A DNA stretch of 63,118 nt, filler included, from Xylographa opegraphella (taxonomy: Eukaryota): assembly GCA_022813865.1 (NCBI GenBank). It is 10 parts of 10 records of this genome, joined end to end, with 100 filler letters (N's around TTAATTAATTAA, not from the genome) between each part and the next. Parts side by side here need not be neighbours in the genome. Positions count along the whole stretch, not along the records: positions 51,045 to 57,047 come from JALDZX010000219.1; 9 more parts are not named here. One strand, written 5' to 3'. The notes under the pieces are model-generated. The model was not told the DNA's origin and ran no database searches. It saw only the letters and a program-made list of their open reading frames with translations. Position 1 is the stretch's first letter. Each line of letters begins with the position of its first letter. Both the position numbers and the translations under genes were made by a program. This document shows, piece after piece, positions 1 through 63,118 of this stretch.

Positions 1-1095
1 ATGGGTTTCGTTCAAAGCCATGTCGACCCGTGTCTGCTACTTCACAGGGAACGCGGAATCCTGTTGCTACTTTACGTCGATGATATGGGTATCGCCGCCA
101 AGACTACCGAGCAAATTAGGTGGTTCAAAACTGAGATGGCTGGTGTCTTCAAGATCAAGGACCTGGGGGAGATTCGGAAGATCCTAGGCATAGAAGTCAC
201 CCGCGACCGCAAGCTGCGTACCATCAAGCTTAGTCAAAGCCGCTATATCCAAAAGGTATTGGAATCCGTTGGTATGGTGACCGACAAGCACAAGCCCACC
301 AAAGTTCCTCTTAACAGCGAAGAATATCTACGCCCGGCAAATCCTGACGACAAAAGGGTAAACGTAAAAGAATACCAGAAGCTTATCGGAAGTCTAATGC
401 ATGCTCAAGTTTATACCCGCCCAGACATTGCCTTTGCTCTTGGTAAATTGAGTCAATTCATGAGCGATCCAGCTGAGCACCACCTGATGGGGGCCAAACA
501 TCTGTTAAGGTACATGCGAAGCACCGCTGACGTTGGAATAACCTTTGGACCAGAACCGGAAGAAGAAAGAAATCTTCACGGCTTTACCGACGCAGCCTAC
601 GCCGACGATAAGCAGGATCGGAAGTCAACATTCGGGTACGTTTTCAAGATGGCAGGAGGTCCCGTGTCCTGGGCAAGCCGGAAGCAAAAGTCGGTATCTA
701 CCTCAACTACGGAAGCCGAGTACGTTGGATTGTCAGTGGGAGCTCGCCAGGCGCAATGGCTAACCCAGCTCCTCCGTGAGTCAGGATACCCTCAGTACTT
801 AGGGCGGAACCCATACTGCGGGGACCTTAGAGGGGACAACCAGGGTTCCCTAGCATTAACCCAGAACCCGCATCTTCATGAAAGGTCAAAGCACATCGAT
901 GTCATGTATCATCATATTCGGGACTTGGCTAAGCAAAACCGGATCAAGGTGACCTATGTGCCTACAGAAGATATGGCCGCGGACGGACTAACTAAGCTTC
1001 TGAATCCCACCAAGCATAGTCAGTTCATGAGGCTTCTAGGTATGTCAAGCAGTGGGAGTTCTTCAGTCAGCAGAGGACGCTACGACAAAGACTGA
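1..1095 (+). mobile_element. Ty1/Copia pol, 3' part (RT C-terminus + RNase H), intact, truncated by contig edge
   Basis: Open frame with LLLYVDD, YQKLIGSLM..TRPDIA, FTDAAYA, STTEAEY, SKHIDV and MAADGLTK Copia motifs; followed by PPT GAGTGGGAG and an LTR. Confidence 0.97.
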
Positions 1096-1102
1096 GTGGG
1101 AG

Positions 1103-1290
1103 TGTTGAAAATCAGGGCGTTAGCAGTNNGTGTTGTTGGTCCTTTACTATAGCCGATTAGGCCTAGCTTAGTGCAGAACTAGAGGAGTCTTCTGGAGCCC
1201 CGTCTCCAGAAGAACTCTTCACCTTCTTAGTGATTAAGCAATGCACTGTTACCTGCTGCCATTACCTGTGCCTAGTGATTAGTTTCAATA
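1103..1290 (+). repeat. 3' LTR of the Copia element (LTR family A, about 188 bp)
   Basis: Starts TGTTGAAA directly after the PPT and ends TTTCAATA; near-identical copies at 19739, 33463, 49655 and 61171. Confidence 0.95.
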
Positions 1291-1354
1291 CTTCTACCAA
1301 TTAACAGAATCCATCCTACATTCGAAACAATGATCGAACCTACGCAGAGAAAAG

Positions 1355-2920
1355 TTATTGGAGGTAGAAGCGCAGGAGAGTCAAATCTTCGTGTTTTTTT
1401 TCTTTTGATTCATTTAAACAGTACTGCTCCCCTTTGATGATTTCAGCCAGAATTGTGCATTGAGTAGCCATTTTTTGAATTTTCAAAGCGCGAGAAAGTT
1501 GAGTCAGCGAGGATGTACGGATATACTTCTCGACAAGTGAGTTCTGCGTGTCGATAAGGTCGGCAATCTCATTGCATACTGCTGGACAGTATGGGTGCAC
1601 CGGGTGAATCTTCCTACCTCTTTCCCCTCCTCCAACGCAAGAGCGTTCGAGATGCACACAACCGCTCGTTTATTGACATCAAAGATCTTTGGCGAGTGCG
1701 GCCCCATGGTCGTCTGGCCGGGAAACTCGGAGCTGCTAATTTGAAATTTAGAGAGCTCCTCTGTAATTTGAAGGCTGTGTTTCGTCGTTGGGAACCAACC
1801 CTGCTCTTTGCTGCCCCTAAAGAGTAGTAGCATTGTAACTTGTTCGTAGAGTGGATTTGTTAGAAAGTGCTTCTTCCATAAAAACAAAACAGCCTCTGCT
1901 ATGCCAAGGGCGCCAAATGTATAAAATTGTCCTGCCAGATATTTTAACCAATCGTACATCGTCGAAAATGTTTTAGCTTTATTTTTGAGTACCTCATGCT
2001 CTGGCTCATCTGCAAACATTACTGGATATCGTCCTTCTGTATCACCGTATCGCCGTTCCAACGCCTCTGTCAGGTAGATTGGTGCGGCCCAGCTTGAGAG
2101 CTTCTGGCCGTCCCTCTTGCTAAAAGAGTAATCAGTGAAAGTGATGCTGCTTATATGGAGGGGAGAATGTACCCTTTATTCATGCATAGTTGACGAATTT
2201 CCTCTGCATCCTCGTGAAGCTGAGATACTTCACTCAGTTCGGCAAATGCTGAAATGAAGTGGTAAATCAAGAGACAACGGTATTCGGCTCTGCGAGCGGA
2301 GTTGTTGACAGCCAATGATGGATGAAAAGATTGTAGTACTACTGTCCTGTGGTTTCCGCCAGCTCGAACCTCTTTTCGCACAAATTTGTACTCTTCGCTG
2401 GTAATTTCGAACTGCTTCATTCAAGGATCCTTGTATTCGTCCCTGTGGCAACGGATAACAACTTTCGGTTTCTTAGCTCTCAGAATCTCTGCCAGAAGCT
2501 GATGACATCGTTCGTCTGGTATATGACTCTTATTGTCAGGCTTAAAGAAGAATGCATTTAGAACCGTCACGGTGTGGATGCTTCGCGCGCCGTTAGTTGC
2601 AAATCGGATAAGCTCGTCCACTGCCCACAACGTTTTGCAGCAATCGACAAATTGTGGGAACGGATGTCCGTATTTGTGAGATGTTCTTGTCTTTGGCCGC
2701 TCCAGAATAACGACTATGTCTGCGGGGCCGGAGGCAAGATTGCACGCTTGGTCAATCTCATCGCAAGGGACTTCAAATTCATTTCCGAAATCTTTGGAGC
2801 TTGGAGAGAACTTAAATCACCTCGATGATGGAAGCTGGCTGGTGGTGTGCGGGGTAAAGCCTGGACACTCCGAGGGATCGGAATATCCAGGCAGATACGA
2901 TAATTGTAATTGTCTGCCAT
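1355..2920 (-). pseudogene. Disrupted fungal gene with possible uracil-DNA-glycosylase-like domain
   Basis: ORF pieces join into one protein through a frameshift near 2795, an in-frame TGA at 2421-2423 and a GT..CTGAT..TAG intron at 2120-2172. Motifs: IVVILERP, TVLNAF, KPKVVI, SFHPS. Confidence 0.6.
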
Positions 2921-3185
2921 TTTTGCGTGCTTTTGTTGTGGCATGTTGTCGTTGTGGACTGTTACGAGAGCGCAAAGTTAACCAATGCTAGCAGTCCCGT
3001 ACGAGGTCATGGCGGCTAACTGATAAGTTACGCAGGGGGCGCGGGTTAGCAGGTTTCTCGAACTTTTCTTGGGCACGTGCCAAGCCGTACGCTGTTGCTT
3101 AGCTTGCCGCAAATCAAGGGGGCGGCGACGATGCGAATGTAAATTTCCAGTAGCTGGTCTCAGGAGTGTTCAGGATTGGTCGCAA

Positions 3186-3469
3186 TGTAAGATTGGTCAA
3201 GTTACAGGAGATCTCTAACGTCCGTCCCTGGGTGGAGAGACGCACCCCGATGCGAAACAGACTATAGGTACTTCAGATCCAAGCGAATCTATAACTCTAA
3301 GCGCATTATATTGCCGCGTAGATTTGTATTAATTATATTGTATCTTAGACCCATTCTAGAACACTTCTCGCCCTAGTATCTGAAAAATACGATTGCGTTG
3401 TCGCCTTCGCGCCTAATTACGTAGAGCCACCTTTTATAATGTAATGAGGACCATCAACATAATCTTACA
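3186..3469. repeat. Probable solo LTR (284 bp)
   Basis: Perfect 9-bp terminal inverted repeat TGTAAGATT...AATCTTACA; no clean TSD; single copy in the window. Confidence 0.55.
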
Positions 3470-4024
3470 GCACAAAAATTAAGTTCTTTTCGCCTTTTGA
3501 GCTTATAGAATAATTTAATGTAGGTTTTTAACTCTCACCACGATGCTAAGACGTCATCATCAGCCTTGTTCCTAATGGGGCGTACAAATTTATGCAATGT
3601 TGCTACGCTAATCGGTACCTCAACCGAACGCGATTGCTAAATTCAGCTAGTATAGGTCCTAAAGCAGCCCGACGTATAAACGTAATCATCGTAAATTACC
3701 TACCGTAACTGCCAGACTTGTGGCTATGCAGAGCCTTGCCGGTGCGGGTCGGTCACCCTCCATATATAGTGGCGATAGCGGTTTCAAACAACCTTCGCCG
3801 CCGTTCAAGATCACTTCTTAAGCATATAACCTTAGCCATACCATACTAGCTCATTTCCGCGCAGCCACCCTGCACTAACCGTCAATGTCAGCTCGTTTGC
3901 CTTGGCTGCTCTATATCTACTGTGTAGCTATCGTTGGTGCAGTTCTTTGACTACTCGATGCGTGTATGTTGCCGCACTTAGTCTGCTGTCCTCACCGCGG
4001 AAGCCACTTCACAGTCCTACGTCA

Positions 4025-6801
4025 ATGCGTCTTTTGCAGCTCCAAAATGACGGCGGGTTCAGCCTTGTCCAGTTCTCAGGCAACAAGATTCCGCGTTATG
4101 CCGTTCTTTCACATACCTGGGGATCAGACAATGAGGAAGTGACTTTCCAAGACATTACGAATGGTACTGCTAAGAATAAAGCTGGCTACCACAAGATTTG
4201 CTTCTGCGAGAAGCAAGCAAAGCAGGATAGCCTACAGTACTTTTGGATAGATACTTGCTGCATCGACACGTCTAGCAGCCAAGAACTTTCAGAAGCTATT
4301 AACTCTATGTTTTGCTGGTACAAAAATGCAGAGAGTTGTTACGTGTATCTGTCCGACGTGTCAAACTGTACTTCTGATGAAGACGGCGAGGGCACCCGGA
4401 GGTGGAAACCAGCGTTCAAGAAAAGCAGATGGTTTACTCGTGGCTGGACCCTCCAAGAGCTTATTGCTCCCCCATCGGTTGAGTTTTTCTCTAAGGAAGG
4501 AACGTGCCTCGGCAATAAGCAATCATTAGAACAGATGCTCCACGAGATCACCGAAATCGCAGTCGAAGCTCTTAGGGGAAGACCCTTGTCCCGGTTCAGT
4601 GTGGATGAGCGATTCTCATGGGCGAAAGAGCGCACGACAACACGCGAAGAAGATGCAGCATACTGTCTGCTGGGTATTTTCGACATTCAAATGCCGCTTC
4701 TATATGCTGAAGGACGGGAAAAAGCGTTAAAGCGGCTTAAGAGAGAGATTAGGGAGCACGCTGACGATCAGGACTTGTCGCTTAATGAAGAGCAAAAGCG
4801 GATACTGCTAGATTCGCTACGATTTGACCAAATCGATGCGCGCCAGATGACGATCAAGAACGCTCATGCTAAGACGTGTAAATGGCTCTTGAAAAGGTCG
4901 GAGTACCTCGACTGGCTCGATGCAGATAGACTGAAGGAACACAATGGCTTCCTCTGGATCAGGGGGAAGCCTGGGACTGGAAAATCGACGCTGATGAAGT
5001 TTGCTGTTACTCATGCCCGCAAGACGATGAAGAGCAAAGTTGTAACAGCCTTCTTCTTCAACGCTCGAGGCGAGGCAATGGAGAAGTCCACGGTTGGGAC
5101 ATATCGGTCACTGCTCTTACAGCTTCTCGAACAACTTCCAGCACTCCGATGCCTCTTCGACTCGTTTGGTATTTCAGGATTGAGCATTAGCACAAACTAT
5201 CAATGGAGCGTTGAGTCACTCAAAATGCTGTTAGAGCGAGCTGTCAAGCTTCTTACTGAGTCTTCTGTGGTCTGCTTTATCGATGCCCTTGACGAATGCG
5301 AAGAACAGCAGATCCGCGAAATGATACAGTTCTTCGAGCACATCGGCGAGCTCGTCGTGTCAGCTGGTATCAATTTCCGGATTTGTCTCTCGAGCAGGCA
5401 CTACCCTCACATTGCAATTCGGAAAGGACTAGGACTAGTGCTAGAAGGGCAAGAAGGACATACTCAGGACATCGCCAACTACCTTGAGAGCGAGCTGAAG
5501 ATCGGGCAGAGCATGGTCGCGCAGCAAATTCGAAGCGAGCTTCAAGCAAAGGCTTCGGGGGTTTTCATGTGGGTCGCTCTCGTCGTAGGCATCTTGAACA
5601 AAGAGCATGACCGCGGCCGGATGCATGCGCTTCGGCGGAGACTGCAGGAGATCCCAGGCGATTTGTACGAACTATTTCGCGACATATTAACGCGCGACTC
5701 ACGCAATAAAGATGAGCTAGTTCTGTGCATACAGTGGTTGCTTTTCGCGATGCAGCCGTTGAGTCCAGAGCAGCTGTACTTTGCCATTCTTTCCGAAGTT
5801 GAGCCTGACGCTGTGTCAGGGTGGGATCATGACGAGATCACCCAAGACGTGATCAAGCGCTTCATACTCGATTCTTCTAAAGGCCTCGCCGAGATCACGA
5901 CATCCAAGCTTTCGAAGGTTCAATTTATCCATGAGTCCGTCAGAGATTTTCTCTTGAAAGAGGACGGTCTTGGCAACATCTGGCCTAATCTCCGAAATAA
6001 TCTTCAGGGCCACAGTCACGAGCGGCTGAAACATTGCTGCCTAACCTACATGAGCATCGATGTGTTTTCCGCACTAAGAATTCCTGAAGATCTTCCGAAA
6101 GCTACCTCGTTGCATGCTACACACTTGCGCAAGTTAGCCACTGATACTTTTCCTTTTCTGGAGTACGCTGTGCAGAATGTGCTACACCATGCAGATGTGG
6201 CAGAAGGAAATGGTATCGCTCAGGCGACTTTTGTGCGAAGCTTTTCGTTGAATCGCTGGATCAAGCTGGACAACCTGTTTGAGAGACACGAAGTACGCAG
6301 GCATTCAGACGAAATGAGTATTCTGTATGTACTCGGCGAGCGCAACATGTCGAACCTTATCAAAGCCCGTCCATCCGCCCTTTCTTGCCTGGAGGTGGGA
6401 GAAGAGCGTTATGGACCTCCGCTCTTCGCAGCCATGGCGACAGGGAGCAAAGAGGCTGTCCAAGCATTTGCAGAAGCTCTTCACCGTGACCAAGTCACAG
6501 GAAGTCGCCCTTACGAGACGTACAGCCAATATTGCGAAGATAAAAACAACTCCACTTACCTTGGACGCGAATTTAAGTTCTCAAAACGAAGAGACGTAAT
6601 TTCATATTTAGCAGAGCTTGGAAACGAGATAATACTTGCTCTTGTACTTGGATCATGGAAGGCCAGCATCGACTCGAAGGACAAAAATGGGCAGACGCCG
6701 CTATCGTGGGCCGCTGCGAACAGGCACGAAGCAGTGATCAAGCTGCTAATCGATACGGGCAAGGTCGACGTCGATTCGAAGGACAAGAATGGGCAGACGC
6801 C
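4025..6801 (+). CDS. Fungal NLR: HET domain - NACHT - ankyrin repeats (3' truncated at contig end)
   Basis: HET motifs YAVLSHTW, FWIDTCCID, WFTRGWTLQEL; Walker A GKPGTGKST; Walker B FIDALDEC; FIHESVRDFL; ankyrin DKNGQTPLSWAA. ATG at 4025 (MRLLQ) is the likely start. Confidence 0.95.
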
Positions 6802-6901
6802 NNNNNNNNNNNNNNNNNNNNNNNNNNNNNNNNNNNNNNNNNNNNTTAATTAATTAANNNNNNNNNNNNNNNNNNNNNNNNNNNNNNNNNNNNNNNNNNN
6901 N
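6802..6901. other. Artificial contig linker N44-TTAATTAATTAA-N44; also at 13483, 20093, 26373, 32538, 38691, 44826, 50945 and 57048
   Basis: Identical 100-bp spacer with stops in all six frames, nine copies. Confidence 0.99.
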
Positions 6902-6962
6902 ATTGACGAATCCAACCCAGATCCCTAATCGAACTATACTAGTGAGAGGCAGGATCGTAACA
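6902..6962 (+). repeat. LTR family D end (partial, unmutated)
   Basis: Reverse complement of 38629-38690 and of the degenerate LTR end at 31591. Confidence 0.9.
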
Positions 6963-7605
6963 ACTTGATTCGTTTTCGAAAAATAAAAATTATTTGATTC
7001 TTTAAATTTTGAAAACAGAGTATATCATTCTTTTATCCATATATTATTTGTGAATAATATAAACATTATATCGATCGAAAAAAAAATTATTAAAAATTTC
7101 GAAAACCTTTTTAAAACTTATAAAAAATTTTGATAATTAATTACGTTTAAAAGTTTATCGAATAAATTTTTTTATTTAAAAAACTTTTTCATCAACGAAT
7201 AAACTTTCTTACATATAATAATTTTTAAACGAGTTGACCCGATTAATTAAAATATTTAGAATACGTTATTAATCGTCGAATTCTTTTTTATTTCATTTTT
7301 TCCGTTTTAATTTAAACAAAGTTTATTATCAACAAACTATTTTTAAATTTTAAAAAAAATTCGACGAAATTTTTTTTATTAATTAAAATTTAAAAATAAT
7401 AAAAATATTTCGAGCTAGCTTAAAGAATTTATTATTCGAAATTGAACAAAATTAATAATATAATATAATTAATATAATTAACGTCTTAAACGAAAAATAA
7501 TAGAAATAACGAATTAATTATCAAATTAAATATCGTTTTTATTTTATTAACGTATAAAAAAACGAAAAACGATTTAAAATAAAGAATATAAAAAATCGTG
7601 AACGC

Positions 7606-7789
7606 TGTGACGGCTATGACATCAGTCACAGGTAATAGGGGTCGGGCTGGATCAGGACTAGCACCTTTAGTATATAGTCTCGCCCATGGAGNNNNNNNNN
7701 NNNNNNNNNNNNNNNNNNNNNNNNNNAAATCGTCCACCTAAAGCTTACGTTCTAGGCGTGCTTGTGTGGTGAGTTGATGAGCCGTAACA
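7606..7789. repeat. Solo LTR family B
   Basis: TG..CA ends; reverse-complement match to 12966-13148 and 23878-24060. Confidence 0.92.
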
Positions 7790-10062
7790 AAATTCCCCCG
7801 ATTTCTGTTTCATACAACATTGGTCAGAACCTTATTATTTCGTTTATTTTCCAGAAATTTTTATTCTCGAATAATTATATTCGTCTCAGGGGCCCTCTTC
7901 GAGAGCGCCCCTCGAGGACTCGAGTTTATAAATTTTTATTTCAATATGAACGAAAAGTTTTAATACGCAAAGTTGTAAAAATAATAATAATAATAATAAT
8001 AATAAAATTTAGCGTAAAATATACGCAGGTTTATAAAATTCGTATAAATTTATATAATTCGTTTAATATAATATAAAACACGCAAATTACGTAAATTACG
8101 TAAATTATACAAATTCGCAGGCGTAATAAATGCCCCTAAACCTGCGAAATACGCTAATTATAATGAAATAAGCGCAGGCCCGCAGACTCGTAAACATGAT
8201 AAAAACGCGCAGGTTTACGAAATAAATTTATTATGATAAAATACGCGCAGATCACGCAGGCCCGCAGACGTGACGAATATACACGCAAGCTACGCAGGCT
8301 CGCAAACGTGATAAATACGCGCAGGCCTGCGAAATACGTTTATTATAATAGAATACGCGCAGGTTTACAGGCCACGCAATCGTGTAATATATATATAAAC
8401 GTAAAAATTTACGATTATTACAAAAATAATCATAAAAATATATTATATAAATTTTATGTAATTATACGACTGGATTAATTCAATTCAATTCAGAATTGTA
8501 TTCAAAAAATGAAATTAAATTAAAAAAAATTCAATTTAACTCAAAATTCAATTTAAATTCAATTCAACCCACAATTTAATAAATTAATTCAATTTATACC
8601 GCAGTATAAATAAAGGGATTTCAAAGTAACGAGAGTAATTATAAAAAAATACGTAATTAAATAAATTTTACGCAAAAAAATTGAATTCGTTAAATTTTTG
8701 AAATTACGTTAAATATTCGTAAAGTTACAACTTTAACGAATATTTACGAGTAATTCTCGTTAATTTAAAACTTTATAATTCATTTTATTTTTGATTAATT
8801 TTTAATTATTTTTAATTACTTTTGATTATTTTTAGTTATTTTTAATTATTTTTAATTATTTTTTAAAAAGCTATTTAAATCGTATTTTAAACCTATTTTA
8901 AATATATAAAAAATTTTGTTCGAAAAATTAAACTCAAAGATTTTTGTTTATATAAAATAACGTTTAATTTAACAAATATTCATTAAACTAATTTTTTCGT
9001 ATAAAAATAAAGTAACAGCGATTACGACCGCGACGTAAATATTAAACGTTTTATTATTGATAATTTATTTAAATCAATAAACGAATCGATTATGTAAATA
9101 ACGATTAAACGAATAGTTATTGCGATATTTATTCATAATTGAATCGAGTATATAACGATTTATAAAAAAATACATGTTTTATTACTAATATAATTAAATA
9201 TTTTTTAAAATTTTTATCGTAATCGAGAATAATCGAAAGTTGATTAAATTATTATATAATTTAAAGTATTATAAACGTATTAAATATATTAATATTTATT
9301 ATTATTAATTTAAAAGCAGATTTAACGCTTTATATCTATTATTAATAAATATTTATTAAAAGTATAACGATTGACGATGTTATTAAACTTTTAATTTTTT
9401 TTAAATTTAATAATATTTTTATTTGCGTATTAAAAATAAAAATATAAAAATAAAAATTTATATACTCGAGTCTTTAAAAAACAACGCTAAAAAGGTCTCT
9501 GGGAACGAGTATAATTTCTCGAGAATAAATTTTTTGAAAAAATAAATCAAAACTTTGCGAATTTTTTTAATTTTTTTATTTCCTTTCGGATTTCCATGTT
9601 ATATTTAATATAAAATATACATAAAACTTCGTCCTGAATATTTACTCATTTTTAATAAATTATATTTTACATCTGTAATATTTCAAAGTATTTTTGAAAA
9701 AGTTATTTTAAAACGTGAAATTAAAATATTTTTATTAATATTAATAAAAGTCAAAACAGGCGCTCGTTCAAATATATTAAATATTAATAAAAATTATTAT
9801 AAATTATAATAATGTTGAAAGAATAATAAAAACGAACCGCATTTATAGTATTTGTATTCGAATGTGAATAATACGTCCCGTTTTGTATGACCGCAGCGAG
9901 TCGGGTAAAGCAGTTTGCGCTCGATAAAGTTCTAGGGCTGTGCTACGAAGGTATCCACAGTAGCAGTGCCAAGACCTGCTCATTCTGCCGAGTCTCCATT
10001 TCTTCGCTATTCGCCACATCACATTGCAGTCAAGGCTGGCTCCTAACTCACGTCTGCTTAAG

Positions 10063-10931
10063 ATGGTCAAGACTCTTACATTCAAGGGTGATAGGAAGTC
10101 TAAGAAGCGCAAGCATCGTGATACCGAGGACACAGAACATAAACCGGGCTCTCTCACAGCCACAGGTCGGATGGCAGGTACAACGGAAGATGACGACAGC
10201 TGGGTCACAGCAGAGGTGCCTTCTGATGTCATGGGCCCGATCATCTTCGCTATTCCGACGATACCGCCCACTTTTATTGCTTGCGATGCGAATGGCAAAA
10301 TCTTCCTCAGCGAGATTGAGAACATCGTTGAGGGAGATCGGGCGACTGCTGAGCCTCACGATGTCCGACAGGTATGGGTCGCGAGTAGGGTGGCAGGGAC
10401 AGAATATATCAGCTTCAAGGGCCATCATGGTCGGTAAGTAGGCCATGCATCATGTGCTCTTGATGTTGTTCATGTTCTGAATTTTCTAAATATGTTGGTA
10501 CTTGCAGCTATCTAGGCTGTGATCAGTCTGGCATTCTCTCCGCTACTCGAGAAGCTATCTCTGTAGAAGAATCCCTGCTATGTATCGCCTCCACGGGCAC
10601 CATTGGAAATTTCAATATTCAGACACAGCGGGGAAAATTCTTTGCCATTGATGACGATACCCATTTAACGGAAGTACGAGGTGATGCGGAGGTTGTTTCC
10701 GTCAGCACGTCGGTATGTATACGTATGCAGGGACGATACAAACCACGCTTAAAGGCAAATAAAGAGTCTAAAGCTCGGGAGAAGATTACCAGAAAGGAGT
10801 TGGAAGATGTGGTTGGAAGAAGGCTGATGGACGATGAAGTGAAAAGACTCAAGAGAGCCAGACGAGAGGGACACTACCACGAAGCGATCTTGGACGTACG
10901 AATTCGTGGAAAGCATGACAAGTATAGCTAA
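10063..10931 (+). CDS. FRG1: FRG1-like family protein (2 exons; intron 10434-10507)
   Basis: MVKTLTFKGD-KKRK N-terminus, EPHDVRQVW, SFKGHHGRYLGCD, RMQGRYKP, C-terminal KHDKYS; GTAAGT..CAG intron restores the frame. Confidence 0.9.
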
Positions 10932-12965
10932 CCTCGAACACCAGCCTACCACGACCTACGTATTGCTGACATACGGAATTCTTTCCCTGATAATCAGGCA
11001 ACCGATGATTAAAGGCTTCGAAGAGTTTACATTCATTAGTTTAAAGCTATTACAACGGGACCCTAACCGTATAGCTTGAACACAACGAGTGGCACTTCAC
11101 AAGCAATCTGGCGAGAGTTATGCGACGCTTTACTTGGAGATAGAATGGATTACAAGATTGAAACCCTTATCTCTTATCGCGATCGTTCTGCAACAAACCT
11201 CGAATAAATTACAAATATAATCGAATCAATTAAATCGTCAAAATTAACTAAAATAATCATTATTTCATAAAGATTTTAACTGCAGATGAATTAATACAGC
11301 GTTAATATTATTAAAGAAAATTTTTATATTTTATTTTTAAAATTTAAAGAATCGAATATTTTTTGTTTTTTTTAAAAAATAGTTATTTACACTCTCGCGT
11401 ACGTATAATAAAAACAATATAACGCGTTAAAAAATTCGATAATTGAATTATTTAAAATGAATAATTAACTAAAATCGAGCACAGCGAGTGATAAAATTAA
11501 AGTTAAAATATTTTTGAAATATATATTACGATGAAATATATATTACGACCGTGTATATATTACGCTCGTGTATATATTACGCTCGTGTATATATTACGCT
11601 CGTGTATATTTTTGCGCTCGTATACGAGTATTGAATTTATTTCTGAAAAATATAAATTATTCGATTATTTAAATTTTAAATATTATCACGAATTAAAATT
11701 GATAATTATTAATTTTTGAAATTTTAAGTCGAAAAGTTTCAATATTATAACCGCGAAATATTATTACGTAACGTTTTAAAATTATAATAAAATTTTTAAA
11801 AGTTTTTTCTTTTCTATAATCAATTTTGAATAGATTGCGATATAAATTGAATTAATCCATTGAATTATGAATTAAATTGAATTATGAATTAAATTGAATT
11901 ATGAATTAAATTGAATTTAAATTGAATTTTGAATTGAATTCGAAAACGTTTCAAATTAATTCAATTTTCTGAAATAAATTCTGAGTTGAATTGAATTAAC
12001 TTAATCACATGATTATATAAAATAATATTATATATTAAGTTTATATAATATAAATTTATAATTATTTTATAATAATCGTGAATTTTTACGCCTGCGCATA
12101 TTTTATTATAAAAAATATATTTCACAGGCCTGCGCGTATTTTATTATAATAAATTTCGTATTTCGTAGATTTGCGCGTATATATCACGTTTACGCGTATA
12201 TTACACGCCTGGGAGTTTATAAAATAATTCAATATAAATAAACCTCTCGCTAATTATAAACGTAATATGATTATAAAGTTAAAACATCAATATTTGCAGA
12301 ATTTAAATCAATGACCTTAATTTTAAACTCGTAATATAACATACATATTAATTATTTTTAATTTCATTTCATTAAAATTAAACTATTATTAAATTGAACG
12401 AAATTGTTAAATCACTCGAGCGTTGATCAAATCGAGATCGAGATATAAAATATGTAAATATATTTTTATTAAATAACGTTGAAAGTATAATAATATAAAT
12501 ATTTTAATACGTGATTTTAAAATTATAACCTGTGTATATAAATATAAAAAATTCGGGGAATAAAGTCAAAAATGAAAGTAATTAAATTTAAGTTCTTTAC
12601 GCGTAACAATTTCATCAATTTCAAATTAATCGAGTTTATATTTAATATATATAGAAATGAAATTTAGTAATCGCCTTTAAACGATATAAATTGCGTATAT
12701 ATTTTATAATAATAAATTATTATAAAATCAATCTCTCTAAGAATTCAATTCTAGCAATTAAATTCAATATCGCGAGTACTCGAATTAAATTTATTATCAT
12801 TACAACAACAATTTTTAATATTATTATAATATTTTTATAATAAATAACTCCCTTATTCTGATCCATTTATTATCGTTTTTTGTGTTATTTTTACTATTTA
12901 TTATTAAACGTTTATTATATTGCCTTTAACATTTAATATTATAATTTATCAAATAATATTAAAAC

Positions 12966-13148
12966 TGTTACGGCTCATCAACTCACCACACAAGCACGCC
13001 TAGAACGTAAGCTTTAGGTGGACGATTTCAACCCAGATTAAGATGGAGAAGCGATGAGGCTGCTCCATNNNNNNNNNNNNNNNNNNAAGGTGCTAGTCCT
13101 GATCCAGCCCGACCCCTATTACTTGTGACTGATGTCATAATCGTCACA
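12966..13148. repeat. Solo LTR family B with 5-bp TSD AAAAC
   Basis: TGTTACGGCTC...ATCGTCACA flanked by AAAAC on both sides; a second partial copy lies at 13420-13482. Confidence 0.95.
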
Positions 13149-13582
13149 AAAACAGTTCTTGTTATTATTTTTTGCGTTAAATCTTTCTGTTACTCGCAGT
13201 AATTATTTCTTTTTTCTGTCAATATTAATTGATATTTATATAAATTATTAATAAATCTTTCATTTCGCTCGACGATAGCTGTAAACGATATTTTATTTCC
13301 TTTCAAATCGACTTTTCAACCGGCCCATTAATCGATTTATTAATATATAAAATTTATTGAATTTTTTAAACAAAAGTATTATTATTATAAGAACAAAAAA
13401 GCTTTTAATATTATAAAGTTGTTATGGCTCATCAACTCACCACACAAGCACGCCTAGAACGTAAGCTTTAGGTGGACGATTTNNNNNNNNNNNNNNNNNN
13501 NNNNNNNNNNNNNNNNNNNNNNNNNNTTAATTAATTAANNNNNNNNNNNNNNNNNNNNNNNNNNNNNNNNNNNNNNNNNNNN

Positions 13583-13641
13583 CGCGCTTTAGTCCCGTTC
13601 CGTCTATCACTTGTTAAGGTGCCATGTAACACGCCGTTACA
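13583..13641 (-). repeat. LTR family C end (partial)
   Basis: Matches 61693-61751. Confidence 0.9.
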
Positions 13642-13898
13642 ATAATTTTACGAATATTTAACGATTTTAACTTTTTTACGTGAAATCAACTTAATTACGT
13701 ATTTATATTATTTATATAAACTTAGTAAAAAACCTGTTTAAAAGAATTAAAAGATTTTTCTAAAAAGATTTTTTATTTAATTAATTTTTAAATTTTTTAA
13801 TAATTTTTTAATTTTTTTTAATTTTTTTTTTATTAATTTCTTTTTATTAATTTTTTTTAATTTTTATTTATTTTTAATAATTTTTTAAATTTTTTTAA

Positions 13899-13972
13899 TT
13901 TGTTTAATTTGTTTAATTTGTTTAATTTGTTTAATTTGTTTAATTTGTTTAATTTGTTTAATTTGTTTAATT
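13899..13972. repeat. (TTTGTTTAA)n tandem repeat
   Basis: About 8 copies of a 9-mer. Confidence 0.9.
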
Positions 13973-14845
13973 TAATAAAAAACTTGGTAAACTTGCTAAA
14001 CGTATTAAATACGTATAAAATATATGTTTGCATACAAAAATTAAGGATTTTATATTATTTTTACAGATTTACTTTTTGCGCAAAAGGTATACTTTTTGAT
14101 CGAATTTTGCTTTTTTCGTTTTGCTGATAAAACTTGAGTTTTACGCGTTTTAAATCGCAATTCGTATTTTAATAATTATTACGAGAGCTTAACTCGCGTT
14201 AAAAATTAATTAAATATATTTTATAATATTATTATAAATTTTAACAACTTTGTGCGAGTAAGAAAATTATAAATATAATGGAATTTACTTGAGCGTAAAT
14301 ACTATTATATATATAAAAAATTAATCGATTTAATAAATATCGTATGTTAATAAAAATTTTAAAATTTAAAATTAAAAATCAACGAAGTACGATAATTGAT
14401 TTTGAATATAAAAATTTTCAAATAATATTAAAACGTGTATTATATAAATATATATTTTTAAAAATATTAATAATATTTACGCTGTATTTGTTAAACTGCA
14501 TTTGATATATTTATAAAATAATGATTATTTAATTTATTCAAACGATTTAATTGGTTCGATGAAACTGATAACTTACCTGAGGTTTGTTGCAGAACGACCA
14601 CGATAAGGGATCTGTACGGATATCATACCAGGCTGGGCCGAAACCCTGTTTTAAGCTGGAGCAAACGTCACACTTTGGAAAAAGCAAATCAGGAAACTGC
14701 ATCCATGTATTTGTCGACCTGAAAAAGAGTCCTTTCCCATTACATTGCTAGGATAGGGTAGTCTACAGTACGGTTCGCATCGTCCCATCACGGCATACTG
14801 TTACCCAATGTATTACTACTACACTTGATTGTGTCATCTCAATCA

Positions 14846-17800
14846 ATGAGCCTGCCGTCGACGCTTGCATCATTGCAGTCAGTCCTGCCATGGGCAAAAT
14901 ACAGACATCCGTATTCTGTTCGAGCTTTCTTTACTTCGATACTCCTCCTCTGTCTTGTAACGTCTCTGAGCCTGGTGGGTAAGGCTTACCGACCAAGGAT
15001 GACCATGCCTGATTTGTTGGACTATGGATCACATTTACGTCGTGATACGGATGCCTTCCGGTCTTTCCATACAGAAAAAGAGGTACATCCTAGTATCCTC
15101 TCATCTCTGGTTTTACTGACCCTGATAACAATAGTGCCGATTCGTCTATGATGCAGTTGATAAATGCGCTTTCGTCCGCGACAACTGTCCGGATGAAGAA
15201 GCCGGCCTGTTTTCTTATCTGCAATTCTACTACTGCCTATTACCACATGTTAAGCCACTCGCATTTACGATCATGGTGCTCTGGCTCGGCTTACTCTTCA
15301 GTACCATAGGTATAGCCGCGAGCGACTTCTTCTGCGTCAATCTTAGTACTATAGCCACAATATTGGGCATGAGTGAGAGTATGGCAGGTGTCACTTTCTT
15401 GGCACTTGGGAATGGAAGTCCAGATGTCTTCTCAACTTTCGCTGCAATGAGTACGAACAGTGGAAGTCTTGCAGTTGGTGAGCTTATCGGAGCGGCGGGG
15501 TTCATCACAGCAGTTGTGGCAGGTTCGATGGCGCTCGTGAGGCCTTTTCGAGTAGCTCGCAAAAGCTTTGTTCGCGATGTTGGTTTTTTCGTAGTGGCTG
15601 CGAGTTTTAGTATGGTGTTTCTTGCAGACGGGCATCTTCACCTCTGGGAATGTGGTGTGATGGTTTCGTTTTATTTGTTCTATATTTGTTTTATATTCAT
15701 TTGGCACTGGTACCTAGGACGGCAGCGATTGAAAGCAGACCGTGAGCAGCTTGTCAGAGCAACCTTCGTAGGAGCTGACGAGGAGGTGTCAAGAATGGCT
15801 GGGGACATTGACCACCGAATTGGCCGTGGGCGATGTGTTAGCAGCCGTACTACTGTTGACAACTTCGCTGCGTTGGAAACAGGCAGTAGTCCCTTCGACG
15901 TAAAAGCGGATGAAGAAGCAGACGATGATACCCGCGACCGGTGGATGGCAGAGATTAGCAGAAATATGCGAGTAATTCGGCCTGCAGTTGGAGAACGCCA
16001 CAACACTGGAAATCCGATCAGACCTAGTTTAGTTGGGGCGCTCGAATTCAGGGCCATCCTCTCATCCTTGAATAAATCTAGAAATCATCGGACTATCCCA
16101 ATCGGCCTCCGCCGCTACTCTGACGATCCAGCATTTACACTTACCCAACAGCAGCAAAATATCTCTACGCAGCACATGTCAAGCACCAGACAGCCTCCGG
16201 AAAACATTCATCATGTGATTGCAAATGACCTTGGACATATTGTCGTGGAAGGCGAGCGTTCGACTCGAGCACGTGCCGTATCAGCGAACGATGCTGCAGG
16301 ATTGTCCCTGGATCCTGATGGAGTCTATCGTTCGTCACTGCCACAAATAAGTCAACTCGGACCGACGCCCTCAGGTTCAGCCACACTTCAAATTCCTGGG
16401 CTTTCAACTAGCAATGTAAGTGAAACTAGGCCATGCGTAGCTGAGCTTCATCCTCGGCTTGGTATAGATTATATTTCCAATTCCGAGCAGAACCTCGAGA
16501 GCTCATTTGAGCACTATTCGCCAGCTGGCGACAAAATTGGTGCTGCCTCAGATCCTTGCTTTGGACCTGCCATAGGCACCCAGGACGGGGTGGATATCCA
16601 GGAAATTTTCACTGATCCATTGCTTCCTACCCCAAGGCCTCAACATCGGCAGCACGGTTCTGCACTGTTGTCTCGTGAAATCATCAGTACAAGTCCTGCC
16701 AGGTCGCTCCCTCCCTACCGTGACGATCCTAACGCTTCGCTTTCCCCTACGCCAAGTATACGGCAAGTCTTACCAAGTATCAACTCTCAATCTGTTCTTG
16801 ATCGTACAGCTGGCCCAGATACGGCCCCCAAGCATCTTCGCTGGTGGCCATACAAGTTCTTACCAGCTCCAAACGTCCTTGCCTCCACCTTGTGTCCTAC
16901 GATCTACTCGTGGAGCGACAAGAGCATTGGGGAGAAGTTCCTTGCAGTCATAGCAGCACCCAGTGTTTTTCTGCTCGCAGTAACCTTACCTGTTGTCGAA
17001 TGTAACCAAATGGATGAAGATCCTGTCACTGTGGCTGCAGATTCTCGTTTGAGGTCTTCTAATGCAACCAATGTGCCCTCGCAACCTAATATACCCACAA
17101 TAAATCCACCCACCAGCCCTGGAGCTGGATTCGCCAATCACTTTTCGAATTATCAAAACTCCTCGATATTATCTCGTGGCTCTCAAGATCAAGGTTGTGC
17201 AAGTCCTACTTTACGGGAACACGATGAAGTCCATGGACAGGGTATGACGGACTTGTTACCGAACCGACTGCATCTTACCCACTCTCCCGACGCGTCGTCC
17301 CAGGAGCTTGGTCCTTTCGGTATTGACGGGTTTTCTGGCGCTACCGAATCGCCTTCTTTGTCAAAAGACTGGAATCGCTGGCTCGTTTGCACGCAGCTGT
17401 TCACTGCTCCCCTTTTTGTGGGCGCAATTGTATGGGCTAATCTCGACGCGAGCCTATCGTTGCGCAACTTACTCATTTCATCACTCTACATCCTTTTCGG
17501 TTCACTACTGGCTGTTTCTCTCGTCCTATTGACGACTAACGGTAGGCATCCTCCAAAGAATCGTGTGCTGCTGTGCTTTGTGGGGTTTATCGTGAGCATT
17601 GCCTGGATATCTACCATAGCAAATGAGGTTGTTGGAGTCCTGAAAGCCTTTGGCGTAATCTTCGGTATTAGTGACGCCATCCTCGGCTTGACAGTTTTTG
17701 CTGTTGGAAACAGTCTCGGCGATCTGGTGGCAGATGTTACAGTTGCGCGTCTTGGGTATCCCGTCATGGCTCTCAGCGCTTGCTTTGGTGGGCCTATGCT

Positions 17801-18110
17801 CAACATACTGCTGGGGATTGGACTGAGTGGGCTGTATATGACAATCCGTGATGGAAATCGGAAGCACACTCAACACCCTGGACGCCCCTTAAAATACAAG
17901 CCTTATGAAGTTGAGGTCGACGGTACTCTCTTAACATCGGGCATTACATTGTTGGTGACTCTCGTTGGTTTACTGATTGTGGTTCCTCTCAACAAGTGGG
18001 TGGTGGACAGACGAATTGGATGGGGTTTGATCGCCCTTTGGTGCTTGAGCACGATTGGTAATGTGGGAGTGGAAGTATCTGGCTGGGGCCAGGGTTCAAA
18101 CATTGCCTAA
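14846..18110 (+). CDS. Cation/Ca2+ exchanger (Na_Ca_ex, CCX/NCLX-like, yeast YDL206W-type); intron 15083-15134
   Basis: Alpha-1 repeat AGVTFLALGNGSPDVFST and alpha-2 repeat LGLTVFAVGNSLGDLVAD; CFGGPMLN; many TM segments; spliced N-terminal C..V..CPDEEAG..YL.FYYC. Confidence 0.93.
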
Positions 18111-19738
18111 TTGTTACAATACCCCATGTTCTCGTTGGAGCGGCTTTGGATAGTTATTGTGAAATAATCCGGTTTGATTATTGGTCACAAATGTATGGAG
18201 GACTGGGCGCAAGTTGAATATTACAGCTACAATGCCGCTTGGTATAATTTATTAATGATATGGCAAAGCTCTGGCAAAGTAGAGAAACGACATCAATATC
18301 TCTCGCGTCAGAGTTTGAGCTTCATCGAGAGGCCAGGTAGAGCAGGTCTGAATTACTTTCAACCACGATATATAATGCAGATAGATCTTTGGGCTCCTCA
18401 CAGAGGTCGAATCTTAATAAATACAATAGTGGCTCATGATGGCAGCGTAGCTGCTATTAGGATAAGGGGATTCAAATCGAAGTTCGAGCGTTATACGGCA
18501 GATAATTCGCTTCGATTGATACTTTATTTTCCATTCAAATTCAGTTCTAGGGAATTTTAAAACAGGCTTTTCATACGAATGTTTTAACGACTTTTTTTAT
18601 ATTATAATAATTATAAATATTTGTATTTATAAAATATATAGTCGTTCTAAATTTATTGTTATATTTAATAATATTTAAAATCGTGTTGAATGTTGAAAAT
18701 ATGAAATCGAATTTATTGAAAGTGAGAAAATATTCAGGGCGAAGCACTGGGTATATCCTGTGTTAATTACAACAAAAATATTCGAAATAAAAATGAAAAA
18801 GCAAAAAAAATTCGTAAATTTTTCTTCTCGAGTAATTATATTCGTTTTAAAAGTTTTTTCGAGAGTATTCCTCGAGGTTTTAAATCTATAAACTTTGATT
18901 CAATACTTTTATTATATATAAATATCGAAATTTATTTAAATAAATAAATTTATTATCGAACAATAAAAAATTATTTGTTTAACAAAAAAAATTAATTTTA
19001 TTTTTTAATATTTTTATAAAAATAATTTTAATTATTATTATATTAACAAAAAGAAATTTTGCTTAAAATTTAAAGTTTTACAAGCCGTTTATGAAGCGCG
19101 AAAAGTGTATTTTTTGCGCATTTAATATATTTAATACGTTTAATACGTTTAATAGAAAAAAATATTTTAACACTTTTAATAAATATTTTATATATTTAAA
19201 ATACCTTTTAAATACCTTTTTAAAATATAGTTAAAAATAAAATAAATTATAAAATTTTGAAATAATAAATATTATTCGTAAATATTCGTTAATGCTGTAA
19301 CTTAATAAATATTCAACGTAATTTAAATTTTTAACAAATGTAAATTTTTTACGTAAAAATAATTTAAATATGTATTTATATTATTTATATAACTTTAGTA
19401 AAAGGTTTGCTTAAAAGGATTTAAAAGATTTTTTTCGAAAAATATTTTTTGCTTAATTAATTTTCATTAATTTTTTATAATTTTTAAATATATTTTTTAA
19501 GCGAATTAATTTTTTTTAAATATTTAATTTAATAAAAAAGTTGTTAAACGTATTAAACCTGTTAAATACGCAAAAATACGCAAAAAACACGCAAAAAATA
19601 TTCAAAAAATATATAAAAATTAAAAATTTTTATATTACTTTTGCAAATTTGCTTTTTACGCAAAAAAATACTTTTTGACCGAATATTCGTTTTTTCTTTT
19701 TGCTGATGTAAAATTTAATAAACGATATTGTATATTAT

Positions 19739-19912
19739 TATTGAAACTAATCACTAGGCACAGGTAATGGCAGCAGGTAACAGTGCATTGCTTAATCACT
19801 AAGAAGGTGAAGAGTTCTTCTGGAGACGGGGCTCCANNNNNNNNCCTCTAGTTCTGCACTAAGCTAGGCCTAATCGGCTATAGTAAAGGACCAACAACAC
19901 AGACTGCTAACG
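19739..19912 (-). repeat. LTR family A, interrupted near its end by another LTR
   Basis: Matches 1103-1290 until CTAACG, then switches to TGTTAAGG. Confidence 0.92.
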
Positions 19913-20092
19913 TGTTAAGGTTCTCACCTTCCCAGGGTAGGGCTAAGACACTAGGGGACTAGCGCCCGGTCGTGAGACGGACCGATCCCATGCGCCCCTG
20001 GTCGCCCTTCGCGCCCCTCAGGAGAGCATCGGGGGCATCGGGGGCACCAGGGGGCGCCTCAGGAACAGGACTTCTATATAGAGCGGAGGATT
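19913..20092. repeat. LTR family F (partial, nested in LTR A)
   Basis: Starts TGTTAAGG exactly at the break in LTR A; GC-rich; TATATA motif; ends at the contig edge. Confidence 0.7.
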
Positions 20093-20192
20093 NNNNNNNN
20101 NNNNNNNNNNNNNNNNNNNNNNNNNNNNNNNNNNNNTTAATTAATTAANNNNNNNNNNNNNNNNNNNNNNNNNNNNNNNNNNNNNNNNNNNN

Positions 20193-20546
20193 TTAATTTT
20201 TAATTTTTAATTTTTAATTTTTAATTTTTAATTTTTAATTTTTAATTTTTAATTTTAAATTTTTAATTTTTAATTTTTAATTTTTAATTTTTAATTTTTA
20301 ATTTTTAATTTTTCATTTTTAATTTTTCATTTTTTTTTTTCATTTTTCATTTTTCATTTTTCATTTTTCATTTTTCATTTTTCATTTTTCATTTTTCATT
20401 TTTNNNNNNNNNNNNNNNNNNNNNNNNNNNNNNNNNNNNNNNNNNNNNNNNNNNNNNNNNNNNNNNNNNNNNNNNNNNNNNNTTTTTCATTTTTCATTTT
20501 TCATTTTTCATTTTTCATTTTTCATTTTTCATTTTTCATTTTTCAT
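20193..20546. repeat. Simple repeat (AATTTTT)n/(CATTTTT)n; similar A/T-tract repeats at 26473-26535, 32478-32537 and 63052-63118
   Basis: Directly visible 7-8-mer arrays at contig ends. Confidence 0.9.
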
Positions 20547-21273
20547 AGTAATTTTATTAATATATCGCGTTTACAGCGATTATTTACGTTACGATTAAAT
20601 TATTTATTTAATGTTTTCATTATTTTATTTAAATCTCGAAAAACTTTGTTTTATATTTATTACTTATATTAATATATTTAAAAATTACACGAATTTAATA
20701 ATACGCGTGTAAGTAATAATTTGCTATTAAAATTAGTATAAAAATTATTATGATTATTTTTATTAGCATTATTAAGATTTCAAAAGTTTAATTAATTATT
20801 TTAATTTTATTTATATCGTTTCTATAATTATATTAAAAAAAGTTATTAATAAAGTTAGTATAAATTACATTTAGTATTATTGAAAACGTCAGTAAAATTA
20901 TATATAATTAATATATAACTAATATTACGTTTTTTTCGTGTTTAAAGTTTTTATTTTTTATTTCTATAAAATTTTTAGTAGTTTTATTAAATATTATTTT
21001 ATTATTGTTATTATTATTCGTTATTAATATAAAAAGTTCTTAATAAAAACTCTATCGCCGTAAAATTTATGATAAAAAATAGTTAAATTAAAGTCGAAAT
21101 AGATTTCGAGAATAAATTTAAATATTAAAAATATTTTTTTATAGTTTTAATCGCTATTAATATAATAAATCAGTACGATTATATAATTTTATCGATTAAA
21201 AAAACTAAGCGTTAAACGTTAATAGAACTCGAGTATTATTATTAAATAAATTATTTTTAATTTCGTTTTATAT

Positions 21274-23877
21274 AATCTCGACTCGTTATTTCATCGGAAA
21301 AGCAGGTTTAAAATCACAGTTATAAGTGAGCGATTTCAACCTAGAATAATATAAGGAAGCAAGTTTAATAATATACGTAAAAGTTAAAGTAAACAGTATT
21401 AACGCCAAGATTTTTAATCGTTTTCGAATTAACCTGAGTCTCGAACGCGCTTTAGTCCCGTTTCGTTTATCATTTATTAAAATACCATGTAATACGCCGT
21501 TACTTTACCCCCTTTCAGAACAGGAGGTTTATCTTCAAATCTTTTAAGCCTTCCGTTTCACCCATCGCTTATTCTGCGTGCCTTTCTTCTTGGCAGGTGC
21601 GTTGTCTTCCTCTGTAGGTTCCAGCTCCATGCCCGACTTATAAGCATTTAACCAGATCCCCAATCTTGCTGGCGGTTCAGCTTCTTTTGGATAAATAGTA
21701 TAATAATCTTTTACTTTTTGAGGCGATTTGATAAAGCCTTCTGCATTGTACCAGTCGGCGTCTGAATCGTGCCCCTGCCATTCGATTTAATATTATAAAA
21801 CACTCTTTTTAATTTGACTGGCTAAAATTCGCTCGACTGTATATTCGAGTTCGCCGTTAATTTTAATTAATTTGTTGAGTTTTTGAATCTGACTCGATAG
21901 TGAATTCTTGGGAGCTTTTTTAAATCTGTTTGCGTGAAATACGTTGTTCATTTTCATATGCTTAAACAGGTTTAATACGTACGAATAACCTTTTATCGTC
22001 AAAATTTTAAAGGGTTTTGCTGCTTAATGATTTAATTTTATGCTCGGTCTCTGCGTAGTTCAGCCTTTTTTATTATATATATTTAATCGTTTACTGTAAA
22101 GTCGGGTTCTTTGCGATGCTTATTAACCTGATTTATCATTTTTTTGAATTTATTGCAGGTTTTTCTTGATTTATTTAACTGCTTAATGTATTTTGAATGT
22201 GAATACCTAAGTTTCCTCCCTCGTAAGTGGTTTTTTAACGGTTGCCGAAAACTGCGTACGGTTCTTTCAATCGAAATATCAATAAAATTTTTATTCGAGC
22301 TTCAGTTCGTAAAATAATATATCGATCGACGCGTAAGGCAAAATAGCCTGCGCGAAATCCATAGCTGACAGAAGATTTAATTAATTATTTTAAACGTCAT
22401 TAATAAAGGGGCGAAATCGTCGGTCAATATATTAATTTAGCACTTTGATACTTTCGTTTATTTACGGGTAATACGCAGTCGAAAGCTTTTGCTTAATTCT
22501 CGTAAGCTTGTATAATTCGTTTATAAATATCGACGTAAACTGTGGTTCTTTATTCGAAGTGGCCGTTTCGGGCGTATTATAAATTTTTTATATATATTAA
22601 TAGTACAATTTCGTAGCTTGCGCGGCAGTCACCGTTTTTCGATAAAGCAATAAAAAAGCTCGTTTTTCGAATAGACTTATTACAACAAGAATGTTGTCGA
22701 ACTCTTTTAAATCCAGTAGATACGTTTTAAAATGAAACGAAACGTATTGCCAGTATTTACTTTCAATCGATAATGAATATAGTAATTTAAGGGTTTTATT
22801 TTTAAATACGTAAATTTTTATGTATATTCGATAATTAGCTACGAAGGTGGCACAGTTATTTATTAAATTTAATTAATAATACAGTTTTATTAACAGTTTA
22901 ACTGTCTTGGTTTTTCCCGAATAAGCAATAATTAATGTTAAATAAGTTTCGTTAATTAAATGCGTTCGTATACAGTCGTTATTAAATATTATAAATTTAT
23001 CGAATCAAGTAAACAGCCCGTTTTGAAGCTTTCATCCTTTTTCGTTGATTTTTGCTAATTCTTTGAATAATGCTAAAAACTCGTGTGTTCGATTTATTTG
23101 CAGTAGCCGATCAACTAGTTCGCAAGCGTTTTTTGTGCCAAAATCCTGAGGTTCTGCGTTCGCATCGGGTGCTTCTTTTATCGACGCGATTATTAAACTA
23201 AAATTTATAAATAACTGCGTGCGAGCGACTATATTTTTTTCCTTTTGTGTAATTAACTTGTCGTGCTTTCGCGTCAAGGCATTCGCTATTACATTAACTG
23301 TTCCTAAACGATAAATAATTTTAAAGTCGTAGTTTACTATTATATCTGCTTACCTAGCTTGCTTCGGGTTAAACAATCGTTTTATAATAAAGTATTCCAG
23401 GGCCCGGTAATCGATAATAATTATAAAGGGAACTGCCTGCAGTTTTAATAGAATACTACGCCATTCCTGTAACGCCTTGATTATTATGAATATTTCTTTA
23501 TCGTGAATCTCGTAACTCATCTCTTTCGGTAATAATATTTTTTAAAAAATAAATTATCGATCTTTAAATCCGTTCTTTTATTATTATGTAAAAACTTTTG
23601 TAATAACTTCGTCGCTTGCGTCGATTTTTATTCTCGTAAATAAAAAGAGAGAATAATAAGCCTTAACTGCGTCGAACAAAATTAATCCCTTTACTCTTTT
23701 AAAGGCTTGAATTTCGAGCCCCTGTAAAGGGTGCTAACCACCTTTATTTATTAATTTCGTCAGTGGGCGTATAATTCGGCCCCATTTTTCTATAAAAAAA
23801 TTATAAAAGTTATAAAATTTAAAAAACGACTTAATTTCCTTAATCGACTTAGGAAGGGGCTAGTTTTTTATGACTGC
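21274..23877 (-). mobile_element. RIP-degenerated Ty3/Gypsy chromovirus: RT end, RNase H, integrase, chromodomain, PPT and 3' LTR (family C, about 21274-21504)
   Basis: Minus-strand remnants NNVFHA and EYTVERILAS...EWQGHD..WY (chromodomain); NVIANALTRK; PPT GAAAGGGGGTAA next to the LTR; many stops. Confidence 0.9.
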
Positions 23878-24060
23878 TGTTACGGCTCATCAACTCACCA
23901 CACAAGCACGCCTAGAACGTAAGCTTTAGGTGGACGATTTCAACCCAGATTAAGATAGAGAAGCGATAAGGCTGCTCCATGGGCAAGACTATATAATCAA
24001 GGTGCTAGTCCTGATCCAGCCCGACCCCTATTACTTGTGACTGATGTCATAATCGTCGCA
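23878..24060. repeat. Solo LTR family B (complete, ungapped)
   Basis: TGTTACGGCTC...ATCGTCGCA; cuts off the Gypsy pol. Confidence 0.93.
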
Positions 24061-26296
24061 ATTATTGAATTACTAAAACTTAACTGTCGTTAAAATTTTA
24101 AATTAAAATTTTAAATAAATCGAAATTCCTCTAAATATTATTATTACTCGAAACGCTTTTGACGGAAATATTTATATAAATTAACGTTATTTAAATAAAT
24201 TAAAGTTTTAAAAAAATATGATTACGAAGGGATTATATCTATAATTATATACATAATTATTAACGCGTTTTTAAATTTTTTTTTAAATAGATTAACGTTA
24301 AAAATATTATTAAAAATTATTTGAAAATTAAATGTTTAATATGTTTAATAATAAATTTTCGATCGAATATTATATTTTTTACATTAAATTCTTTTCAATT
24401 AACGTTAACTTTTAATTGATTTTATTAACACGCGTTGCGTGGAGTTTTTATTTATATTAAAATAACGTTTGATTTAAAATTTATTTATTCAATTAACTTT
24501 TTCGAAGTATTACTTAATAGCGATTACGTTAACGATATAAATATTTAGTATTTTATTATTAATTATTTATTCAAAATAGTCGACGAATCAATCAATTAAG
24601 TAACGATTAAATAGAAGGTCTTACAAAATTTATTTACGATATCGAATATATAATGATTTATAAAGAATAAGAATAAAAATTAATTATAATAATTTATTAA
24701 ATTATTAAATTATAATCAAACATTTTTTAAAAAGTTTATTATATTCGAAATCAATCGAGGGTCGATTAAATTATTATATAATATGAGGTACTATAATTAT
24801 ATTAAATATATTAACGTTCATTATTATTAATTTAAAAGATAAATTCAACGCGGTTATATCATTTGTTAAAAAATTTATTGAAATATTTAAAAATTTTTGA
24901 ATCTAAGATATTCATTAAATTATTAAATATAAAATATTCGTTGAATTTTTTTAACTCGGGCGGAAATCTTTTAGATAATAATTTTTTTGTACAAAAATTA
25001 ATTTAACGAATTGTCGACTTAATTTTATTAAATTTCATTCTGAATTTTTAAATGTTTTTATAATTTTATAAAATTCGTTATATTTTGAATTTCGTAAAAA
25101 ACGTTGTAATTTAAAATTTTCTTATTTCGATTATTTTTATATAATAAAACGTACGAAACGATCGCGTTGAATATTTTATTTAAACAAAAATTTTTTTATT
25201 GTGTTAAAAATAATTTGATAGCTACCCGGGGATAAAAGAATTAATACAAAACGAAATTATTTTTTTAAAAATATTGAAAAAAATAAAATAGTTAATTTTT
25301 TATTAAAAGCGTTTTTTTATTATCAAATAATAAAATATTATTCGATATTAATTTTAATTAACGATAAACCTCAATTTATATATAATAAAAATATTAAAAC
25401 AAAAATTTATAAATCTGAGTTCTTAAGCATTATCCTCGAAAGAAATGTAATTATTTAATAAAAATATTAAAAAAATAAGCGAAAGCCTTACGGATTTTTC
25501 TATTTCTTTTTTTATTTTTAATTTTAAAATTTTCATCATAAATAATAAAAAACATATTTAAAATTTCGCCATGAATATTTTCTCACTTTTAATAAAGTTT
25601 AATTTCATATTTTTGATATTCAATAATATTAAGTTTTTATCAAATAAAATTATTATTCGTTTAGTAGAAAATAAAAGAAATAAAAAGATAATTGTCGAAA
25701 CTTTACTACTTTATCGTTATTATAAAAATACATAAAGAAAAAAACTCAAATAAAAAAAAGGCCAGGAAAACTCGTTTCAGATACATTATATTACGAAAGT
25801 TTAATTCGCGTTAAAATCGATTTATTGCGTTTTATATCGTTATCATAAATTTTAATGAATTTATGCGAGTAAAAGAATTGCAAATAATATTATTAAAAAT
25901 TTAAAAAAAAAATTTTCTTCGCCAAATTTATTAATGAAATTTCAATTATTTAATTTACGAATTTTACGAACGTATTATAATTTACACGCGATTTACAATT
26001 CATTTCGCGTTAAAAATCACTGAAAAACGCTTGCGAGCGTTATTCATCGAAATAATAATTTCGAGTTGTTAAAATTTTTTATTATTCTTAAAAAAAAATA
26101 TAATAATATTTAACATAATACTCTTTCGAGAAGTATTTCGCATTTTTTTAAATATATACATTTTTTTTAAAAAAACTTATAAAGAATAAAGCAATTGAAT
26201 ATTCATTCAAACAAATTCAATCATTAGCAAAAAAGGAAAACAAAATTTCGATTAAAAAGTATTATTTTTGCCTATTTAACAAATTAATAAATTTAG

Positions 26297-26372
26297 TGTA
26301 AAGGAATACGTAGGAAGTCCGCAGCAGCCTAGTTGAGTAGGCAAAGGGGTAGGCAAAAGGATTGGATCGGGG
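26297..26372. repeat. LTR family G (partial); further partial copy at 44766-44825
   Basis: TGTAAAGGAAT... matches 45587. Confidence 0.9.
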
Positions 26373-27633
26373 NNNNNNNNNNNNNNNNNNNNNNNNNNNN
26401 NNNNNNNNNNNNNNNNTTAATTAATTAANNNNNNNNNNNNNNNNNNNNNNNNNNNNNNNNNNNNNNNNNNNNAAAAATAAAAAATAAAAAATAAAAAATA
26501 AAAAATAAAAAATAAAAAATAAAAAATAAAAAATAATTTTTTTGTAAAAAAATATAACATATATTTAAACGGCCATAGTAATTTTTCGTAATAAATAAAA
26601 TTTTAAATACTTTAAAAATTACTCGATTTTCGCTAAAAAAAGTATGATTTTCGTAAAATATAGGTAAATTAAAATATATTTATAAAATAAAAAATTGCGA
26701 AAGCGTAATTCTTTTAAATTACTTAATTTAATTTCATTATTTTATATCTAGAAACGCGTAAATTTTATTTTAAAATATAATTACTATAAAATTTATAATT
26801 ATAAAAATATTAGGAAAATATTTATTAGCTAATTTTTTTAACCGAGCGTTTGAATATTAAATTTGAATTTCTCGCGTTTTACTTATTTTTATTTATTTCT
26901 TATATTACATTATTATATTGTTTTTCATTGTTTTTACCTTTTTTTAAACAATTAATTAAATTCGACTAATTAATTAAAATCTGTTTAAATTTTAACATGA
27001 AGAATATTAAACGTAAAAATTATATTACAAAAATACTCGAATTAAATTAATAACTTTATCTTTTAAATTAAAATTTTTAATTTTTTTTATAAAATTCGTT
27101 TGCGACTGTTGGTAAACTATTTAAATCTTTAATTTTTATAGTATTTTAAATTTTGATATTTGATTGCTTAACCTCCTTAGAATTTAAAATTTTATATTTA
27201 ATACAAAATGAATTTATTAAAAAAAATATTTAAAGATAATGAATTATTCGTTGCGCGTTCGCTCGAATAAATATTTTTAAAATTAATTTTAAACTCGAAA
27301 ATTAATTAAATTTTTAAAAATAATTTATCATCTTTTTATTTATACAATATTAAATATAAAATTCGTTTTTCAAAATTTTACCCTAGCGAATATTGATTTG
27401 ATTATTATATTTTACAGCGGCGTAGGCCTTCTTTAACGCTTTAACGTTTAATTTATAAAAATAATATTTTTATTTAACAAATTTATCTCATATTTACTTT
27501 TGTATATAACTTTTTCGAAATTAATATAATAAAATAAAATTATTAAAAAATCGTATTTCCTTTAGAATTATTTATTAGTAATTTTTTAAATTTTTTAACA
27601 TTTATTTTTTGTTTTTATCGATTTTGCTGTTAT

Positions 27634-27817
27634 TGTGACGGCTATGACATCAGTCACAGGTAATAGGGGTCGGGCTGGATCAGGACTAGCACCTTTAGTA
27701 TATAGTCTCGCCCATGGAGNNNNNNNNNNNNNNNNNNNNNNNNNNNNNNGGTTGAAATCGTCCACCTAAAGCTTACGTTCTAGGCGTGCTTGTGTGGTGA
27801 GTTGATGAGCCGTTACA
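27634..27817. repeat. Solo LTR family B
   Basis: Near-identical to 7606-7789. Confidence 0.92.
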
Positions 27818-30800
27818 GTTTTTTTTTATAAATTTTATTGTTTTAGTAACTCCCGGATGGCCGTTGATTAATTTATTATAATAATATTTAATTATCTCCT
27901 CTGTTGACGATCCCGTTAAATCTTGTGTAATTGCTTTTATCTCGAAAGCCGCGATTTGTTTTGTAGGAATTAAAGCTTTACTGTTATCTCTTTGTAATAG
28001 GGCCCTATTTTTTGATTCTTTGTTCATAAGGTTTTTTCTTCTGCTAAGTATATCTGCTCTTCTATTGTCTTTGCCTGGTGTGTATATAATCTTGAATTTA
28101 TATTGTTTTAACAGTTTTGCCCATCGTACTTGCCTTCTGTTAAGTACTTTTATCGTAGTAAAGCTCAACAGATTTTTATAATTTATATATATAATAAGTT
28201 CTGAATCGATATTATTTCAGCAAGTAATTCTTTATTGTGAATGTTATAATTTTATTCTGCTTGTAATATTTTCCTTAAGTAATATGCAATAGGGTGCCAT
28301 TTCCTATTTTGTGTTTGCAATAGACATGGCTTTATGGTTAAATTTAATGCATTTATTTTCATTCTTGCAGGTTCTTTTACCTGAAATGTTATTAAAACTG
28401 GTGGTTATATTTAACTCTTTTTTAAAATGTTAAAGGCTCGTTGTTGGTTCGAATTCTATTTAAAGTTTACATTCTTATGTATCAGGTTCGTTAAAGGTAT
28501 TGCCTTTTTGAAGTAATCTTTAGTAAAAGTTCTGTTAAAGTTTGTAAATCCTAGAAATTCTAAAATCTCTTTTACTGTTGTTGATTAAAGCCATTCGAGT
28601 ATGGCTTTTATTTTTTCTAAATCCATTTTGATTCCTTTTTAACTAATTATAAATTCTAGAAAGACTACCTCGTTTTTACTGAATTCACATTTTTCTGATT
28701 TAAGAAGTAATTCTGCTTTTCTTAAGCATGTAAATACTTTTTATATATATTTTACATGTTCCTCTGCTAATTCCGAGTATATAAGTATATCGTTTAAATA
28801 AATTACCATCGTTAAGTTCAAGTGCGCCTTTAACACGTTATTGATCAGCACCTGATAAATAGCAAATGCGTTGATTAACTCAAAAGATATAATTTAATAT
28901 TTATAATGCCTATATCTGCTTCGAAATGCAGTTTTTTATTTCTCACCGACTTTTATTCTGATTAAATTGTATACGCCTTTAAGGTCGAGTTTAATAAAAA
29001 TTTTGGCTTTGTCGAGTCTGTTTCGTATTTCGCTAATTTCCGGTAGCGAATATCAATTTTTAATGGTAATATCGTTTAACTTTCGATAATCGATGCAAGG
29101 TTTTAAACTTCCGTTTTTCTTAGGTATAAATATTATTAAATATTCTGCTGAGAATTTTGATTCGCGTATGATTCGCGTATGAATCTCTTTTTCAAGCTTT
29201 CTTCGATGTATTTATAAAGCTCCTGAAGTTCTTTTTCTAATATATTATATATAGGTCCAAATGTTGGCTCCTTCCCTGGTTCGAGATTGATCTCACAGTC
29301 CCAAGGTTGGTGCTTAGGTAAAGCATTGACACCTTTCTCTTCCTGAAAAAGCCATGTTCATGCCTTATACTCTTCAGGGATATCAAGAGGTGCGTTGCTT
29401 TTTTTCAAATTCTAACTTATTTTGCCCTATTAACCCTTGCTGATGCGTGTCGAGTCGAACCCTTGAGTAAAATTGTTTTTATTCGAAAATAAGATTTTTA
29501 TAATTTTGATCGGTTTTCGGTTTTTATTTATTTACTATCGTTTTCTGCCGATGTATAGAACATATATTAATAACGCGATTAATATGCTTTTTAATAAATA
29601 TTTTTCTGTTTTAATCTAGGGATACGTTGTGCTTGATCCATCAAGATAAACCTAAAATAATATGGTACCTGGCCATGATAATTATATCAAAGACTATCTT
29701 TTCATGGTGCTAATAAATAGCGACAGAAAGTGATTTTGTATATTATTCCTTTTCCTTCCTTGATGAGCCGTCGGCCATTATTATTTAAATTTATTTTAAA
29801 GTTGATGATTCGAAGCCGCAGCTTTTCGCGAAAGTACTGAACATATAATTTAAATTGACTTTATTATTTAATAATATAGTTGTTCGATAACCGTTTATAA
29901 TAATCGGAATTTTCATAAAATTTATACAGTCTGGCTCCTTCTAATGTATTTTAAGGTATGTTATATTAATTTTCATATATTTCCCTACAATATATAGGAT
30001 TAATTTTTTCCCTGTTCAAAATAGCCGTGAATTTTTTGATCTCTATGTGTGTTACACATTCTCCATGGAAATACCATTGCTATAACGGGTTTTTATAATT
30101 ACTTCTTTCTAAACGGGTTCCGTATGCAATTAAATTATTGCAGAATTTTTGTATATATCCCGAAAAGGACAAATGCTTTCGTTTTTTTTAAATGCCATGG
30201 GCATTCGTCTTTAAAGTATTTATCCCAAATTTAAACTTTATAGCGGGCTTTTCCTGTGCGGCCGTTATATTTATAATTTTTTTAATAAATTTTGTAGTAA
30301 ATGTCTATGCAAGCGCTATAGTATATTATATCGTAATGTAAATATTCCGGATTTACTCGACAGTCTTAGTAATTATTTATTATATTCTTCGACTTTTTTG
30401 ATTCGTTAGTTTCTTTATAGGTCTAGTTGTCGAAATTATTTAACTCGACATTTTGTTCCTTAAGGTTTTTCTCGACTTGTAAATTATTGATATTTAAATC
30501 GTTTTCTTCGTTATTATTGATTTCCACCCAAGGACTGTCTTCTTAATATTAAGTGATATTTCTCTGGGTATTAACCTTTTTGTTGTTTTTGCTTGTACTG
30601 AATTAATCGCTTGGAATTAAAGTGAGTTTTATATTCTCTTTCTTGCATAAAGACAGCTGATTGTCTTCTTTTTTAAATTTCGTTTCAATTGGAAATTTTA
30701 AATGTATATTTATCTGTGATTTAGGCACTTTGTTCTTTGATCGACAGTTTTTCGCAATATAGCCGATTTTTCCACATGCGTAACAGGTAATCCCTGTTTT

Positions 30801-31906
30801 TTAACCCCGTAAGTGCTCTTTCCCAAAACCCTGCTTTTGCTTTTGAAATACATCTATTTTTATTGGCATCGATCCATAAGGATTCGACGTTTTATACGAT
30901 TTTTTTTGCTTTAAAGTCATTTTTTTAATAATTAATTCTTATCGTGCCTTCGGTTTCGTATTTATATTTTATAACTTTTTTATATAGCTTGTCGTCAATC
31001 TTCATACATATTTCGATCATTTGGTTTATAATTTCGATTGTAGCATGAGTCCTTATTAATTCATTTTTTATCGAATCTTTGAGTCCTTTACGGTATATTA
31101 TAATCAAAGTATTATCGTTTTATTCAGTTTAAATCGCAAACTGCTGGAATCGAGTTAAGTATTTTACGGAAGATTTTTTATTTAAAATACTATATAATTC
31201 GTATTGCCGTGTTTTTATTGTTTAATAATTCGAAAACTCTTCGAATTTCGACCTTGAACGTTGCAAAGCTTTTTAATCACCTAGAATCTTCGTTGTCAGA
31301 GTCTTCAAAATGTTTTTTAAAATAAGGGGTAACCCATTTCTAAGCTTGTCCTCGCATGTACGTGATAACGAAGAGTGATTTCTTTAACTTTAAAATACTA
31401 TTCCCTTGGAACCCAAAGAATAAATTTATTTATATGAACCAGTTTTTTAAGTGGTCCTTATCTCCTTTATACTTATTAGGTCTCTTTATTTTAACGCGAT
31501 TATCTTCTTTTATAGTATTTTTTTATTGCCTTTTACAACACTTGAGGTTTGATCGTACTCCTAATACATTTATCTTAAAAATGTTCAAAGTGTTACGATC
31601 CTGCTTCTCATTAGTATAGTTTAATTAAGAATCTGGGTTGAATTCGTCAATGAATAAATAAAAAGGCACGATAACAGTTTAATCGTTTTTCAAGAGTAAT
31701 AATTTTCGTATAAGGGGTTTATATTGAAGCCTAATATTCTAAGATCATAATATAAGTTGAACACGTTTTTTACAGTAAGAAAATCCTTCGCTTTATATAA
31801 AAGTCCTGTTTTAAAATATTTTTTATGCCTTTCATGCCTTCGTGGACGAGGCCACGGAGGCAACGAAGGCATCGGGTCATAGTTTCCCCGATCCCTGTTC
31901 CTCACA
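27818..31906 (-). mobile_element. RIP-degenerated Ty3/Gypsy element: 5' LTR (family D, 31591-31906), gag, protease, RT, RNase H, start of integrase
   Basis: Zn knuckle CYACGKIGYIAKNC near 30745-30790; RT VIYLNDILIY near 28790; LNRRQVRW; YTPGKDNRRADILSR; GHPGVTKT. Confidence 0.92.
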
Positions 31907-32637
31907 ATATTGATCAGAACTTTATCAAGAAATCGACGAAATTATTCTCGACTTGAACGCCAGTTTAATTAAATAAAATTCGATTCTATTATAAATAACG
32001 CGAAACGAAAAAAAAATTATTATTTATTATAATAACGGGGTTTAATTAAAGCCCGAGAAAGTTTATAACGCGGCAAAAAAATGTCGAGGATTGCTCAAGA
32101 TTTTAAAAAAAAGTTAAAATTTATTTTTTCGGGATTTTTTCGTAGTGAAAACGAATGCGCGAATTTTAATAATATAATTAAATTACGTTTATAATTATTT
32201 TTTCGCATAATATTTGATTATACGTAGCGAAAATAATGTTTAATTTTAATTATAAAAATTTTCGTTAATAATTTTCGCAGAATTTACAGTGAACCTTGCA
32301 GTTTTTAAACAAATTTTTTATTAATATATAGCGATTAATTTTTAATATATAATTTTTATATCTTTAGAAATTTCGTTTATATCGTGCTGGCTAGCAATAG
32401 TTTTTTTACTGATTATTCTTCTTATTTATTATTTATTGTAAAAATATATTTTATTATTTTATTATTTTATTAAATTTATTTTTTTATTTTTTTATTTTTT
32501 TATTTTTTTATTTTTTTATTTTTTTATTTTTTTATTTNNNNNNNNNNNNNNNNNNNNNNNNNNNNNNNNNNNNNNNNNNNNTTAATTAATTAANNNNNNN
32601 NNNNNNNNNNNNNNNNNNNNNNNNNNNNNNNNNNNNN

Positions 32638-32696
32638 GAGCTCTCGCTTAGCAGCTCTCGCTATCCTGCAGGCAGGCCGGGACTCTATTTCTAACA
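32638..32696. repeat. LTR family E end; copies at 38791-38851, 44926-44984 and 57148-57206
   Basis: Near-identical ...GGGACTCTATTTCTAACA at four contig starts, each with a different flank. Confidence 0.88.
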
Positions 32697-33462
32697 ATTA
32701 TAATAGTATTTTTTTATAATACTAAAATTTTCACGCTAGTAATAATTCGAACTGTATTCGACTTAAAATTATGATATTTTTATTGCTATAATAACGATCA
32801 CCTGTACTTTTTTCTGTAATTGCTATTTTTTCGCTTTGCAAAATGATATTTTTTTAACTATAGTAATAATACTATCGTCGTGCCAGCTTTTAATAAAAAT
32901 TAATTTCATTTTACTTCGTTATTTTATCGAAGTTTACCGCTTTAGAATAAACCTCCCACAATTATTGAATAAAAATATTAAAATGTCAAGAAGAAAGAAC
33001 GAAACGATTGCAAAAATAAATAATTTTTATAAAACGTTCATTTTAAAATATATACGAAAGTTTTAGCGCATTTTAAGTCTTTAAAAAAAGTGTAAAATAT
33101 ACGAAATACAGAAAGAAATTTAAAATTAATTACATAAAGTTTAAAAAATATTAATCAAATTTATTTTTCAGTAATTTAAATAGCCGAAAATAAATAAATA
33201 TAAAAATATTAAAACGAAATTTACGAAAAATATCGAATTAAATAAAAGGCAAGCTTCGCCGCGGTTAAAACACATAAAAACTTTATATTAAAAAATAATA
33301 ATAATAAAGCTCGAACCGAGTAGAAAAAAAGAAAAAATTATGTAAAAATATTAAAAAAAGTAATCGAATTAAAAGCCGGCCCTTCGTTTTAAATCGAAAT
33401 AAATAATTTAGTAATTTTTATGACTCAATATTAAAACGCGATTTAAATTTTTTTAATAATTA

Positions 33463-33651
33463 TATTGAAACTAATCACTAGGCACAGGTAATGGCAGCAG
33501 GTAACAGTGCATTGCTTAATCACTAAGAAGGTGAAGAGTTCTTCTGGAGACGGGGCTCCANNNNNNNNNNNNNNNNNNNNNACTAAGCTAGGCCTAATCG
33601 GCTATAGTAAAGGACCAACAACACAGACTGCTAACGCCCTGATTTTCAACA
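33463..33651 (-). repeat. Solo LTR family A
   Basis: Reverse complement of 1103-1290. Confidence 0.95.
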
Positions 33652-33943
33652 ATATTTACTTTAAAAAAATTAATTTAATATTTTAATAATCTTATAAAAT
33701 ATTACGGTTACGCATTTAAAACTTTATTTCGTTAAATTTAATTTAATTTAATTTTAAAGTAATATATAAAGATAGTAAAATTTTAATTTTATTAATTATT
33801 TTAATTCCAAATACGCGATAAATAAATTAAATTAAAATTTAATTTTAAATACGTATATATATTTAGCGGAGAATTAATTATTTAAATAAATTAAAAATAA
33901 AAATTAATATTTATTAAAATTATTAAAATTAAATCTATAGCCT

Positions 33944-34133
33944 TATTGAATTTAATCATTAGGCACGGGGGTTTTGGCAGCAAATAGCAGTGCATTACTT
34001 AATCACTAAAAAGATAAAGAACTCTCCTGAAGCTAAGATTTCAGAAAACTCTTCGAGTTCTGTACCAAGCTAATTCTAATTAATTATAGTACAAAACGAC
34101 AACACATGCTGCTAACCCCATGGATTTTCAACA
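33944..34133 (-). repeat. Diverged, RIP-affected sister of LTR family A
   Basis: Collinear similarity (GGCAGCA..CAGTGCATT.CTTAATCACTAA..GCTAAC..GATTTTCAACA). Confidence 0.85.
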
Positions 34134-36221
34134 TATAATTATATTTATATATTTTTTCGCGCGATATCGCGAGCAAAATATATAAATATTTAATTAATTT
34201 TTTATTTAAAAAAAATCGATGCAGAAAACATTCGACAGCTCGTAATTACGATACATTGTATTATAAATTGTATAATAATAATTTAATAAAATATTTAAAA
34301 AAATATAAAAATTAATTCCCGCGCTATTAATAATTCGTATAAAATCTTTAATTAACTTTTTTAATTTCGTATTTTTATAATCGTTATTAATATTGTTAAA
34401 ACCGCGATTAACGTAATTTTTATGACGTTATTAATCGTACGCGCGTTTTAAATTTTTTATCTTAATTTTAATAATTAAACCGCGTGGCTACGAATACGAA
34501 TTATAATTAATAACTCATTACAATCGAGTTAATATTTTATAATAAAAAAGGCAAAAAAGCGAAATCAAATTTAAAAAAAGATTTTTAAATCTATTTAAAT
34601 TACAAATCGATAATAAAGAAAATTTAACCTTTTACGATATTTATTTATAAAAAAATATTAATTTTATTTAAAGCCTTCGCTGATATTATTAAATTTAATA
34701 AAAATTTATCGTTTTTATTAATAAATAACGCTACTTTTTTTTGTTTTGCTTTCGATTTTTAACGGGCGAAATCAATATATTTATTCATTAATATTTTCGT
34801 TTATTTTTTTCGTAGCTTTATTTTTTCGCTAATAATTTTAGCTTTTTTTTAACTTTCGTTTTTTTTACGAATTTTAACGTGTACGCGTCGCGTATGCACG
34901 ATTTTGTTTAAAAATAAATGAAATTTATTTTCGTTCACGAGATTATTATAAACGAATATTTATTTTTCGTATTAATTTTAAATTTAATAATTAATTAATT
35001 GTTACAGTTTCAAAAAATAAAATAAAACTAAGCGAAACGAAATTGCTTCGAAATTATGTAAAGTTTAATTATTTATTTTTTTAAAATTCGCTGTAATTTT
35101 AATTAATATTTTTTAATTAAATTTTTCGATTTTCGAAAATTTCGATTTTTTAACGATTTTTATACGCTTTTTGAATTTTTTTTGTCAAATTAAATTCGTA
35201 AACAGCTTGCTGCGAGTGTCCGATATTATAATAATCGTTTAAATTATTTAAAAATGGTATTTTTCGCTATTTTAAATATCGTAATAACGATATTAAATTA
35301 ACAGCGATACGACGATAATTTTCAAAGTAAATTTTTAATTTTAATAAATGTTAATAAATTATAAAAGGTTGATTTAATAATATATTAATATAATTAATAT
35401 AATTAAAATACGATCGTATATAAAAATAAATATGTTTTATTTTTATTGCAATATATATACTCCGCTTTATATATTTACGCCTAAAAATTTTATAACGCGC
35501 CTCGTAGCGGCTCGTATTTACCGCAAAATTTGGTAAAAATATGAATCGAGCCGGGGTTTATATAACTTTACGCGAGAAAAAAAATGTAACCCGAACTACC
35601 GACAAGCGCGGATAAGCTCGGTGTCCTTGCAGGTACAGGTTTTCCCGGTCCAATCTGCCATTCGTGTCCTTAATTTCGCTCAAATTACCTTCCCAATTCT
35701 ATCTCCCATGGAGCCTAGCTTCAAAAATGCAATTTCGGACCAGGAACCACAAGATGGACGCTTCCTGAACAATGATTGGTGTGGAAGCCCTGTTCTTATG
35801 TTGCTTCGGGTCTTGGCACATCGCGCTCTCCTGCGCTTGCGGAGACGGGAGGTTCCCAATAATTGCGCCCACGTCCGCCCTCTCAGTCGTTTCGGTCCTT
35901 TACGCTTTCAGTCTTTCAGTCTTTGCAGTCTTTGCAGTCTTTTCAGTCATCGCTCATTCTTGCTATCGTGTCTTGTGCCAGACCCTCCTTCGTTGACAAC
36001 CTGACCAAAGTCATTCTTTCCTCGCTTGTTATGCTTCACGACTGCGATACAAGACACGCACAAGTCGGCACTCACATTCCTTAACTGACTGATCCCATTG
36101 AGCGCGATCGATATCTCTTGGCAATACCGTCTCGCGACAGACTTCTATATACGATATCCAGCATCGCTACCACATATACGCTTTGGTTCGCTCTAGCTAT
36201 AAACAGACCACTATATCTCAG

Positions 36222-37863
36222 ATGAAGTTGAAAGAAATAGCCACCACGATTGGGTTGACAATTGCTTTACAGACTTCGATTGCAAATGGCAACAAACACA
36301 GTCATGCACATCTTAATCAGCTAGATTTGATGCACCATCATCACTATCGAGAGCCTCGGACTTCGAAGGCGGAGGTTGAAGGGACAGGGCAGGTGTTGGA
36401 AGTGATTTCGTCAGCGGACATCAAGAAACGAGGAGGGCCATGCCAATTTCCTACAAATGCTGGGCTAGTAGCAGTGACACCAGGGTCTCAAAATGGAGGA
36501 TGGGCAATGAGTCCAAATCAGCCATGCTTACCCGGAACTTATTGTCCTTACGCATGTCCTCCAGGGCAGATGATGGATCAGTGGGACCCTCATGCAACAT
36601 CCTACACGTATCCGCAGTCTATGGTAAGTCGAACCGAGCTGTATCGTAACGCACAGACCTGATTGAACATAGAATGGTGGGCTTTACTGTGATGAGAATG
36701 GAGATATTACCAAACCCTTTCCGAACAATCCATATTGTGCCATCGGTTCGACTAATATCGGTGTACTCAATAAGGTGGGGAAAATCGTGTCGTTTTGTCA
36801 GACAGTATTACCCGGCAACGAGGCAATGTTGATTCCTACGAGCATTGAAGATGAGATTATTCAACTGGCAATACCCACAACCAGTTATTGGTGCCGAACG
36901 GCAGCCCAGTACGATACATCTCAGTATGCCTCAGAAGCTCGCTAATGTCTTGCTAGCTTCTATATAAATCCGCCAGGTATAGATACCGATACAGCATGCG
37001 TCTGGGGCACAAATCAGAACGACTACGGAAATTGGAGTCCGTATGTTGCTGGCGGAAACACCGATGAGGACGGTAACACGTTCATCAAACTTGCTTGGAA
37101 CCCCATATACCTTGAGCCTGCAACACCATTTAGAGATGTCATGCCAACCTGGGGTGTTGAGATTGTCTGTAATGGCCCAGGCTGCAACGGACTTCCATGC
37201 GCAATAGATCCCTCCCGGAATACGGTCAATGAGATGATTGGAAGTAATTCTGATGGTGCTGGTGGAGCAAACTTTTGCGTGGTTACTGTCCCAACTGGTG
37301 TCACTGCAAATTTCGTTGTCTTCGAAGGTCCCGTGAGTGGAGCTGGAGGCGACACAGACGCTGCTGTTGCCCAGTCGTCTTCCGCTTCCACACCGATCAA
37401 TACTTCATCTCCTGCTTTAAACCCAATTCCAACGGCTTCTTCATCTGCCGTACCAAGCAGTACCCCTCAGCTCTCGGGTACCGCTGTTCAAAGCACTACA
37501 TCGAAGACACCGTCGACCTCATCTTCCAGCTCTATAATCAGCGACTACGTCAACTCCGTTCTGACACAGTCGACAACTGTGATCACTAGCAGCATTCCAT
37601 CTATTATCATCGAATCTTCATATCCGAGTTTCGCTGTCTCACCCCACGTTCTCCTCCAAAACATGACGACCCTGAATGCGACTGCTTCCTCGTCATTATT
37701 GTCCGTCCAGACAACAGTTCCCATATATTTGGGCTCAGCATCAGATCCGATCATTGCGCCAACCCCCGGCCCAACAATGCAAAGCGACGGCTTGCAGATG
37801 CATCCTACGCTAGCCGGACTATCGTTGCCTTTCCTCGCAGCGGCGCTAGTTGCCTCGGCGTGA
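36222..37863 (+). CDS. Secreted SUN-family (Adg3-like, GH132) beta-glucanase, probably GPI-anchored; introns 36624-36672 and about 36909-36956
   Basis: Signal peptide; NGGWAMSP, CPYACPPG, GGLYC, FCQTVLPGNEAMLIPT, YINPPG, GNWSPYVAG; Ser/Thr-rich tail; hydrophobic C-terminus. Confidence 0.92.
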
Positions 37864-38456
37864 GATCATCCTTAATTTCCGTTGTCAATCTTCAGCACAA
37901 TGAAGCTGAAGTTTACGACTCCATCGCTGTGGAAACGTCTTATATACCCGAACATACTATTGTCTAATTCTTAATCGGTCGGACCTGGACGTTCCCACGT
38001 TAGATATACCCCATTTTCTTGCACACACTGCCGAGCGCCCATGGCTGGCAGGTGGGTGTAAATGTATTCTGTTCATCTTATTTGGATCTTCTTCATGGTG
38101 TTGGACGGAGGATCATAACACGTAAAAGCGTGTGCGATGACATGGATATCAATAGCTCCCTTTTTGCATCTTAAGCTCACTTGAGCTCATCTTGCAAGCA
38201 CGTAAAGATCTTTTTGAAGATTAGTGACGAGAGGGTTCTGCAGTCATTGTTGTTTGACGCTTAGAAATGATAATTGGAAGCAGAAGTTAATGCAGTTTAC
38301 CGGATCCAATAGCCCATCAGATATTGTACTTTGACAGGCCCACGGGGAACGATCATAGCTTTTCTTTGAGCTTGATATATCACGATTCTAAAAATAATCC
38401 CGCCTGGCATTGTGTAGACTCCGTTACCGGGTAACGGGCTACACGCTAGAAGCGGG

Positions 38457-38690
38457 TGTCACGGACCCGCGACAAGTCATGGCAGGGTAAAGCCTAGAGG
38501 GGTCCGGCGGAACTATACAGCGGGGTGCCAAGAGATTCCTAGTAGTCATAGTACCGACAGTAGGTACTAGGAATGTTACGGCTCGCTATCTCACCAGAAA
38601 AGCAGGCCTAGAACCACAGCTATAGGTGTGTTACGATCCTGCCTCTCACTAGTATAGTTCGATTAGGGATCTGGGTTGGATTCGTCAATG
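38457..38690. mobile_element. Stack of nested LTR ends (unknown family at 38457, family C at 38574, family D at 38629)
   Basis: Successive TGTCACGG / TGTTACGG / TGTTACGA starts; the last two match other copies in the window. Confidence 0.85.
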
Positions 38691-39624
38691 NNNNNNNNNN
38701 NNNNNNNNNNNNNNNNNNNNNNNNNNNNNNNNNNTTAATTAATTAANNNNNNNNNNNNNNNNNNNNNNNNNNNNNNNNNNNNNNNNNNNNCCGAGCTCTC
38801 GCTTAGCAGCTCTCGCTATCCTGCAGGCAGGCCGGGACTCTATTTCTAACAGAAATATTATTTTTTTAGTAATAAAAATCGATGATGCGATCGCGAACGA
38901 CTTTTTTAAAAAAAATAAGCGAAGTTCTAGTTGTAAATTGTTTGGCCTTCGTAGCCGCGCTCGTCAAGCGTACGCTTGGCGTCGACGTAGTGAGCCATAC
39001 TGAATGTAAAATAGCTTCAAACCTCCCGAGCTCGAGAACTGCGTGAATTGTGCACCATGAGAAAGCTAATTGACAGCAAAAAGCGTAGTTGTCGTTTCAC
39101 AACACCTGAATCAGAAGGTGGAGTCAGAAACTGACCTAGTTATTTTGCGGATGCACTAGGATAGAGAAATGCAAGTGAACTTACAGAACTCAGTTCTGAC
39201 TTATGAGTAACTTTCTTTCTTTCATCGACCACTGCGCTCGTCCATGATGGGCGGTTGTGCACTACCACCACTTGACCATCAAATAAATAATCTGCCGAAG
39301 GTCAAGTTCACCATGCAGAAACGATCTGCATGCGGCTCAAAACATTTACAGGGATACCTGAATAGCTGAGGGTGCTAGGAAGAAGGCTAACCCATATGGA
39401 GAGCTCAGTGTACTTGTGCCAAGACGGCGTGGTCTTCACTACACACACGCTGTGCAGAGGTAGCCTACTTGCCTCTATTAAGAAGAACAGTCATCGCACA
39501 ATAGGCATCGGCTTCTGCGGTTCTTCTGTTTGTTCTCTATCGTTAAAGACTTTATGGTTCTGCATGTTAATTGCTTATGAGCCTTCTCGACTAATGATTT
39601 ATCACTCTTCTCAATTTGCCCGCA

Positions 39625-42600
39625 ATGGAGGTACTGGGTAGCATTGTGACGATTATTACTGTTTGTGATCAAGTCCGCAAGATCTATGACTTCTGGTCAT
39701 CAGTTCAAGATGCGCCGGTAGAAGTTGCTGTGATCCTCGAGAACCTCCAAGCGATCCAAGCTATCACCGAACGACTGGCAAAAGACCCAGATGACTACTC
39801 CGACCCTGATGCTCCTTTACATACTGTGCTTCAGACTTGTAGCAAGTCGATCGTCCGCCTAGAAGCTCTTTTGGCAGATTTCGATATCTCGTCTCCTAGC
39901 AGACGAAAACGGAGATGGGCTGCCGTAAAGGCCGTTTGGAAAAGAGACCAGCTCGAGAAATTCCAGGTACTGCTAGAAAGGACGAAAAGTTCATTGGTTT
40001 TGGCTACTCAATTGAAATCCGAGTCCGTCCATCCTAGATTTTACAATTCCCCTTCGTGACCTTTTAGCTAACATTCACTACCTGGGCTATGCAGACACAA
40101 TACTCGTTTTGATCTTGCAATAATAGCGGCCAATGTCGATGACATCAAAGCTCGTCAGGAGAACACTATCATCACCACCATCTCAGCTCAATCGGAACTC
40201 TCAGACATTAGCTCCCACGTGAAAAGTATACGGGCAGAGGTCCATGGCATGGCACAAAAGTTTGAGCAGTCCTCGGGTGTATTCAAAGTCTCTGCGGAGA
40301 TCGAGAGTGTAATGTTAGTAAATGTTTGCTCCAAATTTACTACTTGAGCCAGATGATCATCTAACAATGTGAAGGTCTACATTATTGGCCAAAGCCTTGA
40401 GCTCGACAGAGATGCAACATGCAATAGATTCTATTATTGCTAGCAATAGAGTGGTATGCTTTTTCTGGAATACTTGGCGAGCTCAAGTAAAACAAGGCTT
40501 GATTCGCATGCTAACAAAGTAGAACGAGGGCCTTCAAGGCATCAAAAGTGTAAACATAACGGGCGTTAAAGATCTCGATACTATAATCAAACGCCAAGAT
40601 TCTCTCAGAGTTCAAGAGGTACCTCTTGTGAATCCTGAGGATAGTATCGTATCAAGCCGAACAAGAGAAAGACAGATTATACAACGGCACTATGAGCGTA
40701 CGGATACCAAGCTCGGTAAGATACCAATGATATGCATAACGTTCATGGTTTTCACGGGTGCTGAACCGTTGAACTAGGCACGTTTTACTACTACACAAAG
40801 ATCATGTCCGTGCAAACTATTCGCTGGGGCAGTAACTTCTTGAGCGAGCAATCGGGACCATTACAAGTCCACGAGATTGAAACTTGTTTAACTATGGTAC
40901 CCGCAGAGTGGCTTTTAAAATATGGTAGGCAAGGCATCCTAGATCTCCTCATGTACTTTTGTAACATTGAATGCTATTACAGGAGCAACCATTTCTTGTG
41001 GAAAAACGCCTCGAGGCTTCAGCTATCAATTTTACTGCTTTCCAGTAGTTCGAGAGGATTCCTTGATTTTCGAGTTTTGTCAACAGGGGTAAGCCGGGTG
41101 CAGCACATTGTCATCCGCCTGACACCCATGACTTATGGGGTGATCGCAGGAATATCGCAGGCATTAAGTCCTTGTTCGCGAGAAAATTAGCCTCGCCAAT
41201 AGATACAGGTGAGCACGATGCTTTTCGCTGCTAGCAGAATTAACCCTGATCTCTATCACAATAGACTCGCAAGGGCTTACACCACTCCATGTAAGCTACT
41301 GTATCTTTAAGTTGTTATGGACCGTTTAGCTTACATGTCCGAGGTTGCTGCGACATACGGCAACACCGAGCTCTGTGCGTTCTTGCTGGAGCAAGGAGCA
41401 AATGTAAACACCGTTGACTATAAGTATCACCAGTAAGTGCTTCTCATCTTCGTCGATTGAGACACCGTAACAGTCACTTTACGTGTATAATTGGGCGTTT
41501 GAGTAATAACAAGGATAATTATGCCCCGAATTTGCAGCAATCTCGAATTTCTGATTCATCTCTACGTGCTCCAAACTAATTACAAATGTGGGTAGTACGG
41601 CAGCTCATAAGCTCATGTGGCATCCACAACGTGACCCGAAGACAAGATTGCAAGTTAGCCGTTTGCTTGCAGAATATGGTGCGGACTTTTCGATGGAGGA
41701 CCATCAAGGCTGGACTCCCTACACAATAGGAACAGCTAATCTTCTGGAGAGCTCTGCACACGACTGGTTGCTCCGGCAAGGTAGTGGTACGGACTTTGAC
41801 CCATCAGCTCGGGACGTTGGCGGCTTTACCACCTTGCACACGTTCATGTCGGTTGTTGGCGGCCCGGCAATCATCGATCTGCTGCTCCGCTTGGGCTCAA
41901 ATGCGAATGACACGCTGGAGCCACCACCTAAATCCAGCTACGGGTTTTATAGGGGTCGCACCGCCCTACACTTTCTAACTTATCGAGCATTGACGGGGCG
42001 AGTACTTAAAAAATGGCCGTCGAAAGAGAATTTTATTGCAATAGCCTCCTTACTTTTCGACAGCGGAGCCGACCCACATGTCCTCACCGTTCAAGGCTAT
42101 AGCCCCACAATGATTGCCATGCGCGAGTACGAAGCTTTCTGCTGGTGGCGGGAAAGCGTTGGAGGAGCTGGATACGATATGGAAGAATTCGTCGAAAAGG
42201 AATGCCAGCTGTCGAGCAAGATGATCAAGCAAGGCTGGAACAAAGAGGGTCTCCGTTCTCTATTCGATTCTCCTTTGCCCCGACCAAACTTCCTTGAGAA
42301 AGCGGACTTTGCGCAACAGCAAGCGTGGTGGAAAGCACAAGTCGAAACACATTATCCCTCCAACGGCATTCCTCAGTTCCATACCCTGCAAGCCGCTCCT
42401 CGCTACAATTGGCTTACAAGGCCTAAGAACATGAGTTCAGGCGGATTCGAATTCAGAGGTTATTGCGTATCTCTCAGGTTGAATGCATCGTACACGGAGT
42501 CACAGCTGGCTCTGGTGACAGTCTACATATGGCCCACACCAGGGCAACGGCGGAATAGTACTGGTTTCCCTTCTAGCCAGCACAAAATGCGAGGTTTTCA

Positions 42601-42835
42601 CTATGGGGCTGCATTGGTTGTGGTTTTCCGGCGAAGGCATCTGACTTTCATGATTGTTTTAAAGGCGTCGAGTGCTCGGTACAGGTGGCGGTTGATAGAA
42701 GAAGTGGACGACTACGAACACGTAGCGGAGGTTGCGTACATCCTGGCAGACCAGTGCCAGTCGGAAAAGATGGAGAACCTCGAGGCAAAGAGGCGGTGGT
42801 TCACGAAAGGGACGAAGAGGGTGGAAGAATTATGA
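39625..42835 (+). CDS. Multi-exon protein: fungal N-terminal HeLo-like (STAND N-terminal) domain plus ankyrin repeats; exon structure approximate
   Basis: N-terminus ..FWSSVQDAP.EV..I..RRW..VK.VW..LEKFQ..LERTKSSL.LA; several GT..CTAAC..AG introns; ankyrin motifs GLTPLH, LLEQGANVN, GFTTLH, GRTALH, DSGADPH. Confidence 0.78.
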
Positions 42836-42964
42836 CATTCATGTCACTTTGATGTTCATGTTATGATGGTTGGAAAATGGGTATATACCTGCTTCATGAT
42901 ATATATAATCTATACAGAGCGCGGCCTCGAATATACTTCCGTCAGCATTGCTGATTTGTATACA

Positions 42965-44316
42965 TCAATCCGACTGCTTCAAATCCCAAAATGTGGATAT
43001 GTACTCTACCAACTCCTCCGCTCTATTGATCGGAAACTCATGCCCGTCATCAATAACCCTCACCTCTACATTCTCCGCCCCCAGTAGCATAGTCGCATCT
43101 TCAATCAGCTCATCCTTGATGATGAACGGATCACTCTCTCCAGCCACAATCAACACCTTACAACACGCCCCCTCCGACGCCGCATCCTCCCTCGCTCTCG
43201 TCAGATTCTCCCCCACCTTCCGCCAGGAAGCCTCCTGCTTCGCCGTCGGCGCATTCCGCAACGCACTGACGAAGCTCCTCACAAACCCCTCATTATGCTC
43301 CACCTGCCAGGCTATGACGCCCGCAATATCTACCCTCGATGGCGCGGCTGGCGAAGCGGATGGCGCCCGAGGCGCCATCCGCTTCGCCAGCCGCGCCTCC
43401 GCATCCTGCTTCCCCAGCACCTTCCCATCCGGCCCCTCCCCCTCCCTGCCTACAGCGGGCAGCCTGTCCCCGCACAAGATCCTCCTCACCTGCCACCGGA
43501 GCCAGCGCTGCGGGAACAGCCAATGGTACTGCAGCAGGGGGTTCTCGTAGTCGGCGTGCACGGCGCGCAAGACGCCCGTAGGGGCGAGCAGCACGACGGA
43601 CGTGATCAGCGCCGGGAAGGACGCCGCGAACGACATGGCGATGCCGCCGCCGAGGGAGTAGCCCAGCAGCGCGAAGCCGCCGCCAGCGGAGCGGGCGCCC
43701 GTCCAGGTGAGGGGCGAGGTGGCGAGCGCGATCAGGATCTGCGAGGCGTACAGGCGCGCGTCGTGCGGGAGGTCGGTGGGCGTGTCGGACCAGCCGCGGC
43801 CCCAGAGGTCTGGTCGGCGAAGGAGAGTGTCAGCGTCGACGGTGCGGCGTGCCGTGCTCGGCGGCGCTCGGGAAGCGAGGCCTGGGATTTCTTTGCGAGA
43901 GGGGGAAAGGCGGCATATGCGTAGTGGCTGAGAGACTCACCGAATAGACACACCCGACACCCTCTCTCTACCAGCCGCCACGCCACGTCTGCCAGTGCGA
44001 TGCACGGCGTGCTTATCCCGTGCACTAGCAGCACCTTGCGCCCATCCTCGGGGCCCCATTCGTACACGCGCATCCAGCCGTACGGGGAGTCGACATCTCG
44101 AGCGCCGGGGAGGGCGTCGGGCGGGTAGGGTAGGGATGGTGAGGGACTGGAGGGGGAGGAGAGGGAGGAGCGGGGGAGGCGAGCGGAGAGGGGGGAGATG
44201 GCGCTTGGCGGGGTGAAGGCGTAAGGTTGGGAGAGGTGGTGGTAGAGAAGAAGGAGGGCGGAAGCTGCAGTGCTGGCGAGGAGGACGGGGTATAGGGAGG
44301 TCGGGGGAAAGGGCAT
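42965..44316 (-). CDS. Alpha/beta hydrolase with N-terminal membrane anchor; intron 43810-43940
   Basis: VLLVHGISTP, spliced FDLWGRGWSD, nucleophile GYSLGG, GESDP, GHE. Confidence 0.93.
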
Positions 44317-45007
44317 ATTACGATTGATGTTGTGGTGGAGGAGGGAGGGGAGTAGTGTATATTATGACCCCGCTATGAATGAAATTCATTATATTAGCGC
44401 CTGTCCTGACCTATCTAGGCGTATTATTGTCCACTAGGGCCTCTATGATACTACCAGCAAAAGCCTCGTCATGCGTAAATAGTGAACGGGGTTCAGCTTG
44501 CCTTAGCTTCAAGAGTAGAAATAACCAGAGACTTTGAACCCAAAAACATTGTATCTATTCTAAACAATAACATTTTTATCCAACCAAGACCATCAATATA
44601 TGCCCATAGATTCAAGAAGAGTGAAGCAATGTTGGATCTTCGATCTCTCGATGAGTTTCACCATACTTAATTCCCCTTGAAATGCACCGGACTGGGATCA
44701 AAGCTCTCATTCCCATACACGCTGCCATTATACTTTAGATGTATATGAATAATATCTGCTAATACTGTAAAGGAATTCGTAGGAAGTCCGCAGCAGCCTA
44801 GTTGAGTAGGCAAAGGGGTAGGCAANNNNNNNNNNNNNNNNNNNNNNNNNNNNNNNNNNNNNNNNNNNNTTAATTAATTAANNNNNNNNNNNNNNNNNNN
44901 NNNNNNNNNNNNNNNNNNNNNNNNNGAGCCCTCGCTTAGCAGCTCTCGCTATCCTGCAGGCAGGCCGGGACTCTATTTCTAACAAATATAAACGAAATAC
45001 AAAAATA

Positions 45008-45200
45008 GCGAATATAAACGTAATATGAAATTTTGTAAATATAAATATAATATAAACTTTCGCGAATATAAACATAATATAAAGCTTCGCGAATATAAAT
45101 ATAATACGAATTTTCGCGAATATAAACGTAATATAAAATTTCGCGAATATAAATAAAATATAAAATAATAGATATAATACGAATATAACGTAAATTTATT
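45008..45200. repeat. 27-bp minisatellite (about CGCGAATATAAACGTAATATAAAATTT), about 6 copies
   Basis: 9-aa periodicity in the spurious ORF 44936-45220. Confidence 0.8.
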
Positions 45201-45586
45201 AATAAAATATAATTATACACGAAACATAAATTAATGAATTTTTATGAATTTTTATAAATTTTTATAAATTTTTATAGATTTTTATAGATTTTTAAATAGT
45301 TATTTATTAAATAAAAAACCCGGGGGAAAATATTTTGTTATAAATTTTCTTATTAGCGTCAATACGTTTTATTTAATAATTTTTACTGATTCGAAAATTG
45401 TGTTTTTATAGCTTTATTATTTGTAAATATATTTAAATTTATATTTTATATATTTTATATATTTTAACTGTACTATTTTTTTAATTACAAACTTTTAATA
45501 TAATTTATTTATTATTTTAGTAAAAAGTAAAATAATCAAGGCTCGCGTATTTATTTTTCGCAGTTTAAGGAATTTTACGTAAATAA

Positions 45587-45841
45587 TGTAAAGGAATTCG
45601 TAGGAAGTCCGCAGCAGCCTAGTTGAGTAGGCAAAGGGGTAGGCAAAAGGATTGGATCGGGGTCGCAGCTAGGTCAAGTCTTTTCTGAATAAGGTNNNNN
45701 NNNNNNNNNNNNNNNNNNNNNNNNNNNNNNNNNNNNNNNNNNNNNNNNNNNNNNNNNNNNNNNNNNNNNNNNNNNNAGATGCGTGAGGAAGGAAGCTCCA
45801 AATCAAAAAGCGCCCAAAAGACCCGCCCCGAATCCACCACA
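45587..45841. repeat. Solo LTR family G
   Basis: TGTAAAGG...CCACCACA flanked by ATAA on both sides; internal N gap. Confidence 0.88.
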
Positions 45842-48800
45842 ATAATATTATAAATTTCATATATACTAAGAAAATTTAGCTTATAAACTTACTTTTTCAT
45901 ATATTTTATAATTCGAAATAATTTAAAATATTGATCGTTAAGTTTTTTTAATAAACGTATTATTTAAATATTTATATTTCGTAAAAAATTCAAGTCGTTT
46001 TCTTTAAATTTTATTAGAAAATAATATTTATTGTAATATTTTGCTTAAATCTTTTTATACGACTTTTATTATATATTTTAATATTTTTTATATTTTTTTA
46101 ATATTAATGTTTTTATAAAAGTATCGCCTTTCTCGAAAAGAAATATTAGCAATTGTAAGCAGTCGTAAACGTTAAAGTTAATAAAATATTAATAAACGTT
46201 ATAATATATATAAAAAATTATTATAATATATATATTTAATTAGCGGTAAATAGTTTACTTAATCGTTTTAATTAATTACTAAAAATTTATAGAAAATTTT
46301 TTATATTTTATTTATATTTTTTAATTTATTCATTGAATTAATAATAATATATCGTTAATAATTTTAATTTGAATATTAAAGCTTTAGATAATATTTTTCA
46401 AAATTTTAATATAAATAAATTTTCTATCGCTTATAATTATTATTAATATTATATAGTACTTGAAAATTTCTTTAATTGTAAAATATTCGAGTTAAGCAGT
46501 GGTTATTTTAATATGATATAAAACGAAATAAATAGTTTCAATTAATTTATTAACTACGATAATAATCAAATTGTATTTCGAATTATAATCTTTATCGGCT
46601 GAGAATATAAAACGTAGGAATTCTATAATTATATTAATAAAAATACTGTTTTAAAAATGATTAAAAATAAATAACAATGGCAATTCTTTAGTCGATATTA
46701 TACAAAATATTTTAATTTTTTAATATATATTGTATATTTTTATAAAATTTAAAATAAAAATTTTAAATTCGAGTTCATAATAATATTTATTAATAAAGTA
46801 AAATATTTTTATAGTTTTAAAATATTCCGCTATCAAAGTCTCGTAATATTTTTTTAAAACGTAGTTTTGTGATATGATTGAAATGCAAATTTTACTACTT
46901 TTGAAAAATAATAAATTATTACGAATAATAAAATTTGGATATATCGTTGATATTACGACTACGAAATAAAACGTATTATTTTTTAATAATAATTATTTAA
47001 TTTGAAGCGATAAATTAATTTATACATCGTTAAATATCGCAATTAAATATTCCCTAGCGTTTTATATTATAATTAATATACGGTTAAGAAATTTTTTAAA
47101 GAAAATTATTAAAACGTGAACAAATTATAATATAATTTTTTTAAATTTAAAAATATTTTTATAATTTGCGCGCCGTAAAAATGCGTTTACTAAATTTAAC
47201 TTTTTAACTTTTTATAAAATTATAAAATCGAAATTAATAAAATATTTTATTTATCGCGTCGTTAAACGCGATAAATCTATTATAATAATAAATATTCGTA
47301 AATTATTATAATTACTCTATATTATCATATTTTTGCGTTTTTAAAATAATATTTTTAAACTTTGAAAATCGCGATAATAGCTAAAAAATTATATTTTTTA
47401 TAATATAGTTTAACTCGAGAGCGGTTAATTTCTTTAAATAAAATATATAAATTATCGATAAATATTCTTTTATTTTTAAGAGAATTTTTCTGCGATTGCG
47501 AAATCGCTTGCGTTTTAATATATAAAACGTCGCTTTTTCAACAAAAAATATTTAAATAAAAACGTTTTTAAAAAAGTCGATTTTAATTTTTTAATTGCTA
47601 ATATTATTATTATAATTATAGCGAAAGAAATAGATATTTTTTTATTAAAATCGTTATAATTATAGTTATTTTGCTGTAATAAAAAATGAAGTGTTAGTAA
47701 AATTTCATAAAATTAATTTTTTAAAACGTTTTTAAGATATTTTGATATAAATCAATTCGATATTATAATAATTCGAAATAAATTTATATATATATTTAAC
47801 GTATAAATCATAAATTTTAAAAAATTCATAAATTCATAAATTCGACGCTAAATAAAAATTTTAAAAATTTTATATAAGTGTTTTCTTTGCGCAATAGATT
47901 TAGCATTTTTTTTATATAATTTATAAAATCGTTAAAAAATATTAACATATCGTCAAAATACGTAATTACCTTTTTATTTAATTATTAAGTGTAAAATAAG
48001 ATCAATACATAGTTAAGATATTCTAAAGGTATTATAAAGTTTAAAAAATATAATATAATATTTAAAATTTTCGTATTCTGCTTAAAACGTCGTTATTTAT
48101 TTTAAATTATATTATATTCGAATTTAAATTGAATATCGTAATTAAATTTAGGCGTATAAAGCGCCGAGTTTTTAATAATGATTTATTAATTTTAAAATCA
48201 ATAAAAGAGAGTATTTATTTTTTTATTATAATTATATTTAAACTACGGTAATCGATATACAATTTTTAAAATTTTCTTACAAAGATAATAGGCGTGTTTA
48301 TAAAAATTTTAAATTTTGATAATCTTGACGTAAAATTCGAATTAATATAAATTTCTAAAATTTTAAACTTTAATTTAAAAAGCCTGTATAAAGAGTCGAA
48401 AAAATATATTATTGAACAAAAAAATAAAATTTATAGTTAAGTTTGAAACGATATTTAAATTTTATAGTTATTTTAAATTCGCAAAAAATGGTTATAAAAT
48501 TTATATAATCCTTGGGACGTACGGGCGGTTCGATATTTGATTTTATAATTTAAATTATTATTATATTATTAAATTCTAAAATACGTAATATAATATTTAC
48601 GTTTATAAGTGTTACAAATAAGGAAATTTTTCGTAAGAGAATACTTTAAACTTTTTAATTAATATTTAAATTGTCTTTTATTAAATATAATAGCCCGAAA
48701 ATTATATCATATTTCAACAAAATTATTATGCGAAATAATTATTCGTATTTAATCAAATTAAATTCTATAGTAATAAAATAATAATCGTTTATAAATTTTA

Positions 48801-49600
48801 ATTTTAAACTTTATTAATTTATTTCTCGTACTGTAAAAGTCGTTGAATTAATAAACGTTAAAGTTTTTATATTAGTTTATATACGCGAAACGAAATTCGC
48901 TGTTACGTTATAATTAATTAAATAATTAAAAATAACGTTTTGGGTAAAATTTAAATAATGAAATAATACGAATTAATTAAACATATTCAATATAAATTAT
49001 TTAAAATTAAGAACGGATTTCTTTACGATATTTTTGCTTTCGCGGCGGAGCGTTTTTCGTAATAGAACTATTCGATAATATATTATAATTATTGACGTAG
49101 TATTTATCAAATTATAATATTTATAAAGGTTGTTTTTTTCTTAATAATCGCGTTCGATATTTATTAAACGTTTTTATTTTCGAAAGGGTTATTCGTTTAA
49201 CGAAATAATATTAATATTTAAAATATTTCTTTAATTGTTTTTTTATTTTTTCTTATTAATACATTATTTATTTTTCGCCGAACGTATTATTTACTAACGT
49301 TATTTTTATTTTTATTTAAAATACGATTTGCTTAAAGACAGCGTACTTTTACGATAATTTAAAAAAAAATAATTAATAACGATATAATTTATTATTTTAC
49401 TCGATAATTTTAATTTAAAAATAATATAAACGGCTTAATCGTTTTATATTAATTTATTAAGAAATCTTTCGAAATTATTAACAAACTTTTAAATTAATTA
49501 ATTTAAACCATAAATAAATTATAATATTAAATTTTCCGCTATCGTATTTATATCGATATTTCTATAGTATTTTTCTCTTTAAAACTTAAAACAATGTTAC
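45842..49600 (-). mobile_element. Heavily RIP-degenerated Ty3/Gypsy pol remnant (limits approximate)
   Basis: Minus-strand VITYFDDMLI (RT) near 47940-47970 and NASDFAIA (RNase H DASDFAI) near 47490-47515. Confidence 0.72.
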
Positions 49601-49654
49601 GAAATAGTCGTGGGGTAAAATCATTCTATTTTAGTAAATTGTTATTAATATTTT

Positions 49655-50944
49655 TATTGAAACTAATCACTAGGCACAGGTAATGGCAGCAGGTAACAGT
49701 GCATTGCTTAATCACTAAGAAGGTGAAGAGTTATTCTGGAGACGGGGCTCCAGAAGACTCCTCTAGTTCTGCACTAAGCTAGGCCTAATCGGCTATAGTA
49801 AAGGACCAACAACACNNACTGCTAACGCCCTGATTTTCAACACTCCCACTCAGTCTTTGTCGTAGCGTCCTCTGCTGACTGAAGAACTCCCACTGCTTGA
49901 CATACCTAGAAGCCTCATGAACTGACTATGCTTGGTGGGATTCAGAAGCTTAGTTAGTCCGTCCGCGGCCATATCTTCTGTAGGCACATAGGTCACCTTG
50001 ATCCGGTTTTGCTTAGCCAAGTCCCGAATATGATGATACATGACATCGATGTGCTTTGACCTTTCATGAAGATGCGGGTTCTGGGTTAATGCTAGGGAAC
50101 CCTGGTTGTCCCCTCTAAGGTCCCCGCAGTATGGGTTCCGCCCTAAGTACTGAGGGTATCCTGACTCACGGAGGAGCTGGGTTAGCCATTGCGCCTGGCG
50201 AGCTCCCACTGACAATCCAACGTACTCGGCTTCCGTAGTTGAGGTAGATACCGACTTTTGCTTCCGGCTTGCCCAGGACACGGGACCTCCTGCCATCTTG
50301 AAAACGTACCCGAATGTTGACTTCCGATCCTGCTTATCGTCGGCGTAGGCTGCGTCGGTAAAGCCGTGAAGATTTCTTTCTTCTTCCGGTTCTGGTCCAA
50401 AGGTTATTCCAACGTCAGCGGTGCTTCGCATGTACCTTAACAGATGTTTGGCCCCCATCAGGTGGTGCTCAGCTGGATCGCTCATGAATTGACTCAATTT
50501 ACCAAGAGCAAAGGCAATGTCTGGGCGGGTATAAACTTGAGCATGCATTAGACTTCCGATAAGCTTCTGGTATTCTTTTACGTTTACCCTTTTGTCGTCA
50601 GGATTTGCCGGGCGTAGATATTCTTCGCTGTTAAGAGGAACTTTGGTGGGCTTGTGCTTGTCGGTCACCATACCAACGGATTCCAATACCTTTTGGATAT
50701 AGCGGCTTTGACTAAGCTTGATGGTACGCAGCTTGCGGTCGCGGGTGACTTCTATGCCTAGGATCTTCCGAATCTCCCCCAGGTCCTTGATCTTGAAGAC
50801 ACCAGCCATCTCAGTTTTGAACCACCTAATTTGCTCGGTAGTCTTGGCGGCGATACCCATATCATCGACGTAAAGTAGCAACAGGATTCCGCGTTCCCTG
50901 TGAAGTAGCAGACACGGGTCGACATGGCTTTGAACGAAACCCAT
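49655..50944 (-). mobile_element. Second copy of the Copia 3' end (ORF 49850-50944, PPT, LTR A 49655-49842)
   Basis: Reverse complement of 1-1290; identical protein; one LTR mismatch near 49733. Confidence 0.97.
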
Positions 50945-52176
50945 NNNNNNNNNNNNNNNNNNNNNNNNNNNNNNNNNNNNNNNNNNNNTTAATTAATTAA
51001 NNNNNNNNNNNNNNNNNNNNNNNNNNNNNNNNNNNNNNNNNNNNATGATGTTCGATCGGCCGATTCGAACATTCGGTCATCGGTCAATAATGGGCCCGAA
51101 ATAGGGGTTCCATATTGCGACACCTGCCCTCCTATTCCGTACCAAAACTCCAACGACACCTCCGCCGAGACAATCCTCGTAATCATCCATGCTCAGCACT
51201 AAGAACCGGTTGGCAGTGGAAAAGCCTGGCATACGAGAATGACATGACATTACATCCAACGAAGCTCCGAACAAGTGCATGCACGCGAAACATCATACAC
51301 GGAACAATCAAATACGAAAACGGATTCGATGTGTGACCGGCAGGGTTTTTAATCTCAATTAATCACTACGACGGCGACAAAGCGCTGCTAAATCTCCCCT
51401 CCCCCCGAGGCTCTCAGTAGACAAACCAGTATCAATGATACCCATGTGCCCGTGCCCACGCGAAAAAGGAAAACCCTCCCCGTTCCACGCACGTCCTTGC
51501 TCGCACGCCTCCGCCAAAAGCCCAGAATCCTTGCACAAGGGGGTATAGTGTGAAAGCAAAAGCTATATTGTTACAAAAAGGGAGGTACGACTTCCGTCTC
51601 GCAAAGAGATAAACGGCCCCCAAGAACCGGTCAAAGCGCTGGAAAGAGGACGGCAGAGCGAAAGGTAGGAGTGGTGGTGTCTCGACACGAAAGAAGCGAG
51701 CACGGCAGGGGCGATTGCTCGAGCCCAAAGAACGACCCGTCAACCGGAATCGCGGGTCGAAAGGTCGATAAGGTTGGGGGGGTGAGGGTGAGGGGCCGTT
51801 GGACGGTTGCTTGGGCCGGTGAGGCGAAGGATGCTGGCTGCGCCGCAGACGAGCATGGAGGATGACGGTGTAAGGTCCCGGAGGTGTGTTGATGGCGTGG
51901 GTAGAAGTCGACTAGAGTGCTTGCTCGAGGTCATGTGGTTTTCGTGGATGTGTAGCGCGGCAGGCCATATCGAATGGCCGGCCAGTACGGTTTCGAGTGT
52001 GCGAGCAACATCGGGAGCGGACTTGCGGTCCGTGTTTGAGGTGCGATGGCAGGTCGGGTTAGAGTTGAATGCCTTCGTCAAGATGTATCACCGGTTGTGT
52101 GTCTGTGGTGAAGCTGCCGGTCGTTGCTTGCAGTCGTGGTTTCGTAGAGAAGAGGAGTTTTGAATGCCAGCGCGGT

Positions 52177-52266
52177 TTACTTTGGCACTGGGGGAAGAGG
52201 TCGGTTTGGGGGAGGACCAGGGCATGGCGGGTATTGTGTTTGCGTGCCATGGTATAAGGAAGGCAT
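52177..52266 (-). CDS. Candidate 29-aa proline-rich micropeptide MPSLYHGTQTQYPPCPGPPPNRPLPPVPK
   Basis: CACC-ATG context; first ATG downstream of a CATAAATA box (52507-52514) and a CT-rich tract; below the ORF-track size cutoff. Confidence 0.5.
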   Translation of the reverse strand: MPSLYHGTQTQYPPCPGPPPNRPLPPVPK

Positions 52267-55200
52267 GGTGAGAGAATTGGACGCTGGAAAGCGTAGGTGT
52301 TCGAGTGCGGAGGATGCTGTTGCCTGGCGAGTTGTGCTTTTAGAAGTGCGGTTGCGGTGGTGAGCAAGGGGGTTGGCAAGTCGAATCAGGCTGGGAGCAC
52401 GGCGAAGAGCTGGTTCAAGTGATCGATTGAGGGGGTCGGCGAACTGGAAAAGAATTCTGTAGTGGTAGGCAATGGACCGAGAAGGAAAGGAGGGAGAGGA
52501 AGTCAGTATTTATGACTGGAAAAAAGGACACATGACGGGCATTCCGTTTTGACAGGCCCGCTGCTTTTTTTCGGGGCTCCGTTCTGGGAACACGACCGTG
52601 GTCAGGGCTGTGAGCTTGAGTTTCCAGCCTAGCGGTTCTGAAGCACGATGCTATTCAGGGCAAGGCGAGCTGGCCTCTGTTCAATCAACTGGGCCAAACT
52701 TTGTGAGAGAAACAAGGTTGCATGGAGGCCGGGGGGTCCCGGGCAGGTGGGAATTGAAGGGCAGCGCAGGGGGGTGGGAGAGCAAACAAAAAGGCAAAAG
52801 GGCGGTCAGCGAGCGGGAATGGGCGAAACAGGGCTGATGTGCCCCTCCGGTGGTAGGTAGCAGGTAGCAGCTACTTTTTCCTCGCGAGGGAGGGGCGTCG
52901 TAGAGGGGGGGTCTTTCCCGGGGGGCCTCTGGCTCGAAATATGGGCACATGATGGGCTAAAACGGGCTGGTCGACCCCTGCGGCTTACATGGTCCCTCGA
53001 GCAGAAACTGACCACTCCCATGCCCGCATCGCCATTCGTCAGCATGTCTGACGTGGAATGTGCCGGACACGACGGCGAGCCGAGAGAAGGGCGGGGGGGG
53101 AAGGAACAAGAGAGAGATATGTCATGATGGAGGAATGACGAAGAGCCACGGCTTGTCCTGACCCTCACGCAGGCTACTGAGAGGGGGGAAGCGGTTTGCC
53201 GAGAGAGAGAGAGGCATGATTGGATGGATTGCAATTCGGCACGGTCGGCCACCCAGCTCGTGTCGGAGGATTTTGACTCACTCCTCCCATTATTTTCTAA
53301 AATGACCATCGTGAGAACGGTACGAGCGCTCGACAGAGGAGCGCAAACCCCCCCTAGACCAGCTGCAGACTGCAGCGACGGTGCGCCTGCATGGCACAGC
53401 GGCGACTCAGCTGGGCTGCACGTGGCACTCTGCAACCGGCAGCGGGCGTTGATCAGCCACTCGTCGGACGGGGGGGGCCTGTATTGAAAGTAAGTGCTTT
53501 GGGCCCGGTGTCTGATCGTCGTCCGCGACTTTCAGCAGGTCCACGCTGGCGGGTCGATGTCCGCACGCCGATCGTTCTGTCCGTTCGCTCTCCTCGTTTG
53601 GCGGACTTAAGGCTTTCCGTGTGAAGCCGAGGGATGATGGGATGTGCAGGTAATGATAGGGAATGGTGCAGGTAATGATAATGAATGCAAGGACCGGGGC
53701 GATTGCGTCACCTTCACCGCTCAGCACGTGGGAGAATTTCCACTTCCCAACGGTAGGGGAGTGAATAATATGCCGGGCGTCAATGGATGGCCAGGTTGCA
53801 GAGATTGCAGATGCAGAAATTGCAGATGTTGAAAGGGGCAAGAGGGTGGAAGGCCGAGGAAGGAAAGGAAGCTTTCGGTGCGACGCTTGGCAGCACGCGT
53901 CAGGGGTTGGCATGCCAAGACTTGGCCCCTGATGCAGGGGCTGAAACCGATCACAGGTTGATCGTCTGCCAAGCAACGCACTAACCACGGCAAGTGATTG
54001 GCTGCTGCCCTGCTCGTCATGTGATGCAACAAAAGCATGATCAGCCTTCTCCCTGATTCATACGAGGACCTTTTCAGGGTAAGCTTCTTTCCTTGGAGGG
54101 TTTGAGGCTGAGTCAGTCAGCATCCCACGATCATTTCCCCGACCGACACCTTTCAGCGCCTGCTGTGCATCATTCTGCTCGGTGTTGTTGGTGTCGAACA
54201 TTGTTCGGTGGTTGTAAAACTCTCAGGGGAGACACACTTTTCTGTCACGCAATAGAGTTCAGCTCGACCAGGAACTGAGCGGAGCAAGCTGCGTAATCAC
54301 CACGGACTCGCTATTGCAACACCCCCTTCAACACACCCCCCTCGACCCCCAATTAAACTGCCAGGAGCGATATTTGATTCAATGCGCATACAGCACCTTA
54401 GTCGCGCATACGTGCTCATTAGCCTCGCATATGCGAACGACGAACGTGCACCGAAGCCCGCTTCCGTCGGCACACCCCCATACACACACCCACAGCACTG
54501 ACGGCGTCCAATCTCGCTGGTCCACGCCACGTTGCCTCGATGCGATCATTGTAGGCTACTTTGCTGGCAGCCTGGATCCCTTTCGCTCGACCTGAGACCT
54601 TGCCTTGCGTGCTCACTGCTCAGCGCTCATCGACACCTGTGCGTGATAATTTCCAGCGTGGCGCTCCGGGCATTCCGGCTCCGGGGCGTTCGCCTGGCCT
54701 CTGACGAACCACACAATGCCGACTCCGCCACGTCCGCCCGACGACAAGGTGCCCTGACCATCTTCACACCCAATGGAGTTGTCTCGCGGACTCGTCGCGA
54801 CACCGTCCACCGAACGCGAGGCAATGGTGTGATCCCCAAATTGCGCCGTCCAAGCGCGCATCAGAATAGGTGAAATCCATCAAATCTCCCCCGCCAGCTG
54901 AACCGGGGTCGGCAGGCACTTTGGTGAGAGAAGAAAGCAGCCGAATAATGGCCACGTGGGAGTGGCGTCAGCTCGGATGCTGCAGGGCGCGGCTTCCAGG
55001 CCCTGGTGCCTGCGTCTGCACAGCACACCTTTTCCCGATGATGCCACGCATGCTCTCTCCACCCCCGGGATATTGCGCTCATGGTGCGCTACCAGCCTAC
55101 GCCGACGATGTGGATTAAGGTACAGGCCAATCAACAGTGTGTAGAAATATAACCGAGACTCGAGTCCCAGCATCAGCCCATCCAGTGCCACGAAATTACT

Positions 55201-56510
55201 GCCAATAAACATGGGCTGAGCGCCAATGTGCACACTTGGCGCCTCGCAGTCCTCGGCGACCTCGGAATCAGCTCACCACCCACACACTTTTCAACAATCA
55301 TCGAAAAGGCGTGGGTGGGTGGGTGGAATAATGGGCGGAGCGGCCGCTGTCAAAACGATCGACCGCGAGCCGCAGAAAAGGTGCAGCGTCCGGGAGGAAG
55401 TGCCGCACACACGCGAGCTGGTTGTGGCCATAGCTGGGACTTGTCTGTACTGCCTGCGGTTACACAAATTCAGGTCGTTGATATGCGCCTGGCGGCCTTC
55501 ACGTTCATTCTTGGTGACTTTACTGTGTTTCTCACTCTTGACGGGCCAGCGCCCTCGATGCGAAACGGACGGGATTCGAAGGAAGATCAACGAGATGCCC
55601 GAGCACCCCGATTCGTTTTCTCCTTCAAGACATCCACCGCCCAACCTCTCCCCAGAGTTCGGTACGTACCGGGATAAGCAGGATCCCCTCTCCCCCCCAA
55701 AGAAGAATCCTCGAATCCTCCCCCCCAACAAAGAAAACCCTCGAATCCTTCGACCCCTTTCCCCCACCACCCAGCACGCTCTACTACTCACCCTCCATCC
55801 CTCCCAGCACAAACCCGCCCGTCCTCCACCCACCCCACTCACCTACTGCCCTCCGGCATCGGGCAACGACATGCGATGCAGACAAAACGCCAATAGTTTC
55901 TCAGCTCGACACTCTGAAATCCCCACGACCGGCCCGGGATCAGACATGGAGGAAGCAAGCCGTCGTGATTGACCGTGTCTCGGACGCCAAAATATGTCTC
56001 GAAGCCGGAGCCGTAGCTAGGTAAACGCTGATCAGGTTAATTCACTCATCGGTCCCGGATAATGGGCGGTTCGTACAAGGTACGTGGTAAGTATATGGGA
56101 GGGGTAGCAAGCAATGCACTGCGGCGGTGACAGTACTGTGTAGACATTGGAGCAGCAATAGCCGACGACTTTTCAGCCAGCTCCTTTCGTAGCTATTTTA
56201 GGTAGTCTAGGTTACTTTACCTCGCTGGAAGAGGTGGGACTTTTCTCACATCCCCCACCCTTACTCATTAATCTGCATCCACAGACCCCCCCTCGGCCGG
56301 CACGGCATCCAGTCTCGAACCCGAAGCACCGGCTTTGCACTTCTCTTATTATTTTAGGCATCAAAGCCCAAAGTGGAATCTATGCGCTCAAACTCTCTCA
56401 TCACCTCTGATACCCTCACTCAGCAACCCTACTCCCCACCACCTCACCCCCTCCCTCCATGCCTGCCCACCTCATCCTCCCACCATCAATTCCACCACTC
56501 ACCCCCCTTC

Positions 56511-56962
56511 CTACCCCCCAACCTGCGACGCCCGAATCCACTCCTCCATCATCTCCCCCCCACCCGCACCCGCACCCTTTCCCCTCCGCTTAACAACCAA
56601 GCACAAGATGCGGCCATAGATACGGAACCCATCATACGTCGTCCGCGGCGCCGATTTCTTCTTATCATCCTCCTCCTCCCCGTCCCCATCTCCATCTGCA
56701 CCCTCACCCTCACCTTCTACTCGACCCACCCCCTCCTCCCCCTCCACGCTTTCCCGCCTCACAGCTCCCGACGGCCCTGCTGCGTCGTGGGCGTCGGCTA
56801 GTAGAAGAGGCCGCTCACTCGTCCCCATCCCCGTCCCCATCATCCCCCCCCCTCCACCCCGACGCCCTCGCCTCGCCTCCCCGCCACCGAAATCCCTCTG
56901 CCTTACCAAAACCCCATGCGGCGTACTCAACTCCGTCAGGAAGACCGAGACCTCGAAATCAT
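56511..56962 (-). CDS. Last exon of a hypothetical fungal protein (5' part beyond the contig edge)
   Basis: GCTAAC..CAG acceptor at 56963; EEDDKKK..RTTYDGFRIYGRILCLVVKRRG..MMEEWI looks like a conserved C-terminus. Confidence 0.7.
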
Positions 56963-57229
56963 CTGTTGCCCCCCCCAAAAAGACGTTAGCTCTCACTCCC
57001 CAACTCACCCCCCTCACCCAAAAAATCCCTCCCTAACCCCCCCCCCCNNNNNNNNNNNNNNNNNNNNNNNNNNNNNNNNNNNNNNNNNNNNTTAATTAAT
57101 TAANNNNNNNNNNNNNNNNNNNNNNNNNNNNNNNNNNNNNNNNNNNNGAGCTCTCGCTTAGCAGCTCTCGCTATCCTGCAGGCAGGCCGGGACTCTATTT
57201 CTAACAAATACTATTTTTACACCCTTATG

Positions 57230-60200
57230 TCACTGACTTTAATCAGCCCATCGAGGACCCTATTAAATGTTTATGTGAATGAAACCCTCTGGGGAAAAAA
57301 TCACCCTTTCGTTCCGTAGATATTAACCCATCGCCACGATTGAAATACTTTGTGTATTTATTTTAGCCTTTTTATACGTTTAAACGCCTTCATAAAAAAG
57401 TGATTTAATCATCGAAAATTGATTTAATAAAGTTATATATATTAATATTTTGATCGTTATACGAAGTCCCTTGGTGGTTCCGATAAACTCTCGATAATTT
57501 AGGGGTTCGATGCCTTTTATTTCGATTTTTATGCGTTTTTTGAACGCAGTTTAAATTTTATACTATGTTAATATATATCGAGCTATTTGTAGTTGACCGT
57601 ACTTTTCGTTTTCGCATTACGGCTTCATATTCGATATTTTTTTTATTATTAAAATTTTTTTAAAATTTATGTTCTCGATTTTAATCTGCATCGCTAGCGT
57701 GTTTTCGGCCTTGTGAAATTCTTGTTGCAGTTTAATCGTTTTTTTAATAAAAATCTGCACTGGGCTAATATTTTGCCCGTTTGCTTTTGATATTTTAGCT
57801 ATTTTTTATTTTATTTATTTTTATAATAAGTTATTATAATTTTTTTGGCGTCGCTGAATCCGCGTTTTTTTGTTCTTTAATAATATAGTGCTTTTTTAAT
57901 TATTTTTTTATTATTTATTATTTTCTGTCCCTCGAGGTAATGTGTTTAAATCGAGATAATGTGTTTAAATCGAGATTTTATTTTCGCTTTAATTTCATTA
58001 TATATCGTGATTATTTTTTGCGTTTTACTAATGTCTCGTATACGCTACGTTGCGATATTTTAAATTTTATTAAAATATAAACTGATCGAAGGTATATAAA
58101 CCTCTGTTTATAATATTTCTGTAGTAATTTTTTTCAAGCTTTTAGTAATATTGCGTAGTTCTTGATTTTATAAAGGTTTTAATATTTTTCGATTTTTACA
58201 AAGCCCTCGGCATCGCTTTTTTATTGCCAAATCGTCGTTTCGTAAATAATCGCCGATTTAGTTGAAATGAATGGGTGGAATCAGTATGGTGGAACCAGTG
58301 TTTCATTGAACTATCTGTCAAGATGCGTAAGAAGGTTGCTTTCTTCTTAAGGAAGAAAACTCCCTTATATACGGCTACGCTAGTCTAGAAGCAGGTTAGC
58401 GTCTATATTGCCTGCAGGCAACATAGAGGGCATTCTGCCAGGCAACGCTATTTCCAACAGATTTGATCATTATGCTGTATATCTGCCTGGCCTTTGCGAA
58501 GTTCGCTTTTTATATAAAGGTCTTTAATTTTGATATCGTTAATATTTATACCGCGTTTTTAGTTTTAACGTTGCGCAAATACGCGCTTTATTTTAATTTA
58601 ATATTAATTTAGACCTTTAGAATTTTAATGTTATTCTTTGAATTAATAGTAATATCGATTATTTATAGTATTATCTTTATATTAAACTTCCGTAAAATGC
58701 GTAATAAATAAATTAACTCGTATTTCTTAGGCGCGAAAGCTGTATTATATTTATTCGTTTACGTCGTATAGTTTTCGTATATTTTATTTAGCGTTTTGTA
58801 GTTTTTCTCGATTAATTGATCTTATATTAATATATTCGCATCATCCACGAAATCTATCGATATAGCTTTAAAATTTAATTTATCATAATCGTTAAATAAG
58901 TCTGCGTTAAGAAATAAAAATAATATCGATATTATAAAGAATTTCTGCGAAATTTTAACGTTAACGTTGCGTATTACGCTCGTTTAATCGTTAAATGTTA
59001 AAAACGATTATTTATTTCGCAAAAAACTGCCCACTCACGTTATTATATATTGTGAAATTCTGCGTTTTCGAAAATTATAAAACAGGCGTTAATGGGAAAT
59101 ATTGTTGAAAACTTTATTAATATTGAAATTCACTATTATCGCGACGTAATCGTTATTTTTGCTTCAAATCGTGTAAACTTGCTTAACGAGCAGTTTTAAC
59201 GCTATTTTGATAAATTGTTTATATTTCGCCTTTATTTGGCAAATAACTAAAAAATCGTGTTTTTCTGCTAATTCGTTAATTCTCGTCGTTATTATAAATT
59301 TTAGGGCCTTGTTTATAATATTTAATAAAGCGATAGATTTATAAATTTTGGATTAATATAATTTTCTTTTCCTAATTTGCGAAGGGTTATAGTATTTGCT
59401 TTTTTATAACGAAGCGATTAATACGCTATTTTTACGCATGCGTTGAATAAACAAATTAAAAACGGCTTCAACACTGGAAAACTTATTTGAAGAATTTTAT
59501 TAAATATGTCGAATACCCCTGATACTTTATCTGATTGTAATCTGCGTATAGCCTTCGCCATTTTATCCCTTACTAGCAATATAAATATTAGTTTATATAT
59601 AAAATGACTAAGTTTATATTAATTTTTATTGCAGTTTCGGCGTTTATAAATTTTCGCTCTCGTTCTCGCTGCGGTTTTACGGTTTGAAGGCCAGGGCAAA
59701 CCCTTTTTCGCTTAAATATTAGCAGTTTATATTTTAAATACGTATTTATAAATATATAACTAGGCGTTACCACTTCGATACGCATGCGTATCTCAGGTTT
59801 TTTATACGAATAAAGTAATTTTTTATTCAACGTATCGACATGCGTTATTGTTCTTTTGAGCTATATAAACAGTTTTTTCGATAAAGACGTAATCTTTCTT
59901 TTACAGCGTAATACGGGCCCTACCCGGGCATAAAATAAATATTTCGTTAAAATATAATCGCTGCTTTCGCGCGGGTACTCGAATACTGCGAATTTTTAAA
60001 TATAATATATAAAAGTTTCGTTTTCGCGTATTAAGCGCAGAGCAGATATTATATTTAAAGTATTTTAAAATTAAAGCTCAGTAAAGGGATAAAGTTTTTA
60101 AGGCCGTCGATAATTATTATTATATATTACGACCCGCGCGTGTACCTATCAACGTTTTCTAAGCGTTTCTCGTTATTTATATATTTTTTTATAACAAATC

Positions 60201-60800
60201 GATTATATTTTGCAGACTATTCGTATTTTACGTTTTTATCAGGCGATATAAATCGTTATAATTTATTAATCAAGTTTATATTCCTTTTTTCTAATGAATT
60301 TCGCGTTTTTATTATATAATTTACTCTTAATATCTTAATAAAATGCCCGTATATTATTTATCGTATTTAGTTTTAATAACGAAAGTTTTTAACGAATATA
60401 TTCGTTTGTTAATCGTTATCGAACCATACTTTTGCGAAATTTATATCAACGAAGGCCTTTTAACGAACGTATTCGTTATTACTCGTATAAATTACGCGTA
60501 TAAAAGACGTATTAACAAAATTTATTAAAATACCTTAACGAGGTTTATACGATAGTTAACGAAAATGCCTGTAATTTGAATATTATTGCCCTTGTTAAAC
60601 TGTATTTCGCCGCCCAGCTGATTTTAAAGTTTTATAAACACAAAGTATTCTGTTCTTTATTTTAAGCGATACCCCGTCCACGCGTAAGCATTTCGAGCTC
60701 GACGCTTTTAAATTTATTTGCGAAATAAATAAAATAAAAGTCGAATAGTTATTATAAGCAAATCCTTTATTTATTGGGCCCGCGCGTTTTGCAACAACGC
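57230..60800 (-). mobile_element. RIP-degenerated Tad1-like LINE (limits approximate)
   Basis: Minus-strand NINKVFNNISH*RLFYNFRKRRI..*VGSFL (from DI.GAFDNVSH.RL) near 59020-59130 and IDFVDDANIL near 58830-58860. Confidence 0.82.
58260..58459 (-). repeat. Solo LTR family H (200 bp) inserted in the LINE, TSD GATTT
   Basis: GC-normal island flanked by GATTT at 58255-59 and 58460-64; on the minus strand TGTTGGAAAT...ATTTCAACT. Confidence 0.88.
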
Positions 60801-61170
60801 GCCCCGTTGGATCAATTCAGCTTCATCGCCACGCCACCGCCGCGAGTATAATTACTGACGCCGGACACCGCGTGAAAGTGTGATCCATCGTTTTATTACT
60901 ACTGCAAGCAGTAGTAATACCCAGTGCAAGTTCACTGAGAGCGAATTTGTTTAATAATAAATACTTTTTATAATATTAACGCAGTTAAAGTCTTTTTTTA
61001 AATATTTATTAAAATCGATATTTTTAAATAATTATTTAATTCAAAGACTTTTTTGGCGCAGCTCGAAGGAGTTATATATTTTATTTTAATCGTTAATATC
61101 GATATTAATCTTTGTTTTCGACTTACTTAAAATATTAATTTTTTTTAAATATATATACATATGTTAAAAT

Positions 61171-61359
61171 TATTGAAACTAATCACTAGGCACAGGTAAT
61201 GGCAGCAGGTAACAGTGCATTGCTTAATCACTAAGAAGGTGAAGAGTTCTTCTGGAGACGGGGCTCCANNNNNNNNNNNNNNNNNNNNNACTAAGCTAGG
61301 CCTAATCGGCTATAGTAAAGGACCAACAACACAGACTGCTAACGCCCTGATTTTCAACA
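61171..61359 (-). repeat. Solo LTR family A with TSD AAAAT
   Basis: AAAAT at 61166-70 and 61360-64. Confidence 0.95.
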
Positions 61360-61519
61360 AAAATCAACTTTTAATTTATTTTATTTATTACGTAATCAAA
61401 CTTCGAATACTCGATTGAATTAAAATTTTTACTAACCTCGTAAATTACATTTATATTAACTATTAAACGAATGTAGCGAAGCAGGGATTTTAACGCGTAA
61501 TTATAAAATTTAATAAGGT

Positions 61520-61751
61520 TGTTACGGCTCGCTATCTCACCAGAAAAGCAGGCCTAGAACCACAGCTATAGGTGAGCGATTTCAACCTAGAATAATACAA
61601 GGAAGCAAGTTTANNNNNNNNNNNNNNNNNNNNNNNNNNNNNNNNNNNNNNNNNNNNNNNNNNNNNNNNNNNNNNNNNNNNNNNNNNCCGGACGCGCTTT
61701 AGTCCCGTTCCGTCTATCACTTATTAAGGTGCCATGTAACACGCCGTTACA
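61520..61751 (-). repeat. Solo LTR family C (unmutated, internal N gap)
   Basis: TGTTACGGCTCGC...GCCGTTACA; same family as the degenerate LTR at 21274-21504, whose PPT sets the orientation. Confidence 0.92.
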
Positions 61752-61979
61752 ATTTCAATATTTTCTTTATTATATTGTAAATCGAAATAAAATATTTTAT
61801 TACAATTATATATGAATTCATAATTTATCTTTTATCGTTTCATGATATTATAATTTTTAATTGAAAATTCATTATCTTTCGAAATAATATACGATATACT
61901 GTTTTAAAGCTACTTTTTATATCATTGGAAAAAAATTTACTCTGGAAATTCGATTGTGTTTTAATTTTACCTGTGCGTT

Positions 61980-62808
61980 TTATATTTTTTCAGAATTCTT
62001 AGTTCCCATTTCGAAAATATACGTCCTCGCATCTTTAAATTCACCTTTCCAACCTTCACCCTGTATATTGCCTACGGTCCGTGCATGTTTATAACCCTTA
62101 TACAATTCAGCATCAAACTTGAAGCTCCTTTCAACCTTCAGGCCGACATGCCGTCCAAGGTCCCGCAAGTTCCACAGAGAGTAGGGCTCGCCCTCGAATA
62201 TCGTCACTATGATTGATGCACCCGGCGCCAGTAACGCCTTCGCTCGCTCCAGAAATTTCACTACAAGCTCTTGGTTCGCACGCACCTGTCTGTTTCTGTC
62301 TTTTGTAAGGCCGCCAACGTGTGGGAAATTGAAGACAATGAGGTCCCACGGGTCTTTGCGAATGGCAGGACCTCCACCGGTCGGGACGGGTAGGCCGAGT
62401 TTCGTGGCGTCAATAGAGAAGAGTACTTTCTGGTTAGAGAGCTCGAGGGTATTGATATGTGCCGCGGCTTGAGGGTATTTGGCGAAGAGAGTATTGCGAG
62501 TCTCAAAGGTTGTGGCTGTGAGGGCGGTGCAGGCGTGATAGGTGTGGAGTGAGTAAGCGAACGAGAAGTCCCCTGGGGTGTTTAGCAAAGCTTTGGATTA
62601 TAACAAATCGGAGGTGAATACCTTCACCAATAAGTAAGATGCGGTCATTTGGGCAGAAAGGGATAGTGGGCCTTCTCGAAGCTCCTAGATCTTTGGTGGA
62701 GATTTTCTGTGTATTGTTCTTGCCTATGACTGCTTGAAGTTCCTTGAACCGTTTAGAATCGGTGCGAGATTGATGCTCTCTGTTTTGTGTTTTCTTCGCT
62801 TTACCCAT
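61980..62808 (-). CDS. BMT5: 25S rRNA (uridine-N3)-methyltransferase, DUF2431 family; intron 62573-62621
   Basis: Spliced RILLIGEGDFSFA, IDATKL, DLIVFNFPHVGG, NQEL, FEGEPYSLWN, GYKHART. Confidence 0.9.
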
Positions 62809-63118
62809 GGCGAACTGAGTGAATATTCAACAATCTCATTACGCGATGTGTTTTCACCCTCAAAACATCCTTGAAATGGTATTACGATTTTGGTTCTCAT
62901 TGATAAAGCTCGCAAAAGCTGATAAAGTTTATAATAATAAACTTTTATATAAATATGAAAATAAAATTTATAATTTATAATTTATAATATCCTTCATCGA
63001 ATTTAATTTATTGATTAATTGAGTAAAATTATTTAATATATTAAACAATGTAAAAAAAAATGAAAAAATGAAAAAATGAAAAAATGAAAAAATGAAAAAA
63101 TGAAAAAATGAAAAAATG

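Follow-up and report, generated by a model that had tools for sequence, protein, structure and literature searches.

Does a 29-codon open reading frame in the genome of Xylographa opegraphella constitute a gene, and how might a product of that size act? The small ORF (smORF) was located in the window, by which we mean the whole 63,118-nt stretch of DNA analyzed, joined from ten parts of assembly GCA_022813865.1. Positions 51045-57047, a 6-kb GC island, correspond to JALDZX010000219.1, and parts adjoining in the window need not be neighbors in the genome. On the minus strand at 52177..52266, direct translation gives 29 codons from ATG to TAA, reading MPSLYHGTQTQYPPCPGPPPNRPLPPVPK. The 18 codons next to the stop (52180..52233, minus strand), encoding YPPCPGPPPNRPLPPVPK, include the motif RPLPPVP. 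The start codon stands in the context CACC-ATG, which places A at −3, and it is the first ATG to follow a TATA-like CATAAATA (52507..52514, minus strand), which may have promoter function, and a tract just downstream of it with 82% C+T over 45 nt (52462..52506, minus strand), the presumed initiation region. A sequence scan placed the closest upstream ATG 264 nt before the start, leaving an ATG-free, C-rich and G-poor (12% G) leader at 52267..52530 on the minus strand, presumably the 5′ untranslated region. The ORF, its start context, the promoter-like signals, the ATG-free leader and the fit of RPLPPVP to the class I SH3 pattern +xxPxxP, which can be read directly, had all been claimed in the earlier note and were present.

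Sequence features alone did not single out this ORF. The island contains 57 ATG-initiated ORFs of at least 25 aa, several with comparable motifs (PxxP in 21; a class I or II motif in four, three of these class I). The ATG-free leader is unremarkable by itself, since only 1.7 ATGs are expected in 264 nt at 12% G, and part of the composition of the peptide, which is 45% proline, comes from a coding strand of 41-42% C. CATAAATA is the sole ATAAATA-type word on either strand of the island, and a degenerate PPCPGPPP pattern had a single match in the window and none in 100 shuffles. The smORF is single copy within the window, including none beside the window's Na/Ca-exchanger gene. An LTR or other transposable element origin of the island was considered and rejected, as no repeat of the island was found in the window. 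Pfam searches of the 78 island frames of at least 50 aa assigned no family, save two matches at E 0.07-0.09, and Rfam gave a single sub-threshold match across the island (18.3 bits versus a cut-off of 80). It is conservation in relatives that lifts the smORF above chance.

Relatives were sought with the 110-aa stop-to-stop frame as query. Against 1.84e9 representatives, phmmer returned two matches (E 1.1e-4 and 3.4e-4), in both of which similarity runs from the Met to the stop. A profile built from three sequences recovered 12 proteins among 21 candidates, ten of them at E ≤2.5e-5, one of the ten being a training row. The profile-search relatives come from Fusarium spp., Biscogniauxia, Colletotrichum and Pyricularia, together with a Morchella protein that matches 15 of 16 core residues, and further relatives lie on four metagenome contigs. 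Listed members include those of P. oryzae Y34 (ELQ39845.1, 28 aa), C. asianum (KAF0317072.1, 37 aa), B. mediterranea (KAI1638968.1, 69 aa), M. sextelata (XP_044695420.1, 50 aa), F. oxysporum (FOXG_01016) and F. verticillioides (FVEG_00499), the last two at 64-65 aa. All database entries are 'hypothetical' or 'uncharacterized', save KAJ0130060.1 (P0001), which is named 'putative AC9 transposase'. Their models range from 28 to 79 aa with four different tails after the motif, in agreement with the earlier claim that annotation handles this small coding gene poorly. A word-index search with residues 71-110 gave one candidate in the 'near' range (P0002, E 0.15) and no longer form in the 'longer' range, the latter being weak evidence because this index missed relatives that the profile search found. 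The best ESM Atlas scores, 0.76 and 0.75, were below lead level, a PDB profile search yielded one composition-driven match (a cordon-bleu fusion, E 0.052), and no Pfam family was assigned to any of 13 family members. Literature searches found no paper carrying the core strings of the family or describing such a peptide, and these strings were not found in three supplementary files of PMC7394265.

The members share the layout M-(8-11 aa)-[LY]PPCPGPPPxRPLPxΦP, with a stop 0-4 codons later. Twelve columns are invariant in 14 sequences (P10, P11, P13, G14, P15, P16, P17, R19, P20, L21, P22 and P25), and the initial Met is nearly so. Position 23 is the sole freely variable position of the motif (P/A/R/E), and position 24 is L, V or T. 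Database members thus resemble the window smORF in their start and their LPPCPGPPPxRPLPxΦP core but differ in the N-terminal 8-11 residues, which read MPSLYHGTQTQY in the window and MPAQRPSQL in Sordariomycetes. The distance from motif to stop is not fixed across the family: after the Lys it is zero codons in the window and P0001, one in P0002, two in L001, L002, P0004, P0005 and P0008, and four in L004, and P0012 also has its stop within 0-4 codons of the motif. L004 contains a second in-frame unit that keeps only NRPLPHLPK, so the RPLP-type portion is the part retained there. Its ORF can also begin further upstream, giving 105 aa, so the product of the family need not always be a micropeptide. 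Upstream of the smORF, ATG-free tracts extend over at least 295 nt in L001 and at least 317 nt in L002. About 290 nt ahead of the L002 start codon, TATTAAAA precedes a CT-rich run, a layout like that of the window.

Selection was assessed at the codon level in three independent lineages with DNA (the window, L001 and L004). Over the 18-codon core, differences at codon positions 1/2/3 were 3/1/12 between the window and L001, 3/2/13 between the window and L004 and 2/1/13 between L001 and L004. Third-position differences therefore stand against first- plus second-position differences at 12 versus 4, 13 versus 5 and 13 versus 3, with Fisher p values of 5.5e-5, 3.5e-5 and 3e-6, respectively. In a 17-codon core, 9-11 synonymous and 2-4 non-synonymous codon changes were counted. 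The closely related Fusarium-like loci L001 and L002 differ at 2 of 87 smORF positions, both synonymous and with no indel, and at eight positions plus three gap columns in the 80-nt spacer that follows. When window positions 51045-54500 were compared with all four loci (L001-L004) by blastn and tblastx, significant alignment was confined to 52180-52239, with no other conserved block in about 3.4 kb of flank. This excess of third-position changes, with first and second positions spared and the flanks unconserved, shows purifying selection on the peptide sequence, and the alignments likewise show conservation of both start and stop. A conserved start, a conserved stop and synonymous changes were what the earlier note had expected of relatives, and all three were found. 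On these comparisons the 29-codon ORF is very probably a conserved coding smORF.

The codon pattern bears directly on whether the frame could have arisen by chance in non-coding, C-rich DNA, or could belong to a conserved DNA or RNA element that happens to be open in one frame. Such accounts could draw on the 57 ATG-ORFs of an island without Pfam families, on a strand whose base composition leads one to expect proline-rich translations and on the antisense frame, which shares the wobble positions and is also fairly conserved (12-15 of 17 residues). A nucleic-acid element, however, would not show codon periodicity, and in the three pairwise comparisons 12-13 of 18 third positions differ versus 3-5 of 36 first and second positions; with start and stop also conserved across the relatives, we regard chance or a nucleic-acid element as highly improbable. 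Membership in a transposable element would account for the 'AC9 transposase' name of P0001, for the two or more copy types in F. oxysporum f. sp. albedinis, some on contigs of 1.7-12 kb, and for repeat-rich, AT-rich surroundings with a copia fragment 1.2 kb downstream in the window. The transposase label is misleading, however: hAT dimerization, BED, DDE and other Pfam domains are absent from P0001 and P0002 (E up to 10) and from the 13 family members examined. Within the window the island occurs once and without an LTR copy, the smORF flanks are not conserved between lineages, the L004 smORF adjoins an orthologous Na/Ca-exchanger gene and Fusarium type A copies sit on contigs of 3-6.9 Mb, so that a transposable element origin of the smORF has next to no probability in our estimate. 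The Gly-rich antisense frame was examined as a candidate in its own right and rejected; in the window no ATG precedes its core, and in L001 and L002 it spans only 24 codons from stop to stop.

What lies downstream determines whether the smORF serves another ORF. The earlier note had offered, as an alternative to a stand-alone gene, a uORF of a gene beyond the contig edge, but this misread the strand: 3′ of the smORF on the minus strand are 1.13 kb of unmatched sequence, a masked run and then, at 49850-50944, a 5′-truncated copia RT/RNase H fragment. From 52176 down to 51045, blastn and tblastx detected no conserved coding block. L001 has at least 1.1 kb downstream in which nothing was found. 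The next downstream gene in L004 is PMM, 1.66 kb away; the same contig carries, 1 kb upstream of its smORF, an orthologue, 49% identical across its full length, of the Na/Ca-exchanger gene found in the window. In the Fusarium-like loci a 41-codon ORF begins 80 nt downstream of the smORF; it differs between L001 and L002 by five non-synonymous and three synonymous changes and is without counterpart in the window. No conserved main ORF or second exon was therefore found within 1.1-1.7 kb in the three lineages, which favors a stand-alone small gene over a uORF. Over these distances the smORF does not seem to lie in the leader of a conserved main ORF, which makes a conserved-peptide uORF less likely. 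By this comparison the smORF is probably a stand-alone unit, presumably independent of any downstream ORF, and the earlier claim to that effect is favored.

Two ways remain in which the peptide could be conserved as something other than a finished product. It might matter only while nascent, the PPCPGPPP/RPLPP run stalling ribosomes in an eIF5A- and polyamine-dependent manner and so controlling transcript stability or the translation of an ORF further downstream, in the manner of conserved-peptide uORFs such as the fungal arginine attenuator peptide. Translation through PPP and PGP depends strongly on eIF5A, and a stalling role would also select for these motifs; arrest peptides are typically conserved near the stop, as is this peptide in the C-terminal 18 residues adjoining its own. 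The position of the smORF also suits such a role, as the first AUG of a long leader followed by more than 1 kb without a recognizable CDS, as does the 41-codon ORF of the Fusarium-like loci. Yet within 1.1-1.7 kb none of the three lineages offers a conserved main ORF to be controlled, and the Fusarium second ORF changes mostly at non-synonymous sites. The motif-to-stop distance varies, an in-frame duplication such as that in L004 is unexpected for an arrest peptide, and an invariant Arg and Leu with a variable position 23 are more in keeping with an SH3 ligand than with generic stalling at polyproline; we consider arrest unlikely. The smORF might otherwise be the first exon of a longer spliced protein whose N-terminal motif we mistake for a micropeptide, the stop overlapping a 5′ splice site (AAA|GTAAAC in the window, GAG|GTTAAC in the Fusarium-like loci). 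Fusarium reference annotations (FOXG_01016, FVEG_00499 and others) do join the smORF to a second exon to give 64-79 aa. Such a splice is used by nine members of one 64-65-aa cluster (F. oxysporum, F. fujikuroi, F. proliferatum, F. verticillioides and others) and by five 78-79-aa models, the last 20 residues of the Fusarium tail do not vary across the Fusarium models listed and GT occurs at or beside the stop in the window, L001 and L002. The usual fungal 5′ splice consensus is GTRNGT, however, and the putative donors GTAAAC, GTTAAC and GTTAAA lack G at +5, while L004 has no GT at its stop at all (GCT TGA GCA). Nor do the models agree with one another in their tails: a single-nucleotide indel that separates L001 from L002 breaks the 79-aa model, close relatives differ at many positions in the first half of the Fusarium tail whereas the 27 smORF residues never vary, and the Pyricularia (28 aa), Colletotrichum (37 aa) and Biscogniauxia models end directly after the motif. 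Neither tblastn of P0009-P0011 nor tblastx found the Fusarium second exon RLLA..GYTMAKDKVRPALATSRAAYAHANYD in the window; in the tblastn search only residues 7-26 (7-30 for P0011) matched, at 52239-52168, and no part of the window downstream of the smORF resembled any of the tails. A first-exon origin is quite unlikely on this evidence, although in Fusarium itself it may hold.

We propose instead, at roughly even confidence, a genuine small gene of an uncharacterized Pezizomycotina family whose product is approximately one extended proline-rich docking motif acting as a ligand. The smORF is presumably transcribed and translated, and would begin with the first AUG on a short transcript of its own, with a TATA-like box, a CT tract and an AUG-free leader of about 250 nt, and would end right after the motif. 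The free peptide would adopt a polyproline-II helix and occupy an SH3 domain, a different proline-recognition domain being the less likely target. Its RPLPxΦP part would dock into the canonical class I grooves, its invariant LPPCPGPPP flank would contact the specificity surface and the peptide would compete with, or recruit, the normal partners of the bound domain. The spacing of class I ligands, given as +xΦPxΦP in PMC5823434, is matched by the family. The invariant columns R19, L21, P22 and P25 fall on the positions that it specifies while position 23 is free to vary, which accounts for the predicted SH3 binding; that the peptide, if translated, acts as a proline-motif ligand seems to us an evenly balanced prospect. 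The SH3-ligand role proposed in the earlier note is compatible with these columns, whereas nothing in the results speaks for the tight regulation or the particular pathways that it named.

The nearest likeness is to yeast Pbs2, a 668-aa MAP kinase kinase. Its Sho1-binding type I motif is KPLPPLP, within an extended motif of 15 residues, according to PMC12505296. The family sequence N/S-R-PLP-P/A-L/V-P matches 6-7 of the 8 residues of NKPLPPLP, both are of the class I type +xΦPxΦP and in both a conserved flank lies N-terminal to the motif. The Pbs2 motif, in contrast, sits inside a large kinase whereas the family motif is approximately the whole gene product, the flank PPCPGPPP is without a Pbs2 counterpart and SH3 binding by the peptide is a prediction. 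A long shot is that the peptide imitates the Pbs2 docking motif as a free molecule, and that in Pezizomycotina it is what the SH3 domain of Sho1 naturally binds. According to PMC4904012, which cites Furukawa 2005, A. nidulans does not use ShoA for osmosensing, nor does it activate PbsA through Sho1, although ShoA still functions in yeast. Were the Sho1-ligand reading true, a gene product of 26-30 aa would gate a conserved membrane scaffold. One may speculate that the nearly invariant Met-Pro start makes the peptide a conditional Pro/N-degron substrate, hence subject to rapid turnover.

Conserved-peptide uORFs such as that of the fungal arginine attenuator peptide of arg-2/CPA1 resemble the smORF as short ORFs at the first AUG of a long leader whose peptide sequence is conserved near the stop. 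The smORF differs in having no conserved main ORF in three lineages, a variable motif-to-stop spacing and, in one lineage, an in-frame duplication of the motif. MicroProteins and smORF peptides can act by occupying an interaction domain of a partner, and known microProteins usually carry a folded dimerization domain derived from a larger paralogue. The very small product, the single interaction module and the proposed competition or recruitment are shared with these peptides, of which PMC11413187 is a fungal overview. The smORF product would differ as a putative free linear SH3-type ligand, and the longer-protein search, itself weak evidence, found no parent protein.

Few fungal micropeptide genes are known, and few of those are conserved across classes. 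The family described here appears to be retained across classes from the Pezizomycetes to the Sordariomycetes, and 12 of its 17 core residues are invariant. It is uncharacterized, being without a Pfam family or a paper that we could find, and gene callers annotate it inconsistently. Model fungi and plant pathogens (Fusarium, Pyricularia and Colletotrichum) carry it. Should the product prove to be an arrest peptide, it would add a new translational sensor based on polyproline. As a free ligand of the SH3 type it would instead be a minimal regulator, readily studied by genetics, of a signaling or actin/endocytosis scaffold. On either reading, the family offers a simple test case for validating smORFs by comparative genomics.

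On the minus strand of the window, the smORF runs from 52266 to 52177 as an ATG, 29 codons and a TAA stop (product MPSLYHGTQTQYPPCPGPPPNRPLPPVPK). The TATA-like CATAAATA at 52514–52507 (minus) is the sole ATAAATA-type word on both strands of the island, the 6-kb GC-rich segment at 51045–57047 that holds the smORF. The 45 nt just after this word are 82% C+T, no ATG occurs between it and the smORF start, the closest ATG on the 5' side ends 264 nt ahead of that start and the start context is CACCATG. The earlier note, which proposed a stand-alone gene for an SH3-ligand micropeptide, described the ORF, CATAAATA, CT tract, ATG-free leader and CACCATG correctly in every respect when each was checked directly. 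By themselves, the TATA-like word, ATG-free leader and proline-rich motif are not distinctive for the smORF. Proline-rich translations are likely because this strand is 41–42% C; among 57 ATG-initiated ORFs of at least 25 aa in the island, PxxP is found in 21 and a class I or II SH3-type motif in 4 (class I in 3). Because the leader is only 12% G, just 1.7 ATGs are expected there.

Protein relatives were identified using the 110-aa stop-to-stop frame holding the smORF as query in an exhaustive phmmer search of 1.84e9 representatives. In both matches obtained (E 1.1e-4 and 3.4e-4), the part upstream of the methionine was unaligned and the likeness extended from the methionine to the protein end, for example ...VVNMPAQRPSQLPPCPGPPPSRPLPPLPK and ...MMPAMVTLPPCPGPPPNRPLPPVPKQ. 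A profile built from three C-terminal parts then retrieved 12 proteins from 21 candidates, ten with E values of 4e-18 to 2.5e-5 (one of the ten being a training row). These relatives are 'hypothetical' proteins of 28–79 aa from several species of Fusarium (Hypocreales), Biscogniauxia mediterranea (Xylariales), Colletotrichum asianum/gloeosporioides (Glomerellales) and Pyricularia oryzae Y34 (Magnaporthales). A 50-aa protein of Morchella sextelata (Pezizomycetes) had a profile E of just 4.2, yet agrees with the window core at 15/16 residues. Across the 14-sequence family alignment, the columns PP-PGPPP-RPLP--P are invariant, with M1 and C12 nearly so. No Pfam family was found at E up to 10 in any family member scanned. 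Two peptide types coexist in F. oxysporum f. sp. albedinis (relatives P0001, P0003 and P0014 versus Fusarium P0009–P0011): the ...PSRPLPPLPK type, which shares a 26-residue stretch without change with the peptides of Biscogniauxia and F. venenatum, lies on contigs of 1.7–12 kb, and the ...PNRPLPALPKR type on a 6.4-Mb contig.

Selection at the codon level was assessed with DNA from three independent lineages. A scan of JGI metagenome contigs yielded 425 pattern matches, of which four loci were confirmed: the Fusarium-like L001 and L002 both have MPAQRPSQLPPCPGPPPNRPLPALPKRG followed by TAA, while L003 and L004 represent one other organism and end ...MSGPWAYWPLDQLPPCPGPPPDRPLPRLPKDVDA followed by TGA. 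Within the 18-codon core (52180–52233), differences at first, second and third codon positions numbered 3/1/12 for the window versus L001, 3/2/13 for the window versus L004 and 2/1/13 for L001 versus L004 (Fisher test of third versus first plus second positions, p 5.5e-5, 3.5e-5 and 3e-6, respectively). Two thirds of the core wobble positions are altered with the amino acids unchanged, which rules against the core being a DNA or RNA element. The only other frame of comparable conservation is antisense, shares the wobble positions and is Gly-rich (12–15 of 17 residues kept); it was rejected, as in the window no ATG precedes the core in that frame, which spans only 24 codons stop-to-stop in L001 and L002. 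Using blastn and tblastx, window 51045–54500 aligned significantly with the four loci at 52180–52239 only. Between the closely related L001 and L002, the smORF differs at 2/87 positions, both synonymous and with no indel, the 80-nt spacer 3' of it has 8 mismatches and 3 gap columns, and the 200 nt 5' of it have 14 mismatches and 28 gap columns.

The ends of the unit are similarly placed among relatives. The stop follows the motif lysine after 0 residues (window and P0001), 1 (P0002), 2 (L001, L002, P0004, P0005 and P0008) or 4 (L004), and the Morchella peptide ends in PSK. The ATG-free tract upstream is 264 nt long in the window; in L001 it measures at least 295 nt and in L002 at least 317 nt. 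About 290 nt ahead of its ATG, L002 carries TATTAAAA and then a CT-rich run, mirroring CATAAATA and the CT tract at −248 in the window, for which a promoter role is putative; core promoters of filamentous fungi typically show a TATA box with a CT block after it. In L004, additional in-frame ATGs would permit a product of up to 105 aa, and the frame includes a degenerate upstream copy of the unit, MQQSPSQLSASSGQPSNRPLPHLPKE.

In none of the three lineages does a conserved coding block lie 3' of the smORF. In the window, 1.13 kb and then a masked run separate the stop from a 5'-truncated copia RT/RNase H fragment (RVT_2, E 8e-15); at least 1.1 kb of L001 contains nothing convincing, and in L004 1.66 kb extends up to a phosphomannomutase gene. 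The suggestion of a uORF belonging to a gene beyond the contig edge is inapplicable, as 52 kb of the window extend in the smORF's downstream direction. A Fusarium-specific spliced form is possible. Fusarium annotations join the smORF to a second exon; among the matches listed, such models give 64–65 aa in nine cluster members and 78–79 aa in five, with the donor GAG|GTTAAC. Five observations speak against a conserved exon. The usual fungal 5' splice-site consensus has G at +5, which the putative donors GTTAAC, GTTAAA and, in the window, GTAAAC all lack, and the L004 stop has no GT. Moreover, the exon models have four different tails, L001 and L002 differ by a 1-nt indel that breaks the 79-aa model, and the downstream 41-codon ORF shows five non-synonymous and three synonymous changes between these loci and has no match in the window. 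A mobile element was also considered, one relative being named 'putative AC9 transposase', and was rejected given the absence of a transposase domain and the synteny in L004, where the Na/Ca-exchanger gene of the window has an orthologue over its full length (49% identity, 513/1057), 1 kb upstream of the smORF copy and on its strand. The corresponding pair in the window is on opposite strands, separated by 34 kb that include another gene island and ~22 kb of AT-rich DNA; this loose synteny suggests vertical descent. The order at L004 1870–12064 is Na/Ca exchanger (+), small ORF (+), phosphomannomutase (+) and, on the opposite strand, a gene for a WW-domain and PhoD_2 phosphatase protein. WW domains recognise proline motifs, but such proximity does not by itself imply a connection.

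The window is fungal, and its genes (HET/NACHT/ankyrin, Na/Ca-exchanger-family, SUN, SesA, FRG1 and BMT5-like) occupy GC islands of 44–66% GC. The intervening blocks, at 7–10, 11–15, 18–35.5, 44.5–49.6 and 57–62 kb, are 14–31% GC, an isochore-like alternation that we infer resembles RIP-degraded repeat compartments. Within 51045–57047 (53–64% GC), 0/78 frames of at least 50 aa matched Pfam, Rfam gave no match at threshold and no repeat copy exists elsewhere in the window. Strand asymmetry is strong there, the C-rich strand being minus at 51.5–53.5 kb and plus at 55.5–57 kb. A 168-codon ATG-ORF at 53407–53913 (minus), 1.65 kb upstream of the smORF on the same strand, starts MPTPDACCQASHRKLPFLPRP; its residues 1–41 weakly resemble the first, degenerate L004 unit (single-pair BLASTP E 0.002; tblastx E 0.26), and either decay of a second unit or chance in DNA rich in C could account for it. 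Elsewhere, 1–1290 (plus) and 49655–50944 (minus) are inverted copies (99.9% identity) of the 3' half of a copia-type element (RVT_2/RNase H), and an LTR-resembling repeat of ~190 bp also occurs at 19714–19912, 33463–33652 and 61171–61360. At 20193–20403, self-matches offset by 7, 14, 21 ... nt reveal a tandem array in 7-nt register, which adjoins an LTR-like repeat and a masked run. Paired 44-N runs spaced by 12 nt recur every 6.1–6.7 kb (6802/6858, 13483/13539 ... 57048/57104) alongside other short N runs, and look like masking rather than biology.

The conserved residues point to a likely mode of action. The class I SH3 consensus is given in PMC5823434 as +xΦPxΦP. The invariant smORF residues fall on this pattern: R19, L21, P22 and P25 never vary, and L, V or T occupies position 24. 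The only free motif position is x23 (P, A, R or E in the family alignment and H in the first L004 unit), a position that in a class I ligand should point away from the SH3 groove. In the yeast kinase-docking precedent (PMC12505296), the SH3 domain of Sho1 is the docking site for Pbs2 NKPLPPLP, classed as a 'type I' motif, and residues N-terminal to the core also matter, the extended motif being 15 residues. The family's N/S-R-P-L-P-P/A-L/V-P is close to the Pbs2 motif, and its conserved N-terminal flank, LPPCPGPPP, may be set beside that extension. The duplicated L004 unit retains only the RPLPxLPK part. Because of the fit to the consensus, the likeness to Pbs2 and the retention in the L004 unit, we favor the product being a putative free polyproline-II ligand that would occupy an SH3 domain. 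The main rival is that the peptide acts while nascent, through a putative eIF5A-sensitive stall.

A literature search for the smORF core words returned no paper, and these words are absent from three supplementary files of a fungal smORF survey (PMC7394265). Apart from the AC9 transposase label, database names of the relatives are 'hypothetical' or 'uncharacterized'. A conserved smORF peptide is an already known type of object; a gene encoding nothing more than an SH3-type linear motif would be new among them.
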